Part shown: positions 1 through 64,000 of the stretch, piece by piece
How positions within the stretch are numbered: the first letter of the stretch is position 1
How the letters are laid out: every line of letters begins with the position of its first letter
Position numbers and translations under genes: made by a program
IMG/VR virus record: IMGVR_UViG_3300008262_000226
Span: 1-64,000 of that record
DNA length: 64,000 nt
DNA from: an uncultured virus (IMG/VR IMGVR_UViG_3300008262_000226)
Lineage: Duplodnaviria; Heunggongvirae; Uroviricota; Caudoviricetes
Reading direction: 5' to 3' (one strand)
The notes under the pieces: model-generated
Told to the model about the DNA's origin: nothing
The model's input: the letters and a program-made list of their open reading frames with translations, nothing else
Database searches by the model: none

Positions 1-7
1 TTAGAGA

Positions 8-676
8 ATGATATTAATAGAAAATGATTATCTCGAAAGAGTTTGCCTGATTAATAAAGATGCAAAAATTGAAGAAGTTGTATACGATGGAGTTAAATTT
101 AAGTGTATTAGAAACTTTCTGAAAAACCCAGAAGAATACATCGAGTTAATTCAGCAATTTCCAGCAACTAGAGATCACACATATTCTCCTGGTTTCAGAC
201 AAGACATCCCACCATGGGCGGCTAAATTTATTACTCTCTATATTCAAGAACATGTAGGTCAATGGAAACCTGCTAGAGTTTCATGTAACATTTACAGTGG
301 TAATATGTTGATGAAAGAACATTCAAATTTACCACATTCTGATCCGTTCTATGGTATTTGGAACTTATGGTTAAACAAAAAATGTTTAGGTGGAACTGCT
401 TTTTGGGCACATAAAAATAAGTTGCATGTTAGTGAGTTGTCAGAAGATGAATACAATCATCTTTTTGAAAAACCTCTCATGGGATCTGGATATGAAAAGT
501 GGAAAAACTTCAAAGGAGATGAAGACTGGAAGATGACATGTATTGCTCCTATGGAGTATAACACGCTTCTATTCTATAATGGAGGATTTTTCCATTCTCC
601 ATGGATTCAAGAAAGCTGGTATTTGGATGAGTATAGATACAGTATGGTTGGCATGGGAGATTTTGAAAATGTTTAG
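8..676 (+). CDS. 2OG-Fe(II) oxygenase-fold protein (DUF6445-like)
   Basis: HxD motif (PHSD), GGTAFW, distal His (FFHS) and terminal Arg. Confidence 0.65.
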   Translation: MILIENDYLERVCLINKDAKIEEVVYDGVKFKCIRNFLKNPEEYIELIQQFPATRDHTYSPGFRQDIPPWAAKFITLYIQEHVGQWKPARVSCNIYSGNMLMKEHSNLPHSDPFYGIWNLWLNKKCLGGTAFWAHKNKLHVSELSEDEYNHLFEKPLMGSGYEKWKNFKGDEDWKMTCIAPMEYNTLLFYNGGFFHSPWIQESWYLDEYRYSMVGMGDFENV

Positions 677-2354
677 TTTACCAATTAATCCAAAGATCGA
701 TGAGAACTTTGCTAATAATATTCTCATTCCTTTTCTAAAAAAATACAAGGAATACATCTTTGACTTATATTTCACTTGTCGTATGCCTCCCTTTATGCAG
801 GATGCCATGGGTGATGTATTTGAAGATGACTTGAGGCAGACAACCTTCAATGCTCTGTATATTTCAAAGCAAACTGGTATTCCTCTGTCTGCTACGTTCA
901 ACAATCCGTATGTAAGACCAACGCAAGAAAATTTGGATTTGTTTATCAACAACTTCAAATACATCTACGAAGCTGGTGTTAGAACAGTAACTCTTCCCCA
1001 TACTTCATGGATGCTTACAGGTCAAATTCAAAAAGAGATGCCAGAACTTTATGTCAAGAATACTATTCTACATGAAGTATCGAAGGCAAATGATATTGTC
1101 TCACTTGCTAAAGCAGGTTTTCATTACATCAATCTCGATAGAGATTTAATGAGAGATCAAGACCAACTCAGGCGTCTCAAGGAAGCAAAAGATTATTGTG
1201 CTTCCATTGGAAAACCAGTCAAGTTCTCCATGCTTGCTAACGAGGGATGTTGGGGTGGATGCCCTATCATGCCTGAGCATTACCATTATAATAACACAAG
1301 AGAAAATCACGAACCACCATACTTCGGTAATATTATCAGTCGTGTATCGTGTTCTAAGTGGGAGCAGCAAGATAGCTCAGCAGTTTTGAAGTCAGCAAAT
1401 TTACCACCTTGGAAAAAGGATTGGGAAGAGATGTTTGATCTTGGTATTGATGTTTTCAAACTACATGGCAGAGAAAGTGTAATGCGTTTGAAGGAGAGTA
1501 TGGATATTATTCATCGCTGGGCGAACGATGAAGAACTTCTATTCCCAGAACTCAATACTTATATCGAAAATAAGAGTTTGAAGGAAAGACCTATCGATAT
1601 CTGGCGCGAGAAGATCAAAACTTGTAAGTTTGATTGTTGGGATTGTAACTACTGCGAGGCAGTAATTGACGCCCATCACAAAAAGCAAGATAGAGTTCTA
1701 CACCCACTCGTTCAACTTACCCTCGATGCTATTGACAAATCAGCAACTGGCGATACAAAATTCAATCCACAAGGATTCAATATCGAAGGATTATCTTCTG
1801 ATAGAGTTCGTCATTTCCTCAACCACCTCTGCTCAGATTCTAAGAATACCTACTTAGAGATTGGTTGCTATACTGGTAGCACATATTTCGCTGCTATCAT
1901 GGGAAATGATATCATGTCGTATGCTGTGGATAATTTTGCTGCCCCCATTGCTCCTGCCAGAGATGATATTGAATGGAAGGGGTGTGAGAATCCAAAAGCA
2001 GAATTGGCAAGAAACAACATCTTGTTTGGCAGTTTAAAATCTGTTATAATAGACACAGATGCTAGGCAACTCAATGCTTCGCATTTTTCCAAAAAACCCA
2101 ACATCATATTCTATGATGGAGAGCACGATGAACAGCAAATAGATTGTTTGAATACTTTATTACCAAATTTACAAAATACTTTTATATTGGTAGTAGATGA
2201 TGCAAACTTTGACGGAGTTGTTCGGGGAACCGAAAAATTTGTAGGTATAAATAATCTACGAATACTATTTGAAAGGCAAATAATTACGCCTCAAATAGAA
2301 GACGCCACAAGTTGGTGGAATGGATTACACATTTTAGTTCTATCAAAACCCTGA
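669..2354 (+). CDS. U32-peptidase-like (Fe-S) domain fused to a class I SAM-dependent methyltransferase
   Basis: NEGCWGGCP, FKLHGRE and CKFDCWDCNYC in the N-terminal part; YLEIGCYTGST, FYDGEH and VVDD in the C-terminal part; ATG 669 overlaps the end of the previous gene. Confidence 0.65.
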   Translation: MFSLPINPKIDENFANNILIPFLKKYKEYIFDLYFTCRMPPFMQDAMGDVFEDDLRQTTFNALYISKQTGIPLSATFNNPYVRPTQENLDLFINNFKYIYEAGVRTVTLPHTSWMLTGQIQKEMPELYVKNTILHEVSKANDIVSLAKAGFHYINLDRDLMRDQDQLRRLKEAKDYCASIGKPVKFSMLANEGCWGGCPIMPEHYHYNNTRENHEPPYFGNIISRVSCSKWEQQDSSAVLKSANLPPWKKDWEEMFDLGIDVFKLHGRESVMRLKESMDIIHRWANDEELLFPELNTYIENKSLKERPIDIWREKIKTCKFDCWDCNYCEAVIDAHHKKQDRVLHPLVQLTLDAIDKSATGDTKFNPQGFNIEGLSSDRVRHFLNHLCSDSKNTYLEIGCYTGSTYFAAIMGNDIMSYAVDNFAAPIAPARDDIEWKGCENPKAELARNNILFGSLKSVIIDTDARQLNASHFSKKPNIIFYDGEHDEQQIDCLNTLLPNLQNTFILVVDDANFDGVVRGTEKFVGINNLRILFERQIITPQIEDATSWWNGLHILVLSKP

Positions 2355-2361
2355 GGATACT

Positions 2362-2556
2362 ATGGATACAACACAACTTAAAGAAAACTTCACCACTCAA
2401 CTTACTACTGTTGATGGTCAAATTGCGAAACTAGAAGAAGAACTAGCAAAAGCAAAAGAATATCGCCTCAAGCTACAAGGTGGATTAGAGACTCTAGACC
2501 TTCTTAATCCCCCCACAGAAGAAGAAACAGCAACGGAAGAAGTAGCAGCAGAATGA
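2362..2556 (+). CDS. small acidic coiled-coil protein
   Basis: GAGG SD, heptad pattern. Confidence 0.7.
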   Translation: MDTTQLKENFTTQLTTVDGQIAKLEEELAKAKEYRLKLQGGLETLDLLNPPTEEETATEEVAAE

Positions 2557-2560
2557 TTTC

Positions 2561-3055
2561 ATGACTTATGAAATCATTGATGATTATTTGCCACCAGTTG
2601 TTCATCAAAATTTATACAATTTTTTGATGAACAACATGTTTCCGTGGCAATTTGTTAATGCAGTAAATAGCGAAGATGAAGATAAAAATTTTGTAAATAA
2701 TTTTTATTTTATCCATCTTTTCTATGGAATGCACAAACCAACCAGCGAACATTTTGAATTGGTAGTTCCTTTACTAAACAAATTAAATCCAAAAGCTTTA
2801 ATGAGAATAAAGGGTAATCTTTATACTAGAACAGAAAATTTGGTTCATCACTCTCAACATTCCGACTATAAATTTAAACATAAAGCAGCAATATATTATG
2901 TCAATGATAATGATGGTTACACCATTCTTCACGATGGAACCAAAATAGAAAGTGTTGCTAATAGAATGTTATTGTTCGATGCTTCAAGATTACACAATTC
3001 AACAAACTGCACCAACACAAAAGTTCGCTGCAATATAAACTTCAATTATTTTTAA
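2561..3055 (+). CDS. 2OG-Fe(II) oxygenase
   Basis: HSD, IYYVNDNDGYT, ANRMLLFD..LHNS, RCNINFNYF; typical cyanophage oxygenase. Confidence 0.8.
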   Translation: MTYEIIDDYLPPVVHQNLYNFLMNNMFPWQFVNAVNSEDEDKNFVNNFYFIHLFYGMHKPTSEHFELVVPLLNKLNPKALMRIKGNLYTRTENLVHHSQHSDYKFKHKAAIYYVNDNDGYTILHDGTKIESVANRMLLFDASRLHNSTNCTNTKVRCNINFNYF

Positions 3056-3063
3056 TATAAATA

Positions 3064-3096
3064 CCCTTCTTATAAATACATAAGAAGGGATTTTTT
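3064..3096 (+). terminator. intrinsic terminator containing late promoter TATAAATA (3071-3078)
   Basis: 10-bp stem cccttcttat/ataagaaggg followed by a T-run. Confidence 0.7.
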
Positions 3097-3108
3097 ATAG
3101 GGCTTTAC

Positions 3109-3921
3109 ATGTCAGCATCAAAGCCAGCAACCAGAGAGGAGTTAAAGCAATACTGCCTCCGAGAGTTAGGCAAACCAGTTTTAGAAATCAACGTAGCAGA
3201 TCAACAACTAGAAGATCGCATTGATGAAGCTCTGCAGTTTTTCCAGGAGCGTCATTTTGACGGTATGGATAAAATGTATCTAAAACATACGTTAACTCAA
3301 ACCGAAGTAGATAGATTTAAAGGAAATAATATCACACACAACACATCAGAAGGTGACGTGTGGACTGAACGAGGTAACTACTTAGATTTACCAGATCATA
3401 TTATTGGCGTAGAAAAAGTATTTGGTGTAACCTCTAGCAGCATTCGTGGAGATCTCTTTGGTATCGAATATCAAATCTTCCTTAATGACCTATACGCTTT
3501 TGGTTCGATTGATATTCTAAACTACTACATGGTTAAGAGTTATATCGAAACACTCGATATGGTTCTGAATACAGGTGCTCTGATTCGCTTCAGATTTACC
3601 AAGAGAGATGGTCGTCTCTACATTGACTATGATCCTCAGATGCTAACTAAGGATAAGATTCTTATCATCGAGTGCTATAGAGCATTGGATCCCACAGACC
3701 TCACAAAGATTTGGAATGACTTCTGGTTAAAGAGATATACCACTGCACTATTCAAGCGTCAGTGGGGGCAAAATCTTATCAAGTTTAATAATGTTCAACT
3801 ACCTGGCGGTGTCTCACTCAATGGTCGTCAGATTTATGAGGATGCAATCAGAGAGATTGAAGATATCGAATCTAAGATTATTTCTGATTATGAACTACCA
3901 CCACTAGATATGATTGGATAA
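3109..3921 (+). CDS. gp13: neck protein
   Basis: LRELGKPVLEINV, QWGQNLIKF, LPGGVSLNG; synteny. Confidence 0.93.
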   Translation: MSASKPATREELKQYCLRELGKPVLEINVADQQLEDRIDEALQFFQERHFDGMDKMYLKHTLTQTEVDRFKGNNITHNTSEGDVWTERGNYLDLPDHIIGVEKVFGVTSSSIRGDLFGIEYQIFLNDLYAFGSIDILNYYMVKSYIETLDMVLNTGALIRFRFTKRDGRLYIDYDPQMLTKDKILIIECYRALDPTDLTKIWNDFWLKRYTTALFKRQWGQNLIKFNNVQLPGGVSLNGRQIYEDAIREIEDIESKIISDYELPPLDMIG

Positions 3922-4820
3922 TGGCAAAGAGTCAATACTTCCCCCAGTATGGTGGGAACACATCAGAACAAACATTAGTGCAAGATCTTGTAGACGAACA
4001 GATCAAACTGTTTGGGCAAGATGTTTACTATGTTCCAAAAACAATGTTGATCGATAAAACCTTGAATGATGTAATTCTTTCAAAGTTTGAAGACAAAGTA
4101 ATGATTGAAATGATGCTCATTAATGTAGAAGGTTTTGGTGGTTCTGGTGCGGTAGCAATGTCTAAGTTCGGTCTCAGATTATCTGACGAGATCACATATG
4201 CTGTATCCAAAAGAAGATGGATCAACTATGTAGAAACAGAGATTGATACAAGAGTTCCTAATAGACCGAATGAAGGAGATCTTCTTTATGTTCCTATGAC
4301 AAACAATCTTTATGAGATTAAGTTTGTTGAAAGAGAAGTTCCTTTCTATCAGTTAGGTAAAAACTATATTTTTGCTTTGACTTGCGAACTCATCGAAAAC
4401 GCAGACAACTATTTCGATACTGGAGATCCTGTCATTGATGATCTCACACAAGAATCTCATGTCTTCCCAGTCTTCATGAAGACTGGTGGAACAGGTGTAT
4501 TTACTCCAGGGGAGATTGTAGAGCAAACATACACAGTTGATGGTGCTCCAGTTACTACAACGGCTACAGTTGCTGACTGGAATCCTACTACACGCAAACT
4601 AAGATTGACATATATAAATGGTGTATTAAAGCCAAACGTTGCTCTAGAAGGGCAAGACAGTGGTGCTACATGGATCGTAGATACATTCTCTACGATTGAT
4701 TTTGATATTGACAACTATGATAATGATCAAAATAAAGTAATGGAAGAGAAAGCAGATGCAATTCTCGACTTCACTGAAGGTAATCCATTTGGTGAATACG
4801 GAAATATGGGAGTATTCTAA
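3921..4820 (+). CDS. gp14: neck/head-closure protein
   Basis: RPNEGDLLY, PFYQLGK, DFTEGNPFG. Confidence 0.93.
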   Translation: MAKSQYFPQYGGNTSEQTLVQDLVDEQIKLFGQDVYYVPKTMLIDKTLNDVILSKFEDKVMIEMMLINVEGFGGSGAVAMSKFGLRLSDEITYAVSKRRWINYVETEIDTRVPNRPNEGDLLYVPMTNNLYEIKFVEREVPFYQLGKNYIFALTCELIENADNYFDTGDPVIDDLTQESHVFPVFMKTGGTGVFTPGEIVEQTYTVDGAPVTTTATVADWNPTTRKLRLTYINGVLKPNVALEGQDSGATWIVDTFSTIDFDIDNYDNDQNKVMEEKADAILDFTEGNPFGEYGNMGVF

Positions 4821-5617
4821 TGTTAGGAAATCGTTTTTACCACGAAATCATTAAAAAGAATGTAAAGGCATTTGGAACTATTTTCAATAATATTCAAATT
4901 GAAAAAAGAGATCCCGATACTAATGCAGTCATTCGCCAGGAAAAGGTGGCACTTGCATATGGCCCTAAGAGTAAGTTTCTTGCTCGCTTAGATCAAGACC
5001 CAAGCACTGAGCGTAAGGTTAGCATTACGATGCCTCGTATCTCTTTTGAGATGACTGGTATCACCTACGACCCATCTAGAAAAACTTCTCCTATACAAAA
5101 ATATCTGAAAAAACAAGATGCAGATTCTGTAAAAGTTCAGTATATGCCAGTGCCATATAATCTTGAGTTTGAACTTGGTATTCTTTCCAAGAATCAAGAT
5201 GATGCTCTGCAGATTCTAGAGCAGATTCTACCATTTTTTCAACCATCTTTTAATGTAACAATTAATCTCATTCCAGAAATGAATGAGAAAAAAGATCTTC
5301 CAATCATTTTAAATAACATCAGTTACGAGGATGATTATGAAGACGATATGATGCGTAGAAGAGCAATCATCTACACACTTTCATTTACATTAAAGACATA
5401 TATGTATGGTCCTGTTACCGATTCCGAAATTATTCGCAAGGCAACAGTATTTGAAACTCTCGGTGATTATCAAGAGCACAGAAGAGCAGTTCGTTACGAT
5501 GTAACTCCAAGAGCTCTCACAGACCAGGATGGAGATAATGATGTAGATGCAGCGGATGATGCACTACTCATGCCAGATGATGACTTTGGATTTAACGAGG
5601 GGATTACATTACTATGA
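4820..5617 (+). CDS. gp15: tail sheath stabiliser/terminator
   Basis: AFGTIFNNI, YGPKSKFL, MPRISFEM, PVPYNLEFEL. Confidence 0.93.
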   Translation: MLGNRFYHEIIKKNVKAFGTIFNNIQIEKRDPDTNAVIRQEKVALAYGPKSKFLARLDQDPSTERKVSITMPRISFEMTGITYDPSRKTSPIQKYLKKQDADSVKVQYMPVPYNLEFELGILSKNQDDALQILEQILPFFQPSFNVTINLIPEMNEKKDLPIILNNISYEDDYEDDMMRRRAIIYTLSFTLKTYMYGPVTDSEIIRKATVFETLGDYQEHRRAVRYDVTPRALTDQDGDNDVDAADDALLMPDDDFGFNEGITLL

Positions 5618-6021
5618 GCACATTTGAAGACAACATGGAAGAGATCTTTGACATAGCACCCATTGAACAAACGACTGAAATGATTACTCAAGCAAATAGT
5701 GAGATTAGCGTTGATGCTAACAAGGATTATGAATATACCAGAGGGCAGTTATACACCCTCATATCACAGGGTCAGGAGGCGGTGCAAGGCGCTTTAGAGG
5801 TTGCTCAGGAGTCAGGGCACCCTAGAGCATATGAGGTTGCTGTGAACGCTATGAAGCAGGTTGCAGACATGTCTGACAAGTTGATTGATCTTCAGCACAA
5901 GATGAAGAATCTAAACAAGGAAGATAAGAAGTTAACACCAACCACAGTCAATAACACAATGTTTATTGGCACAACGGCAGATCTTCAAAAGATGATTAAA
6001 GATGCCGCCAAGAATAAATAG
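5614..6021 (+). CDS. gp16: terminase small subunit
   Basis: DYEYTR, HPRAYEV, NNTMFIGTTADLQK. Confidence 0.92.
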   Translation: MSTFEDNMEEIFDIAPIEQTTEMITQANSEISVDANKDYEYTRGQLYTLISQGQEAVQGALEVAQESGHPRAYEVAVNAMKQVADMSDKLIDLQHKMKNLNKEDKKLTPTTVNNTMFIGTTADLQKMIKDAAKNK

Positions 6022-6040
6022 AAAATAAACGGAAAAGACA

Positions 6041-6310
6041 ATGAGAGTTAAAATCTTAGGAAGTGCTGTAACCCTTACAACTACACCCAATGTAGTTGGT
6101 TCAACTGCTGTTGATATTCTACTTGTTCACGATGCTGGCGGTAATACTGGAAGAACAATCACGCTTTATGAAAATGATGGAACTACTGTAGTTGGTTCTT
6201 TTTTCTCTAATCCTGGCACAGAGATTGTTATTCATAAAAAAGCAGATCAAAAACTCAAAGTTGATACTGGAACAGATGTAAGAGCTACTCCTATTGCTTA
6301 TTTCTCATGA
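6041..6310 (+). CDS. hypothetical protein, possibly virion-associated
   Basis: clean ORF after a late TAAATA element. Confidence 0.65.
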   Translation: MRVKILGSAVTLTTTPNVVGSTAVDILLVHDAGGNTGRTITLYENDGTTVVGSFFSNPGTEIVIHKKADQKLKVDTGTDVRATPIAYFS

Positions 6311-7026
6311 AAAAGAAAGTTCCTACAGAGAAAGAAATCGCCAAGAAGCATAGTGTCTCTGTTGACACTATTATTAGACAAGCAGAGATTGGTTCTACTG
6401 TGGAACGAGAGCATGTCACCACACATGAAGAAGCATATGGTATTGCTCTACAACATTTAGATGAGTTCCCAGATTACTACACACACCTACTTAAGATGGA
6501 AAAAGAACTAAAAGCACAACACAAGAAAAGAACTGTTAAAGAAATGTGGGCAATCTGTGAAAACCATGTAGCAGTTGCCATGGGTAAAGAGATCGATGAC
6601 GAAGGTGGAATGATTATGAGTCAACTTGATACTATTGAGAATGCAGTGACTCGTCTTCGCACAGTTGTAAGTGATCCTAAAATGCAACTACCAGGATGGG
6701 TGCAGTCTAAAGTAACTCTTGCTTGCGACTACATTGATACTGCTGCTGACTACATGACAAGTAAGAATGAATCTGTTGAAGTTTCAGAATCTGCTTGGAC
6801 TCGTAAGGAGGGTCAGAACAAAAATGGCGGGCTCAACGAAAAAGGAAGAAAATCTTACGAAAGAGAAAATCCAGGAAGCGACCTTAAGGCACCTTCAAAA
6901 AAGGTTGGAAATCCCCGTAGGGCGTCATTTTGTGCAAGAATGAAAGGTATGCGTAAGAGACAAAAAGATAAGAATAATACTGGCGAAGATCGTCTATCTA
7001 AATCTCTTCGTGCGTGGAATTGCTGA
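6307..7026 (+). CDS. modular basic protein, candidate internal head protein
   Basis: IALQHLDEFPDYY and RRASFCARMKG modules. Confidence 0.65.
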   Translation: MKKKVPTEKEIAKKHSVSVDTIIRQAEIGSTVEREHVTTHEEAYGIALQHLDEFPDYYTHLLKMEKELKAQHKKRTVKEMWAICENHVAVAMGKEIDDEGGMIMSQLDTIENAVTRLRTVVSDPKMQLPGWVQSKVTLACDYIDTAADYMTSKNESVEVSESAWTRKEGQNKNGGLNEKGRKSYERENPGSDLKAPSKKVGNPRRASFCARMKGMRKRQKDKNNTGEDRLSKSLRAWNC

Positions 7027-7103
7027 CATAAAAAGTTACTATTGTAACTTGACAAACATTCATTACCCTATATAATATCATTACCGTATCAAGGTAAGAC
7101 TCA

Positions 7104-7337
7104 ATGGATACAAAGACCTGCCCTAAATGTGGGGCGTGCTGGATCGGTGGGCAACACTACTGGGTAGGCACAAATAAGAAGGGTAATGAAACGGAACTCG
7201 CTTCATTAGTTTGTGATAGATCAGGTGATGATACCTGCATCAATCCAGCAAGGGGAACCACCAAAGGAGATGGGTGGGAAAAAAGATTAAATAGTATGCA
7301 AGAAATCGAAAAGGATATTAGAAGAGCAAATGAGTGA
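7104..7337 (+). CDS. small CxxC protein
   Basis: CPKCGACW; upstream TTGACA (7049)...TATAAT (7071). Confidence 0.7.
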   Translation: MDTKTCPKCGACWIGGQHYWVGTNKKGNETELASLVCDRSGDDTCINPARGTTKGDGWEKRLNSMQEIEKDIRRANE

Positions 7338-8994
7338 TAATGTATATCTTGGTAATCCTAATCTAAAGAAAGCTAATACCGCTATTAGTTTTACAAAGGA
7401 TCAAGTCGAAGAGTTTATTAAATGCAAAGATGACCCAGTTTACTTTGCAAAGAACTATGTGAAGATCATCTCTCTTGATGAAGGTCTTGTTCCTTTTGAG
7501 ATGTATGATTTCCAAGAGAAACTCATTACTAACTTCCATACACATCGATTCAACATTGCCAAACTTCCGAGACAGACAGGAAAATCAACGACGGTTATTT
7601 CCTATCTGTTGCATTATGCTGTCTTCAACGACAACATTAAGATTGCTATTCTAGCAAACAAAGCAGAAACTTCAAGAGAACTTCTGTCTCGTTTGCAGTT
7701 GGCATATGAGAATCTTCCGAAGTGGATGCAGCAAGGTATTATAGCATGGAACAAAGGATCTATGGAACTGGATAATGGTTCCAAGATTATAGCAGCATCC
7801 ACCTCATCATCCGCTGTTCGAGGAAACTCTTTTAACATCATCTTCCTTGACGAGTTTGCGTTCGTTCCTAACCACATGGCGGAACAGTTCTTCTCGTCTG
7901 TATATCCTACTATCTCGTCTGGTAAGACCACAAAGGTTATTATCATTTCTACCCCACAGGGTATGAATATGTTCTACAAGCTGTGGCACGACGCAGAGCG
8001 TGGCAGGAATGGATATGTGCCACTGGAAGTTCACTGGAGCGCAGTTCCTGGTAGAGATGAGAAGTGGAAAGAAGAGACCATCAGGAACACCTCTGAGAGG
8101 CAGTTCACGCAGGAGTTTGAGTGTGAGTTCCTTGGATCGGTTGATACGCTGATCTCAGCATCTAAGTTACGCTCGATGGTGTTTGAGGATCCCATACAAG
8201 ATAATAGTAAAGGATTGAAGGTATACGAGGAAGCAAAGAAAGATCACGACTACATTATGACAGTCGATGTATCCCGTGGAACCAACAATGATTACTCCGC
8301 TTTTGTCGTATTCGATATTACCACACTGCCTTGGAAGACAGTTGCTAAGTATCGAAACAACGAAATCAAACCAATCCTGTTCCCCAACATTATAGAACAG
8401 GTTGCCAAGAACTACAATAAAGCATACATCCTCGCAGAAGTCAATGATATTGGTGAGCAGGTAACAAACATTCTTCACTACGATTTGGAGTATCCAAACA
8501 TTCTGATGTGTGCCATGCGTGGTAGAGCAGGTCAGATTGTAGGTCAAGGATTCTCTGGCACCAAATCTCAACTTGGTCTGAAGATGTCAAAGGTGACGAA
8601 GAAGGTTGGGTGCTCTAACCTAAAAACATTGATTGAGGATGACAAACTTCTAATCTCAGACTACGAAATCATCAGTGAGCTTACCACATTCATTCAGAAG
8701 AATCAATCGTTTGAAGCTGATGATGGATACAATGATGACCTCGTAATGTGTCTGGTATTATTTGCGTGGTTGGCAGTTCAACCCTACTTTAGGGAGATGA
8801 CCGACAACGATGTTCGCAAGCGTATCTACGAAGAACAGAAGAATCAGATAGAACAAGACATGGCACCGTTTGGATTTATCTCAGATGGTATTAGTGATGT
8901 AGAAGAGAAGTTTATTGATGAAGATGGAAATGTTTGGTATACAGATGGATACGGCAATCCTTTTGTCGATGTAGAATACATGATAGGTTACTAA
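7330..8994 (+). CDS. gp17: terminase large subunit
   Basis: YLGNPNLK, PRQTGKST Walker A, IFLDEFAF, DDLVM. Confidence 0.97.
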   Translation: MSDNVYLGNPNLKKANTAISFTKDQVEEFIKCKDDPVYFAKNYVKIISLDEGLVPFEMYDFQEKLITNFHTHRFNIAKLPRQTGKSTTVISYLLHYAVFNDNIKIAILANKAETSRELLSRLQLAYENLPKWMQQGIIAWNKGSMELDNGSKIIAASTSSSAVRGNSFNIIFLDEFAFVPNHMAEQFFSSVYPTISSGKTTKVIIISTPQGMNMFYKLWHDAERGRNGYVPLEVHWSAVPGRDEKWKEETIRNTSERQFTQEFECEFLGSVDTLISASKLRSMVFEDPIQDNSKGLKVYEEAKKDHDYIMTVDVSRGTNNDYSAFVVFDITTLPWKTVAKYRNNEIKPILFPNIIEQVAKNYNKAYILAEVNDIGEQVTNILHYDLEYPNILMCAMRGRAGQIVGQGFSGTKSQLGLKMSKVTKKVGCSNLKTLIEDDKLLISDYEIISELTTFIQKNQSFEADDGYNDDLVMCLVLFAWLAVQPYFREMTDNDVRKRIYEEQKNQIEQDMAPFGFISDGISDVEEKFIDEDGNVWYTDGYGNPFVDVEYMIGY

Positions 8995-9221
8995 TGGATA
9001 TCGAAGATGAGTTTTCTTTAGATCACTTATTATTCAGAGAAAGAAAGTGTAGGGTCTGTGGAGAGACTAAAGACCTGATGACTGATTATTATGTGATACG
9101 AAAAGGAAAGAAATACTTACCATCTTCATATTCTTACGAATGCAAACAATGCACTATAAAAAGAATTATAGGTAACAGAGAAGGGAAACAAACTATTATG
9201 TGGGAATATCCTGATTGGTAA
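8994..9221 (+). CDS. small zinc-finger protein
   Basis: CRVC...CKQC; start at ATG 8994. Confidence 0.65.
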   Translation: MDIEDEFSLDHLLFRERKCRVCGETKDLMTDYYVIRKGKKYLPSSYSYECKQCTIKRIIGNREGKQTIMWEYPDW

Positions 9222-9311
9222 ATTGTTCATGCACTGTTTCCCCATTTGAAATACTCTTTTTCATAAATATTTGTAGTTAAAAAATGAACTAATTTCATCG
9301 AGGAGACAAAC

Positions 9312-10925
9312 ATGGCAGGTCAAGTATCACCTGGAATTGTTCTAAGAGAGCGTGATTTAACAGCACAAACTGTAGTTAATACTTTAGCAAACACTGCTGC
9401 CTTTGTTGGTAGTTTTGCAAAGGGTCCTGTTGGTGTAGTTACTAATATCGCTACAGAGAAAGAACTCTTAGAGACATTCGGTGCCCCTAACGCAAATAAT
9501 TACGAAGATTGGTTTGTAGCTCAAACCTTCTTATCATACGGTGGTCAACTATTAGTAGTAAGAGTTGAAGATACCTCTCTCAAAAATGCTGTTGATGACA
9601 CAACCGCAACAGCAATTCTTGTTAATGACAAAGCAGATTTTGATGCAAATTTTGCTTCATATGACTGGAAATTTGCTGCTAGAACAGCAGGAACTTGGGC
9701 AAACGGTTTAAAAATTGCTATAGTTGATGGTGGAGTAACCAATTACGCAACTGCTACTCTTTACGGAACTGTTCTCTGGAGTACGGTTGCAAATGATCCA
9801 GGTAGTGCCGATGATCTTCACATCGCAGTGTTGGATGCAAACAATAATGTTCTAGAAACATTTTTATATGTTTCACGTTTGTCTACTGCCAGAGATTCTC
9901 AAGGTGCTTCTAATTACTACAAAGATGTAATTAATAACCGTTCTCAATACATTTATGCAGGACCCGAAAATGCTGCTGCAGGTGAATCAGATGTAACTCT
10001 CGCTGGTGGTGTTGATTCATACACAACTGTAGTTGCTGATATTACAGCGGCATATGACCTATTCGCAGACGCAGAAGAAATTACATTCGATTTTATTCTT
10101 GCTGGAGGTAGTCTAGCAGTTGAAGCTGATCAAGTAACAAAGGCACAAAAAACTATTGATCTAGCATCTACAAGAAAAGACTGCATTGCTTTCGTTTCTC
10201 CTCACAAAGGATTTTTAACATTGGCATCTGCATCAGCAAAGAGAGATGATATCATCACTTTCTTTGATAGTGTAGGAAGCAGCACTTCATATGCAGTATT
10301 TGATAGCGGATATAAGTATATCTACGATCGTTATAACGATACTTACAGATACATTCCTTGCAATGGAGATGTTGCTGGGCTATGTGTTCAGACTTCATTG
10401 AATGCTGAAGATTGGTTCTCCCCCGCTGGAAATGCCAGAGGAAATATTAAAAATGCGGTAAAACTAGCATACACTCCTTCAAAAACAGATAGAGACAAAC
10501 TCTATCTCAAGAGAATCAATCCAATTGCTTCTTTCCCTGGTCAAGGTGTAGTTTTATTTGGTGATAAAACAGCTCTTGCTACTCCAAGTGCTTTTGATAG
10601 AATCAATGTTCGCCGTCTATTCCTCGCGGTAGAAAAGCGTATCAATCAACTTGCTAAGAATGTTCTATTTGAATTAAATGACGAAGCACTAAGAGCATCG
10701 TTCACTAATGCTGCTGTTGGGTATCTAACAGAAGTTCAAGCAAAGCGTGGAGTTATTGATTTCTTAGTTGTATGTGACGACACAAACAACACGGCAGATG
10801 TTATTGATAGAAATGAGTTTGTTGCTGAGATCTACCTCAAGCCAACTCGTTCAATTAACTTCATCACTCTTACCTTTGTTGCTACTCGCACTGGAGTAAG
10901 TTTTGCTGAAGTCGTCGGTAGATGA
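9312..10925 (+). CDS. gp18: tail sheath protein (compact form)
   Basis: VSPGIVLRERD, WFSPAG, FGDKT, FDRINVRRLF. Confidence 0.96.
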   Translation: MAGQVSPGIVLRERDLTAQTVVNTLANTAAFVGSFAKGPVGVVTNIATEKELLETFGAPNANNYEDWFVAQTFLSYGGQLLVVRVEDTSLKNAVDDTTATAILVNDKADFDANFASYDWKFAARTAGTWANGLKIAIVDGGVTNYATATLYGTVLWSTVANDPGSADDLHIAVLDANNNVLETFLYVSRLSTARDSQGASNYYKDVINNRSQYIYAGPENAAAGESDVTLAGGVDSYTTVVADITAAYDLFADAEEITFDFILAGGSLAVEADQVTKAQKTIDLASTRKDCIAFVSPHKGFLTLASASAKRDDIITFFDSVGSSTSYAVFDSGYKYIYDRYNDTYRYIPCNGDVAGLCVQTSLNAEDWFSPAGNARGNIKNAVKLAYTPSKTDRDKLYLKRINPIASFPGQGVVLFGDKTALATPSAFDRINVRRLFLAVEKRINQLAKNVLFELNDEALRASFTNAAVGYLTEVQAKRGVIDFLVVCDDTNNTADVIDRNEFVAEIYLKPTRSINFITLTFVATRTGVSFAEVVGR

Positions 10926-10956
10926 TTTGTATAGGTAAAACAACGAGGTAAAAACA

Positions 10957-11547
10957 ATGGCAAACTCAAACATTCAAAATTTCTTAAACACTATTCAGAA
11001 TGGTGTTAGACCCAATCTATTTGAGGTTCAATTTGCTTTCCCATCAGGATTGACTCTTCCTGCTGGAGTAGATGCAACTTCAACTCTACTTTGCAAATCT
11101 GCTGCTCTTCCAGCATCTAATTTAGGTGTGATTGAAGTTCCTTTCAGAGGAAGAACAGTAAAGATTGCTGGAGATAGAACATTCGATACATGGACTGCAA
11201 CCTTTATCAATGATACTGGTTTTGCAATCCGTGAAGCAATGGAGAAGTGGATGCAAGCAATTAATTATCATGAAAGAAATACTGCTACTCACGTCAGCCC
11301 TGCTGATACTGGCAGCAATAGATATACAACTGATTTAATTGTTAAACAACTCAAGAGAGATTCAAACGCAGGTGGAACTGCAGTAACCTCATACAAACTA
11401 TGGGGATGCTTCCCAACTAACATTTCTCAAATTGATCTTGCTTATGATAGCAACGATCAAGTTGAAGATTTTACGGTTGAATTCCAACTTCAGTATTGGA
11501 CTCGTGGAACTGGAACTGACACAACTAACGTTGTTGCTGGTGCATAA
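10957..11547 (+). CDS. gp19: tail tube protein
   Basis: RPNLFEV, PFRGRTVKIAGDRTF, FPTNIS. Confidence 0.95.
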   Translation: MANSNIQNFLNTIQNGVRPNLFEVQFAFPSGLTLPAGVDATSTLLCKSAALPASNLGVIEVPFRGRTVKIAGDRTFDTWTATFINDTGFAIREAMEKWMQAINYHERNTATHVSPADTGSNRYTTDLIVKQLKRDSNAGGTAVTSYKLWGCFPTNISQIDLAYDSNDQVEDFTVEFQLQYWTRGTGTDTTNVVAGA

Positions 11548-11578
11548 ATACAGTATCGGTAAGTGAGACAATTTAAAT

Positions 11579-13207
11579 ATGAGTCAACTTTTTGGATTCT
11601 CAATTAAAAGCAAAGCGGAGGAATTGAAAGGTCAATCTCCAATTCCTCCCAATGCTGATGATGCAGTAACCACCGTAGCTGGTGGTTATTTTGGTTCGTA
11701 CGTAGATATTGATGGAGTAGCGAGAAATGAGTTTGATCTTATCAAACGCTACCGCGATATGTCTATGCACCCAGAGGTTGACTCTGCGATTGATGAAATT
11801 GTAAACGAAGCAATCAACTCTAGTTTAGATGACTCACCAGTTCAAATTGAACTTTCAAATCTTGAAGTAGGCGAACCAATCAAAAGAAAAATTCGTGAAG
11901 AGTTTGATTATCTAAAGCGTCTACTATCCTTTGATACCAGAGCGCATGAAATTTTTAGAACTTGGTATATTGATGGTCGTTTATATTACCATAAAGTTAT
12001 CGATCTGTCTAATCCTAAATCGGGTATTACTGAACTCAGATTCATCGACCCACTGAAGATCAAAAAGGTCAGAGTTCAAAACAAAGATCCTAAGTTCAAC
12101 ACAGTTCTTTCGGCAAATAGAGGTGGTGTTGATACAGCAATGTCATATGACTTTGGTGAATATGTAGAATACTACATGTATAATCCAAAGGGATTTATCA
12201 GTTCAACCTTCGATGTCAACAACGCAACGAGTGGCGTCAAGATTGCAAACGATGCTATCACATATGTAACATCAGGTTTACAAGATCTCAACAAAAAGAT
12301 GGTGTTGAGTTTCTTACACAAGTCAATCAAATCACTTAACCAGTTACGCATGATTGAAGATGCGCTGGTTATCTACAGACTTTCCCGCGCACCAGAACGC
12401 CGTATTTTCTACATCGATGTAGGCAATCTTCCTAAGGTAAAAGCAGAGCAATACCTTCGTGAAGTTATGGCTCGCTATCGTAACAAACTTGTGTATGATG
12501 CACAAACTGGTGAAATCCGCGATGACAAAAAGCATATGAGTATGCTTGAGGATTTCTGGCTCCCTCGTCGTGAAGGTGGTAGAGGAACTGAAATCACCAC
12601 GCTTCCTGGTGGTCAAAACCTCGGTGAACTCAAGGATGTTGAGTATTTTAAAAAGAAACTTTACAACTCACTCAACCTTCCACCATCGCGTTTAGATGAT
12701 GCCAACCAAGGATTTTCACTTGGTCGTTCATCTGAGATTCTACGCGATGAACTTAAGTTTGCAAAGTGGATTGCAAGACTTCGTAAGAAGTTTAGCGCAC
12801 TGTTCCACGACATGCTTAAGACTCAACTCATTCTAAAAGGAGTTATCGCTCCTGAAGATTGGGATGAAATGCAAGAGCATATTCAATATGATTTCCAGTT
12901 TGATAATCATTTTGAAGAACTCAAGCAAGCAGAACTCATGGGCAATCGCCTTCAGGTTGCAACTGCTCTCGATCCTTTCCTCGGAAAGTATTACTCAATC
13001 GAGTATGTAAGAAAGCAAGTTCTTATGCAAACTGATGCTGAGTATGATGAAATCTCCAAGCAAATGGAAGATGAGATTGCGGAAGGTAAGATTCCCGATC
13101 CCATTCATACTAATTTAATGAATGCAGCAACTTTGGAAGTGGGAGCATTGCCTCCGCCACCTCCAGCTCCTGTTGCTCCATCTAAACCCAAAACATCAGA
13201 AAAATAA
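11579..13207 (+). CDS. gp20: portal protein
   Basis: RAPERRIFYIDVGNLP, EDFWLPRREGGRGTEITTLPGG. Confidence 0.98.
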   Translation: MSQLFGFSIKSKAEELKGQSPIPPNADDAVTTVAGGYFGSYVDIDGVARNEFDLIKRYRDMSMHPEVDSAIDEIVNEAINSSLDDSPVQIELSNLEVGEPIKRKIREEFDYLKRLLSFDTRAHEIFRTWYIDGRLYYHKVIDLSNPKSGITELRFIDPLKIKKVRVQNKDPKFNTVLSANRGGVDTAMSYDFGEYVEYYMYNPKGFISSTFDVNNATSGVKIANDAITYVTSGLQDLNKKMVLSFLHKSIKSLNQLRMIEDALVIYRLSRAPERRIFYIDVGNLPKVKAEQYLREVMARYRNKLVYDAQTGEIRDDKKHMSMLEDFWLPRREGGRGTEITTLPGGQNLGELKDVEYFKKKLYNSLNLPPSRLDDANQGFSLGRSSEILRDELKFAKWIARLRKKFSALFHDMLKTQLILKGVIAPEDWDEMQEHIQYDFQFDNHFEELKQAELMGNRLQVATALDPFLGKYYSIEYVRKQVLMQTDAEYDEISKQMEDEIAEGKIPDPIHTNLMNAATLEVGALPPPPPAPVAPSKPKTSEK

Positions 13208-13230
13208 ATAATTTATTATAGGTAAATTAA

Positions 13231-13431
13231 ATGGATACTATTGAAGTTGTAAATGCCATTCGTGATGGTAATCGTGTTCAAGCACTTGACAAAATTGCTG
13301 ACATCCTCTACGGAAAAGCAGCAGAAGCAATGAAAGATTATAAGCAAACAGTTGCTCAAACATTTTTCGATCAACCTGAAGCTCCTGAAGAGGAGGTAGA
13401 AGAAACACCAGCAGAGGAACCACAACAATGA
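13231..13431 (+). CDS. small acidic prohead core-like protein
   Basis: position between gp20 and gp21; acidic tail. Confidence 0.6.
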   Translation: MDTIEVVNAIRDGNRVQALDKIADILYGKAAEAMKDYKQTVAQTFFDQPEAPEEEVEETPAEEPQQ

Positions 13432-14072
13432 AACTAATCACCGAAGCAATTGAGGATATTCAAATCCTCGAAGAAGAAACCAACGGTAAAAAAAATCTTT
13501 ACATTGAAGGTGTATTCCTTCAAGGAGATATTAAAAACCGCAACGGTCGTGTATATCCCTTTGGCGTTCTAGAACGCGAAGTTGGTAGATACACTGAACA
13601 GTATGTAAATGTTGGTCGTGCTCTCGGTGAACTAGGTCATCCTGATGGTCCTACTGTTAACTTGGATCGCGTGTCACATAAAATTGTTTCTCTAAAAGCA
13701 GAAGGTTCTAATTTTATTGGTAAAGCACAGATCCTAAATACTCCCATGGGAAACATTGCTAAGTCACTTTTGGAATCAGGAGTAAAGCTTGGCGTTTCTT
13801 CAAGGGGCATGGGTTCTATCGAAGAGAAGAACGGTGCCAATTATGTTCGTGATGATTTCATGCTTGCAACTGCTGCCGACATCGTAGCAGATCCCTCCGC
13901 ACCTGACGCATTTGTGAACGGAATTATGGAAGGTAAAGAGTGGGTATGGGAAAATGGCATTATTAAGGAAGTTAATATTGCTAAATATCATAAGTATATT
14001 TCTGAATCTACCAGAAAAAATCTTGAGGAGAGGTCACTGAAAGCGTTCAGTCACTTCTTACAAAGTTTGTAA
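13428..14072 (+). CDS. gp21: prohead protease
   Basis: ALGELGHP, GVSSRGMGS, DIVADPSAPDAFV. Confidence 0.96.
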   Translation: MKLITEAIEDIQILEEETNGKKNLYIEGVFLQGDIKNRNGRVYPFGVLEREVGRYTEQYVNVGRALGELGHPDGPTVNLDRVSHKIVSLKAEGSNFIGKAQILNTPMGNIAKSLLESGVKLGVSSRGMGSIEEKNGANYVRDDFMLATAADIVADPSAPDAFVNGIMEGKEWVWENGIIKEVNIAKYHKYISESTRKNLEERSLKAFSHFLQSL

Positions 14073-14124
14073 TTTCATAAATAATCATAGAATAAACACA
14101 TATTAGAATTACGAGGAATCTCAA

Positions 14125-15252
14125 ATGTCAGATAACTTAAACGAAAAGTTTGAGGAGCTTGTAACTGAATCAGAAGTTGGCACTAGTGCGCTCTCCCCCG
14201 CTATCGTTCCTGGTCAATCATCTGGTATCGGTCAATACATGCATCCCGTTACTGGTCAAGTAAGCGACGCACAAACACGCGGCGGTCACAAAGACTCAGG
14301 TTTTGAACTATCCACTTCCCTTGCTCCTGGTCAATCAGAGGAAGATAATGGTGGTTCAACTTTCGAAGAACCAGAAGGAAAGGATAATCCTGGAGCAAAA
14401 GCTGCTAAGCATAACAGCAAAGTTAGCGATGAGCAAACCCGTGGTAAGCACCAAGATTCAGGTTTCTCGGTTAAGTCATCTGGTTATGGTGTCGAAAACG
14501 GCCCCAACAATACAAAAGTATTTGGTATGGAAGCAATCAAATATTCCGCTGCGGAAGATGTTGCTGCCCTAACCGAAGGCGAAGAGTTCTCAGAAGAGTT
14601 CAAAGCAAAGGCAACTACAATCTTTGAAGCTGCTGTTAAGTCGCGCATCGAAGAGCAAGTAACTGCTATTGCTTCAACCCTAGAAGAGCAGTTCTCCGCC
14701 AAACTACAAGAGGAAATTGCTACCCTCTCAGAGAAAGTTGATGAAACTCTCCAGTATGCAATCACCACTTGGGTAGAAGAGAACCAAGTTGCACTCGATG
14801 CAGGTCTCAAGCTTGAGATTGCAGAAGAGTTCATGGGTGGTCTCAAAAAAGTTTTTGAAGATAACTACCTCAGCATTCCCGACGAGAAGATTCAAGTCGT
14901 GGAAGAAATGACCGAGGAGCTTTGTGAAATGGAAACACGCCTTAACGAACAGGTTGAGCGTAATATTGAACTTAATAATAAACTCGCTGGATATCAAAAA
15001 ACTGTAATCCTCAATCAAATGAGCGAGGGTCTAGTTGATACCCAAAGAGAAAAACTTGCTTCTCTCGCTGAAGGCGTAGAGTTTGTCTCTGAAGAAGACT
15101 TCAAAGGCAAAGTTTCAACCCTCATCTCTAGTTACTTCCCTAAGCATGTTGTAACTGAGCAAGTAACACCTGAAGTCTCTGGCGATGCATCTGCAGAACA
15201 TTCCCCAGTAATGGCGGCATATCTACAGGCGCTATCACGCTGGAGCAACTGA
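14125..15252 (+). CDS. gp22: prohead scaffold protein
   Basis: EEFKAKATTIFEAAV, long coiled coil, synteny. Confidence 0.92.
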   Translation: MSDNLNEKFEELVTESEVGTSALSPAIVPGQSSGIGQYMHPVTGQVSDAQTRGGHKDSGFELSTSLAPGQSEEDNGGSTFEEPEGKDNPGAKAAKHNSKVSDEQTRGKHQDSGFSVKSSGYGVENGPNNTKVFGMEAIKYSAAEDVAALTEGEEFSEEFKAKATTIFEAAVKSRIEEQVTAIASTLEEQFSAKLQEEIATLSEKVDETLQYAITTWVEENQVALDAGLKLEIAEEFMGGLKKVFEDNYLSIPDEKIQVVEEMTEELCEMETRLNEQVERNIELNNKLAGYQKTVILNQMSEGLVDTQREKLASLAEGVEFVSEEDFKGKVSTLISSYFPKHVVTEQVTPEVSGDASAEHSPVMAAYLQALSRWSN

Positions 15253-15297
15253 TCATAACGTAAAAACAATCCACTAAACTCAAAGGAGTAAAGCAAA

Positions 15298-16713
15298 ATG
15301 TCAGATTCAAGACTTTTGCAGGAAAAGTGGGCACCTGTTCTTAATCACGGTGGCCTCCCTGAAATCAAGGATGCATATCGTAAACAGGTTGTCGCCACCC
15401 TGCTAGAAAACCAAGAGCGTGCAGTTCGTGAAGAGTATGGAATGCTCAACGAAGTTGCTGTCAACTCGCTTGGCGCTACTTCCATTTCACCTGCTGGTTC
15501 AGCTCTATCATCTACCAACACTGCTGGTCTCGCTGGTTTCGATCCTATCCTAATCAGCCTAATTCGCCGTTCAATGCCCAACCTTGTCGCTTATGACATC
15601 GCTGGCGTTCAACCAATGAGCGGTCCTACTGGTCTTATCTTCGCAATGCGTGCTCGTTACGAAGCACAAGACGGTGCAGAAGCTCTATACTACGAGCCAG
15701 ACGAAGCATTCTCAACCAACTACGATGCTACTCAGGGCGCTTACAGCGTTCGTAACGCATCTGGTTCAGGTGGAGACGCTGAGGGCAACAACCCTGCTGT
15801 TCTTAACGACGGCACTCCTGGCACCTACGAAGTTGCTCGTGGCATGAGCCGTGAGACTTCTGAAACTCTAGGCGAAGCAAACAAGCTTTTCCGCGAAATG
15901 AGCTTCAGCATCGAGAAGACTTCGGTAACTGCGAAGACTCGTGCTCTCAAGGCAGAATACACCCTAGAACTCGCTCAAGACCTCAAGGCTATTCATGGTC
16001 TTGATGCCGAGCAAGAGCTCGCCAACCTACTCTCAAGCGAGATCCTCGCTGAGATCAACCGTGAGATCATCCGTACCGTCTACACTGTTGCACTTCCTGG
16101 TGCTCAGAACGACGTTGCTACTCAGGGTACTTTCGACCTTGATATCGATTCAAACGGTCGTTGGATGGCAGAGAAGTTCAAGGGTCTCCTATTCCAGATT
16201 CAGCGTGATGCAAACGCTATCGGTCAGTTAACACGTAGAGGTAAGGGCAACTTCATGATCTGCTCAGCAGACGTTGCTTCCGCTATGAGCATGGCTGGTA
16301 TGCTTGACTACGCTCCTGCTCTCAACACTTCACTCAACGTTGATGACACTGGTAACGTATTTGCTGGTGTTCTCCAGGGTGGTATCCGTGTTTACATCGA
16401 TCCATTCGGTGCTCCTATCTATAGTCAGTCACAAGCTGCTAAGCACTACTATGTTATGGGTTACAAGGGCACATCACCTTATGATGCTGGTCTCTTCTAT
16501 TGCCCATACGTTCCTCTCCAAATGGTTCGTTCGATCAATCCTGACACCTTCCAGCCTAAGATTGGCTTCAAGACTCGTTACGGCATGGTCAGCAACCCAT
16601 TCGTCTCGACCACTAACACCAACGGTATCGCTGGTGCTACTCCTGACGGTTCAACTCTCACTGCTAATACCAACCAGTATTACAGAAGAGTTAAGGTTAT
16701 CAACCTCACCTGA
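15298..16713 (+). CDS. gp23: major capsid protein
   Basis: GVQPMSGPTGLIFAMR, ELAQDLKAIHGLDAE, FQPKIGFKTRYG. Confidence 0.98.
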   Translation: MSDSRLLQEKWAPVLNHGGLPEIKDAYRKQVVATLLENQERAVREEYGMLNEVAVNSLGATSISPAGSALSSTNTAGLAGFDPILISLIRRSMPNLVAYDIAGVQPMSGPTGLIFAMRARYEAQDGAEALYYEPDEAFSTNYDATQGAYSVRNASGSGGDAEGNNPAVLNDGTPGTYEVARGMSRETSETLGEANKLFREMSFSIEKTSVTAKTRALKAEYTLELAQDLKAIHGLDAEQELANLLSSEILAEINREIIRTVYTVALPGAQNDVATQGTFDLDIDSNGRWMAEKFKGLLFQIQRDANAIGQLTRRGKGNFMICSADVASAMSMAGMLDYAPALNTSLNVDDTGNVFAGVLQGGIRVYIDPFGAPIYSQSQAAKHYYVMGYKGTSPYDAGLFYCPYVPLQMVRSINPDTFQPKIGFKTRYGMVSNPFVSTTNTNGIAGATPDGSTLTANTNQYYRRVKVINLT

Positions 16714-16731
16714 TTCTCAGGTAAATACTTT

Positions 16732-16756
16732 GACCCCCGCAAGGGGGTCTTTTTTT
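16732..16756 (+). terminator. intrinsic terminator after gp23
   Basis: gaccccc-gcaa-gggggtc followed by a T-run. Confidence 0.9.
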
Positions 16757-16788
16757 ATGCAAATAAATAGAGAAAAAAGGATAAGGTC

Positions 16789-17280
16789 ATGCCTGCAAAA
16801 TGGTTTGAAGAGCAACCAAGTAATAGAAATTTTCTTGCTCCTTCAGGATTTAAAATATCATTAGAATTATTTCCTGGTGTAGATTTTTTCTGCCAACAAG
16901 CAAGCATTCCAGATATTAGTGTGGGTTTCACCGAAGTATCAACTCCATTTAGAGGAGTTCCTATAGTATCATCTGGTGGTATTACATATGGAGATTTACG
17001 ATTAAAATTTATTATAGATGAAGATCTACATAATTATCAAACTATATTTAAATGGATAGAAAAAAATAATCTTGCTAGGGAGTATTCTGAAGACACTATA
17101 GAATATTCAAAGGGAGAATTATTAATTTTAAATAGTAACATGAAAAGAAATAGAGTAGTTTATTTTACAGATTTATTTCCAGTAAGTTTAACTGGAGTAG
17201 ACTTTGATGTTGCTGACACTGATGTGGATTATTTGACAGCAGATGTTACTTTAAAGTTCAGAGAATTTAGATTTAATTAA
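16789..17280 (+). CDS. gp3: tail tube terminator/completion protein
   Basis: NRNFLAPSGF, FIIDEDL, FPVSL; synteny. Confidence 0.85.
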   Translation: MPAKWFEEQPSNRNFLAPSGFKISLELFPGVDFFCQQASIPDISVGFTEVSTPFRGVPIVSSGGITYGDLRLKFIIDEDLHNYQTIFKWIEKNNLAREYSEDTIEYSKGELLILNSNMKRNRVVYFTDLFPVSLTGVDFDVADTDVDYLTADVTLKFREFRFN

Positions 17281-17291
17281 TGGAGTAATTT

Positions 17292-17768
17292 ATGAAGTTT
17301 GATGATTTGAGAAACCTTTTTAATCATGTTAAATCAGAATGGCAAGAAGATTCACATATCGACTTCCAGTTTAAAAACAAACAATACTCAGCAGACCTAG
17401 CACAAATCTCGCTAGACATCCCTTATCAACACAATAAATATTTAAACTTCTACAACGATTTTTCTACCGAGAAGACAGCACTGGAATTCCAGTATCGTAT
17501 GAAGTTAAAAGAAAAAAGAGAATATTATCAAGGCGAAGCCGATCCTGAAGTTTACAAAGAAAAACCTTTTGGGCAATCCATCAAAACATCCGAGAAGATG
17601 AAAGTATACCTCGAAGCGGATGAGGATTTAATTAATATTGAGATGAAAATAGAGTTTATTAATAAGGCACTTTTCTTTTTGGATAATGTTCTTAAAATGA
17701 TTTCCAATAGAAGTTTCCAAATTAAAAACGCTATCGAGTGGGAGAAATTTATTAACGGTAGCACCTAA
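17292..17768 (+). CDS. uvsY: recombination mediator
   Basis: HNKYL, NRSFQIKNAIEW. Confidence 0.9.
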   Translation: MKFDDLRNLFNHVKSEWQEDSHIDFQFKNKQYSADLAQISLDIPYQHNKYLNFYNDFSTEKTALEFQYRMKLKEKREYYQGEADPEVYKEKPFGQSIKTSEKMKVYLEADEDLINIEMKIEFINKALFFLDNVLKMISNRSFQIKNAIEWEKFINGST

Positions 17769-19246
17769 TGACGAATCTTGTCGTAGCAAAGAAGAATAAC
17801 ATCTTCTTAACAATTAAAGCGGAACCACACGTTCACTATGAACTTGCAGACTATTTCACATTCGATATCCCCAACGCCAAGTTTATGCCCCAATATAGAA
17901 GTGGCGTCTGGGATGGTAAGATACGACTTTATTCACCAGGAACAGGCGAGCTCTATTGTGGTCTCATCACACACCTCAAAGAGTGGAGCGGTATCAAAGG
18001 TTATTCAATTGAATACCAAGGTAACAAGTTCTATGGAGACGTAGAAGAAAAAAATGATCAGATTACGTTAGAAGGTGTCAGGGGATTTATGGCGGCTGTG
18101 TGTCCGAATCATAACCCAAGAGATTATCAAGTGCAAGCAGTATATGAGGCACTTCTAAATAACCGCAGGTTACTTTTGTCTCCTACTGCATCAGGTAAAT
18201 CCCTGATGATTTACTCTTTGGTTAGGTATTACTATGCCTCAGAATACAAAAAGACGGGCAAGAAGACGCTCATTATTGTTCCTACCACTTCGTTGGTTGA
18301 GCAAATGTATAATGATTTTGCCGACTATGGCTGGGATGTTGATAGCTATTGTCATAGAATATATGGTGGAAAAGATAAGAACGTAGAGAAAGCAGTTATC
18401 ATTTCTACTTGGCAATCTATCTACAAGTTTCCTAAGCGTTGGTTTGATGACTTCTCCTGTGTCATCGGTGACGAGGCACACCTATTCAAATCTAAATCTC
18501 TTACTGGCATCATGACTAAGTTGCATGAAGCTAAGTATCGTTTTGGTTTCACTGGCACACTTGATGGATCTGCTACTCATAAGTGGGTGCTGGAAGGATT
18601 GTTTGGTGAATGTAAGCATGTTACCAAGACAGAAAAACTTATCAAAGAAGGTCACCTATCTGATTTCAGAATCAAAGTTCTTTTGCTGAAGCATGAGAGA
18701 ATGGAGTTCTTTGATTATCAAGGAGAGATTGATGCGATTGTAGATAATCCAAAACGCAATAGGTTGATTAAAAATCTTGTGCGTGACTTAGAAGGAAACT
18801 CTCTGGTTCTCTTCAACTATGTTGAGCGTCACGGGATGCCACTTTACGAGGCGATAAATAGTGTTGTTGAAGAAGGTCGTAAAGTTTTTCTTGTCTATGG
18901 TGGTGTAGACACTGAAGAACGCGAAGAGATTAGACGCATCACTGAAACTGAAAACAACGCAGTGATTGTTGCTTCATACGGAACATTCAGCACTGGCATC
19001 AACATTCGTAATCTACACAATGTTGTATTTGCTTCACCTTCAAAATCAAGAGTAAGAAACTTACAGTCTATCGGTCGTGTGTTGCGTAAGGGCAACAACA
19101 AAACTTATGCAACTCTTTATGATATTGCAGATGAGTATTGCAGAACACCACAGAAAAATTACACGCTGAAACATTTAGATGAGCGTTTGAAAATTTATGA
19201 AGAAGAAAAGTTTAATGTAGAAATCATCAAACTCGATTTAAAATGA
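17768..19246 (+). CDS. uvsW: DNA helicase
   Basis: SPTASGKS, DEAH, QSIGRVLR. Confidence 0.96.
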   Translation: MTNLVVAKKNNIFLTIKAEPHVHYELADYFTFDIPNAKFMPQYRSGVWDGKIRLYSPGTGELYCGLITHLKEWSGIKGYSIEYQGNKFYGDVEEKNDQITLEGVRGFMAAVCPNHNPRDYQVQAVYEALLNNRRLLLSPTASGKSLMIYSLVRYYYASEYKKTGKKTLIIVPTTSLVEQMYNDFADYGWDVDSYCHRIYGGKDKNVEKAVIISTWQSIYKFPKRWFDDFSCVIGDEAHLFKSKSLTGIMTKLHEAKYRFGFTGTLDGSATHKWVLEGLFGECKHVTKTEKLIKEGHLSDFRIKVLLLKHERMEFFDYQGEIDAIVDNPKRNRLIKNLVRDLEGNSLVLFNYVERHGMPLYEAINSVVEEGRKVFLVYGGVDTEEREEIRRITETENNAVIVASYGTFSTGINIRNLHNVVFASPSKSRVRNLQSIGRVLRKGNNKTYATLYDIADEYCRTPQKNYTLKHLDERLKIYEEEKFNVEIIKLDLK

Positions 19247-19247
19247 T

Positions 19248-19667
19248 ATGGAAGAAGAATTTTATGCAACTATTAAATTAACTTCAGGTGAAGAGATTGT
19301 AGCTAAAGTTAGTTACGATCCAGATGATGATGTAGTAGTGGTTTTAGAACCAAGATTAATTGAAAAAGTAGAACAAAAAAAAGGCAATGCAATTATAGAA
19401 GGTATTGTTTTTGATGATTGGATTAATGCAACTTATGAAAATATGTTTGTTATTCCCCGTAATCAAATTATTACAATGATTGAACTTGACGAACGCATAG
19501 TTTCTTTCTATGAAGATCATCTAGAAGATAAAACAAAATATAAAAAAAGAAGATTCGAAGAAAAAAAATCTGATACAAAAAGACAAAACCCTAGAAACCA
19601 TGAAGGTTATCTAGGATCTATTAAAGAAGCTAAGAAGTTATTAGAAGAGATATATAATAAATCTTGA
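19248..19667 (+). CDS. conserved cyanophage protein (Sm-like N-terminus)
   Basis: IKLTSGEEIVAK; lies between uvsW and gp55. Confidence 0.7.
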   Translation: MEEEFYATIKLTSGEEIVAKVSYDPDDDVVVVLEPRLIEKVEQKKGNAIIEGIVFDDWINATYENMFVIPRNQIITMIELDERIVSFYEDHLEDKTKYKKRRFEEKKSDTKRQNPRNHEGYLGSIKEAKKLLEEIYNKS

Positions 19668-19682
19668 AAGCGCCACATTGCT

Positions 19683-19711
19683 ATTATATACTCTTTTGAA
19701 GGTTGTGTCAA
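19683..19711 (-). promoter_or_regulatory. consensus sigma70 promoter facing antisense into the upstream genes
   Basis: minus strand TTGACA-17-TATAAT. Confidence 0.7.
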
Positions 19712-19716
19712 GCCCC

Positions 19717-19745
19717 TTTACAAAATCTGTTGAGTGTGTTACAAT
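19717..19745 (+). promoter_or_regulatory. sigma70-type promoter of gp55
   Basis: TTTACA-17-TACAAT. Confidence 0.6.
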
Positions 19746-19768
19746 ACACACACCAATGATTATAAACC

Positions 19769-20284
19769 ATGTTAACTGTCGAAAAACCGATGGGTAGAAG
19801 AACCACAAAAGAAAACTACGTGAACAACCGCGAGTTTCTCGATGCCCTGATGGTGTATCGACAGCAGGTTGCTGCTGCAAAAGAATCAGGTTCACCCAAA
19901 CCTAAAGTTCCCAATTATATTGGGGAGTGCTTTCTTAAGATTGCTACACACTTATCATACAAACCTAACTTCGTCAACTATATGTTTAGGGATGATATGA
20001 TTTGTGATGGTATTGAAAATTGTCTGCAGTATATCGACAACTTCAATCCAGAAAAGTCTACTAATCCATTTGCTTATTTTACTCAGATTATCTACTACGC
20101 TTTTCTTCGTAGGATTCAACGAGAAAAGAAGCAACTCGAAATCAAATCCAAGATTCTTGAAAGGTCAGGATATGATGAAGTTTTGCATACAGACAGTTAC
20201 AGTGGTGATATGATTGGGTATAATAGCAGCAGTGCTGATATGAATAGCATCAAAGAAAACCTTGAGATCCGATCCAAACGATGA
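19769..20284 (+). CDS. gp55: late transcription sigma factor
   Basis: YVNNREF, NPFAYFTQIIYYAFLRRI. Confidence 0.95.
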   Translation: MLTVEKPMGRRTTKENYVNNREFLDALMVYRQQVAAAKESGSPKPKVPNYIGECFLKIATHLSYKPNFVNYMFRDDMICDGIENCLQYIDNFNPEKSTNPFAYFTQIIYYAFLRRIQREKKQLEIKSKILERSGYDEVLHTDSYSGDMIGYNSSSADMNSIKENLEIRSKR

Positions 20285-21330
20285 CCGTAGCTCTTATTAC
20301 TGACCAACATCTAGACGGGAGAAAAGGTAGTGTTGCGTTTTGGGAATACTTCAAAAAATTCTACGACGACATCTTCTTCCCAACACTGGAGAGACATGGA
20401 ATCAAGACTGTTATTGACCTCGGTGATACATTTGATAATCGTAAGGGGATTGATTTCAATGTTTGGAATCGTGTGCGTAGATATTATTTTCAACGTCTTG
20501 AAGATATGGGTATCTTCGTTCATATGATTCTTGGCAATCACTGCACCTATTACAAGAATACGAACGAGATTAACTCACCAGAACTTCTACTGAAAGATTT
20601 TAGCAACATCGAAATCTATTCTCGCCCAGAGACAGTAATGATTGATGGTGCTAAGATTCTGATGTTGCCATGGATTAACTCTTCTAACTACGAAGAGACA
20701 ATGCGTTGGATTAATGATACCAGTGCTGAGATTGCTATGGGTCACCTTGAACTATCTGGTTTTGAAGTGACTCCTGGCAATAAACAAGAGCACGGTATGG
20801 ATCCCTCTATCTTCAAAAAGTTCAAGCAAGTATTTTCAGGTCATTACCACCACAAATCATCCAGAGGAAACATCACCTATCTGGGCAATCCTTACCAGAT
20901 GTTCTGGAATGATTATAAAGACGAGCGAGGATTCCACCTTTATGAACCGACAACAAATAAACTCAAGCGGGTCAAGAACCCTTATGAGATTTTCCAGAAA
21001 ATCTATTACAATGATTCTACTGGTTCTCATCTCAGCTTCAATACCTCTGAGTGTGCAAATTCTTTTGTCAAGATTATCGTAGAAGATAAGAAAGACTATA
21101 CCGAGTTTGAAAAATTTGTAGACTCTGTGTTTGCAACTCAACCACATGATGTAAAGATTATTGAAACTCTTGTCAACGATGCGTTTGTTGAAGATGATGA
21201 GAATGTAGAAATTAAAGATACTCTTACACTTCTTAACGAATATATTGACGAGGTAGAGATTGCCGTAGACAAAGCAAAGTTAAAGAGTATAATGAAATCA
21301 CTATATATTGAGAGTTGTGAGGTAGTATAA
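20281..21330 (+). CDS. gp47: recombination endonuclease subunit (Mre11/SbcD-like)
   Basis: TDQH, GDTFD, GNH, GHLE, SGHYH. Confidence 0.95.
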   Translation: MTVALITDQHLDGRKGSVAFWEYFKKFYDDIFFPTLERHGIKTVIDLGDTFDNRKGIDFNVWNRVRRYYFQRLEDMGIFVHMILGNHCTYYKNTNEINSPELLLKDFSNIEIYSRPETVMIDGAKILMLPWINSSNYEETMRWINDTSAEIAMGHLELSGFEVTPGNKQEHGMDPSIFKKFKQVFSGHYHHKSSRGNITYLGNPYQMFWNDYKDERGFHLYEPTTNKLKRVKNPYEIFQKIYYNDSTGSHLSFNTSECANSFVKIIVEDKKDYTEFEKFVDSVFATQPHDVKIIETLVNDAFVEDDENVEIKDTLTLLNEYIDEVEIAVDKAKLKSIMKSLYIESCEVV

Positions 21331-21617
21331 TGTATCTTATCACCCTTGCCGAACATACTGATGGTGTTTATTCGGTTGTTGACGAGGAGGGTGATCATGT
21401 GATATACTTTTTCCGAGATGAAGATGATGCTGAAAGATATCTTGGTTTACTTGAAGCAAACGATGATGATGATGCACTTCCCCCCTTAACAACTCACGAA
21501 ATTGATATCAAAGCAGGTATTGGTATGTGTGAATTGCGAGGTATGAAATACCTCATCGTTGAACCTGACGACATTATTGTTCCCCCTAGAACTTATGATA
21601 ATTTTCAAGACGATTAA
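21330..21617 (+). CDS. conserved hypothetical protein
   Basis: ORF between gp47 and gp46. Confidence 0.7.
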   Translation: MYLITLAEHTDGVYSVVDEEGDHVIYFFRDEDDAERYLGLLEANDDDDALPPLTTHEIDIKAGIGMCELRGMKYLIVEPDDIIVPPRTYDNFQDD

Positions 21618-23319
21618 ATGGAAAAACTTTCTTTCTACTGGTGCTCAGTTTACCGAGATTTCACTGACTGATAGAAAGAGTAGTTTGATTGTGGGAACTA
21701 ATGGTGCTGGAAAATCAACCATTCTGGATGCTCTCACCTTCTCTTTATTTGGTAAACCATTTCGTAAGATTAATAAGCCACAACTTCTTAATTCTATCAA
21801 TCAGTCTGATTGTGTTGTAGAAGTTAATTTTGATATTGGTAATAATAAATACAAAGTGATTCGTGGCATTAAACCAAACAAGTTTGAAATCTATCAGAAT
21901 GGTGCGCTACTTAACCAAGATTCATCCGCTGTAGATCAGCAGAAACATTTTGAGCAAACGATTCTGAAGATGAATTATAAATCGTTTACTCAAATTGTTG
22001 TGCTTGGGTCATCGACCTTTGTGCCATTTATGCGTCTTCCATTGGCAGCTCGTAGAGAAATCATCGAAGACATTCTTGACATTCAGATCTTCTCAACTAT
22101 GAATGTCAATTTGAAAGAAAAAATTAAGGTAATTAATGAAGAACTGAAAGACCACGAATATAAACTGTCTCTCGTTAAAGAGAAGATTGACATGCAGAAG
22201 CAGTTTATGCTTGATATTGAAAAAAAGAATAAAGAAGATATCCAAGAAAAAGAGAATAAGAAAGAATCTTTGTTAACAGAATCTCTAAATTATGAGACAG
22301 AAATCCTCCATAACGACAAGGAAATCGACACTAAGACCGCTGCCGTTTCAGACACGCAGACTCTTAAAGCAACGATCACTAAGGTTAATACGCTCAGCAA
22401 CAAAATATCATCCAAACAAAAAACATATAATAAAGAAAAAATATTCTTTGAGCAGAATGATACATGCCCGACCTGTGGGCAGAACATTGAGGAGCATTTT
22501 AAACAAGAGAAGATCCAAGTTCTCTCGGATAAACTTGTTGAGGTGGAGAAAGCTATGTCTGATTTGGGACAACAACTTTCCGATCTCCAAAGTAAAGAGA
22601 ATACCTTTATTCTTTTGATTGATGAAATTAACGAACTCAATCTAAAGAATCGACAACTCAATAATGAAATTAAGTCACTTCATAGAAGAATTGAAGAGCT
22701 GGACGACGACATCAGAAAACTGCGGAATTCAGATGTCAATCAACGGGAACAGTTTTCAATACTTAAATCCCTCAGCGAAGACGGGAAGCGAATCCAAACA
22801 ACGATTTCTGAAACAAAAGAAGAAAAAGACTGCTTACTCACAGCGGCGCAACTTCTTAAAGACTCGGGCATCAAAACGAGGATCATCAAAAAATACCTCC
22901 CGACGATGAACAAACTTATCAATGACTATCTTGATAAGATGGAATTTCCAGCATCGTTTATGCTCAACGAAAGTTTTGAAGAAGTAATTAAATCACGTTA
23001 TAGGGATGAATTTAGTTATGAATCTTTTTCTGAAGGCGAAAAGGCTAGAATCGATATTGCTTTGCTGCTTACTTGGCGTAGCATTGCTAAACTTAAGAAT
23101 AGCGTGGATACTAATCTTTTGATTCTTGATGAGATCTTTGACGGGTCACTTGATCAATCTGGTAACAGCGACCTCGGATGGATTCTAAAAACCTTTGATG
23201 ACAAAACGAATGTGTTTGTTATCTCCCACCGTGATAATATGGCAGACAAGTTTGACCGCTGCCTACGATTTGAGAAACATAAGAACTTCTCATACGTCAC
23301 AGACGAAACATCAGAATAA
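21595..23319 (+). CDS. gp46: recombination ATPase subunit (Rad50/SbcC-like)
   Basis: KNFLSTG, GTNGAGKST, CPTC hook, FSEGE, LILDE. Confidence 0.96.
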   Translation: MIIFKTIKWKNFLSTGAQFTEISLTDRKSSLIVGTNGAGKSTILDALTFSLFGKPFRKINKPQLLNSINQSDCVVEVNFDIGNNKYKVIRGIKPNKFEIYQNGALLNQDSSAVDQQKHFEQTILKMNYKSFTQIVVLGSSTFVPFMRLPLAARREIIEDILDIQIFSTMNVNLKEKIKVINEELKDHEYKLSLVKEKIDMQKQFMLDIEKKNKEDIQEKENKKESLLTESLNYETEILHNDKEIDTKTAAVSDTQTLKATITKVNTLSNKISSKQKTYNKEKIFFEQNDTCPTCGQNIEEHFKQEKIQVLSDKLVEVEKAMSDLGQQLSDLQSKENTFILLIDEINELNLKNRQLNNEIKSLHRRIEELDDDIRKLRNSDVNQREQFSILKSLSEDGKRIQTTISETKEEKDCLLTAAQLLKDSGIKTRIIKKYLPTMNKLINDYLDKMEFPASFMLNESFEEVIKSRYRDEFSYESFSEGEKARIDIALLLTWRSIAKLKNSVDTNLLILDEIFDGSLDQSGNSDLGWILKTFDDKTNVFVISHRDNMADKFDRCLRFEKHKNFSYVTDETSE

Positions 23320-23382
23320 CTTAACAGGGGTTGCTGCGGCACCCCTTTCGTCGTATAGTAGGTTCATCAACGAAAGAGACCG

Positions 23383-25527
23383 ATGTTCAACGCCGAAGTC
23401 AAGGGCAATCTCGCTCGCCTGCTCGCTACTGAGAATCTGATTGTTGAGCATCGCCCTGTAGAGACGGCGATGTTCAACGTGAAAGACCGTATTCTTACCT
23501 TGCCGATGTGGGAGAAAGCATCCGCTAACGTATACGATATGCTCGTGGGGCATGAAGTCGGTCACGCTCTATATACCCCTGACAAGTGGGGTGATGACTA
23601 TGGCATTCCTCAGTCGTATCTGAATGTCTGTGAGGATGCTCGTATTGAGAAACTGATGAAGCGTAAGTTTCCTGGTCTCGCTCGTAACTTCTACAGCGGA
23701 TATCGTGAGTTGCATGATGAAGATTTCTTCTGCATCGGTGATCGTAGCCTTGATTCGTATGCTTTGATTGACCGTGTGAATCTTTTCTTCAAAGTTGGTA
23801 TTCATGCTGGAGAAATCTTTGAGTGGAATATCGAAGAGAAAACAATCATCGATGAACTTGCTGATGCTGAAACCTTTGAGCAAGTTGTAGATGTTGCCCG
23901 CAAGATTCTTGCATACACTGAGCAACAGGAGCAACAGCAGGTTGTTGAAGCGCAAGGCGACCTTCAGCAATCTACTCAAGGTGGGGGTGATTCCACTCAA
24001 GGTGGGGGTGAACCTACCGATGGTGATGGTAATCAACCTCAGCAAACTTCTGGTGACGGCAACCAAACTAAGGGTGCTGATTCCAATCAACCCAATGAGC
24101 AAGGTGAAGGTGCTACCAATGGTGGTGGTCAAACGAATACGCTTGAGTCTGAAACTGACAAGGCATTCACTGAGAATCAGAAACAACTGATTAGCGATTA
24201 TCCTCGTGCTAATCATCTGAACTATATTGAGTTGCCTGACATTAAAGTAGAAAACTTTGTTATTACGAACAAAGAAGTGATGGAAGATTGTAACACCTGT
24301 TTCGGTGAGCAGTCTCAAAAACTTTTTGCTGAAGTTGACAAACAGTATCTGACTTTCCGTGCGGAAGCTCAACGTGAGGTTAACTACCTTGTGAAAGAGT
24401 TTGAGATGCGTAAGTCAGCCGATCAGTATGCTCGTGCTAGCACTGCTAAAACTGGCGTTCTTGACACAGCACTTCTTCACACCTACAAGTGGAATGAAGA
24501 TGTATTCAAGAAAATCAATGTGGTGCCTGACGGTAAGAATCACGGTCTGATTTTCATTCTCGATTGGTCTGGATCTATGGGTGGTATCTTACAAGATACT
24601 GCTAAGCAACTGCTGAACCTCGCATGGTTCTGTAAAAAAGTGCAGATTCCTTTTGACATCTATGCTTTCACCAACGACTATTGGTATCACAAATCCTACG
24701 ATTATTCTTCTGGCACTCGCACTAAACCACAGAAGATTCAAACTCCCAAAGCAGGTCAAGTGCAAATGTGTGAGCACTTCCGTCTGCTAAATCTTGTCAG
24801 CAGCAATGGTCGTAACGGCAAAGATCTTGAAGCACAACTGAAAAACTTCTGGCGTCTTGTTACTGGTGAGAGTGGTTACTCTGGATACTCTATGCCCGCT
24901 GGGTATGGTCTGTCTGGCACTCCTCTTCATGAAGCTGCTATTTCTCTGACTGCACTTATTCCCGACTTCCAGAAGCGCAACAAAGTTCAAAAGACTAATG
25001 TTATTATTCTGACTGACGGTGAATCTGCCAGCATCAACTATTACACTGATCAAAAGTATGGTAGTCGTATGGGAACACAATATGTAACCAATGATTGTGT
25101 TCTGCGTGATCGCAAGACTGGTCGTGTGTATCCTCGTTTTGACAATGGTGGATACTATGGCAACTCAGATCTTATCACTAAAGTGTTTCTTCAAAATGTT
25201 CGTGATCGCTTCCCTGATGTAAACCTGATTGGTATTCGTCTGGTGAATGGTCGTGGTCTTAACACCACTTACAATGCTGAAGATTGTAAAACGGATTGGA
25301 ATGAAGTTCAGAAGCAGTGGAAAAAATCTAAGTCTGCTGAACTGGTTGAGCATCTTGGTTATCAGGCATTGTATCTGATGGGAACTGATTCCCTCGCTGT
25401 CAATAGTGAGTTTGATGTTGAAGAAGATGCTACTGAGAAAGAAATCGGCAAAGCATTTACTAAAGCACTCGCCAAGAAAGGTGTCAACAAAAAAATGCTT
25501 ACATCTTTTGCCACGTTGATTTCATGA
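23383..25527 (+). CDS. metallopeptidase-like/vWA protein (CobT-like partner of the AAA ATPase)
   Basis: HEVGH, MIDAS DWSGS, SGTPL, LTDGE. Confidence 0.85.
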   Translation: MFNAEVKGNLARLLATENLIVEHRPVETAMFNVKDRILTLPMWEKASANVYDMLVGHEVGHALYTPDKWGDDYGIPQSYLNVCEDARIEKLMKRKFPGLARNFYSGYRELHDEDFFCIGDRSLDSYALIDRVNLFFKVGIHAGEIFEWNIEEKTIIDELADAETFEQVVDVARKILAYTEQQEQQQVVEAQGDLQQSTQGGGDSTQGGGEPTDGDGNQPQQTSGDGNQTKGADSNQPNEQGEGATNGGGQTNTLESETDKAFTENQKQLISDYPRANHLNYIELPDIKVENFVITNKEVMEDCNTCFGEQSQKLFAEVDKQYLTFRAEAQREVNYLVKEFEMRKSADQYARASTAKTGVLDTALLHTYKWNEDVFKKINVVPDGKNHGLIFILDWSGSMGGILQDTAKQLLNLAWFCKKVQIPFDIYAFTNDYWYHKSYDYSSGTRTKPQKIQTPKAGQVQMCEHFRLLNLVSSNGRNGKDLEAQLKNFWRLVTGESGYSGYSMPAGYGLSGTPLHEAAISLTALIPDFQKRNKVQKTNVIILTDGESASINYYTDQKYGSRMGTQYVTNDCVLRDRKTGRVYPRFDNGGYYGNSDLITKVFLQNVRDRFPDVNLIGIRLVNGRGLNTTYNAEDCKTDWNEVQKQWKKSKSAELVEHLGYQALYLMGTDSLAVNSEFDVEEDATEKEIGKAFTKALAKKGVNKKMLTSFATLIS

Positions 25528-26177
25528 ATAGTAATTTTGAAAAAAACGGCTTTCTTGTAGTTCGTAATTATCTAGATCAAATTGGTTTAGATATTAACGT
25601 TCTACAAGAATATTTTTATTTGAAAGGATTAACAACGAAAGTCAAAGATGATCCTCAAACACCAGGATCTGTAAACTATTATTCTGATTTATTAACAGAA
25701 ACTATTCTGAAAATATCTAAATCAAAATTTGAAAAATTCACGGGATATAATTTATTGCCAACTTATAGTTTTTCTAGACTTTATTTGAAGGGAAATAAAT
25801 TAACAAAACATACAGATAGAATGTCGGCTGAAATATCTGGAACTCTATGCATTGATTATTCTGGCGAACATCATTCTGAAATTTATATGTCTCCAACAGA
25901 TAAAGAAAGTGATGCAACTAAAGTAATATTAAATCCAGGAGATCTTTGTGTTTATAATGGAATTAAAATGTGGCATTGGAGAGACCGAGTAAAAAATGAT
26001 TGGTTGCTGCATACTTTCCTTCATTATGTCAATGCAGATGGAGATAAAAAACATTTAGTTTACGATCAAAGATCATACTTAGGAATGCCATCTATTAATG
26101 ATAAACAATTTAATCAGGGGCACGTATCAAATTATTTTAAGTCATACATAAGCAACGCTTATCGACAACTCCCTTGA
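25524..26177 (+). CDS. 2OG-Fe(II) oxygenase
   Basis: PTYSFSRLY, KHTDR, HWR, FLHYV. Confidence 0.8.
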   Translation: MNSNFEKNGFLVVRNYLDQIGLDINVLQEYFYLKGLTTKVKDDPQTPGSVNYYSDLLTETILKISKSKFEKFTGYNLLPTYSFSRLYLKGNKLTKHTDRMSAEISGTLCIDYSGEHHSEIYMSPTDKESDATKVILNPGDLCVYNGIKMWHWRDRVKNDWLLHTFLHYVNADGDKKHLVYDQRSYLGMPSINDKQFNQGHVSNYFKSYISNAYRQLP

Positions 26178-26202
26178 CCTCTCACCTCTCTTGCCCTATA
26201 AT
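26174..26202 (+). promoter_or_regulatory. early sigma70-type promoter
   Basis: TTGACC-17-TATAAT. Confidence 0.65.
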
Positions 26203-26228
26203 ATCTACATACCAAACAACCCCACACC

Positions 26229-27323
26229 ATGAAAAACTTTGAAGTCGCCCCCATGATTGACCGCTTCGGCGCTGTGGTGACCGCTGCTGATGTTCGTGCC
26301 TATGCCGATGAGGTTGGTATTTCTTATCAGACTCTCACTAAGAAACTGGAGCAGTTTAAGGTGCAGCGTGGCATGTGGCATCTGACTGCTGCTGAGCAAC
26401 TGGAGCAAACTTATAATCAACCCGCTGTGGAACCTGTGGCAGAAAACCCTGAAAACTTTATTCCTGCGAAAGATGCTTCCTTCGTCAGCTTTGGTAACTT
26501 TAGTGATATTAAGAAGATTGTTTCTTCTCGCCAGTATTATCCTATCTTCATCACTGGTCTCTCTGGCAACGGTAAAACTTTCAGTGTTGAGCAAGCTTGT
26601 GCTCAACTGAAGCGTGAACTGATTCGTGTCAACATCACCATTGAAACCGACGAGGATGACCTGATTGGTGGTTTCCGTCTCGTCAACGGTGAGACGGTGT
26701 GGCATGACGGTCCTGTAGTGCAGGCACTGAATCGCGGTGCTATTCTGCTGCTTGACGAGATTGACCTTGCCTCTAACAAAATCCTCTGCCTGCAATCGGT
26801 GCTTGAGGGTAAGGGCGTCTTCCTTAAGAAGATCGGCAAGTATGTCAAACCCGCTGCTGGTTTCAACGTTGTTGCTACTGCCAACACTAAAGGTAAGGGT
26901 AGCGATGACGGTCGCTTCATCGGCACCAACGTGCTCAACGAAGCATTCCTTGAGCGTTTCCCTGTGACCTTTGAGCAGGCATATCCTACTCCTAAGGTTG
27001 AAACTGCTATTCTCAAGAAAGCTTCTGAGTCTCTCAACTGCTACGATGAAGAGTTTGTGGGTCGTCTGGTTGCATGGGCAGAAATCATTCGTAAGACTTT
27101 CTACGATGGTGGTGTTGATGAAATCATTTCTACTCGTCGCCTAGTGCATGTTATTCGTGCCTTCAGCATCTTCGGCAAGCGTAAGAAAGCAATCGAAGTG
27201 TGTATTGCTCGTTTCGATGATGAGACTAAGCAATCCTTCATGGAACTCTATACTAAGATTGATGCTTCCATTGATGCTCAAACTGAAACTACTCAGCCTG
27301 AACTGACTGTTGAAACTCTCTGA
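26229..27323 (+). CDS. cobS: CobS-like MoxR-type AAA+ ATPase
   Basis: GLSGNGKT, LLLDEID, NEAFLERF, ISTRRL. Confidence 0.9.
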   Translation: MKNFEVAPMIDRFGAVVTAADVRAYADEVGISYQTLTKKLEQFKVQRGMWHLTAAEQLEQTYNQPAVEPVAENPENFIPAKDASFVSFGNFSDIKKIVSSRQYYPIFITGLSGNGKTFSVEQACAQLKRELIRVNITIETDEDDLIGGFRLVNGETVWHDGPVVQALNRGAILLLDEIDLASNKILCLQSVLEGKGVFLKKIGKYVKPAAGFNVVATANTKGKGSDDGRFIGTNVLNEAFLERFPVTFEQAYPTPKVETAILKKASESLNCYDEEFVGRLVAWAEIIRKTFYDGGVDEIISTRRLVHVIRAFSIFGKRKKAIEVCIARFDDETKQSFMELYTKIDASIDAQTETTQPELTVETL

Positions 27324-27529
27324 TGTTTGATAATCTCTCTCGCCACACCCTCATCCAACTTAAAGATGGGGGTGTTTTTTCAATTAAATGTAAAGTCATG
27401 GAATATCACAGTGGTAAAGATATTCCATGTTACTTGGGAATAAAATATCCGACTGGCATCGTGGGTGTTGACTCTTTTACTTCAAGATGCTATACTAACC
27501 AAATAGATTCTATTATCAAGGAAATCTAA
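27323..27529 (+). CDS. hypothetical protein
   Basis: start overlaps the cobS stop. Confidence 0.55.
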   Translation: MFDNLSRHTLIQLKDGGVFSIKCKVMEYHSGKDIPCYLGIKYPTGIVGVDSFTSRCYTNQIDSIIKEI

Positions 27530-27531
27530 CT

Positions 27532-27840
27532 ATGCAATGGAAATACAATGAAGACAAAATCCTTAAAGACGTTGAGGATTATGTAGTGAGCACATACCAC
27601 GGTCATTACTGTGGGGATGAAGAAGGATACGATGATATCCAAACAATTGATCTGATGGCGGCGAAGAAACTTGCTGCTCCTTTCTGTCAAGCAAATATTC
27701 TTAAGTATGGCAGTCGCTATGGTGATAAGGATGGTCGTAATAAGCGTGACCTTTTGAAAGTGATTCACTACGCAATGCTTCTGCTTAACTTTGATGGTCA
27801 CTACACTCGCACACAGAACGGTCTACAGGAGTTTAAATGA
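27532..27840 (+). CDS. DUF3310-like conserved phage protein
   Basis: FCQANILKYGSRYGDKDG, DLLKVIHY. Confidence 0.7.
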   Translation: MQWKYNEDKILKDVEDYVVSTYHGHYCGDEEGYDDIQTIDLMAAKKLAAPFCQANILKYGSRYGDKDGRNKRDLLKVIHYAMLLLNFDGHYTRTQNGLQEFK

Positions 27841-28499
27841 GCACAGTCGCACTTTCCCAAACTACTCTGAATATTCTTAAGAACTTTGCCACTATCAACA
27901 ATGGCATCATTATTAAAAAAGGAAACACGCTACGAACTATCTCAAATGCTGAGAACATTCTCGCAGCGGCGAACGTTGAAGAATCCTTTCCTCAAACTTT
28001 TGCGATTTATGATCTTAACCAGTTTCTGGCTGGTTTATCATTGTTCGATAATCCTTCTTTGGTGTTTGATAATGCCGATTATGTTACTATCAAAGATGGG
28101 CGTAGTCGTGTCAAATATTACTTTAGTGACCCTGAGATTACACTTAAAACTGCTCCAGATAAATCCGTAAAATATCCTGGATCTGACATTCAGTTTACAT
28201 TGTCTGCTGCTAATATTGCTGCTATTCAAAAGGCAACTGGTATTTACAAACTGCCTGATTTGAATATCAGCTCAGATGAAGAGATCGTTCTCTCAGTGCG
28301 CGACAATGAAGTGTCAACTTCCAACACGTATGATATCATTGTTCCTGGCACCTTTGAAGGAACTCATTCTCTTGACCTCAAGGTTGAGAATATTCGTCTT
28401 CTTCAAGGTGACTATCAAGTTGGAGTTTCCAAGCATTACATTTCTGAGTGGAAGCATCTTAACTTTGATCTTACTTATTATATTGCACTTGAACCTTGA
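27837..28499 (+). CDS. gp45: sliding clamp
   Basis: LKNFATIN, FAIYDLNQFL, YYIALE. Confidence 0.95.
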   Translation: MSTVALSQTTLNILKNFATINNGIIIKKGNTLRTISNAENILAAANVEESFPQTFAIYDLNQFLAGLSLFDNPSLVFDNADYVTIKDGRSRVKYYFSDPEITLKTAPDKSVKYPGSDIQFTLSAANIAAIQKATGIYKLPDLNISSDEEIVLSVRDNEVSTSNTYDIIVPGTFEGTHSLDLKVENIRLLQGDYQVGVSKHYISEWKHLNFDLTYYIALEP

Positions 28500-29335
28500 T
28501 GAAAAACTTTTTGTGGGTGGAGGAGTATCGTCCTCGTAAAATCGAAGATTGTATCCTCCCTGATTCGTTAAAGAAAGTATTTACTGGATTTGTAGAGCAG
28601 GGGGAGATTGCTAATCTCCTTCTGTCTGGTCCTCCTGGAGTTGGAAAGACTACAGTTGCCAAAGCCCTGTGTGAAGAGATTGGTGCTTCATATATTGTTA
28701 TCAACGGTTCGGATGAAGGTCGCTTCCTTGATACTATCCGAACCCGTGTCAAACAGTTCGCCAGTTCTGTCAGTTTAACTGGCGCTGGCAAACACAAAGT
28801 CGTCATCATTGACGAGGCAGATAATACCACTCATGACGTTCAGCTATCTCTTCGCGCCTTCGTTGAAGAGTTCCATAGCAACTGTCGTTTCATTTTTACC
28901 TGCAACTTCATTAATAAAATCGTTGACCCCCTGCACTCCCGCTGCACGGTCGTTGATTTCCGCATCAAACCCGAGGAGCAGAAGAAGTTACAGGCGGCGT
29001 TCTTTGGGCGCTTACAGACGATCCTAGATGGATCGTTGGATGCTGCAGTGCTCTGTGATATTGCTGATGTAAACCTAGACCAACTCATGCGAGCAATGAA
29101 AGCAAAGGAATACAAGGTCGTTCGTCAATGGGTTGTAGATAATATGGATAGTGACCCTAATACTATCATTCGTAAAATTTATAATTCTCTGAGTGAATGT
29201 CTTGAAGGTTCTTCTATTCCTCCTGCTGTGTTGGTGTTGGCTAAGTATCAGTATCAAATTGCGTTCGTAGCTGATCAAGAGATTAATATGCTTGCTTGTT
29301 TGACTGAAATTATGGTGGAGTGTAAGTTTAAATGA
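28496..29335 (+). CDS. gp44: clamp loader large subunit, with apparent internal deletion near 29030
   Basis: WVEEYRP, GPPGVGKT, DEAD, SRC; sensor-2 helix (PDxRR) absent. Confidence 0.9.
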   Translation: MMKNFLWVEEYRPRKIEDCILPDSLKKVFTGFVEQGEIANLLLSGPPGVGKTTVAKALCEEIGASYIVINGSDEGRFLDTIRTRVKQFASSVSLTGAGKHKVVIIDEADNTTHDVQLSLRAFVEEFHSNCRFIFTCNFINKIVDPLHSRCTVVDFRIKPEEQKKLQAAFFGRLQTILDGSLDAAVLCDIADVNLDQLMRAMKAKEYKVVRQWVVDNMDSDPNTIIRKIYNSLSECLEGSSIPPAVLVLAKYQYQIAFVADQEINMLACLTEIMVECKFK

Positions 29336-30222
29336 AATCATTAAAGACCCCTCTTCGTTATCCTGGCGGCAAATCTCGTGCCGTCAAGTATCTTATTCCT
29401 AAGATGCCTAAAGACATTACCGAATACCGTGAACCTTTTCTGGGTGGTGGTAGTGTAGCAATTGCGTTTACAAAAGAATACCCAGATATTCCTGTATGGG
29501 TGAATGATTTGTATGAACCATTGGTGAATTTCTGGCAGATGCTACAGAAGTCACCTGATGGTTTGTTCTGTTTACTGGAAGCATACAAGAATACATATGA
29601 CACGCCAGGCAAAGCACGGGCATTGTTTGACGAAATGAAGATTCAACTGAATAGTGCTGACACACCTAACCTCCAGAAAGCTGCTGCTTTTTATGTGGTC
29701 AACAAGTGTAGTTTCTCTGGTCTAACTGAATCATCTTCCTTCTCACCTCAAGCAAGTGATCATAACTTCACTATGCGTGGTATTACAAATCTTTCTAAGT
29801 ATTCAGAACTGATTGAGAATTGGAAGATTACTTGTGGTTCATATTGGGATATGATGATGACATCTGCTCCTGTAGGAACGTTCTGGTTCTTTGACCCTCC
29901 TTATGATATCAAAGATAATCTTTATGGTAAGAAAGGAGAACTACATAAAGGATTCAATCACGAAGAGTTTCATGCTTGGATCACTCAGGGTAATGTAAAA
30001 GATCGCTGGATGATTACTTACAATACCAATCCAACTCTTATGGAGTGGTATGATGGTTATTATCAAACCAAATGGGATTTGACTTATACTATGCGTTCAG
30101 TAGGCGACTACATGAATGAGCAAAAAGACCGTGCTGAACTTTTGATTACTAATTATGACGAAACCATCTCTAACGGAATATTTGAACTCAATAAATCAAA
30201 CCAAGAAGTCGGTAGTTATTGA
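29332..30222 (+). CDS. dam: DNA adenine methyltransferase (Dam/D12 class)
   Basis: YPGGKSR, EPFLGGGSV, DPPY. Confidence 0.88.
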   Translation: MKSLKTPLRYPGGKSRAVKYLIPKMPKDITEYREPFLGGGSVAIAFTKEYPDIPVWVNDLYEPLVNFWQMLQKSPDGLFCLLEAYKNTYDTPGKARALFDEMKIQLNSADTPNLQKAAAFYVVNKCSFSGLTESSSFSPQASDHNFTMRGITNLSKYSELIENWKITCGSYWDMMMTSAPVGTFWFFDPPYDIKDNLYGKKGELHKGFNHEEFHAWITQGNVKDRWMITYNTNPTLMEWYDGYYQTKWDLTYTMRSVGDYMNEQKDRAELLITNYDETISNGIFELNKSNQEVGSY

Positions 30223-30541
30223 CGAGGAATCTGAAAAAGCATATCCACCTTTTATTGTCAACAAGTGTCTTGCTGCTTTTCATGATACTATTTTATTTTC
30301 AAACGAAATGAATATGTATCCTCATCTCGATAAGAAGATGCAATATGACTTTTTTATAAATAGTATCAGCCCGCGTAAGAGATTTTCTCCTTGGGCAAAA
30401 AAATCTCAAGTAGAATACCTTGATGCGATTAAGGAGTATTATGGTTATAACGACGATAAAGCTCTACAAGCATTGAGAATCTTATCTAAAAATCAACTTG
30501 AACACATTAAAAAACTTGTAGACAAAGGTGGAAAAAGATGA
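30155..30541 (+). CDS. gp62: clamp loader small subunit
   Basis: YPPFIVNKCL, RKRFSPW, EYYGY. Confidence 0.93.
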   Translation: MTKPSLTEYLNSINQTKKSVVIDEESEKAYPPFIVNKCLAAFHDTILFSNEMNMYPHLDKKMQYDFFINSISPRKRFSPWAKKSQVEYLDAIKEYYGYNDDKALQALRILSKNQLEHIKKLVDKGGKR

Positions 30542-30966
30542 CTCCTGATATCGAAGTAGAATGGAAGCAAGCTGATATGGTTGAGGTGACTCTCAATGAA
30601 CCTGATGATTTCCTCAAAGTTCGTGAGACCCTAACTCGTATCGGTGTCGCATCCCGTAAAGAAAAAAAGATTTACCAATCTTGTCATATCTTACACAAGC
30701 AAGGTAAGTATTATATTGTTCACTTCAAGGAGCTGTTTGCCCTTGATGGAAAGAATACCAATCTTTCTGTGAATGATGTTCAACGTAGAAACAGAATTAT
30801 TCAACTGTTATCCGATTGGGGATTGATTTCTGTTGTTAAAGCAGAAGCGATTGCTGATGTTGCTCCGTTGAATCAAATCAAAGTTCTTGCTTTCAAAGAG
30901 AAAGACGAATGGACGCTTGAAAGTAAATACAACATTGGTCGTAAGAAGACCGAGATAACCGAATAA
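30538..30966 (+). CDS. regA: translational repressor
   Basis: DDFLKVRETLTRIG, HILHKQGKYYIVHFKELF. Confidence 0.97.
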   Translation: MTPDIEVEWKQADMVEVTLNEPDDFLKVRETLTRIGVASRKEKKIYQSCHILHKQGKYYIVHFKELFALDGKNTNLSVNDVQRRNRIIQLLSDWGLISVVKAEAIADVAPLNQIKVLAFKEKDEWTLESKYNIGRKKTEITE

Positions 30967-31021
30967 TATTTGTAGGGAGTTCCACACTCCCTTTTTTAAT
31001 GCTTTCTGATATATAATAATG

Positions 31022-31076
31022 AAGACGCCTTCGGGGTCTTAATCAAACTCTCGCTTATTCAAGGAGAATTAAAATG
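31022..31076 (+). promoter_or_regulatory. ROSE-like RNA thermometer in the hsp20 leader
   Basis: UUCG hairpin, then CUCGCUU pairing with the SD AAGGAG with a bulged G. Confidence 0.55.
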
Positions 31077-31517
31077 ACAAATACTTATACTTGGGATGTT
31101 TATACTCCCTTCAACGTAGGATTGGAAAGCATTTTTAATAGACTAGATGCGATGTCTGGTCACAATACAAACTATCCTCCCTACAACATCATCAAACACG
31201 ATGGCGCTAACTACGAAATTGAAATCGCTCTGGCTGGATTTAAGTCAGACGAGATTGAAGTCTCTACAGAACAGAACATTCTCAGAGTTACCTCGAAAGT
31301 TGAGAAACGAGATACTGAAAGAGTGTATGTTCATAAAGGTCTATCAAGACGTTCCTTCACAAATTCGTGGCAACTCGCAGATGATGTCAGAGTATCCTCT
31401 GTAGATTTTTCTGATGGTCTATTAACCATTTCTTTGGAGAAGATCATTCCAGAACACCAGAAAAAAACAACTTATACTATTGGTGCTGGTAAACAGGAAC
31501 TTCTAACTGAAGGATAA
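31074..31517 (+). CDS. hsp20: small heat shock protein
   Basis: NYPPYNI, ALAGF, DGLLTI. Confidence 0.95.
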   Translation: MTNTYTWDVYTPFNVGLESIFNRLDAMSGHNTNYPPYNIIKHDGANYEIEIALAGFKSDEIEVSTEQNILRVTSKVEKRDTERVYVHKGLSRRSFTNSWQLADDVRVSSVDFSDGLLTISLEKIIPEHQKKTTYTIGAGKQELLTEG

Positions 31518-31629
31518 ATATTCATGGGGTAACCCAAATATCGTCGGCGCAGGGGCGGTGCTGGTCAGAATCAGCACTTGCCCCATTTTATTTTTTGTGG
31601 TATACTATAAAAACTCTAAGGAGCAAATT

Positions 31630-32010
31630 ATGATTCCGAAAATTTTGTTAATGAACAGCGGAGAAAGAATTATCGCTGGTCTAGCAGAACTTACCGATCC
31701 AGAAGGTAAAGCAATCTGTTTAGTTGCAAGATGCCCTTATCTTCTTGCTATGATGCCAACAGGTGATGTATCTCCAGATGGCAATCCCGCACAATTTAAT
31801 GTTAACTTTACCAAATGGATTCCTTATTCGTCAGATGATCAGTTTAAAATTCCATATAGTTCAGTTACTGCCATTGGCGAAGTAGATCCTGGAATTTTAG
31901 AAGTATATCTTGAAAAGTTTGGAGATAAATTAAATGACACAGACACCGTACAACCCAGTGATTCAAGTGATATTACTGAAGAATCAGGAGTATCTGATAG
32001 CGCAGATTGA
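31630..32010 (+). CDS. conserved hypothetical protein
   Basis: AAGGAG SD before ATG 31630. Confidence 0.7.
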   Translation: MIPKILLMNSGERIIAGLAELTDPEGKAICLVARCPYLLAMMPTGDVSPDGNPAQFNVNFTKWIPYSSDDQFKIPYSSVTAIGEVDPGILEVYLEKFGDKLNDTDTVQPSDSSDITEESGVSDSAD

Positions 32011-32323
32011 GGAGAGAGAGGAGAGCCCTGAATGCCTCTTAACTAATCCTTATAGAATAACTGATTTAACTTACTGGGATCATTCTAACGTTGATTACAA
32101 AAACGTTCGCAATCCTGATGCTCTTTTCATTGAGGAAAGCGAAGAAAAAGAAATCGACAAAGATGGTAATGAAGTGACAGTTATTCAATCAGATTATATT
32201 CTGTTGCAAAAGTTTCCCAAGTATACTAACCAAACTCAAATCTACATGCGAGCAGATGACATCCTGACCATTTGCGATCCGTCGTATTCTGTGCTAGAAT
32301 ACTACCAGAAGACCCTGGGTTGA
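31934..32323 (+). CDS. conserved hypothetical protein
   Basis: acidic ORF preceding gp43. Confidence 0.65.
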   Translation: MTQTPYNPVIQVILLKNQEYLIAQIEEREESPECLLTNPYRITDLTYWDHSNVDYKNVRNPDALFIEESEEKEIDKDGNEVTVIQSDYILLQKFPKYTNQTQIYMRADDILTICDPSYSVLEYYQKTLG

Positions 32324-32326
32324 CGC

Positions 32327-34693
32327 ATGAAGTTTTATACGAACATTGAACAGGCGGGGAATCGCATCCTCGTTCGTGGTTATGAGAAAGGTGAGCGAGT
32401 TCAGTATCGTGTAGATTATCAACCTAAACTGTACATCCCTTGCAATAAGCAAACGGATCATAAGAGCCTTGATGGGCGGTATCTTAAAGAGATCCGCCCT
32501 GGTTCTATTAATGATTGTCGCCAATATATCAATCAGTATGATGGTGTGGAGGGATTTGAAATTCATGGAAATACTAGATACTTGTATCAGTATATCAACG
32601 AAGCATATCCCGATGACGAAATTCGCTTCGACTCTTCTCTCATTCGCACATTTACTCTGGATATTGAAACTGGAGCAGAGAATGGTTTCCCTGATATTGA
32701 ATCAGCAGACCAAGAGATTCTGCTTATTTCTCTCCGTGATTCTTTTACAAACAGGATCACTGTCTGGGGATCAAAGAGTTTCAAGAATGAAGACCGACAG
32801 GTTGATTACATCCATTGTAACGATGAGACGAAACTCCTTTCGTGCTTCCTCAAATGGTGGCAGGAGAATACCCCCGACGTAATTACTGGTTGGAACGTTC
32901 AGCTATTCGATATGCCATACATCTGCCGACGTATGGATCGAGTGCTTGGGGAAGATCATACTAAACTTTTGTCGCCTTGGAAACTAATCTCATCGCGTGA
33001 GATTTTCATTAAAGGTCGCAAACAGATTGCATATGATATTCCTGGCATTGCCACGTTGGATTACCTTGAACTCTACAAGAAGTTTACATACACCAATCAA
33101 GAATCTTATCGTCTTGATCATATTGCTTTTGTAGAACTGGAAGAAAAGAAGCTCGACCACTCTGAGTTTGATACCTTCAAGGAGTTCTATACTAAAGACT
33201 GGAACAAGTTTGTGTTGTATAACATCCACGACGTTCGACTTGTTGATCGACTAGATGACAAGATGAAGTTGCTGGAACTTGCGTTCACTATGGCATATGA
33301 CGCCAAAGTAAACTACGAAGATGTTTACTCTCAGGTTCGCATGTGGGATAACATCATCTTCATCTATCTGGCAAAGATGGGTGTTGTCATTCCTCCTAAG
33401 AAAGATAGCGTGAAGGATGCTAAGTATGCTGGTGCATATGTTAAAGAACCTGTGCCTGGCATGTATGATTGGATTGTGAACTTTGACCTTAACTCACTGT
33501 ATCCACACCTCATCATGCAGTATAACCTGTCACCTGAGACCCTCCTGCCACGCCGTAGCAGCGTCAACGTAGACATGCTTCTGGAGAAGCAGTTCGATAC
33601 CAGCGACCTCGTAGGGGAGACCCTGTGCGCCAATGGCACCCATTACACAACCAAGTTTCAGGGGTTCCTCCCCAAGCTGATGGAGAAGATTTATGAAGAC
33701 CGCACCATTTACAAAAAGAAGATGATTGCTGCCAAGCAGCAATATGAAAAGACTCCAACGATTGAGTTGAAGAAAGAGATTGCCCGCTGTAATAACATTC
33801 AGATGGCGCGTAAGATTCAACTCAACTCTGCCTATGGTGCTATCGGTAACGAGCACTTCCGTTATTATAAACTTGAAATCGCTGAGGCAATTACTCTTTC
33901 TGGTCAGCTATCTATTCGCTGGATTGAGAAGAAGATGAATGCCTATCTTAATAAAGTTCTAAAGACACAGGATGTTGATTATGTTATTGCTTCAGATACT
34001 GATTCTATGTATCTTAATCTGGGTCCTCTGGTTGAGACTGTATACAAGGGAAGAGAGAAAACTGCTGAGAGCATTGTTACGTTCCTTGATAAGGTCGCTT
34101 CGCTGGAACTTGAGAAGTTTATTGAAAGTTCTTATCAAGAACTGGCCGACTACCTCAAAGCATACGACCAGAAAATGAAGATGAAGCGTGAGAACATTGC
34201 TGAGCGTGGTTTTTGGACTGCAAAGAAACGCTATGTTCTTAACGTTTGGGATAGCGAAGGTGTGCGTTATGCTAAACCGAAGATGAAAATCTGTGGTATG
34301 GAAACTGCACGTTCTTCCACTCCTGCTTACTACCGCGATAAACTAGAGCAGGCATATCGTATCATCGTAACCAAAACGAATGAAGATGTTCTTGACTTCA
34401 TTAATGAAATCAAGGAAGACACTAAGAAGCAAAATTATCTCAACATTGCATTCCCTCGCGGGTGTAATGGTCTGAAGAAGTATCGTAGTGCTGCTGACAT
34501 TTATCAGAAGGGCACACCAATTCAAGTGCGTGGTGCGTTGCTCTATAACTATTACATTCGTAAAAACAATTTGGAGCACAAGTATCCAATCATTCAGGAA
34601 GGTGAGAAGATTAAGTTCATCTATCTGAAGACACCAAATCCTATCCGCGAGAATGTTATTTCGTTCTTTCAACAACTGCCGAAGTTTTGTTGA
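32327..34693 (+). CDS. gp43: family B DNA polymerase, C-terminus apparently truncated
   Basis: DIET exonuclease motif, [25 protein letters not shown]; ends abruptly at LPKFC. Confidence 0.95.
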
Positions 34694-35624
34694 TACAGGG
34701 AGCTATATTCTCAATGCTCTCATTAGCGGGAGCATCTATGGGGGGTTACCCTCCAACAAAATCACCGCGCTTGCTGGAGAATCCTCTACTGGTAAAACAT
34801 TCTTTGCCCTCTCTATCGTCAAACATTTCTTAAATAGTAATCCTGAAGCACAGGTAATTTATTTTGAAACGGAATCTGCTGTCTCTAAAGACATGATGGT
34901 TTCGCGTGGGATCGATGTTAAACGTGTAGGTTTGGTTCCTGTTACTACTGTTCAAGAGTTTCGCACTCAGTCTATCAAAGTTGTAGATGAGTATATGAAA
35001 CTTAAGAAAGAGGATAGACCTCCGCTGCTTTTTGTGCTAGACTCTTTGGGGATGCTCTCCACCACGAAGGAGATTGACGATGCCACTGCTGGCAAGGAGA
35101 CACGCGATATGACTCGCGCCCAGGTTATTAAATCGATCTTTAGGATTTTGTCACTGAAACTTGGGCAAGCTAGTATTCCTCTAATCGTTACCAACCATAC
35201 ATATGAAGTGGTTGGTGCCTATGTGCCAACTAAAGAGATGGGTGGTGGCACTGGTCTGAAGTATGCAGCGTCAACTATTCTCTTCCTGTCTAAGAAGAAA
35301 GAGAAAGATGGCACTGAAGTTGTAGGTAACATTATTAAAGTGAAGGCACAGAAGTCTCGCTTTACCAAAGAAAACTCAGATATCGAGACGAGGTTATTCT
35401 ATGACGCACGGGGATTGGATAAGTATTATGGATTACTGGAGTTGGGTGAGAAATACGGAGTATTCCAACGTAAGGGGAATCGCGTGGTTGTTGGGGAATC
35501 TTCCGTTTATCCTTCTGTTATCCTTGCCGATCCTGAGAAGTATTTCACGCCAGAGATAATGCAAGCTTTAGATGAATGTGCCTGTAAAGAGTTTCTATAT
35601 GGAGTAGTGGATGGAGAGAATTGA
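34653..35624 (+). CDS. uvsX: RecA-like recombinase, N-terminus apparently missing (homology from about 34683)
   Basis: [31 protein letters not shown]. Confidence 0.9.
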
Positions 35625-36993
35625 AACGACTATTTTACGCAACCTCCTGTGCAACGAACAGTTCTACAGGAAGGTTGTTCCTTTTGTAAAACCAGATTAC
35701 TTCAATGAGATTCATGAACGTGTAATCTATGAAGAGGTCTGGAACTTCGCAAGCACCTATGAGCTGGTGCCTACGAAAGAAGTATTAACTATCAACCTTG
35801 AAGCAAGAAAAGATTTAAATGAGGAAGTATATCAAAACGCAGTTAAAACAATTGCTGAGTTGTCTACCGATCCAATTGAATATAACTGGTTGCTCGACAC
35901 CACAGAGAAGTGGTGTAAAGACAGAGCAATCTACCTCGCCTTGCTTGAGTCAATCAAGGTCGCGGATGGAGGTAATCCAAAAATATCAAAGGATGCGATT
36001 CCAGCAATCCTTCAAGAGGCCCTGGCAGTATCGTTCGATGAACACGTAGGTCACGATTATCTAGAGAATAGTGTAGAACGATATGAGTTCTATCATCGTG
36101 AAGAAGATAAGATTCCATTTCACCTTGAATACTTCAATAAGATTACCAAAGGTGGTCTGCCAAACAAGACTCTTAACGTAGCTCTTGCTGGCACTGGTGT
36201 AGGTAAGTCACTCTTCATGTGTGACCTTGCCGCTCATTGTTTATCTATGGGTCGCAATGTTCTCTACATAACTATGGAGATGGCAGAAGAAAAGATTGCT
36301 GAACGTATTGATGCTAACCTGTTTAACGTCAATATCAAAGACCTTGTGGATTTGCCTGAGACAATCTTCCAAAGTCGCATCAATGAACTGAAGCGTAAAA
36401 CTCAGGGTCGTCTTATCATCAAAGAATATCCTACAGCATCAGCACATGTCGGTCACTTCAAATCTCTTCTTAACGAACTTCAACTCAAGAAGACGTTTAA
36501 ACCAGATATCGTCTTTATCGACTATCTTAACATCTGTGCTAGTGCGAGGTATAAAGGCGCTATCGTCAATTCCTATACTTATGTTAAAGCGATTGCTGAA
36601 GAACTACGCGGTCTTGCTGTGGAACACAATGTTCCTGTTGTCTCAGCGACGCAAACAACCCGTAGTGGTTTTGGCAATAGTGACGTGGATCTTACTGATA
36701 CTTCGGAATCCTTTGGTCTACCTGCTACTGCTGACTTCATGTTTGCTCTTATATCGACGGAAGATTTGGAGAAGGATGGTAAAATTATGGTCAAGCAATT
36801 GAAGAACAGATACAATGACCCTACTGCATATAAGAGATTTTTGGTTGGGGTTGACAGAGCAAGAATGAAGCTCTATAATGTTGATAACGCTGTTGACCTA
36901 TCCTCTGATAAAGAAGAGGAGTATGATTTCGAAGAGATGGCAGCACAACAAAGCAAAGATACTAAAAGCAAATTTACCAGTTTTATTTTATGA
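35611..36993 (+). CDS. gp41: replicative helicase
   Basis: [28 protein letters not shown]. Confidence 0.96.
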
Positions 36994-37394
36994 CAATTGA
37001 TTTTAATAAGTATGTTGAATTCGTTGGTTCTGTCACCAGCCCAGCGTCACGAGATACTGGAGAATTTATTCTTCGTATTAGTGATCTCAAATCTCAAGGT
37101 GTAGATATTCAACGTCTGATGACTGCTGCTTGTGGTATCACTGCCGAAGGCGGTGAGTTTACTGAGATTGTGAAAAAGATTGCTTTCCAAGGTAAACCTT
37201 ATAACGAAGATAATGTCTTCCATATGAAGCGTGAACTTGGAGATATTCTTTGGTATATTGCTCAAGCATGTATCGCACTTGATATTTCGTTTGAAGAAAT
37301 TGCTCAGATGAACTTTGAGAAACTGACTGCTCGATATCCAGAAGGAACTTTCAGTATTGAGCGAAGCGAAAAACGAGTTGCCAACGACGTATAA
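36990..37394 (+). CDS. mazG: MazG-like pyrophosphohydrolase
   Basis: AEGGEFTEIVKK, ELGDILWY. Confidence 0.92.
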   Translation: MTIDFNKYVEFVGSVTSPASRDTGEFILRISDLKSQGVDIQRLMTAACGITAEGGEFTEIVKKIAFQGKPYNEDNVFHMKRELGDILWYIAQACIALDISFEEIAQMNFEKLTARYPEGTFSIERSEKRVANDV

Positions 37395-37401
37395 ACTAAT
37401 C

Positions 37402-37434
37402 GCCTCTTCTAAATAATAGAAGGGGTATTTTTTT
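37402..37434 (+). terminator. intrinsic terminator containing late promoter CTAAATA
   Basis: gcctcttcta/tagaaggggt stem followed by a T-run. Confidence 0.65.
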
Positions 37435-37438
37435 AACT

Positions 37439-38695
37439 ATGGCTGGATTAACTTGGGGTCAGTTTAATAGAAGAGATAGATACAAAAGCAACTGGCGTGT
37501 AGTGTATGAACGCATGAAAAATAATTTACCATTCACTCTAGTTCAAAAAAGCACGACAGATTCTGAAGATGGTATACATGTATATTTTTCTAAAGTTGCT
37601 ATAAGTATCCCTGCTAAAGTTAATGGTAGATATAAGAAAGATAATATTTTTCTGGATTTAGAACCAAAAAGATTTTCTACCTTTGAAAATTTTTACCGAG
37701 AAGTTAAAAAAATTATTCCTGATAGTATGGTATCTGAAGGTGCGGGAGTTCCAATAACTTTAATATTTTTGCCATCAAGAAATTCCCCAATAAGAAATGG
37801 AACAAACACAAATCAGATATTGAAAGATTTGGATTTTGGTGGTAGACCTTTGAACGGTCAAGTTAGAAATATATTTTGGGGCAATCTAAAATATTATGTT
37901 GATAATGTAGATTCCACTTATAAGTTAAACTATCCAACCGCTACTGAAGCGGGGGAAGCAGATTTTATTAATACTTTCAATCAGGAACTGGATGCCATAC
38001 TTAAAAAAACAGGATTGTCGTCTATAGATTTAATGGTTGGTAATACAACTTTTGAAAATATTGTTGGTGTTAATAAAGTAGAAGGAACAGTTAAAGCAGA
38101 CCTAGCATTGGTTGCTTTAGAAAAAGGAAAGTTGAATGACGTTGGGTGGTTCTCACACAAGCAAGGTAATGTAGCATCTGATTTTCAACAATGGGGTGGT
38201 GTTACTCACTATGCTTCTGACAAACTTGGCGCTGATGAAACATTAGATAAGTTTCCTGAGATTAGAGCATTTGCAAAATATATGGCTTTTTGGTGTGGAA
38301 ATGGAATGCAGTATGATTTAAAAAGTTCTAATGGAGTTGGGTTTACTGCAGTGGCAGAGATAGAAGATAACGATTTAAAAATGGAATCTGTTTACGGCAA
38401 AAATTTTGGATCTTCTAAGTATGGAGTATCAAATTGTAATGGAGTATTACAGGGTTCTCCATCTATTAAAAAAGTGGGGAACAAATATAAATTAGAAATG
38501 TCGTCACATATTGTAATGAATCCAACCGCCATGACTGGCGGGTATGAACCTGTGTTGATGCTCATAAACAAGGGAGACAGGTCGCAGTATGGGATCCCAG
38601 GTGCTAGAATAGCGGTGCAGCCACGGGCGAGCAGGAAAGCAAAGTTCATCGTGTCTAAAGATCGCAACGGAAACTATCAGATGAATCCAGCATGA
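37439..38695 (+). CDS. putative PD-(D/E)xK-type nuclease
   Basis: KADLAL...FSHK...FQQWGG resembles a restriction-like nuclease core. Confidence 0.45.
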   Translation: MAGLTWGQFNRRDRYKSNWRVVYERMKNNLPFTLVQKSTTDSEDGIHVYFSKVAISIPAKVNGRYKKDNIFLDLEPKRFSTFENFYREVKKIIPDSMVSEGAGVPITLIFLPSRNSPIRNGTNTNQILKDLDFGGRPLNGQVRNIFWGNLKYYVDNVDSTYKLNYPTATEAGEADFINTFNQELDAILKKTGLSSIDLMVGNTTFENIVGVNKVEGTVKADLALVALEKGKLNDVGWFSHKQGNVASDFQQWGGVTHYASDKLGADETLDKFPEIRAFAKYMAFWCGNGMQYDLKSSNGVGFTAVAEIEDNDLKMESVYGKNFGSSKYGVSNCNGVLQGSPSIKKVGNKYKLEMSSHIVMNPTAMTGGYEPVLMLINKGDRSQYGIPGARIAVQPRASRKAKFIVSKDRNGNYQMNPA

Positions 38696-39765
38696 GCAAG
38701 AACACTCACCTCGAACACTTAGAAGACAGCATCTTGTTTGATGGCAAAGAAGGCGCTAATGATGCGTTTGCTTTTCTTGATGCTCTTACTAAAACTTTTA
38801 GCGGAACTCAAACCAGCAACTTTAAAATCACTACCAACTCTTCTGGTCTGGTAGAGAAACTTAAAGTAGCACTGGAACATTTTCCTAAGCTGGGAATCAA
38901 AGGAATCATTCAGGGAGACTTGTTGTTTACCGATGATGCTAAAGAAGAGAAGATTGATGGTGTAGATTATCTCACGTTTACTCCTAACACTATCACCTAT
39001 GCTATTCCGAAAGGAACTGACGCATACAAAAAAGCAAAGCGAGCCAAGATTGGTGTAGTGTTTCACACTCGCTACGTTGGTTCTAGCATTGCAACTTCTA
39101 ACGCTACGTTCGGTGTTGACATCAGTAAGTTTAATAATACTAATGATGTCTTTGTAATCAGTGCTGAGGTAGATACTCTTGGTAGTAATATGATTCTTAA
39201 TGCAACCGAGAAGAGAAATCTTAATAACATGAAGAGAACTGCTCCCGCTGCTCTTCGTAATGCTGGTGCGTTCTTGGATGAGATTTCGCAACAGATTAAC
39301 TCCAAAGATAATTTTAGTGTTGGAACTCGTCTTAAAACTTACTTCAACACTTATGTAAGAGAAGGTAAGCGTATCAGTAATGTTAATCGTTTTATCGATG
39401 ACTTCAAGAATGCTTATCATGAAACCATGATGAAGGAAGTTAACAAAGTGAAGCAGGAGAAGACCAAGGCTGCTAAACTGAAGAAACTCTATGATGGTAT
39501 CGAGTTTGTGGATTCCAACATCGCTGGATTCAAAGCAACGATTACTCTCTATGTTATTCTTCAGAATGCTAAAAATATGTTTGTGAAGAAACTGGAATCT
39601 GCTGATAGCACTCGCACGTTTCTTCGCACTGATGATGGATTCCGTGTTACTGCCCCTGAAGGATTTGTTGCTATTAAAGATGGAAATGCTACCAAGCTTG
39701 TTGATCGTCTTGAGTTTAGTTTGGCAAACTTTACTCTCGCAAAGAACTGGGTAAAGGGAAACTAA
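38692..39765 (+). CDS. DUF6267-like protein, apparent internal deletion near 38837
   Basis: KNTHLEHLED, QGDLLF, FTPNTITY, PEGFV, KLVDRLEFS. Confidence 0.75.
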   Translation: MSKNTHLEHLEDSILFDGKEGANDAFAFLDALTKTFSGTQTSNFKITTNSSGLVEKLKVALEHFPKLGIKGIIQGDLLFTDDAKEEKIDGVDYLTFTPNTITYAIPKGTDAYKKAKRAKIGVVFHTRYVGSSIATSNATFGVDISKFNNTNDVFVISAEVDTLGSNMILNATEKRNLNNMKRTAPAALRNAGAFLDEISQQINSKDNFSVGTRLKTYFNTYVREGKRISNVNRFIDDFKNAYHETMMKEVNKVKQEKTKAAKLKKLYDGIEFVDSNIAGFKATITLYVILQNAKNMFVKKLESADSTRTFLRTDDGFRVTAPEGFVAIKDGNATKLVDRLEFSLANFTLAKNWVKGN

Positions 39766-39777
39766 ATACTAATAAAA

Positions 39778-40332
39778 ATGTTTAAGAGAGTAGTCATTAC
39801 TTTCGGTCGCTTCAATCCTCCTACCATTGGTCATGAAAAACTCATTGATGCTGTAGCAAGAATTGCTGGAACCGATGACTATAAAATCTATACCAGTCAT
39901 ACCAAAGACAAGAAGAAGAATCCTCTATCTTCCGAACAGAAAGTAGGATACATGAAAAAGATGTTTCCGAAACATAAAAATAATATTATGCTTGATACTG
40001 ATCTGAAGACAATCATTAAAGTTCTTCAGAGTTTGCAGGGTGAATATTCGGATCTTACTCTTGTAGTTGGCAGTGATCGTGTGCAGGAAATGGATACTTT
40101 GATCCAACGTTATAATGGAACAGAGTATACATTTAGAACTCTTGAAACAAAATCTGCTGGCGAAAGAGATCCTGATGCTGACGGAGCAACTGGAATGTCT
40201 GCTAGTAAAATGAGAGAAGCAGCAACTAATGCAAACGTTGCTGAGTTTCGTAAAGGTATACCATCTACTTTAGACGATAAAGAAATGATGAAATTAATGA
40301 CAGACGTTAGAGAAGGGTTGGGTATTAAATGA
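39778..40332 (+). CDS. HxGH nucleotidyltransferase (cytidylyltransferase-like)
   Basis: FGRFNPPTIGH, KNPL, VGSDR, MSASKMR. Confidence 0.88.
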   Translation: MFKRVVITFGRFNPPTIGHEKLIDAVARIAGTDDYKIYTSHTKDKKKNPLSSEQKVGYMKKMFPKHKNNIMLDTDLKTIIKVLQSLQGEYSDLTLVVGSDRVQEMDTLIQRYNGTEYTFRTLETKSAGERDPDADGATGMSASKMREAATNANVAEFRKGIPSTLDDKEMMKLMTDVREGLGIK

Positions 40333-40616
40333 AATCACTTAAAGAACTGTTAGCACAATCAAAACAAAAATCTTATATGCTTGGCAATGTATTTGCTGAG
40401 GGTGATTGGATTCAAAATTCTAATGGTGAAGCGGGAAGAATTCATCGCCGTGGAGTCAATTATGTTATTGCTGTAACAGAAGAAGGTAAAATGTTTCGTG
40501 CTTGGGTGAAAGATATTAAAGAACATTGTGGGTGTGAAGATAAAAATATGACAGATAAGGAGAAAGTCAAGTCATTTATAAATAAAAATAAACGACAAAA
40601 GAACAATGACAATTGA
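40329..40616 (+). CDS. hypothetical SH3-like protein
   Basis: GRIHRRGVNYVI. Confidence 0.65.
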   Translation: MKSLKELLAQSKQKSYMLGNVFAEGDWIQNSNGEAGRIHRRGVNYVIAVTEEGKMFRAWVKDIKEHCGCEDKNMTDKEKVKSFINKNKRQKNNDN

Positions 40617-41331
40617 CGAGTTTTCAAAAAGTCTAATTCAAGCGGCAGTTGCTGAGTTAGATGAAGCATGGGAAAAGCCTGAGAAAGAAGAGAAGGGAGA
40701 GAAAAAGCATACTGAAGGCAAGGATGAAGAGAAAAAAGAATTAAAAAAAGAAGCAAGAGACATGCCTGGCAATCAAGAGAAGATTGATGCCAATAAGAAT
40801 GGTAAAGTAGATGCTCATGATTTTGCACTTCTTCGTGCTAGAAAGGGCAAGAAGTCAGTTAAGGAAATGTGGGAGAAGGCAGCAGAGGTTCAGGAAGGTT
40901 GGGCTAAAAAAAAAGCCGTAGATGAGGGCAAGAAAGTAGAAATCGAAATCATGCCTCAGGTTGATACTCCTAACGATCCAGAACCACCTACAGGAAAGAA
41001 AGCAAAGAAAGAAGTTAAGAAAGAAGAGTTTGCTGCTGAAGGTAAGAACAAGGAAGGTAAGGAGCAAGGTGCTGACGGCAAAGCTTGCTGGAAAGGATAT
41101 AAGTATGCTGGCACAGAGAATGGTAAAGACAAGTGTGTGAAGGCAGGATATGAAATGGAAGGTGGCGAAGAACTTCAAGAGAAGCGTCTTTCTGCTAAAG
41201 AAAAAGCAAAGAAAGAAAAGTTTGTTAAGGGCATGAAGAAGAAGTTCAGTTCTTTCAAGTCTAAGTATGGTGCTAAAGCAAAAGATGTGATGTATGGAAC
41301 TGCCACCTCGATGGCAAAGAAAGCAGCCTAA
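40606..41331 (+). CDS. Lys/Glu-rich modular protein, candidate internal head protein
   Basis: IDANKNGKVDAHDF, CWKGY and VMYGTAT modules. Confidence 0.65.
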   Translation: MTIDEFSKSLIQAAVAELDEAWEKPEKEEKGEKKHTEGKDEEKKELKKEARDMPGNQEKIDANKNGKVDAHDFALLRARKGKKSVKEMWEKAAEVQEGWAKKKAVDEGKKVEIEIMPQVDTPNDPEPPTGKKAKKEVKKEEFAAEGKNKEGKEQGADGKACWKGYKYAGTENGKDKCVKAGYEMEGGEELQEKRLSAKEKAKKEKFVKGMKKKFSSFKSKYGAKAKDVMYGTATSMAKKAA

Positions 41332-41361
41332 ATAAGCCGTCATCCATTCTCGGAGGTCATC

Positions 41362-41535
41362 ATGGGCGCAGTAGTAGCAGTAGTCAAACCACTACTTATT
41401 TCGATTGCGACTCACCCAGCGGTCAAGAATCTTGTTATTGAACTTCTAACAAAGTATGTGAAGTCAACAGATAATAGCATTGATGATGTCGTTCTTGAGT
41501 TGGTTAAAGATAAACTCTTTACACCACAAGCATGA
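41362..41535 (+). CDS. small protein (57 aa)
   Basis: GGAGG SD; MGAVVAVVKPLL...STDNSIDD; below the ORF track cutoff. Confidence 0.65.
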   Translation: MGAVVAVVKPLLISIATHPAVKNLVIELLTKYVKSTDNSIDDVVLELVKDKLFTPQA

Positions 41536-41696
41536 TTACTTGTTTTCTGACGAACTGGGGTGTCACAATAGTTCTTGGTTTTCTTTTATCATTATCTGAA
41601 TGGTTATCAAAAACAAAAAGAACTGAAGCAAATGGTATCTTAGATTTCATTCAATTGTTTCTAAGAACCGTATTACGCAAGGGAGACCAGAAGTAA
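41532..41696 (+). CDS. small membrane protein (54 aa)
   Basis: ATGA overlap; hydrophobic N-terminus MITCFLTNWGVTIVLGFLLSLSEW. Confidence 0.55.
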   Translation: MITCFLTNWGVTIVLGFLLSLSEWLSKTKRTEANGILDFIQLFLRTVLRKGDQK

Positions 41697-41752
41697 GGTC
41701 TCCTTTTTTTATAAATACTTTTTAGAATACGAATATTTTATAGAGGAAACCG

Positions 41753-42622
41753 ATGGCAATTTTCGGAACAATCGACGCTAAAGCGTTGGCAACAAATGTA
41801 AGTGTTACCAACGGTAGCACAACTGTTACTACAACTGGTGACTTCACCAACAGAGCAACTGCTGACTTTGTTCAGAACGGTGATGTTCTTTCATTAGGTG
41901 GTGTTCAGTATACTGTTGAGTCGGTAGTTTCAGCAACATCACTCAAACTCAGAACAGCATATGCAGGTTCAACAGGAACTGTTCTTGCTGCTAATGCTAT
42001 TCGCAGAACTGCACCAAAAGAAGTTGCAACTCTTCTCCTTGATGAGAATGGTCAACTAGCACACTTCCCAACGGGAACAAGTCTCATCTTCATCGATGAC
42101 ACTGAAGCTGCTCTAGATGAGAACAAGGTTCGTGGTCTCAAGTGGCCAGGTTGGTGGGCATATAGAACCTATACTGATGGTGATGGCAATACTCGCCATA
42201 AGGCAGAGTGCCTAGCATTCGCTAATCAGACTGCCGCTAACGCTGGTGACTATGGCACCGCTCAGGGTGGAACAGAAGATAATCCTGCTGCTGATGTAGT
42301 ATCTGCAGTTACTATCACTGGTCAACCTGCTGCTGTAACTGGTGCTGCTACTCCTTACACTGGAACATTCACAGTTACAACTTCGACAACTGGCACACCT
42401 GGAACTCTTCTATATCAGTGGCAGTATCAAACTGCTACGCAGACAACCAAGTGGACTAATGTTACCAACACTGGTGTATACACTGGTGCTACAACTGATA
42501 CTCTCACACTTACTGCTGCTGCTAAGGCAACCTATGATGGTTATAAGTATCGCGTGAAGATTACATCTGCTGGTGGAACTGAGGAAGTCATTTCCAACTC
42601 TGCTTCTATTACCTATGCATGA
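41753..42622 (+). CDS. virion structural protein with C-terminal Ig-like domain
   Basis: TATAAATA upstream; TITGQP...YQWQ...YKYRVKI Ig signature. Confidence 0.75.
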   Translation: MAIFGTIDAKALATNVSVTNGSTTVTTTGDFTNRATADFVQNGDVLSLGGVQYTVESVVSATSLKLRTAYAGSTGTVLAANAIRRTAPKEVATLLLDENGQLAHFPTGTSLIFIDDTEAALDENKVRGLKWPGWWAYRTYTDGDGNTRHKAECLAFANQTAANAGDYGTAQGGTEDNPAADVVSAVTITGQPAAVTGAATPYTGTFTVTTSTTGTPGTLLYQWQYQTATQTTKWTNVTNTGVYTGATTDTLTLTAAAKATYDGYKYRVKITSAGGTEEVISNSASITYA

Positions 42623-42628
42623 TGATGT

Positions 42629-42988
42629 ATGATTTTTAATGAGTTGACACCAGACAACTGGTTGTTGTTTGCAATCAAAAACTACAACAACCCGTTGTCT
42701 GTTACATATGATGACTTTGAAGAAGACCTTCAAAAGTTCAAATATATTAAAAGATTATTGAGACGCTATGATACTACTGGTGAGTTGAAACATCATTTGA
42801 TTCTCAATCATATCATAACACTATATAATGTATTCAATGACGCAGCAACGCTGCTTCTATTCTATAAAATAGAATCGCAATACTGGTCAATCTTAAAAGC
42901 ATACATGTTGTTTTTAGATAGATTGCCAGAGAATGTAGATACAACAGATGTAGACGAACAATGTCTGAAACTTCTAAAACTACTGTGA
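42629..42988 (+). CDS. conserved T4-like hypothetical protein
   Basis: FKYIKRLL, LILNHII. Confidence 0.75.
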   Translation: MIFNELTPDNWLLFAIKNYNNPLSVTYDDFEEDLQKFKYIKRLLRRYDTTGELKHHLILNHIITLYNVFNDAATLLLFYKIESQYWSILKAYMLFLDRLPENVDTTDVDEQCLKLLKLL

Positions 42989-43707
42989 ATGAAATGATGG
43001 CAGGTGATGGATCGTCACTAGCACTTCCTCCTGCCTTTGTCTTTGTTAACACAGCAAAGAAAAAGAAAAACTTGAAAAAGACCAAAGATGAAAAGATTGA
43101 TGGTCGCAAGAAGAGTGCTAAAAAACTAATCCAACGTGTAATGTCTAGGAGGAAAACTAAAATGTCTGAAGAGAATATGGAAAATATTTCGGAGGCAACA
43201 TCCGAAACTGAAAAGGCGCAGAAGCAAATTAAAGCTTCTAAGCAGATGAGAGCGAAGAGAGAACTTCAATCAAAGCGCACTGCTGCTAAGCAACAAGCAC
43301 AAGATAAGTCGGATGAAATGAATACTTTGCTTCGTGCTCGCATGGCAGATTTTAAAAAGAAGTCAGCACAGAAGCAACAGAAAGCTTCAAAACAAATTAT
43401 GAAAAAAGAGGAAGTGGAAATGATTTCTCAACCAAGAACTGGTTCAGCAGGTGGTGTAGATGTATTTACCACTGCTCTTAAAGTTGCTGAAGAAGGAACT
43501 GGATGGGGTAGAGATCCTGAAACATCATTTGCAAATCTTGTATTCAATGATGGCACTTCTGGTAGAATCGGTGTCTTTGATGCAAAGAGAATCCTTGCTG
43601 CATACGAAAGTCTATCACCAGAGAACAGAGATAAGTTCCGTGTCATGCTAAACATGAGTGCTTCATCTTATCAGAAAGCACTTGACTTTGCTGTAAGAAA
43701 CGTCTGA
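42961..43707 (+). CDS. basic coiled-coil hypothetical protein
   Basis: long ORF; KIDGRKK motif. Confidence 0.65.
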   Translation: MSETSKTTVNEMMAGDGSSLALPPAFVFVNTAKKKKNLKKTKDEKIDGRKKSAKKLIQRVMSRRKTKMSEENMENISEATSETEKAQKQIKASKQMRAKRELQSKRTAAKQQAQDKSDEMNTLLRARMADFKKKSAQKQQKASKQIMKKEEVEMISQPRTGSAGGVDVFTTALKVAEEGTGWGRDPETSFANLVFNDGTSGRIGVFDAKRILAAYESLSPENRDKFRVMLNMSASSYQKALDFAVRNV

Positions 43708-43718
43708 TAAGGAGTGTC

Positions 43719-44111
43719 ATGCCGTTTGGGAAAGACCTTTCAGTATTAGAAGCGAAGTTTCAAATATATGAAGATCTCTCCAAAGAGATGCTTGACAAGC
43801 TTGAAAGAGCGGTTGATAAGATAAGTGAGAGCAATCAAAATGTTGCTCTCATTTTAGAACGACATGAAAATAGATTAGATCAAGTAGATAGATCAGAAGC
43901 AGCAATCTTGGAACTTATTAAAGGTATCAATGCTAAGCTAGAAAAACTTGAAAGAAAAGTAGAAGACCTTTCTAAGTTTCGTTGGATTACTATGGGAGTT
44001 GCTACTGCTGCTACTGTGGTAATTGGATCAGCGGCATTCTTCGGTAACCTCTTGACACTAGGAAAAACGGATGCTACTATGGGAGGAGCGACCACACAAC
44101 TTACAAAATGA
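43719..44111 (+). CDS. coiled-coil protein with C-terminal transmembrane helix
   Basis: AAGGAG SD; heptads followed by a hydrophobic segment. Confidence 0.65.
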   Translation: MPFGKDLSVLEAKFQIYEDLSKEMLDKLERAVDKISESNQNVALILERHENRLDQVDRSEAAILELIKGINAKLEKLERKVEDLSKFRWITMGVATAATVVIGSAAFFGNLLTLGKTDATMGGATTQLTK

Positions 44112-45094
44112 ATTATATTGACACCAAGTATATTGGTTTGGTCTCTTCACAACTCCTTAAGTTTACTGAGAAAAAGAAAGGCACCTACAACTTTCGTTGC
44201 CCATATTGTGGCGACTCAGAGAAGAAGCAGAATAAAGCACGGGGGTATCTCTTTTCTATGAGAGATAGTTTTGTTTTCAAGTGTCATAACTGCGGCGTTA
44301 CTCGTAACTTTTCTCAGTTTCTCAAAGATCAAAGTGTAAATCTTCATGATGAGTATGTCATGGAGCGTTATAAAGAAGGTATGACGGGTAAGAACTATCA
44401 GGTGAAGACACCTGACTTCAAACCATTTGTCACTAAACCAGTGTTCAAGAAGAATATTTTTAGTGAACTGTTAAATATCGATTCCCTAAATACTACACAC
44501 CCAGCAAAGCAATATCTGCTCGACCGAAAGATACCAGAGAAATACTTCTCAAACTTCTATTACGCAGAAGACTTCAACGCTTGGGAAAAGAACGATAATA
44601 AAATTAAAGAACCTAGAATTATACTCCCACTAATCTCGGAAGATGGAAATGTATTCGGATATCAAGCAAGGTCTCTTAACAAGAATGCAAGCCTTCGCTA
44701 TATCACTACCATCTTGGATAAGCAATATCCTAAACTATTTGGACTTGATCGTATAGACAAAAATGAAAATATCTACATTACGGAAGGACCGTTTGACTCC
44801 CTCTTCATATCTAACTCGCTTGCTATGTGTGGAGCTGATGTTAATCTTGGTGACTGGGGGATTAACGATCCTACTTGGATATACGATAACGAACCAAGAA
44901 ACAAACAAATCGTCGAGCGTATTAACAAAACCATACAGCACGGAAATAAGATAGTTATCTGGCCAGATAGTGTCAAAGAAAAAGATATCAATGATATGTT
45001 TCTGGCTGGTCATAACGTGCAATCTATGGTAGAATGTAATACCTATTCTGGTTTAGAAGCACAAGTAAAATTTAATCTCTGGAAGAAAATATGA
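44108..45094 (+). CDS. gp61: DNA primase
   Basis: CPYCGDS, CHNCG, TEGPFDS, YDNEPRN, KDIND. Confidence 0.95.
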   Translation: MNYIDTKYIGLVSSQLLKFTEKKKGTYNFRCPYCGDSEKKQNKARGYLFSMRDSFVFKCHNCGVTRNFSQFLKDQSVNLHDEYVMERYKEGMTGKNYQVKTPDFKPFVTKPVFKKNIFSELLNIDSLNTTHPAKQYLLDRKIPEKYFSNFYYAEDFNAWEKNDNKIKEPRIILPLISEDGNVFGYQARSLNKNASLRYITTILDKQYPKLFGLDRIDKNENIYITEGPFDSLFISNSLAMCGADVNLGDWGINDPTWIYDNEPRNKQIVERINKTIQHGNKIVIWPDSVKEKDINDMFLAGHNVQSMVECNTYSGLEAQVKFNLWKKI

Positions 45095-47403
45095 GCAACG
45101 GTATCAAAGTTAAAAAGCGTGACGGATCTACAGAATCTCTTAACCTTGATAAGATTCACACGATGGTAGAATGTGCCTGTGGTAGTCTTGCAGGAGTATC
45201 GCCATCTCAAGTAGAAATTCAATCTGGTATTCAATTCTATGATGGCATTACCACAAACGAAATTCAAGAAATTCTTATCAGGTCGGCTAGTGACCTCATC
45301 GATCTTGACGCTCCAAATTATCAGTATGTTGCTGCTCGTCTCCTTTTGTTCGGTTTATATAAGCAAGTCTTTGGAGCTGATTGGAAGCACGGGTTCCCAT
45401 CTGTAGGAGAGCATTTGACCAAAGGCATTCTTAAAGGTATTTACGATAAGGAGCTTGCTGGTAAATATACTGACGAAGAGTGGGATAAGATTAATAGTTT
45501 TATTGACCACGATCGTGACTATCTTTTCACCTATGCTGGTCTTCGCCAGGTGGTAGATAAATATCTGGTGCAGGATAGAAGCAGTGGAAGTGTTTTTGAG
45601 ACTCCCCAGTATGCTTATATGTTGGTTGCTGCCACTATCTTTGCAGAGTATCCCCAAGTAAATCGTCTATCTTATGTCAAGCGATACTACGACGCAATCA
45701 GCAAGCACAAAATCAACGTTCCCACACCTATCTTGGCAGGGGTTAGAACTCCACTTCGACAATTTGCGAGCTGTGTTCTTGTTGATAGTGATGACACCCT
45801 CGATAGCATCTTTAGCAGTGACATGGCTATTGGTCGTTATGTTGCTCAACGCGCAGGAATCGGCATCAACGCAGGTCGCATCCGTGCTCTCAACAGTAAG
45901 ATCAGAGGGGGAGAAGTATCGCATACTGGGGTTATACCGTTTCTCAAAAAGTTTGAAGCGACTGTCAGATGTTGTACGCAGAATGGCATACGAGGTGGAT
46001 CCGCGACAGTACACTTCCCAATCTGGCACAAAGAAATAGAAGATATCATTGTATTGAAAAATAATAAAGGAACCGAAGATAACCGTGTTCGTAAGTTAGA
46101 CTACAGCATTCAAATCAGCAAACTGTTCTATGAGCGATTCATCCGTAACGAAGACATCTCTCTCTTCTCACCACATGACGTGCCTGGTCTTTCAGATGCT
46201 TTTGGGCTTCCTGGTTTTGACGAGTTGTATGGCGTTTACGAACGAGATGCTTCTATTCCAAGAAAAACTATTGGCGCTCAAGAACTATTTCTTTCACTCC
46301 TAAAAGAGAGAGCAGAGACTGGTCGTATCTATATTATGAATATCGACCACTGCAATGAGCACTCTTCTTTCAAAGATAAGGTTTGGATGAGTAACCTCTG
46401 CCAAGAGATTACCCTACCAACCAATCCTCTACAGCACATTGATGATATCAATGGTGAGATTGCTCTGTGTATTCTCTCTGCTGTCAACGTAGGTAAGATT
46501 AAGCATCTCGATGACTTAGAAGAACTCTGTGACCTATCTGTAAGGGCGCTGGATGAGTTGATTGATTACCAAGAGTATCCCGTGGTTGCTGCTGAAGCAT
46601 CCACCCGTAATCGCCGTTCACTGGGTATTGGTTACATCGGTCTTGCTCACTGGTTAGCTCGTCATCAAGTTAAGTATTCTGATGATTCTGCTGCTCATCT
46701 GGTGCATAATCTTACTGAAGCATTTCAGTACTATTTACTGAAGGCTTCTAATCAACTTGCTATTGAGAAAGGTAAATGTGGTTACTTTAGTCGCACTAAG
46801 TATGCAGATGGAATTCTTCCAATCGATACATATAAAAAAGATGTAGACGAAATCGTTCCACATAATCTCCACTATGATTGGGAAAATCTTAGACAATCCA
46901 TCTTGGCACACGGTCTCAGGAACTCAACACTGTCCGCACAAATGCCTTCAGAGAGCAGTTCCGTTGTGTCAAACGAGACAAATGGAATCGAACCTCCCCG
47001 TGCCTTCCTGTCCGTTAAGAAGTCGAAGAAAGGTGTTCTTAAGCAGATTGTTCCCCAGTATCAATCTCTTAAAAACTACTATACACTTCTTTGGGATATG
47101 CCTGGGAATACTGGTTATATTAATATTGTTGCAGTTATGCAGAAGTTCTTCGATCAAGCGATTTCTGGAAACTGGTCGTATAATCCAGAGCATTACGAAG
47201 ATGCTGAAGTTCCTGTTAGTGTGATGGCACAAGATCTTCTCAACACATATAAGTATGGTTGGAAGACATCTTACTATCAGAATACATATGATATCAAGAA
47301 GGAGGAAGACGACGAAGAGAAAAAGAAATCAGTGGAAAGTTTACTTAATTCAATTCTAGAAGGAGCACAAGAGGAGGAAGACTGTGACAGTTGCAAAATT
47401 TAA
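45091..47403 (+). CDS. nrdA: class Ia ribonucleotide reductase alpha subunit
   Basis: ATP cone, PTP, SNLCQEI, C-terminal CDSCKI. Confidence 0.97.
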   Translation: MSNGIKVKKRDGSTESLNLDKIHTMVECACGSLAGVSPSQVEIQSGIQFYDGITTNEIQEILIRSASDLIDLDAPNYQYVAARLLLFGLYKQVFGADWKHGFPSVGEHLTKGILKGIYDKELAGKYTDEEWDKINSFIDHDRDYLFTYAGLRQVVDKYLVQDRSSGSVFETPQYAYMLVAATIFAEYPQVNRLSYVKRYYDAISKHKINVPTPILAGVRTPLRQFASCVLVDSDDTLDSIFSSDMAIGRYVAQRAGIGINAGRIRALNSKIRGGEVSHTGVIPFLKKFEATVRCCTQNGIRGGSATVHFPIWHKEIEDIIVLKNNKGTEDNRVRKLDYSIQISKLFYERFIRNEDISLFSPHDVPGLSDAFGLPGFDELYGVYERDASIPRKTIGAQELFLSLLKERAETGRIYIMNIDHCNEHSSFKDKVWMSNLCQEITLPTNPLQHIDDINGEIALCILSAVNVGKIKHLDDLEELCDLSVRALDELIDYQEYPVVAAEASTRNRRSLGIGYIGLAHWLARHQVKYSDDSAAHLVHNLTEAFQYYLLKASNQLAIEKGKCGYFSRTKYADGILPIDTYKKDVDEIVPHNLHYDWENLRQSILAHGLRNSTLSAQMPSESSSVVSNETNGIEPPRAFLSVKKSKKGVLKQIVPQYQSLKNYYTLLWDMPGNTGYINIVAVMQKFFDQAISGNWSYNPEHYEDAEVPVSVMAQDLLNTYKYGWKTSYYQNTYDIKKEEDDEEKKKSVESLLNSILEGAQEEEDCDSCKI

Positions 47404-48565
47404 ACTAACCGAGACCACCCCATCAGTTGAAGGGATGACTGTTTTTAATACAAAACATGTAGATGTAAAGAAGCAACCGATGTTTTTCGGTGCTCCTCTT
47501 GGAATTCAAAGGTATGATACCTACAAGTATCCTATCTTTGATAAGCTAACTCAACAGCAACTTGGATACTTTTGGAGACCTGAAGAGGTTTCTCTTCAGA
47601 AGGATCGTGCTGACTATGCTACTCTTCGCCCAGAACAAAAGCATATCTATACTTCCAATCTAAAGTATCAGATTATGCTTGACTCTGTTCAGGGTCGCGG
47701 ACCTGGCATGGCATTTATTCCCTACTGCTCTCTCCCAGAACTAGAGTCAGCAATGACTATCTGGGAAACAATGGAGATGATTCATTCTCGTTCGTATACA
47801 TATATTATAAAGAATATCTATTCTGATCCATCTGAAGTATTTGATACTATTCTTGATGATCAGAATATCCTTGAAAGGGCGAAGAGTGTAACTGAAGCAT
47901 ATGATGACTTCATTCGTGCGGCACAAGATTACTCATCTGGTAATCAGTGGCAACATCAACTAGAAGGTGTGCCAGCTGCCAAAGAAACTCTCTATGATTT
48001 AAAGCGTAAACTCTATCGCGCTGTAGTTAACGTAAACATTTTAGAGGGAATTAGGTTCTATGTTTCGTTTGCATGTTCGTTCGCTTTTGGCGAACTTAAA
48101 CTTATGGAGGGATCCGCTAAAATTATCTCTCTCATCGCAAGAGACGAAAGCCAGCATCTTGTTCTTACACAGAACATTATCAAGAACTGGCTTAATGGGG
48201 ATGACCCAGACATGCTTCAGATTGCTAAAGAAGAAGAAGCATGGACAGTAGAACAGTTTAAAAAGACTGTTGATGAAGAGAAAGCATGGGCGCAGTATCT
48301 ATTCAAGGATGGCAGCATCATTGGATTGAATGATAAGTTGCTCAACTCTTACGTTGAGTATATTGCCAACCGTCGTATGCGAGCAATTGGTTTGAAGCCT
48401 GTGTTTGATACTCCTATGTCAAACAATCCACTGCCATGGACTCAGCACTGGTTATCATCTAAGGGTCTACAAGTTGCCCCACAAGAAACAGAGGTTGAGA
48501 GTTATGTCATTGGCGGTATTAAACAGGATGTTAAGAAAGATACTTTCGCTGGTTTTAAACTGTGA
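47384..48565 (+). CDS. nrdB: class Ia ribonucleotide reductase beta subunit
   Basis: FWRPEE, EMIHSRSY, EGIRFYVSF, RDESQH, APQETE. Confidence 0.97.
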   Translation: MTVAKFKLTETTPSVEGMTVFNTKHVDVKKQPMFFGAPLGIQRYDTYKYPIFDKLTQQQLGYFWRPEEVSLQKDRADYATLRPEQKHIYTSNLKYQIMLDSVQGRGPGMAFIPYCSLPELESAMTIWETMEMIHSRSYTYIIKNIYSDPSEVFDTILDDQNILERAKSVTEAYDDFIRAAQDYSSGNQWQHQLEGVPAAKETLYDLKRKLYRAVVNVNILEGIRFYVSFACSFAFGELKLMEGSAKIISLIARDESQHLVLTQNIIKNWLNGDDPDMLQIAKEEEAWTVEQFKKTVDEEKAWAQYLFKDGSIIGLNDKLLNSYVEYIANRRMRAIGLKPVFDTPMSNNPLPWTQHWLSSKGLQVAPQETEVESYVIGGIKQDVKKDTFAGFKL

Positions 48566-48715
48566 GAAAAAGAGAGATAGAAAAACTAGAGAAACTTCTA
48601 AAGGAAGGTCCGAAGAGTCTATCACAAGCGTGGATACTCGCAGCACTCAAAAGAAAATTCCAGACCCCTGGTTTAACTGAATAGATAAATACCTCCATCA
48701 TGGAGGTTTTTTATT

Positions 48716-49069
48716 ATGAATCCAAGTTCAGCAAAAGCGAAAGGTCGCCGTCTGCAACAATGGGTAAGAGATAAACTTATTGAGATGCTTGAGGTTCACC
48801 CAGAAGATATAGAATCTCGTAGCATGGGTGCTGGCGGCGAAGACCTTATCATGGCTCGTGCTGCTAGGTTAAAGTTTCCTCATAGCATCGAGTGCAAAAA
48901 CGTGGAGAAGCTAAATATATGGGATGCCTATGAGCAGGCATCTGTCAACTCTGGTGACTATGAACCTCTCGTTGTAATTAAAAAGAATGGAAAGAAACCA
49001 CTAGCAGTGGTAGACGCAGAGTATTTCATTAGTTTATTCGGAGAGAAAAATGACTCTAGATCTTCATAA
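48716..49069 (+). CDS. Holliday-junction-resolvase-like nuclease
   Basis: KAKGRRLQ, GEDL, IECKN. Confidence 0.7.
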   Translation: MNPSSAKAKGRRLQQWVRDKLIEMLEVHPEDIESRSMGAGGEDLIMARAARLKFPHSIECKNVEKLNIWDAYEQASVNSGDYEPLVVIKKNGKKPLAVVDAEYFISLFGEKNDSRSS

Positions 49070-49721
49070 CTTTTTTAAATTTTATGATGATGGTAATGCG
49101 AATCACGTTGCAGCAGTTCAATGGTTAGAAGATAACCTACCTGCTCAATTTTTAGACGATTCGGAGACTGACTGGATTGGTATCTTTAGAACTAAACCAC
49201 CAACTCCAGCAGTGCTCGATGTTCCATACTTTAATCAAGTAGATAACTACAGAGATGCACATAGAACCTGTAACAGTTCATCGTGCGCTATGTGCCTTGC
49301 TTTCCTCAAGCCAGGAAGCATCAAAGGCGATGATGAATACGTTAAGAAAGTATTTGCGATTGGTGACACGACTGACCATGCGGTTCAGACAAAGGTTCTC
49401 GCAGGTTATGGTGTTAAGTCACACTTTAGCTATAATCTTTCTTTTGCTGACATTGATAAAAGCCTTGATAGAGGTAAACCAGTTGTTATTGGTATTCTCC
49501 ACAGGGGTTCTTTATCTGCTCCTACTGGCGGGCACATGTGTGTAGTTATTGGTAAGACACCAGACGGCAAAGGATATTATGTTAATGATCCATATGGTTC
49601 ACTCAACGATAACTATACTGGTCCTGTAACGAATGGTAAGAAGACCATTTACACCAAAGCAGTTCTTAAGCATCGTTGGTGCCCAGGTGGCAACGATGGT
49701 TGGGGTCGTATTTTTGACTGA
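49050..49721 (+). CDS. C39-like cysteine peptidase (putative endolysin)
   Basis: VPYFNQ, CNSSSCAM, GGHM, NDPYG. Confidence 0.8.
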   Translation: MTLDLHNFFKFYDDGNANHVAAVQWLEDNLPAQFLDDSETDWIGIFRTKPPTPAVLDVPYFNQVDNYRDAHRTCNSSSCAMCLAFLKPGSIKGDDEYVKKVFAIGDTTDHAVQTKVLAGYGVKSHFSYNLSFADIDKSLDRGKPVVIGILHRGSLSAPTGGHMCVVIGKTPDGKGYYVNDPYGSLNDNYTGPVTNGKKTIYTKAVLKHRWCPGGNDGWGRIFD

Positions 49722-49738
49722 TAATAAGGAGAACAATA

Positions 49739-50410
49739 ATGGCTAGAATCGATTTACACAACTTCTTCAAGTTTTACGACGAGAAGAACCCTAACCATGT
49801 AAAAGCAGTTCAATGGTTAGAAGACAATTTACCAGTTAAATATCTAGAAGATAACATTGATTGGGCGGAGATTTACAGAGGAAAAAAGGGTAATGCTGCA
49901 CCAGCTACCGCTGCTGCAGCTTCTGCTCCTGTAGTAGGTGGTGATGATGTTCCACAAATGGGCATCAAATTAGTAAAAGAGTTTGAAGGATGTAGATTAA
50001 ATGCTTACCCTGATCCTCTTTCTGGTGGTCTACCAATCACTATTGGTTGGGGTTCCACTAGAGATAAGAATGGCAAACCATTTCAGATGGGCGATAGTAT
50101 CACTCAAGCAGAAGCAGATGAGCTACTGATTGAAGAAGCAAAACATCACTTCCTTCCTGCACTTCGTAAGATTCCACACTGGAATGAAATGTCAGATGGC
50201 AAAAGAGGTGCTCTACTTTCTTTCGCCTATAATCTTGGCGCTGGTTTTTATGGTGGTGATAATTTTAATACTATTACTCGTGTTCTAAAAAATAAAGAAT
50301 GGGATAAGGTGCCCGATGCGCTTTACCTCTACAGAAATCCTGGTTCAAATGTAGAAGCAGGATTAGCACGTAGAAGAAAAGCAGAAGGTGAGGCTTGGAA
50401 AAAAGGTTAA
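49739..50410 (+). CDS. GH24 lysozyme (endolysin)
   Basis: EFEG, AYPD, TIGWG, ALLSFAYNLG, GLARRRKAE. Confidence 0.9.
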   Translation: MARIDLHNFFKFYDEKNPNHVKAVQWLEDNLPVKYLEDNIDWAEIYRGKKGNAAPATAAAASAPVVGGDDVPQMGIKLVKEFEGCRLNAYPDPLSGGLPITIGWGSTRDKNGKPFQMGDSITQAEADELLIEEAKHHFLPALRKIPHWNEMSDGKRGALLSFAYNLGAGFYGGDNFNTITRVLKNKEWDKVPDALYLYRNPGSNVEAGLARRRKAEGEAWKKG

Positions 50411-50428
50411 TCACATTCAACAGGAACA

Positions 50429-50794
50429 ATGGCAGAACCACAGAAAAAGGAAAAATGTATGAGCACTATTGTTAGAATTACTGTATTGAGTTGGAGTGCT
50501 GCTCTACTTACGGCATCATATGCTGGTCTACTCGCTAAGATGGATCCAACATTTATTGCTACAGTATTTACAGCTGCTGCTGCAACCTTTGGGGTAGACA
50601 CTCTAAAGAAAGGAGATGACAAAGATGGAGATCAACCTCGTAGAGCCCCTGAGATCACCTCAGTTGAACCAACTCCAGAACCAGAACCTCCAGCAGAACT
50701 CGTTGCCGACTCTTCAGCGACCGCAGGTTGCCCAAACTGTGATTCAGGGGATACCCCAGACTACAGTAGAGCAGCTGCCCGCCCCGAAGTTTGA
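50429..50794 (+). CDS. two-helix membrane protein, holin-like
   Basis: two hydrophobic segments; follows the lysins. Confidence 0.5.
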   Translation: MAEPQKKEKCMSTIVRITVLSWSAALLTASYAGLLAKMDPTFIATVFTAAAATFGVDTLKKGDDKDGDQPRRAPEITSVEPTPEPEPPAELVADSSATAGCPNCDSGDTPDYSRAAARPEV

Positions 50795-51515
50795 GGCTCC
50801 TCCTATAACACAAGGTCTGGCACTTCCTGTTTTCAGGATGCCAGACCCTTCAATAAAATATCCTGTGATCAATGTTCCGACGCAGGAAGAGTTTGATGCG
50901 GCTGTAAAAGCAGAAAGAGAAAAAAATCAACCACAAGAACAAGAAAAGAGTAGAGGATTACCTGACGCTAAACCAGTTGAGATGCCACCAGCGATTCAAC
51001 AGGTAACACCTATAGAAACAAAAGCAGAGATACCAGCAGACAAACCTAGCGTTACTATTGCTGGATTGAATATAGACTTACCAGACCCCTCTCTCGTCGC
51101 CACGGCTGGTGCTGTGGCAGTTGTGACGACTGCTGCTACCATGGCATCTACGGCAGTTCTCAACGTGCTTAAGAATGCTGCTGAACCTATGATACGAGAG
51201 GCAACAAAGAATAAGTTTAAAATTAAAATTAAACAAGTCAAACCAGTTCTACATTATGTCATGTCAGAAGGAGGGCATGTTGATATATTTGAATACTCAT
51301 CAGAAGGAACTCGTTTGGTAGCACAGACAGATAACGTAGAGCAGTATATTCGTGATCAAATAGATACGAATACCCTTTACGAAATAGAGAACAAAGTTAT
51401 TATTGATGATGTGATGAGTGATAAGTTCACAAAAGAAGGCAGGGAAAGATTCAAAGGTCTCTTTGCCCCACCTAAAAAGATTGCTAAAAAATTATCTGCT
51501 CGCCTTTCTTTTTGA
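50625..51515 (+). CDS. Pro/Gln-rich membrane-anchored protein (start uncertain)
   Basis: hydrophobic segment LVATAGAVAVVTTAA. Confidence 0.55.
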   Translation: MEINLVEPLRSPQLNQLQNQNLQQNSLPTLQRPQVAQTVIQGIPQTTVEQLPAPKFEAPPITQGLALPVFRMPDPSIKYPVINVPTQEEFDAAVKAEREKNQPQEQEKSRGLPDAKPVEMPPAIQQVTPIETKAEIPADKPSVTIAGLNIDLPDPSLVATAGAVAVVTTAATMASTAVLNVLKNAAEPMIREATKNKFKIKIKQVKPVLHYVMSEGGHVDIFEYSSEGTRLVAQTDNVEQYIRDQIDTNTLYEIENKVIIDDVMSDKFTKEGRERFKGLFAPPKKIAKKLSARLSF

Positions 51516-51911
51516 TTCTAGTAAAGCAAAATCTTTTTGTTTTGTGCCACCATCATATTCCCAAGCATATCCTTCAGCAATCATTTGATTATTGATAGAT
51601 GTTGCTTCTCCATTGATATACAGATGACCGATGATACGACCATACTTTTCGGTGCTATCAGGTAGTTCTGTTTTGATAATGATATCTTTGGCAAACTCTA
51701 ATCTATCTTTGAGCCATGCTTTAACTTCAAGACCAAGTTTCTTTTCATACGCATCAGTTGTTCTGCTCTCTGGGGTATCGATACCAGCAAGACGAATTCG
51801 CTTAGTAAGGGAGATATCAAAACCGAGATCAATATCAGCGTCAATAGTGTCGCCATCTACTACCTTGTGAACTGAACGTATTCTATAAATGTAAGGATCT
51901 TTGTCTGCCAT
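51492..51911 (-). CDS. thermonuclease (SNase-like)
   Basis: VVDGDT, RIRLAGIDTPE, KYGR. Confidence 0.88.
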   Translation of the reverse strand: MADKDPYIYRIRSVHKVVDGDTIDADIDLGFDISLTKRIRLAGIDTPESRTTDAYEKKLGLEVKAWLKDRLEFAKDIIIKTELPDSTEKYGRIIGHLYINGEATSINNQMIAEGYAWEYDGGTKQKDFALLESKRKASR

Positions 51912-52123
51912 TAGAAAGGAAACTTAATACTTCCTGTATTTAGTTTAGGAATAGGTAGTTTCTCAAATGCCTTGTTGACCTGCTTCTCTACGACAGCACC
52001 AACAAATTTTTCAGGATTATCGAGAATCTTTTGTGCTTTTTGATAAGTAATGAAAGCACCGACTCCAATAGCAACACTGAATCCTAGACTTGTGATTGAT
52101 AATGCTAGTGATAAGTATTTCAT
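51911..52123 (-). CDS. small membrane protein
   Basis: N-terminal transmembrane segment. Confidence 0.6.
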   Translation of the reverse strand: MKYLSLALSITSLGFSVAIGVGAFITYQKAQKILDNPEKFVGAVVEKQVNKAFEKLPIPKLNTGSIKFPF

Positions 52124-52326
52124 TCTGATACCTCTATTGCTGTAATGGCATCTACATACACGCCAGTTCTATCTGACTTTGTTACTGCTTCGTCTGCAGT
52201 TTCAAATCTCATTGCTTTTGAAATGTCTCCTGTCCACTTAGGAGAGTCATTTTCATTGTCTTGGAAGTAAAGACAATCTCCACCAAAGACTTCTCTTGCT
52301 GCTATGTATTTCATTCGTTCCACCAT
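52120..52326 (-). CDS. hypothetical protein
   Basis: overlapping gene chain on the minus strand. Confidence 0.5.
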   Translation of the reverse strand: MVERMKYIAAREVFGGDCLYFQDNENDSPKWTGDISKAMRFETADEAVTKSDRTGVYVDAITAIEVSE

Positions 52327-52511
52327 CCTTCTTCTTTATGTATAAAAACTTTCAAATCTTTTACATACTTTCTTAATATTTGTGCTTGTTCTTCATGCCA
52401 CATATCACCTGTCTCCATACGAAGACGAGTGTGGTTGTCTATGGCTTTGAGTATTTGGTGGATTGGAGCATTCCAGCATTCCCTCTTAGGGGTGTTCCAT
52501 TCTCTTGGCAT
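52311..52511 (-). CDS. hypothetical protein
   Basis: overlapping gene chain on the minus strand. Confidence 0.6.
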   Translation of the reverse strand: MPREWNTPKRECWNAPIHQILKAIDNHTRLRMETGDMWHEEQAQILRKYVKDLKVFIHKEEGWWNE

Positions 52512-52696
52512 GGGATAACAAGTGAGTTTATATCATTATAACGAAGATATTCAAGTTGACATTGCCCAGGGCTAATCTCAACATAACCAACAATCATAAA
52601 AGCAATAAATTCCATCATTTCTTTTTGCCACCGTTCTTTGCTTTCTTCGCTGTAGCATTACCAGAGTTCTGCTTGGCATTAGCAGACTTGCCTTTT

Positions 52697-53290
52697 TTAT
52701 TTTTTGGCTTGCCCATTGTTCTGAGGAGCAGGTAACATATTATTTATCTGTGGATACTTCACAACTACATCTGAACATATCTTAGCGTAAGGGCTTTGTG
52801 GGTGAAAGCTGACACCAGATTTTATTGCTTCTCCACACTTCAATAATCTTACTAATTCAAAATCTAAACGTGCTTTATCTGCCTCGGCACTTTGTCTTTC
52901 TATTTCCGTTCGTGCTCTCTCCTTACAAAGTTCCGTTAAACTTCCATCCAGAGGAAAATTAAATCCCATACTGACACCAGCATTGCCGCTATAGGATTTG
53001 AAAGTTTCTGGATCATCACTACCGTTTCCTGTTGTTAAAACAAAAGGAGCAAAACTCATAGTGGGCCCTTGACAACTAACCCCCGCTCCGTATGTATTAA
53101 CAGCATACGGCCCTTGGAGAACTTGAACCGCTTGGTTTGTAACGTTTCCAGTAGCACTAGCACTAGGACCAGCAATGTTAGTATTACTAGGAGCTGTTTG
53201 AGCCAGCACAGGCGATACATACAAACCTACTGTGTAAATACAGATACCGAGTTTGTGGTGGATTGTGTTTCTGTTGTTCTGTCTATCCAT
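52697..53290 (-). CDS. secreted Cys-containing protein (start uncertain)
   Basis: signal-like segment ending VLA-Q. Confidence 0.6.
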   Translation of the reverse strand: MDRQNNRNTIHHKLGICIYTVGLYVSPVLAQTAPSNTNIAGPSASATGNVTNQAVQVLQGPYAVNTYGAGVSCQGPTMSFAPFVLTTGNGSDDPETFKSYSGNAGVSMGFNFPLDGSLTELCKERARTEIERQSAEADKARLDFELVRLLKCGEAIKSGVSFHPQSPYAKICSDVVVKYPQINNMLPAPQNNGQAKK

Positions 53291-53586
53291 GTTTCTTTTG
53301 CCACTCCAGGACCGAGATAAGTTTCTGAGAACTGGAATGGAGCACCTTGAGTCATGATACTATAGTTTGCTCCCTGTTGAGGAGTGCCAGGAATGTTTAT
53401 ATTAGTTCCAGTCACAGTATATGATGTGCCAGTTGTATATTCAACTTGACGAATTGTTTCTATAACTTTTGTAGTTGATTCTGTGGTTGCAGTAATAGTT
53501 CCCCTTGTGAAATTAGGAACAACCTGTTCAGCTAGGGCAGGACAAGATGACCCTAGCAGGAGCAACCCTGCTAGGATACGTCTCAT
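53227..53586 (-). CDS. secreted Thr-rich protein
   Basis: signal peptide MRRILAGLLLLGSSCPALA. Confidence 0.65.
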   Translation of the reverse strand: MRRILAGLLLLGSSCPALAEQVVPNFTRGTITATTESTTKVIETIRQVEYTTGTSYTVTGTNINIPGTPQQGANYSIMTQGAPFQFSETYLGPGVAKETWIDRTTETQSTTNSVSVFTQ

Positions 53587-54044
53587 TTGAATACGCTCAA
53601 CTCAATGCTACGTTGTGCAGTTGCTGTAGTTCCAGCACCACCAGCAGTTACGGTAGGAACACCAGTAGGTGACAATGTACCAGCAAGAGAACCTTTGTCT
53701 CCTGCTAACTGAGTAACACTATCCCCATAAAGGTTGGGAGAAGCAATAACTCCAGCACTAACTGACTGAGTGGTGACTGGTGTATCAGCAGCATTGAAAC
53801 TTTCTGAGAAAGAGAATGCTTGACCTGCTGTATTGATGTTATAAGTTCCAGCACCATTTACACCGCCAAATGATGTTGCTTGAATATTTGTTCCTGAGGC
53901 AGAATACGATGCCCCAATTCTTGTTGATTGAACCGCTGCGCCCTGTACACCCAATTGAACGGAATCAGTAATTCTTGATGTAATCTCAGCAGCACTTACA
54001 GGAGTAATAAAGAATAACGAAGAGATTAGAAGTAATCTTTTCAT
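53583..54044 (-). CDS. secreted Ser/Thr/Gly-rich protein
   Basis: signal peptide MKRLLLISSLFFITPVSA; ATAAATA on the minus strand at 54075-54081. Confidence 0.65.
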   Translation of the reverse strand: MKRLLLISSLFFITPVSAAEITSRITDSVQLGVQGAAVQSTRIGASYSASGTNIQATSFGGVNGAGTYNINTAGQAFSFSESFNAADTPVTTQSVSAGVIASPNLYGDSVTQLAGDKGSLAGTLSPTGVPTVTAGGAGTTATAQRSIELSVFK

Positions 54045-54086
54045 TGTTCTTTTGGTATTTAAAACGACCATTTCTATTTATCAAAC

Positions 54087-54115
54087 TTGACACCCAACTA
54101 AATATGTGATATTAT
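54087..54115 (+). promoter_or_regulatory. sigma70-type promoter with overlapping TAAATA
   Basis: TTGACA-17-TATTAT with extended TG. Confidence 0.6.
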
Positions 54116-54120
54116 GTTCT

Positions 54121-54247
54121 GACCCGATACTTAAGTGTCGGGTTTCGCATTATGAGAAAGTGATGTGACAATTAGTGCCGTGGAAAGTGCCCTTTGAGAA
54201 AAGGGTGTACCCCCTTTCTATACGGATGTAGAGTTCTATTAAAATTA
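54121..54247 (+). ncRNA. structured 5' leader RNA
   Basis: three consecutive stem-loop domains, one capped by a GAGA tetraloop. Confidence 0.5.
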
Positions 54248-54877
54248 ATGCAACAATTCTTTACTGTAGCCCTGCCCCTTCTGGCATCGGTTACAACCAA
54301 CGTGGCAACGATGCCGATCTTTCCTCCTTTGACGACGCCTCCAGCGCCGTTTTCTGTTATTAAGGAGTTTGAAACGACAGCGACCAAAGAGGTTGCTCCT
54401 GAAAAGCCAAAAGAGAAAAGGCTAATTTGTAAAGGGTGTTCAGAACATGAACAACTTGCCTTGGATTATTTCCAAGATCAAGGAATTAAAGACAGAAACG
54501 CCCTTGCTACCATCATGGGCAATATTAAGCAAGAATCTATGTTCGTGCCTAATATTTGTGAAGGTGGTGGTAGAGTCAGTTACTCTAGTTGCTATGGTGG
54601 CTATGGTCTGATTCAATGGACATCTGCCAACCGTTATTATGGATTGGGTGATTTCGCTAAGAAGTTTGGTGGTTCTCCATCATCACTTCACACGCAACTT
54701 CGTTATTTAACGAATGAAGTTCAGTGGAAAGAAATTGAACCGCTTATGAAAACCCCTGGTAAGTCGATTTCTCGATACATGAACTATGCGTATAGTTGGA
54801 TTGGTTGGGGCATTCATGGTGCCCGCACTTCGTATGCTCATGAGTATGCTAACCGACTGATTACGGTAGAAGTTTGA
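54248..54877 (+). CDS. exported cell-wall hydrolase (phage tail-tip lysozyme-like)
   Basis: signal-like N-terminus; IMGNIKQES, YGLIQWT. Confidence 0.75.
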   Translation: MQQFFTVALPLLASVTTNVATMPIFPPLTTPPAPFSVIKEFETTATKEVAPEKPKEKRLICKGCSEHEQLALDYFQDQGIKDRNALATIMGNIKQESMFVPNICEGGGRVSYSSCYGGYGLIQWTSANRYYGLGDFAKKFGGSPSSLHTQLRYLTNEVQWKEIEPLMKTPGKSISRYMNYAYSWIGWGIHGARTSYAHEYANRLITVEV

Positions 54878-54919
54878 ACAACTGAATAAATATGGGGGAG
54901 TGCTGCAGACCTCCCCTAT

Positions 54920-55333
54920 ATGCCTCAGTTTAATTTTCAATTTGGAAAAAAGAAACCAGATAAAAAACAAATTATAATAGTTAGTATTGTATTATCATCT
55001 ATTATTGCAGCACTCTCACAATGCACTGGAGTATCCGAAAATGGATTATGGGATTTACTGGATGAGATTCAAAGAAAATATTTCCCACAAACTATTCTTA
55101 ACGAGATTTTTATACAAGATCCTGACAAAATAGATAGAAGAATAAAACGTGATATAGATAAAGTAGTAGATGATTACTGGAAACAAACAGGATATAGAAA
55201 AGCAGAAGTATATAAACCTCGCTATATAGAAGAGGAAAACGACGAAAAGTTATGCTACAGTGATGAGTGCAAAGCACTCGCCCCTCCAATGAGACTCTGT
55301 GCTCCATGGCTTGACAACTGCCGCAAGCAGTAG
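54920..55333 (+). CDS. membrane-anchored hypothetical protein
   Basis: basic N-terminus followed by a transmembrane helix. Confidence 0.6.
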   Translation: MPQFNFQFGKKKPDKKQIIIVSIVLSSIIAALSQCTGVSENGLWDLLDEIQRKYFPQTILNEIFIQDPDKIDRRIKRDIDKVVDDYWKQTGYRKAEVYKPRYIEEENDEKLCYSDECKALAPPMRLCAPWLDNCRKQ

Positions 55334-55339
55334 TATAAT
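55311..55339 (+). promoter_or_regulatory. sigma70 promoter for tRNA-Arg/Val
   Basis: TTGACA-17-TATAAT. Confidence 0.75.
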
Positions 55340-55351
55340 ACTTACATACAT

Positions 55352-55428
<77 letters not shown>

Positions 55429-55500
55429 GGGAGATTAACTCAGCGGTAGAGTGGCTGCCTTACAAGCAGTAAGTCGTTGGTTCGAATCCGACATTTCCCA
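55429..55500 (+). tRNA. tRNA-Val(TAC)
   Basis: cloverleaf, loop CTTACAA. Confidence 0.93.
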
Positions 55501-55509
55501 TATAAGATT

Positions 55510-55740
55510 ATGAATACATACTATATCTCTTTAATAGTGCTCTGTGCGACGATATATATTATCTGGCAGGATCCAAATGTGCCAGAATATATCAACCTCA
55601 GAATAAAACTTCTTCACATCAACTTTATTCGGTGGAGAATGGCAAGAAATATGAAGCGAGAACTTGATAGAGAAGCAAAGAAAATGCAAAAAGAAATGGC
55701 AGCGTGGTTAAAAGAAAAAAATGGCAAAGATCAGATGTAA
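55510..55740 (+). CDS. small membrane protein
   Basis: ATG after tRNA-Val; N-terminal transmembrane segment. Confidence 0.6.
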   Translation: MNTYYISLIVLCATIYIIWQDPNVPEYINLRIKLLHINFIRWRMARNMKRELDREAKKMQKEMAAWLKEKNGKDQM

Positions 55741-55978
55741 TGCTTGTGGAACTGAGTTAGAAGTATACCAAGCAAATAAAAGTAAAGCATGTGGTTGTGA
55801 TAACCAAACCATGCTAAGATTAGATAGAAATGGATTGCCTATTATCACAGGTAATGATCTATCTTTGGTCACTGGTATCGAAGGTGTCAGCAAACCTAAA
55901 GAGAAAAAGCTTGACAACCCCACACCAATGGAGTATACTAAGCGCATTCCAAGAAAGATGGAGTTTGAAGTTCGCTAG
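55721..55978 (+). CDS. small zinc-ribbon protein
   Basis: CNAC...CGC. Confidence 0.65.
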   Translation: MAKIRCNACGTELEVYQANKSKACGCDNQTMLRLDRNGLPIITGNDLSLVTGIEGVSKPKEKKLDNPTPMEYTKRIPRKMEFEVR

Positions 55979-56065
55979 GAAGATTGGCTGAGAGGTCTAA
56001 AGCAGCGGTTTGCTAAACCGCCGAAGGGGTTAACTCTTCCGATGGTTCGAATCCATCATCTTCCG
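55978..56065 (+). tRNA. tRNA-Ser(GCT)
   Basis: long variable arm, loop TTGCTAA; promoter TTGACA-17-TATACT at 55911-55939. Confidence 0.93.
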
Positions 56066-56109
56066 TTGCCCTTAAGTGGGCATTTCGTAAACAGATTCAT
56101 TAAAAAAGT

Positions 56110-56472
56110 ATGAAACAATTTATTGCTCTTGCCGCTCTCCCTCTGATGGCAGCACCTGCTATGGCAGCTCCTTATGTAGAGTCGAAGACAACTACCGCTC
56201 TGGTTGATGGTGATTATACTGGTGCTCAAACTGAACTTCGTGTTGGTTATCAACAAGAAGTTGGAACTGGTGTAACCGTCTTTGGTGAAATCGGTCCTGG
56301 TTACGAGTGGCGTAATGGCGAAGATGGTCAAGGCGTTGCCGTTGGTGAAGTTGGTATCAACTTCCCTATTGCTAATCAACTCTCTGGTAAATTCAAAGTT
56401 GCTGGTGAGTATGGTTTCGATTCCGAAGTATTCGGTCTAGGTGGTGAACTGAAAGTTCGTTATAGCTTCTGA
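56110..56472 (+). CDS. small outer-membrane beta-barrel-like protein
   Basis: signal peptide, amphipathic beta strands, C-terminal RYSF. Confidence 0.7.
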   Translation: MKQFIALAALPLMAAPAMAAPYVESKTTTALVDGDYTGAQTELRVGYQQEVGTGVTVFGEIGPGYEWRNGEDGQGVAVGEVGINFPIANQLSGKFKVAGEYGFDSEVFGLGGELKVRYSF

Positions 56473-56478
56473 TAAGTT

Positions 56479-57519
56479 ATGGATCTATTAATGGGTATCT
56501 GGGAGAAGCTTCTGTTTCTCCCTTACATCATCGGCATCATGATTGTCGGTGGTCTCGTAAAACAATACGGAGTGCTTAACGAAGTATTCGTAGCACTTCG
56601 TAAAATCTTTAAGTCAAACAGACTTGTTGTTGCTGCTACCGCTTTAGCTGGTGGTGTTCTACCCATTGAAGGGCGTGTCGTTATGTCGGCACCCCTTCTG
56701 GATTCCATCGCTTCAGACAAAGCACAATCTCGTTCCAAGTTTGGCATTGTAGATTATCTTTCTACTCACCACTATTACTGGTGGTCGCCACTAGAAAAGA
56801 CTGTGGTTCTTCCGATGGCAGCATTGGGTCTATCCTATACTCAACTGTTGGGATACACTCTCGTTCCTCTACTGATTACTCTTGGTTTTGCTGGAGTATT
56901 CATCTTCAAGTATGTGAAGGAAACTGATGTAGAGATTATCCAAGAGACTCGTTCCTTTAGTTGGAATCGTCTTCTGAAAGGTTGGGCACCTATTGTTGCT
57001 ACGATGTGGTTCCTGGTTTGCTATGGCGACCCTGATATGCCTTACCTGTTCTCTGTTTGGTTTGGTGGTCTTGCTGCTTACTATTCATTCATCTGTAATG
57101 ATTGGAAGTGGGGTCGTTATATCAATTGGAAGTTTGCTGGTCTTGCAGCACTGGTTCTTACCCTTGCTGCTATCATGGGCGAGATTAAAGAACCTGTAAT
57201 GGATTACCTGAAACTGACTGCTGCTCAGGGGTCTGCTGCCCTCGTGACGGTCTCTGTGGTAGGATTCCTGGCATCGTTCGCCATGGGTTCCTCAGGTAAG
57301 TATGCTGGCATCGTCTCGCTGCTTGCCAAGGCATTTGGTCCTGGCTACTTGACATGGTTCCTCTGCGTGGAGTATGCTGGTTACATCATCTCACCGATGC
57401 ACAAGTGTCTGCTGATTGGTCAGCAATACTTTGGCACTCCTATCAAAACTTATTACAAAGTTCTTGGTATGCTAATTGCTGCATTGGTTGGTTATGGAGC
57501 ACTGACTCTAGTGTTCTAG
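56479..57519 (+). CDS. polytopic membrane protein, putative permease (DUF401/IT-superfamily-like)
   Basis: about 9-10 hydrophobic segments; THHYYWWSPL and SPMHKC motifs. Confidence 0.6.
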   Translation: MDLLMGIWEKLLFLPYIIGIMIVGGLVKQYGVLNEVFVALRKIFKSNRLVVAATALAGGVLPIEGRVVMSAPLLDSIASDKAQSRSKFGIVDYLSTHHYYWWSPLEKTVVLPMAALGLSYTQLLGYTLVPLLITLGFAGVFIFKYVKETDVEIIQETRSFSWNRLLKGWAPIVATMWFLVCYGDPDMPYLFSVWFGGLAAYYSFICNDWKWGRYINWKFAGLAALVLTLAAIMGEIKEPVMDYLKLTAAQGSAALVTVSVVGFLASFAMGSSGKYAGIVSLLAKAFGPGYLTWFLCVEYAGYIISPMHKCLLIGQQYFGTPIKTYYKVLGMLIAALVGYGALTLVF

Positions 57520-57522
57520 GGA

Positions 57523-57551
57523 TTGACAGATCTTAGACTCTCATATATAAT
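57523..57551 (+). promoter_or_regulatory. sigma70 promoter for tRNA-Ser(TGA)
   Basis: TTGACA-17-TATAAT. Confidence 0.75.
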
Positions 57552-57564
57552 ATGAGGGTCACTT

Positions 57565-57649
57565 GGAAAGGTGGTCGAGTGGTTGAAGGCTCTAGTCTTG
57601 AAAACTAGCGATGTGAAAGCATCCGTGGGTTCGAATCCCACCCTTTCCG
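57565..57649 (+). tRNA. tRNA-Ser(TGA)
   Basis: long variable arm, loop CTTGAAA. Confidence 0.93.
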
Positions 57650-57650
57650 C

Positions 57651-57774
57651 TTGGTAGTCGTTATGCAGATAGCATAGAAAGACGCCAACTTCTACTACGG
57701 GTATCTTCCGTAGTGTCGTAGATAGAGGGTAAGCCTCTGTTATATCCTTGAGGTATATTACGCTTACTCCATCA
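57651..57774 (+). ncRNA. unannotated structured RNA A
   Basis: four hairpins with complementary loops filling the tRNA spacer. Confidence 0.55.
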
Positions 57775-57848
57775 CGGAATGTAGCTCAGTTTGGTAGAGC
57801 ACTCGCTTTGGGAGCGAGATGTCGCAGGTTCGAATCCTGTCATTCCGA
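57775..57848 (+). tRNA. tRNA-Pro(TGG)
   Basis: cloverleaf, loop TTTGGGA. Confidence 0.93.
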
Positions 57849-57868
57849 TTCTTCTTTTGGAGATATTA

Positions 57869-58141
57869 ATGATTTCACAACTTGTTATTTACACCAGAGA
57901 TCAATGTGAATATTGTCGCAAACTCAAGGTTATCCTTGATAGTTTTAATGTGAAGTATACACAGTATAAACTAGATGTTGACTTTGATCGCAATCAGTTC
58001 TATAATGAGTTTGGAGAAGGTTCGACTTTTCCTCGTGTGACTCTTGATGGTCAACTGCTTGGTGGTTGCACTGAATCAATTGAATATCTAACCAGTATTG
58101 GTTGTCTGCAAGAAGAAAAAGACATGGAGTGTATGGTATGA
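57869..58141 (+). CDS. glutaredoxin
   Basis: CEYC, TFPRV, LGGCTE; GGAG SD. Confidence 0.88.
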   Translation: MISQLVIYTRDQCEYCRKLKVILDSFNVKYTQYKLDVDFDRNQFYNEFGEGSTFPRVTLDGQLLGGCTESIEYLTSIGCLQEEKDMECMV

Positions 58142-58302
58142 AAACTATTACAGAAGAAACTTTTTGCCACGACTTTGATGAAATTATGGATAAGGTAATG
58201 CTTAATAAAGAAAGTTTTATCATTTCTACATCAGATAGTAGTGATGTTCTTCTGATGCCATATGAGAATTATGAACGAATATTTAACGGGGAGTTAGCTT
58301 AG
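58138..58302 (+). CDS. Phd/YefM-like small protein
   Basis: MKTITEETF..DFDEIMDKV....ESFII......VLLMPYENY pattern. Confidence 0.5.
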   Translation: MKTITEETFCHDFDEIMDKVMLNKESFIISTSDSSDVLLMPYENYERIFNGELA

Positions 58303-58360
58303 TTGGTAGAGCGCCTGCTTTGCAAGCAGGAGGTCAGGGGTTCAAATCCCCTACTCTCCA
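58288..58360 (+). tRNA. tRNA-Ala(TGC)
   Basis: cloverleaf, G3:U70, loop TTTGCAA. Confidence 0.93.
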
Positions 58361-58372
58361 TTTAAAATTTAA

Positions 58373-58444
58373 GGGGGTATAGCTTAATGGTTAGAGCGGC
58401 CTGCTTATAACGGGTTAGTCTGGGTTCAACTCCCAGTATCCCTA
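58373..58444 (+). tRNA. tRNA-Ile(TAT)
   Basis: cloverleaf, loop CTTATAA. Confidence 0.85.
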
Positions 58445-58467
58445 TATAAAATAAACAAGGGGGTTAA

Positions 58468-58683
58468 ATGGCATATCAAAACCAAACAGATTTTGAGTAT
58501 CATCTATTTGACTTCGGAAAAAAAGTAGAGTATATTATTGCTGCTGAGATGGCAGGTAAAGAAGATGCTAATGAAGCATATAAAAAAATCAAACACTTGT
58601 TCGAAGATCTTAAAAAATTTCGTAAGCAAGAGAAGAAACAAGAACATCCATTAGACTACGATCAAATTCCTGAACGTTATTAA
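58468..58683 (+). CDS. small protein resembling a cyanobacterial hypothetical family
   Basis: FGKKVEYIIAAEMAGK...EAYKKIK. Confidence 0.6.
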   Translation: MAYQNQTDFEYHLFDFGKKVEYIIAAEMAGKEDANEAYKKIKHLFEDLKKFRKQEKKQEHPLDYDQIPERY

Positions 58684-58685
58684 TT

Positions 58686-59258
58686 ATGATTTCACAAGGA
58701 TTAGTTGAAACTGAAGATGAAGATCCTGGATTTGAGATTACTCATCTGTCATTCAGAAGACGAGAATCTTCCCAACTCTATGGTGGCCCTGTGCATTACT
58801 ATGTTGGTAATATTGTATTCCGTTTGACTAACGAGGATGCCAAAGGTCGCATGGAATACATTATGAGAGAGAATGAGAGAGTTCGTGTAGCACCAGACGA
58901 GAAGTTACACAACAAATATTATGATGGTCTTCACTTCAAGTTTGATACAAAAGAAGAAAGGGATGAAGATGGAGAAAAATTTTATCCATTAGATATCATC
59001 AACAAACATGGCATCAAAGATGAAGATGTGTTCATCTGGGGTTACCGTCGTAACATGGATCCTCTTCATGACTTCATTCAATACAATGAGAAGTTCGATT
59101 GTTACCGAATGCACGAATACTTCCAAGACACCCCAGTAGTTCGTGGTATAATACAGTATCTTCAAGACATGAAAGATGGTAAACCTAATCCAAGCCGCAC
59201 GGTCTATCATGAGCAGTTCCTCAACACGCTCACAAACCTCTGCTGGTGGTGGGACTAG
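58686..59258 (+). CDS. hypothetical protein
   Basis: 190-aa ORF ending CWWWD. Confidence 0.65.
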   Translation: MISQGLVETEDEDPGFEITHLSFRRRESSQLYGGPVHYYVGNIVFRLTNEDAKGRMEYIMRENERVRVAPDEKLHNKYYDGLHFKFDTKEERDEDGEKFYPLDIINKHGIKDEDVFIWGYRRNMDPLHDFIQYNEKFDCYRMHEYFQDTPVVRGIIQYLQDMKDGKPNPSRTVYHEQFLNTLTNLCWWWD

Positions 59259-59350
59259 AACCTGCGCCAAGTGCAAGACCGAGCACCCCCTTGACACAGA
59301 CCACTACCAAGTGGTAAAATACTTTCGTTCTGGTTTCTCCTACTATTGTA

Positions 59351-59620
59351 ATGACTGCAACAAACCAAAGCCGCGTGAAGACAATCCTTGAGCGTTTCCC
59401 TTATCGCTACGTTCAAGCAGGCACTCTTGAGATTAATGGTAAACCAGATTACCGTATTCAAAAAATGTGCTCATATACTGGTCGTTACCGTGACATGTAT
59501 CTCTGTGATAATGAAATGCAGTTCATGACAGCGATTGAAGATTTTGAGTATACCAAGTGGCTTGACCCAGACACCGTTCCATGCTATATTAAAGGAGATG
59601 ACAATGAAGAAGATGAATGA
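59351..59620 (+). CDS. conserved cyanophage hypothetical protein
   Basis: ERFPYRYV, PDYRIQK, DMYLCDN, YTKWLDP. Confidence 0.7.
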   Translation: MTATNQSRVKTILERFPYRYVQAGTLEINGKPDYRIQKMCSYTGRYRDMYLCDNEMQFMTAIEDFEYTKWLDPDTVPCYIKGDDNEEDE

Positions 59621-59825
59621 CCAAGTAAAATATCAATTGCAACGTGCAGAAGATGCACTACGTTCGGCACTTGTATTTTCTGGTGAGGAAAGTGTTTATG
59701 TAATCTCTGCTATTTCTAAGGCATTGATTGAGATTGATAATACTATGTTTGCTGAGCGTATTGAAGATGCTGCTAAGAAAGGAGATCCTGTAGCGCAAAC
59801 TTCTACTATGGTGATACTAAAATAA
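59603..59825 (+). CDS. hypothetical protein (start approximate)
   Basis: AGGAG SD near 59593; ORF track frame 59535-59825. Confidence 0.45.
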
Positions 59826-59852
59826 CTGGAAATGTAGATCTCTAAATAATTC

Positions 59853-60045
59853 TGTCTCGGGATGACATTAAAAGCGCCCTGGTGGAGTCATCCCCAATAT
59901 GCCCGTGATGGAGACACGTTAACAACCCTGGTCGGGAACCCCCTCGATGAGTTTCCAATTTCTCTAAAGAATTGGTGGTGCGGATGGGACTCTCTCCCGC
60001 CTGGTTTCTTGCCTCCAGTCAAAGGGCAAGTGGCGAGCCTGGAAT
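59853..60045 (+). ncRNA. manA-like structured RNA
   Basis: repeated GTTTC-stem-loop-GTGG modules with pseudoknots; late promoter CTAAATA at 59842; family recalled, not searched. Confidence 0.6.
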
Positions 60046-60090
60046 GGGGGTTGACAACCCCCACCACCCTCATATATAATACAGGGGTAA

Positions 60091-60167
60091 CGCGGGATGG
60101 AACAGTCTGGTAGTTCAGCGGTCTCATAAGCCGCAGGTCGCAGGTTCAAATCCTGCTCCCGCCCCCA
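60091..60167 (+). tRNA. tRNA-Met(CAT), initiator-like
   Basis: loop CTCATAA, C1:C72 mismatch, encoded CCA; promoter TTGACA (60051)...TATAAT (60075). Confidence 0.85.
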
Positions 60168-60168
60168 C

Positions 60169-60249
60169 GTCGCTGTGGCGGAATTGGTAGACGCGCTGGG
60201 TTTAGGTTCCAGTGTTTTTAACGTGGAGGTTCAAGTCCTCTCAGCGATA
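60169..60249 (+). tRNA. tRNA-Leu(TAG)
   Basis: variable arm, loop TTTAGGT. Confidence 0.9.
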
Positions 60250-60502
60250 TTGGTAGTAAGAACTGCGATAACATCAAGAGACCCTGCTACCAACTATCTG
60301 GCCAGATAGTATAAAGTTAGCCTAGTCCGAGATTGGCACGGTCGTTATGATATGCTCAAACAGACTGCTTACGTGGTCAAGCCTCTATCAGCAATCAAAA
60401 GCATGAAAAACTGGAGATTGTAACCTCCACATGTTTGTATCATGGGAGAACGCTCAAAACTACATAGTATCGTAGCAGATATATAAGTAGTGGAGAGCAC
60501 CT
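60250..60502 (+). ncRNA. unannotated structured RNA B
   Basis: multiple local and long-range helices; no ORF in the track fills the spacer. Confidence 0.5.
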
Positions 60503-60574
60503 GCGGAGTTAGTTCAGCGGTAGAACGCTATCCTTCCAAGTTAGATGTCGTCGGTTCGATTCCGATACTCCGCT
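60503..60574 (+). tRNA. tRNA-Gly(TCC)
   Basis: cloverleaf, loop CTTCCAA. Confidence 0.9.
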
Positions 60575-60597
60575 CTTTATCCTTGAGGATAAATAAC

Positions 60598-60768
60598 ATG
60601 TCACTTATTTCACAAAGAGACAGAGAAGTTGCCATAGCAGCTCTTGAAAAATATGTTGCCGATGCAGAGAATACTGAGTATTATCTGGGCACACCAAAAC
60701 ATACACCATCTGAAATCTATGCCCTTCTCAACTGGATACGATTGGAATATTTCAAACATGAAAATTAA
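60598..60768 (+). CDS. hypothetical protein
   Basis: GAGG SD; MSLISQRDR. Confidence 0.6.
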   Translation: MSLISQRDREVAIAALEKYVADAENTEYYLGTPKHTPSEIYALLNWIRLEYFKHEN

Positions 60769-60928
60769 TCTGTGGTATTGCACCCACATGAATCAATGGC
60801 GTTGGTCTCTGACTGACGACCACAGACCAATCGTTAGACAAGAAAGTGGTCAACAACCACATCTACGTGATGCAATGAATGACATTGCAAACACAGTAGA
60901 ATATATGATGGATTCTCAGCAATCCTGA
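60758..60928 (+). CDS. conserved hypothetical protein
   Basis: MKINLWYC...QWRW...QESGQ. Confidence 0.6.
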   Translation: MKINLWYCTHMNQWRWSLTDDHRPIVRQESGQQPHLRDAMNDIANTVEYMMDSQQS

Positions 60929-60934
60929 TTTTAT

Positions 60935-61007
60935 TGGGGTGTAGCTCAGCGGTAGTAGCGGGATGCTGTTAACATCAAGGTCGCAGGTTCGATCCCTGCC
61001 GCCCCAG
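60935..61007 (+). tRNA. tRNA-Asn(GTT)
   Basis: cloverleaf, loop CTGTTAA. Confidence 0.9.
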
Positions 61008-61053
61008 TTTTCAAAAAAACTCTTATAAATAAACACATTAAAGGTCGAACATC

Positions 61054-61155
61054 ATGACTAACTTCAGCAAGCAAATTATTATTTTTATGGAAAGCGATTG
61101 CCGCTATTGGCATATTGCTCAGGCCCCCGTGCTTGCTCATAAGTGGAAACGATGA
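61054..61155 (+). CDS. 33-aa peptide behind a late promoter
   Basis: TATAAATA at 61024, AAGG SD, followed by a terminator-like hairpin. Confidence 0.4.
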   Translation: MTNFSKQIIIFMESDCRYWHIAQAPVLAHKWKR

Positions 61156-61185
61156 CCGACATCTGACACATAAGCAAGATTTATC

Positions 61186-61261
61186 AGGGGGGCAGTTGAC
61201 AAAACCGCCCCCCTATTTTATTGTAGATTCATCGGTGGGGGATCCACCAGCACCTTGACAA
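61186..61261 (+). promoter_or_regulatory. terminator hairpin with embedded sigma70 promoter, then boxB/boxA-like leader
   Basis: TTGACA (61196)-17-TATTGT; ggtgg/ccacc hairpin; GCACCTTGACAA. Confidence 0.5.
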
Positions 61262-61271
61262 TTTAACCCTT

Positions 61272-61344
61272 GGGTCTGTAACTCAGTTGGTAGAGTAGCG
61301 GGCTTTTAACCTGTAAGTCGTCGGTTCGAGCCCGACCAGACCCA
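61272..61344 (+). tRNA. tRNA-Lys(TTT)
   Basis: cloverleaf, loop CTTTTAA. Confidence 0.92.
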
Positions 61345-61384
61345 TCGACCGTCATAGTTCGGTCATTAAATATAAACTATTCTT

Positions 61385-61466
61385 GGGAGGATTTCCGAGT
61401 GGCTAAAGGAATCTGACTGTAAATCAGACGGCTCTGCCTTCGCAGGTTCGAATCCTGCTCCTCCCA
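61385..61466 (+). tRNA. tRNA-Tyr(GTA)
   Basis: variable arm, loop CTGTAAA. Confidence 0.93.
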
Positions 61467-61470
61467 CCTT

Positions 61471-61543
61471 GACCCTATAGTGAAGTGGTCTATCACGCTA
61501 CCCTGTCACGGTGGTATCACGGGTTCGAATCCCGTTAGGGTCG
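61471..61543 (+). tRNA. tRNA-Asp(GTC)
   Basis: cloverleaf, loop CTGTCAC. Confidence 0.92.
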
Positions 61544-61721
61544 TTGGGAGTCAGTATTCTAACTCCCACACATTTCTTAGAGTTTGCCAGTGTGTAGAGA
61601 AATGATGTAGCAACAACTGGAATTGGGGAGGGATTTCTAACCACCATCGGATGATGGCAGGATTCATAAGGCTACGAAGCGTAATCCATAAGTGACTTCG
61701 TGTGGGATACCCCTCCCATCT
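61544..61721 (+). ncRNA. unannotated structured RNA C
   Basis: hairpins, a multibranch domain and two possible pseudoknots. Confidence 0.55.
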
Positions 61722-61795
61722 GGTCCCATCGTCTAGTCGGCCTAGGACAACACTCTTTCACAGTGTAGACACGGGTTCGAATCCCGTTGGGACTA
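61722..61795 (+). tRNA. tRNA-Glu(TTC)
   Basis: cloverleaf, loop CTTTCAC. Confidence 0.92.
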
Positions 61796-61798
61796 TCT

Positions 61799-61874
61799 CG
61801 GGGAATAGCTCAGTTGGTAGAGCACATGTCTGAAGAACATGGTGTCGGTAGTTCAATTCTACCTTCCTCGGCCA
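61799..61874 (+). tRNA. tRNA-Phe(GAA)
   Basis: loop CTGAAGA, encoded CCA. Confidence 0.85.
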
Positions 61875-61946
61875 GGAATCGTAGCTCAGTGGTAGAGCAC
61901 TCGGCTGATAACCGAGCGGTCACAAGTTCAAATCTTGTCGGTTCCA
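61875..61946 (+). tRNA. tRNA-Ile(GAT)
   Basis: cloverleaf, loop CTGATAA. Confidence 0.92.
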
Positions 61947-61950
61947 CTTT

Positions 61951-62022
61951 GGCAGTGTAGTTCAGTGATAGAACAGGAGATTCATACCCTCCATGTCGGT
62001 AGTTTGATTCTACCCACTGCCT
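61951..62022 (+). tRNA. tRNA-Met(CAT), non-canonical
   Basis: loop TTCATAC; D-loop GA instead of GG; T-loop TTTGATT. Confidence 0.7.
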
Positions 62023-62023
62023 T

Positions 62024-62094
62024 GTGATGTTAGCCTAGAGGTAAGGCAGTGGTTTGTGGAACCACCTAGATGGGTTCGATTCCCATACGTCACC
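62024..62094 (+). tRNA. tRNA-His(GTG)
   Basis: loop TTGTGGA, C73. Confidence 0.88.
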
Positions 62095-62096
62095 CC

Positions 62097-62168
62097 GCCC
62101 GATTAGCTCAGTGGTAGAGCAACTCACTAGTAATGAGTAGGTCGTCAGTTCGAGTCTGACATCGGGCT
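62097..62168 (+). tRNA. tRNA-Thr(AGT)
   Basis: cloverleaf, loop CTAGTAA. Confidence 0.88.
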
Positions 62169-62243
62169 TCTGAGGTCGCCAAGCGGTAAGGCAGCGGGTT
62201 TTGGTCCCGCCATTCGTGGGTTCGAATCCTACCCTCAGAACCA
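62169..62243 (+). tRNA. tRNA-Gln(TTG)
   Basis: loop TTTTGGT, encoded CCA. Confidence 0.9.
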
Positions 62244-62318
62244 GTTGGGTTGGTGTAATTGGTAACATCTTGGTCTCCAAAACCAAAGTTCAGAGTTCAA
62301 GTCTCTGACCCTTCGCCA
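62244..62318 (+). tRNA. tRNA-Trp(CCA)
   Basis: loop CTCCAAA; two U-U mismatches in the acceptor stem; encoded CCA. Confidence 0.82.
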
Positions 62319-62319
62319 T

Positions 62320-62394
62320 GCTCTCTTAGCTCAGTGGATATAGAGCACTTGACTACGGATCAAGGTGTCGTAGGTTCGAATCCTACAGAGAGCG
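62320..62394 (+). tRNA. tRNA-Arg(ACG)
   Basis: cloverleaf, loop CTACGGA. Confidence 0.92.
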
Positions 62395-62436
62395 TTTGGT
62401 AGTCTATGCTACCAAAAAAGATAAATATATACAATA

Positions 62437-62652
62437 CGTTCATCCCTATGGGACGGAAGTAAGCCGACTCGGAACGGATCGTTCATCTATGGAAGCAATC
62501 CTATTAACTTGCCTTCAAGCTAATTTTATTATCGGAAGAGTAGTTACTCATCCAAAATTAGATGCTCAACAAAAAAATGATATTGTTTGGGAAGTGAAAC
62601 AAGTTACAAAAAAAGGTTGTTTTATAGACGCAAAGGTTGACTGAAGGAACGC
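62437..62652 (+). ncRNA. double glutamine-riboswitch-like RNA (glnA/Downstream-peptide type)
   Basis: two CGTTCA and two GGAACG strands, CGGAAGTAA and CTGAAG E-loop halves, CGCAA junction; late promoter ATAAATA at 62421. Confidence 0.7.
62489..62644 (+). CDS. 51-aa peptide nested inside the riboswitch-like RNA
   Basis: MEAILLTCLQ...KGCFIDAKVD. Confidence 0.55.
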   Translation: MEAILLTCLQANFIIGRVVTHPKLDAQQKNDIVWEVKQVTKKGCFIDAKVD

Positions 62653-62683
62653 TCTTTAACCTAAAAAACTAAGGAGAACCCTA

Positions 62684-62821
62684 ATGTCTAAAGTAGTATA
62701 TCGCGGCGTTGAATACGATACGCAAAAGCGTTTAGAGTATCAACAGCAGATGATGCAACAACCCCAACAATACAACGAAACCTATCGTGGTGTTAAGTTT
62801 GTAAAGGAGGGTCACAAATGA
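62684..62821 (+). CDS. DUF4278-type small protein
   Basis: AAGGAG SD; MSKVVYRGVEY...TYRGVKF with two YRGV motifs. Confidence 0.8.
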   Translation: MSKVVYRGVEYDTQKRLEYQQQMMQQPQQYNETYRGVKFVKEGHK

Positions 62822-62904
62822 ACTGGCTCAATCTAATCCGCAAGCAAATTGAAAAGCAAAGAAAACTAGAGATTGCTCAATATCATATGGCAACTCTTGG
62901 ATAA
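62818..62904 (+). CDS. 28-aa peptide
   Basis: AAGGAGG SD, ATGA overlap; MNWLNLIRKQIEKQRKLEIAQYHMATLG. Confidence 0.55.
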   Translation: MNWLNLIRKQIEKQRKLEIAQYHMATLG

Positions 62905-62907
62905 AGC

Positions 62908-62931
62908 AAAGGGGCATATGCCCCCTTTTTT
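62908..62931. terminator. bidirectional-type terminator between convergent genes
   Basis: aaaggggc-atat-gccccttttttt. Confidence 0.75.
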
Positions 62932-63115
62932 AATGCCTTCTTAATGTCTGTAAGTAATCAAGCATTGCTGTTCGTATGTGCATTAGTTCATTATAACATT
63001 TCTGGTTGTGAGCACACTGTCGCAGTTCGTTGTCTGGCTTATGCACACTTTCAATGAATAGGTCTAAACCTCTATTCCATTTGTCGTTGTCTTCAATCAC
63101 GTTGCCTCCAGTCAT
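62930..63115 (-). CDS. conserved hypothetical protein
   Basis: LDLFIESVHKPD, CAHNQKCYNEL. Confidence 0.7.
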   Translation of the reverse strand: MTGGNVIEDNDKWNRGLDLFIESVHKPDNELRQCAHNQKCYNELMHIRTAMLDYLQTLRRH

Positions 63116-63419
63116 CGGGTTTGTCTCTTCCTTCAGAAAAGAAATCTACAATATCATCAACACTATCAAACCTTCTGATACCTTTTGCTTCGTGACCGAT
63201 GCCACCGATATCAAGTTGGTTTAAAAAATCGTCTAGGTCTCCTTCTTGCATGTCTGGGTTAGCAGCAGTTCGTCTTGCCTGTCTGAGCATTGTGCCAGCG
63301 GTTCTGTTTGCTGCTGCTAGTTTCTCTGCCCAAATCATTTCAGATAGTTCTACAGCTTCTCCTTTTACAATCTTGTCACAAATAGCCTGTAATCTCAGGC
63401 GATACTGAGTAGAGAGCAT
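63093..63419 (-). CDS. conserved hypothetical protein
   Basis: MLSTQYRLRL; late TAAATA upstream on the minus strand. Confidence 0.72.
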   Translation of the reverse strand: MLSTQYRLRLQAICDKIVKGEAVELSEMIWAEKLAAANRTAGTMLRQARRTAANPDMQEGDLDDFLNQLDIGGIGHEAKGIRRFDSVDDIVDFFSEGRDKPDDWRQRD

Positions 63420-63530
63420 ACTATGTATAGCAGTAATACTATATTTAGTGTGGGTATGCGTTGTTCAATCCCCAGTAAATAAAAAGTGCAATAGAACTAA
63501 ACAAACAAAAAGTGCTAAGAATAAGATTAT

Positions 63531-63764
63531 TCATAGTTGGTTCTCGACGTATTCGATATACATTTTTTTGATATCTCTATCAACATCAACCAGACTATTC
63601 AAAGGAGGTTGATATCCTTGACTGATGATATAGTCTATAAACTCATAAACATTTGCTTTGATTGGTAGACTTAATCTAACAAAAGATGACAAGAAAAAAT
63701 TTCTTGCTTGCCATCTATCATTCTTTTCCCTCCAATCATATGGGCTAGTGCTTAGGTGGTTCAT
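63531..63764 (-). CDS. hypothetical protein
   Basis: GAGG SD upstream. Confidence 0.55.
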   Translation of the reverse strand: MNHLSTSPYDWREKNDRWQARNFFLSSFVRLSLPIKANVYEFIDYIISQGYQPPLNSLVDVDRDIKKMYIEYVENQL

Positions 63765-64000
63765 CTTTCATTTCCTCGTTTGCTAATCTTAGAATGTAAT
63801 AGATGACATATAGAGTAAATAACAATCCACACGATAATAAAATGATTACTCCCCAAGGCAAGTTACTCATTTTCGTCTTCGTAAGTAGATGGTTCTTCGA
63901 AAAGTTCTTCCATTTTTTGTTGAAGAACTCTTTCTTGTAGTTCTTTTAAATCTTCTTCTGTTAAAACTATCATTTATCTTTGAGTAGTTCTTCTATTCTT

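Follow-up and report, generated by a model that had tools for sequence, protein, structure and literature searches.

The closest described counterpart of the RNA analysed here is the leader of the Synechocystis gifB/IF17 unit, a type-1 glutamine riboswitch (Rfam RF01739), which according to Klahn et al. 2018 (PMC6212724) comprises the CGUUC/GAACG P1, a P2 hairpin, the CGGAAGUA strand, a GAAGG loop E, and P3, with an anti-RBS directly after P1, a DUF4278-type small gene downstream, and NtcA control of the whole unit; the present locus resembles it in all these respects. With the type-2 glutamine riboswitch (Downstream-peptide, RF01704), as described in PMC6698751, it shares a CGCA strand in its inner core, which lacks loop E and has no separate P3 hairpin. 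Tandem glutamine riboswitches are common in marine and phage DNA (PMC2864571, PMC9481103), and Sherlock et al. 2022 (PMC9481103) give 157 doublets and 4 triplets, termed "pseudo-cooperative". The tandems catalogued in the cited parts of Weinberg 2010 (PMC2864571) and Sherlock et al. 2022 comprise the same sequences as those described below, with cores 3 nt apart, but the units are presented there as independent and arranged in series. A shared P3, a swap of partners between P1 strands, or ORFs in P2 are not mentioned in these parts of the two papers or in the seed alignment. The RNA analysed here departs from both described types. In contrast to type-1 riboswitches, its P3 joins two distant strands and holds a permuted core at its far end, one of its hairpins contains a gene, and its local match falls below the gathering score; in contrast to the type-2 riboswitch, its inner core is closed by a P1 loop, i.e., it is circularly permuted, and has no pseudoknot hairpin.

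Two like aptamers, structurally coupled and serving one expression platform, are known from the tandem glycine riboswitch, where they lie side by side and are docked by tertiary contacts. The present locus likewise has two coupled cores and one platform, making cooperativity plausible, but its cores have a helix in common, one core lying inside the other. Genes within structured RNAs are known as well, since homing-endonuclease and maturase ORFs sit in peripheral loops of group I and group II introns, and dual-function RNAs offer a similar case. Unlike in the intron ORFs, the start and stop codons are here made of aptamer helices and loop E, and the RNA is a predicted ligand sensor and not a ribozyme. 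A full-text literature search, with Ames & Breaker 2011 and Ren et al. 2015 lying outside its scope, revealed no nested or permuted glutamine riboswitch and no ORF inside one.

Organization of the cassette

The window, i.e., the whole stretch of DNA analysed, is 64,000 nt long and corresponds to positions 1–64,000 of the IMG/VR record IMGVR_UViG_3300008262_000226 of an uncultured cyanophage (Caudoviricetes). Its positions 62399–62931 are best explained, with fairly good confidence in this reading as a whole, as a self-contained phage cassette whose leader is a nested double sensor of the glutamine type. The cassette comprises, in order, an NtcA box with a host-type promoter, the leader RNA, three small genes, and a terminator. 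The following features can be distinguished:

62399..62412, plus strand: NtcA-type box GTA-N8-TAC, read from the letters and kept in relatives
62426..62431, plus strand: -10-like TATATA, with a putative transcript start at about 62436–62438
62437..62441, plus strand: outer P1, 5' strand CGUUC, partner of 62647–62651, invariant in A1
62443..62453, plus strand: P2a hairpin UCCC-UAU-GGGA, with 4 of 4 pairs covarying and 99.2% of cells paired in 33 relatives
62454..62461, plus strand: J1, CGGAAGUA, junction strand with the AGUA half of loop E, fitting the Rfam glnA consensus
62462..62469, plus strand: shared P3, 5' strand AGCCGACU, covarying with its partner 62635–62642
62472..62484, plus strand: inner P1' hairpin (GAACG 62472–76, loop GAU, CGUUC 62480–84), attested by double mutants and present in the minimum-free-energy fold
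62486..62500, plus strand: P2b, 5' strand, with helix I at 62486–90 (UCUAU, including A and U of the AUG), an internal loop, and helix II at 62495–62500
62489..62644, plus strand: nested ORF, a two-cysteine small protein of 51 aa (phrog_504, E 1.6e-5)
62615..62628, plus strand: P2b, 3' strand, with helix II at 62615–20 (Cys44 codon), an internal loop, and helix I at 62624–28
62629..62634, plus strand: J2, CGCAAA, inner junction strand lacking AGUA, its CGCA invariant in A1 and A3
62635..62642, plus strand: shared P3, 3' strand GGUUGACU, covarying with its partner 62462–69
62643..62651, plus strand: GAAG (3' half of loop E) and the outer P1 3' strand GAACG (62647–51)
62652..62676, plus strand: expression platform, a predicted hairpin of the anti-SD CUCUUUA (62652–58) and the SD UAAGGAG (62670–76)
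62684..62821, plus strand: gene of 45 aa with two YRG motifs, DUF4278-like (IF17-like N-terminal type; phrog_5049, E 1e-10)
62818..62904, plus strand: ORF of 28 aa, its start overlapping the preceding stop in ATGA (phrog_545, E 5e-6)
62911..62931, plus strand: intrinsic terminator GGGGC-AUAU-GCCCC followed by a U run

In the window letters, CGTTC is found at 62437 and 62480, GAACG at 62472 and 62647, AGTA at 62458, agccgact at 62462, ggttgact at 62635, and GAA at 62643, so that all the motif and ORF coordinates given by an earlier sequence-only reading hold upon re-reading. A 15-nt junction recurs in at least 120 viral contigs, and the arrangement is therefore not due to chance; an aptamer core adjoins the junction in 118 of the 124 matches listed (the window and L001–L004 included). 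A scan of genome contigs with CGGAACGNNNCGTTCAT gave only chance matches, with 0 aptamer contexts among the at least 120 loci listed, and carries no information about cellular genomes.

Of 99 unique relatives, 77 have GTA-N8-TAC in the 70 nt upstream, compared with about 0.015 expected. In the window the spacing between the box and TATATA is 13 nt instead of the canonical N22 activator spacing, and so the sign of the NtcA control is not readable from it. The same geometry (box, N13, TATATA or TAAATA, N4–5, ACGTTCA) is present in L002, L027, L040, and L053. A -35-like hexamer occurs in 74 of 99 unique upstream regions; a consensus scan of the region upstream of the window's leader found no sigma-70 promoter with a -35. 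The cassette had been ascribed to a late promoter in the sequence-only reading. A T4-type late promoter, defined by TATAAATA about 6–8 nt before the transcript start and conserved with the cassette, was rejected: although the window has GATAAATA, TATAAATA is found in 1 and ATAAATA in 4 of the 99 unique upstream regions, and it is the NtcA box and host-type promoter elements that travel with the cassette instead.

In the expression platform, CTCTTTA is present in 39 of 107 unique tails, all 39 of which carry TAAGGAG, while 64 of the 107 use a different platform; the pairs of the anti-SD hairpin never vary, and it is for this reason that covariation lends it no support. GCUCUUUAAC, with a putative resemblance to boxA, had earlier been described as boxA-like. 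That assignment (NusB/NusE antitermination) had to be abandoned, as the motif is missing from 68 of 107 unique tails and faces UAAGGAG wherever present, CUCUUUA being the anti-Shine-Dalgarno partner of UAAGGAG. The 45-aa gene had been called DUF4278-type; with its two YRG motifs it is indeed DUF4278-like, but it stays below the Pfam cut-off for DUF4278 (PF14105; 19.1 vs 25.3 bits, E 0.0017). In S-CREM1 the counterparts of the 45-aa and 28-aa peptides form one 48-aa gene.

At most 0.21 of the sampled words are contained in 20 metatranscriptome runs (of 23 listed). Contigs of four RNA runs, derived from relatives, cover 62444–62515 and 62612–62827 within the region 62300–63000; they give no starts, strand, expression level, transcription, or translation for this window, and no meaning attaches to the stretches left uncovered.

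Nested topology of the leader RNA

Comparative data show the leader to be a nested double aptamer of the glutamine-riboswitch type, with the two cores not placed side by side. Natural compact homologues were used for nested-fold scoring and covariation. Among 33 compact relatives the terminal P3 pair (41–86) is GC in 11, UA in 8, AU in 3, and unpaired in none, the pair at the other end (34–94) is AU in 25, GU in 4, and GC in 3, and changes on both sides are found at 4 of the 8 P3 pairs. P3 pairing is likewise seen in the window's own subfamily, and divergent P3 sequences still pair (GGAAGG with CCUUCC; AGUCG with CGACU); C.A/A.C mismatches are conserved at two positions (24 of 33 cells; 18 of 23 lettered cells). 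A local P3 hairpin within each half was rejected, with AU in 9 vs 16 unpaired and AU in 8 vs 14 unpaired.

The same comparative data show the outer core to be a complete type-1 (glnA) aptamer composed of P1, P2a, CGGAAGUA, the long-range P3, and GAAG. The two halves of loop E, AGUA (62458–61) and GAA (62643–45), meet only in the outer, nested arrangement, because the sole GAA partner of AGUA is that at 62643–62645. The P3 expected between AGUA and GAA in Glutamine-I (RF01739) is present as a long-range helix rather than a hairpin, and its CGUUC/GAACG P1 is found twice, 62437–41 pairing with 62647–51 and 62472–76 with 62480–84, as indicated by compensatory changes. For the outer P1 this covariation comes from one locus, L380, in which CGUUU is accompanied by AAACG in the outer strands only, with the inner pair unchanged.

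The inner core is shown by the comparisons to be a second core, circularly permuted and attached to the distal end of the shared P3. It consists of P1' closed by a 3-nt loop (62472–84), P2b, and CGCAAA, and has no loop E; J2 resembles the CGCAG of the Glutamine-II consensus. Of 64 matches to the P1' double mutant (AAACG..CGUUU), 9 (7 unique sequences) have an aptamer context, and their outer CGUUC(1) and GAACG(2) are unchanged; of the matches to the single mutants none has such a context (0 of 40 and 0 of 30). In P2b, pairs 1–5 of helix I are paired in 46–48 of 49 unique stems, compared with shuffle means of 22–44, and in 17 window-like loci both partners have changed at 3 of the 6 helix II pairs. 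A permuted inner core built of GAACG-gau-CGTTC, a long P2, and CGCAA had been proposed from the letters, and the double mutants together with the P2b covariation support it; the long-range P2 and P3 both covary.

On scoring with the Rfam glnA model the window gives a match only in its first local half, 62435–62480 (34.0 bits, E 1.4e-5, below the gathering score of 35 bits), and none in the rest of the leader. The window is not scorable in the outer arrangement owing to its 156-nt insert; L013, in which the inner core forms a 38-nt insert in P3, reaches 43.6 bits in that arrangement, above the gathering score, and half-aptamer readings give 27.6–33.9 bits. The Glutamine-II model (RF01704), which includes the GGAACG pseudoknot hairpin, is not matched by the window (17.2 bits vs 33) or by L013 (25.9 bits). 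The minimum-free-energy fold of 62433–62700 is no more stable than those of shuffled sequences (z -0.65), and the outer P1 is absent from it.

Most improbable, in view of these data, is a plain tandem of two independent glnA aptamers in series, at 62437–62476 and 62480–62651, the second with a long P2 loop. It agrees with the glnA match of the window's first half alone (34.0 bits) and of the second halves of compact relatives (33.5–33.9 bits), with the 2010 seed alignment, which has the halves as separate aptamers without P3, and with the listing of 157 doublets as pseudo-cooperative in Sherlock et al. 2022 (PMC9481103), and a local P1 may form transiently since the first half is transcribed long before the 3' strands. 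However, the local P3 hairpins are not kept, whereas the inter-half helix covaries; compensatory changes couple GAACG(1) with CGUUC(2) and CGUUC(1) with GAACG(2); there is only one loop E strand per half; and the linker measures 3 nt, with no expression platform between the halves. Moreover, joining the distal end of the 8-bp P3 back to a local P1 through a single nucleotide would be sterically implausible. A pseudo-cooperative tandem in the sense of Sherlock 2022 has a platform for each aptamer; here the cores are separated by 3 nt (GAU) and the sole SD-sequestering element comes after the outer P1. The sequence-only reading had likewise preferred an interlocked topology over a plain tandem, and the covarying inter-half P3, the linked P1 changes, and the failure of the local P3 speak in its favour.

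The gene within the leader

P2b closes around a 156-nt insert, which is the nested gene, its AUG being paired in P2b. Its last five codons form part of the aptamer core, and its stop codon the P3/loop E junction, so in the nested double arrangement one stretch of sequence is predicted sensor and coding region at once, one hairpin being closed around a 51-codon gene. Comparison of related inserts indicates that this ORF is a real gene. The frame is open in all 54 unique inserts, with the start 3–15 nt after CGUUCA(2) (3–6 nt in 53 of 54), and in 48 of 54 the stop lies at the P3/loop E junction (U[GA]A), the window's UGA being at 62642–44. C8 and C44 of the protein are invariant in 45 sequences, and its match to phrog_504, a family of cyanophage small proteins, spans residues 6–49 of 51. 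Differences by codon position amount to 494/276/654. The pN/pS of 0.42 (range 0.42–0.71) is a weak argument by itself, the synonymous sites being saturated (pS up to 0.68); coding is better attested by the frames that stay open, by the bias among codon positions, and by the two invariant cysteines. Since selection on the protein also acts on those core nucleotides that lie within the ORF, their conservation in loci with an ORF does not count as independent evidence for the aptamer. Placement of the whole ORF in the inner P2 loop, with the ATG in P2 and the TGA overlapping the E-loop, had been deduced from the sequence and agrees with the P2b covariation and the 48 of 54 stops; its conservation extends to 54 unique relatives with an open frame and two invariant cysteines.

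The AlphaFold2 model of the protein has two helices (pLDDT 84). Fold searches pointed to no function, yielding only unnamed viral clusters (scores up to 0.88) in the ESM Atlas and only uncharacterised cyanophage proteins in BFVD.

Among 115 loci, ORFs of related families are situated in P2a in 21, in P2b in 41, and in both in 14; those in P2a match phrog_6471 or phrog_13397, and one also matches phrog_504. In relatives from the same RNA libraries a 20-nt hairpin replaces the ORF at the same boundaries. Both observations would fit a rather unlikely though by no means negligible alternative, in which the nested architecture is real and the gene a mere passenger inserted into the permissive site of a tolerant hairpin loop, much like the homing-endonuclease and maturase ORFs of introns, its translation uncoupled from sensing. 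The position of the AUG in a helix 3–6 nt after CGUUCA(2) in 53 of 54 and the fixed stop in 48 of 54 are, however, tighter than a passenger needs, and translation through the elements at the start and stop must physically unfold the sensor.

Proposed mechanism and its meaning

By analogy with the described aptamers, the leader presumably binds glutamine. It is improbable that this conserved structure does another job, such as RNA stability, processing, or protein binding, with one or both cores no longer binding glutamine. The inner core without loop E and AGUA, the window match below the Rfam threshold, and the mere 17.2 bits with the Glutamine-II model would speak for such a role. Against it, the CGUUC/GAACG helix and the ACG[G/C]AA strand, common to both solved aptamer classes, are invariant in 33 and 17 relatives, Glutamine-II binds without P3 and loop E according to Huang 2019 (PMC6698751), and the NtcA box and the DUF4278-like gene make up a nitrogen-related context.

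If glutamine is the ligand, its binding would, by homology with the gifB riboswitch, stabilise the outer P1 and engage C62652, upon which the CUCUUUA:UAAGGAG hairpin would open and switch on translation of the 45-aa IF17-like peptide and, coupled to it, of the 28-aa one; the ON-switch model and its anti-RBS basis are those given in Klahn 2018 (PMC6212724). From the anatomy of the RNA, initiation at the nested gene would require both the inner P1' and P2b to be open, a state expected on nascent RNA or when glutamine is low, and ribosomes reaching the end of the gene would melt P3, loop E, the outer P1, and the anti-SD. Translating the nested gene would then compete with sensing, since the finishing ribosomes unfold the sensor. 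It can reasonably be deduced from this anatomy that the predicted glutamine binding and ORF translation would exclude each other, and the outputs of the nested gene and of the downstream genes are probably reciprocal.

Taken further, the leader could sense glutamine cooperatively at two sites and drive two opposite outputs, a two-cysteine gene family having settled repeatedly in the P2 loop of either core; this reading is offered tentatively, as possible rather than probable. With little glutamine, or while the RNA is still nascent, the sensor would be unfolded and the gene inside it translated; at high glutamine the fold would lock, hiding the nested start and making the ribosome site for the IF17-like peptides accessible. 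Sensor parts would make up the start and stop codons of the two-cysteine genes. If true, this would be the first known riboswitch with a gene inside the aptamer, and also the first pair of natural aptamers to share a helix in a circularly permuted arrangement. The start, the last codons, and the stop coinciding with aptamer helices and loop E would constitute a rare and testable dual coding, with translation set against ligand sensing.

Should the tandems each be one nested double sensor, their dose-response (true cooperativity), the Rfam model, and their counts would need revision. Standard scans miss the ORF-bearing forms altogether; in the window only one half was found, below the threshold. 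With an NtcA box, a glutamine sensor, and IF17-like peptides in one cassette, cyanophages would be able to gauge the nitrogen status of the host for themselves, which bears on the course of infection in nitrogen-limited waters.

Organization and distribution of the cassette

The source record of the window is a 126-kb T4-like cyanophage sequence (IMG/VR). Direct reading recovered the CGTTC, GAACG, AGTA, P3, GAA and ORF elements exactly where the sequence-only reading had placed them, and the cassette comprises the following features:

62399-62412, NtcA-type box GTA-N8-TAC
62437 and 62480, CGTTC
62458, AGTA
62462, agccgact, first strand of P3
62472 and 62647, GAACG
62489 (ATG) to 62642-62644 (TGA), nested ORF of 51 aa
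62635, ggttgact, second strand of P3
62643, GAA of loop E
62684-62821, ORF of 45 aa
62818-62904, ORF of 28 aa
62911-62924, terminator, after the downstream genes

The Rfam glnA model matches 62435-62480 only, with 34.0 bits against a gathering score of 35, and the Rfam model scan gave no other match in the region. Directly upstream of the cassette, 23 tRNA matches are densely clustered (55352-62394), with a wcaG RNA among them (59947-60044, 102.6 bits); the NtcA-type box begins 5 nt past the end of the last tRNA.

The entire arrangement, including the ORF, was found by BLAST against phage records in Synechococcus phages DSL-LC03, DSL-LC02, and S-SRM01, while S-CREM1 carries a compact form devoid of the ORF, annotated there as a single 99-nt 'glnA riboswitch'. 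The 15-nt junction GGAACG-GAT-CGTTCA occurs in at least 120 IMG/VR contigs. Among the 124 junction matches listed, which include the window and the relatives L001-L004, the junction core accompanies 118, the other six being chance occurrences. Insert classes were counted on the 115 loci, among the matches listed, whose 3' end is complete: both hairpins are compact in 39, a long insert occupies the second hairpin (P2b), as in the window, in 41, the first (P2a) in 21, and both in 14.

Nested and side-by-side folds

In a single glnA aptamer the elements follow the order CGUUCA, P2, CG[G/C]AAGUA, P3 hairpin, and GAAGGAACG. In the double aptamer, the first half has AGUA and lacks GAA, the second has GAA and lacks AGUA, and the P3 hairpin is absent from each. 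The 2010 seed alignment treats such tandem halves as separate aptamers with the P3 region unpaired (Weinberg 2010, PMC2864571). The segment following AGUA pairs, however, with that preceding GAAGG, forming a P3 shared by both cores. When 33 distinct relatives of the compact form are aligned, its terminal pair is GC in 11, UA in 8, AU in 3, and unpaired in none, the opposite end is AU in 25, GU in 4, and GC in 3, and both-sided changes are found at four of the eight pairs; several unrelated P3 sequences all pair, e.g., AGUCG/CGACU and GGAAGG/CCUUCC. A local two-pair P3 hairpin in each half, as in the side-by-side fold, is not supported: its end pair is AU in 9 and unpaired in 16 for the first half, and AU in 8 and unpaired in 14 for the second.

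The strands of P1 also change jointly. A search for natural end-pair variants gave 64 matches to the inner P1 double change AAACG..CGUUU, of which 9, representing 7 unique sequences, have a true aptamer context; all nine keep the outer CGUUC and GAACG intact. For the single changes that context was found in 0/40 and 0/30 matches. Likewise, the sole locus with CGUUU as the first strand of the outer P1 has AAACG as the last, with the inner pair intact. Moreover, when the Rfam glnA model is aligned to the relative L013, P1 is built from the first CGUUC and the last GAACG, and P3 takes up the inner core as an insert of 38 nt; this outer reading scores 43.6 bits, above the threshold, versus 27.6-33.9 bits for the half-aptamer readings. 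The interlocked fold proposed from sequence is thus borne out by five lines of evidence, including P3 covariation and the linked P1 strand changes, and the nested architecture of the leader is very probable.

The outer core is of type 1, and the inner core, circularly permuted, lies at the distal end of the shared P3, with a 3-nt loop closing its P1. Carrying CGCAAA but lacking loop E, the inner core recalls the type-2 glutamine aptamer class, described in passages of Huang 2019 (PMC6698751) as devoid of P3 and loop E. In the 8-bp form of P3 two symmetric C.A/A.C mismatches are kept, one in 24/33 cells and the other in 18/23 lettered cells of the compact alignment; they fall in its columns 36/91 (62464/62640 in the window) and 39/88 (62467/62637). 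The window has one mismatch only, C62464.A62640, and an A-U pair at the other position; the 5-bp form is all Watson-Crick. The shared P3 is close to two-fold symmetric, as expected if each core reads one of its ends.

The gene within the P2b hairpin

Of 49 unique P2b stems, 46-48 form each of pairs 1-5, compared with 22-44 in shuffles, with several pair types at each of pairs 3-5 (pair 4 being AU in 23, CG in 15, and UA in 8), and in the second helix (62495-62500/62615-62620) both-sided changes occur at three of six pairs among 17 loci of the window's own subfamily. Since both P2b helices covary, the RNA fold is maintained despite the 156-nt insert; the covariation sought in P2 and P3 was therefore found in the P2b helices as well as in the long-range P3.

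In every one of the 54 unique P2b inserts an ORF begins within the 5' strand of the hairpin; its ATG is 3-6 nt downstream of CGUUCA in 53, and in 48 the frame ends at a common U[GA]A, of which the U is the final base of P3 and the remaining two open loop E. The placement of start and stop noticed in the window thus recurs among its relatives. Two start-codon bases, A and U, sit in P2b helix I, and codon 3 pairs with the codon of Cys44. The P2b-nested proteins, of 49-92 aa, have a common hydrophobic start and two cysteines, with C8, C44, and D51 invariant in 45 aligned sequences; the sequence of the RNA core, GAC GCA AAx Gxx GAC, dictates the C-terminal D-A-K-x-D. Interior codon differences (494/276/654 by position) fall chiefly in third positions, and the 51-aa group has a pN/pS of 0.42, with synonymous sites near saturation. 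The expected conservation of the ORF is thus seen in the open frame, the invariant cysteines, and the third-position bias, and we hold with high confidence that the nested gene is real. The window's protein matches phrog_504 (E 1.6e-5); its AlphaFold2 model is a two-helix hairpin (pLDDT 84) whose structural neighbours are uncharacterised cyanophage proteins only.

ORFs nested in P2a match phrog_6471 or phrog_13397, and one also phrog_504. A family of 67-69 aa among them (L023, L034, L052, L056, L110, and others) keeps two cysteines and has a signal-peptide-like N-terminus (M-T-K, a hydrophobic run, S-x-S/T-P-Q), which suggests exported, disulfide-bonded small proteins.

A near-identical 22-nt hairpin, UUCGCUAUU-loop-AAUAGCGAA, occupies P2 of whichever core has no ORF: P2b in L004 (660-681), L012, L019, L029, and many others, and P2a in L001, L017, and L021. 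It is constant across otherwise divergent loci, while ordinary P2 stems vary freely, and in relatives from lake RNA libraries it lies exactly at the window's ORF site (62486/62628). The hairpin may serve to bind a protein, or may mark places where an ORF was gained or lost.

Promoter, expression platform, and regulation

The cassette had been assigned to a late promoter, yet among 99 unique upstream regions 1 has the T4 late motif TATAAATA and 4 have ATAAATA, versus 77 with the GTA-N8-TAC box (ca. 0.015 expected); a -35-like hexamer is present in 74. With the NtcA box and the hexamer common and late motifs rare, the promoters are of a host-type, nitrogen-linked kind. In the window, 13 nt separate the box from the -10 element, compared with the canonical 22, so that NtcA may either activate or repress.

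The motif CUCUUUA (62652-62658), formerly taken for a boxA-like element, adjoins the outer P1 and is explained as an anti-Shine-Dalgarno sequence complementary to UAAGGAG (62670-62676): it occurs in 39 of 107 unique tails, with the UAAGGAG partner in 39/39. Another class of tails ('GG/GA') accounts for 64 of the 107. In some loci (L246, L259, L266, L295, L306, L307; L031, L065, L080, L105) the outer P1 is followed by an extra conserved element, composed of GGAAACGGAUC, a hairpin, and UAAAGGU, ahead of the Shine-Dalgarno sequence. This element could represent an incomplete third sensor or an alternative expression platform. The 45-aa product resembles DUF4278, as proposed, but scores under the Pfam threshold. 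Its stop is overlapped by the 28-aa ORF through ATGA (62818-62821), and in S-CREM1 the counterparts of both are fused into one 48-aa gene (L004:736-882; N-terminal part of phrog_5049 and part of phrog_545).

The anti-Shine-Dalgarno layout agrees with the gifB model, in which, according to portions of Klahn 2018 (PMC6212724), glutamine binding releases the ribosome site. Glutamine is likely bound by at least the outer core. By homology with gifB, it would stabilise the outer P1 and the adjoining C62652, so that the anti-Shine-Dalgarno hairpin melts and the two peptides are turned on. Judging from the anatomy of the leader, the nested gene would be initiated only with the inner P1 and P2b open, that is, when glutamine is low or while the RNA is nascent, the 3' strands being made ca. 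130-170 nt later, and a ribosome terminating at 62642-62644 would cover P3 and loop E together with the outer P1, and probably the anti-Shine-Dalgarno sequence as well. Because initiation would need these helices open and the terminating ribosome would cover the sensor, sensing would be mutually exclusive with translation of the nested gene; that the two outputs are reciprocal is put forward tentatively, the odds being somewhat against it.

Sections of Sherlock et al. 2022 (PMC9481103) report 157 doublets and 4 triplets of glutamine riboswitches, called pseudo-cooperative. A full-text literature search, with Ames & Breaker 2011 and Ren 2015 outside its scope, found no nested or permuted glutamine riboswitch and no gene inside one. 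The layout is real, widespread, and mostly overlooked by current annotation, and it is a new architecture for a glutamine riboswitch, with a gene built in.
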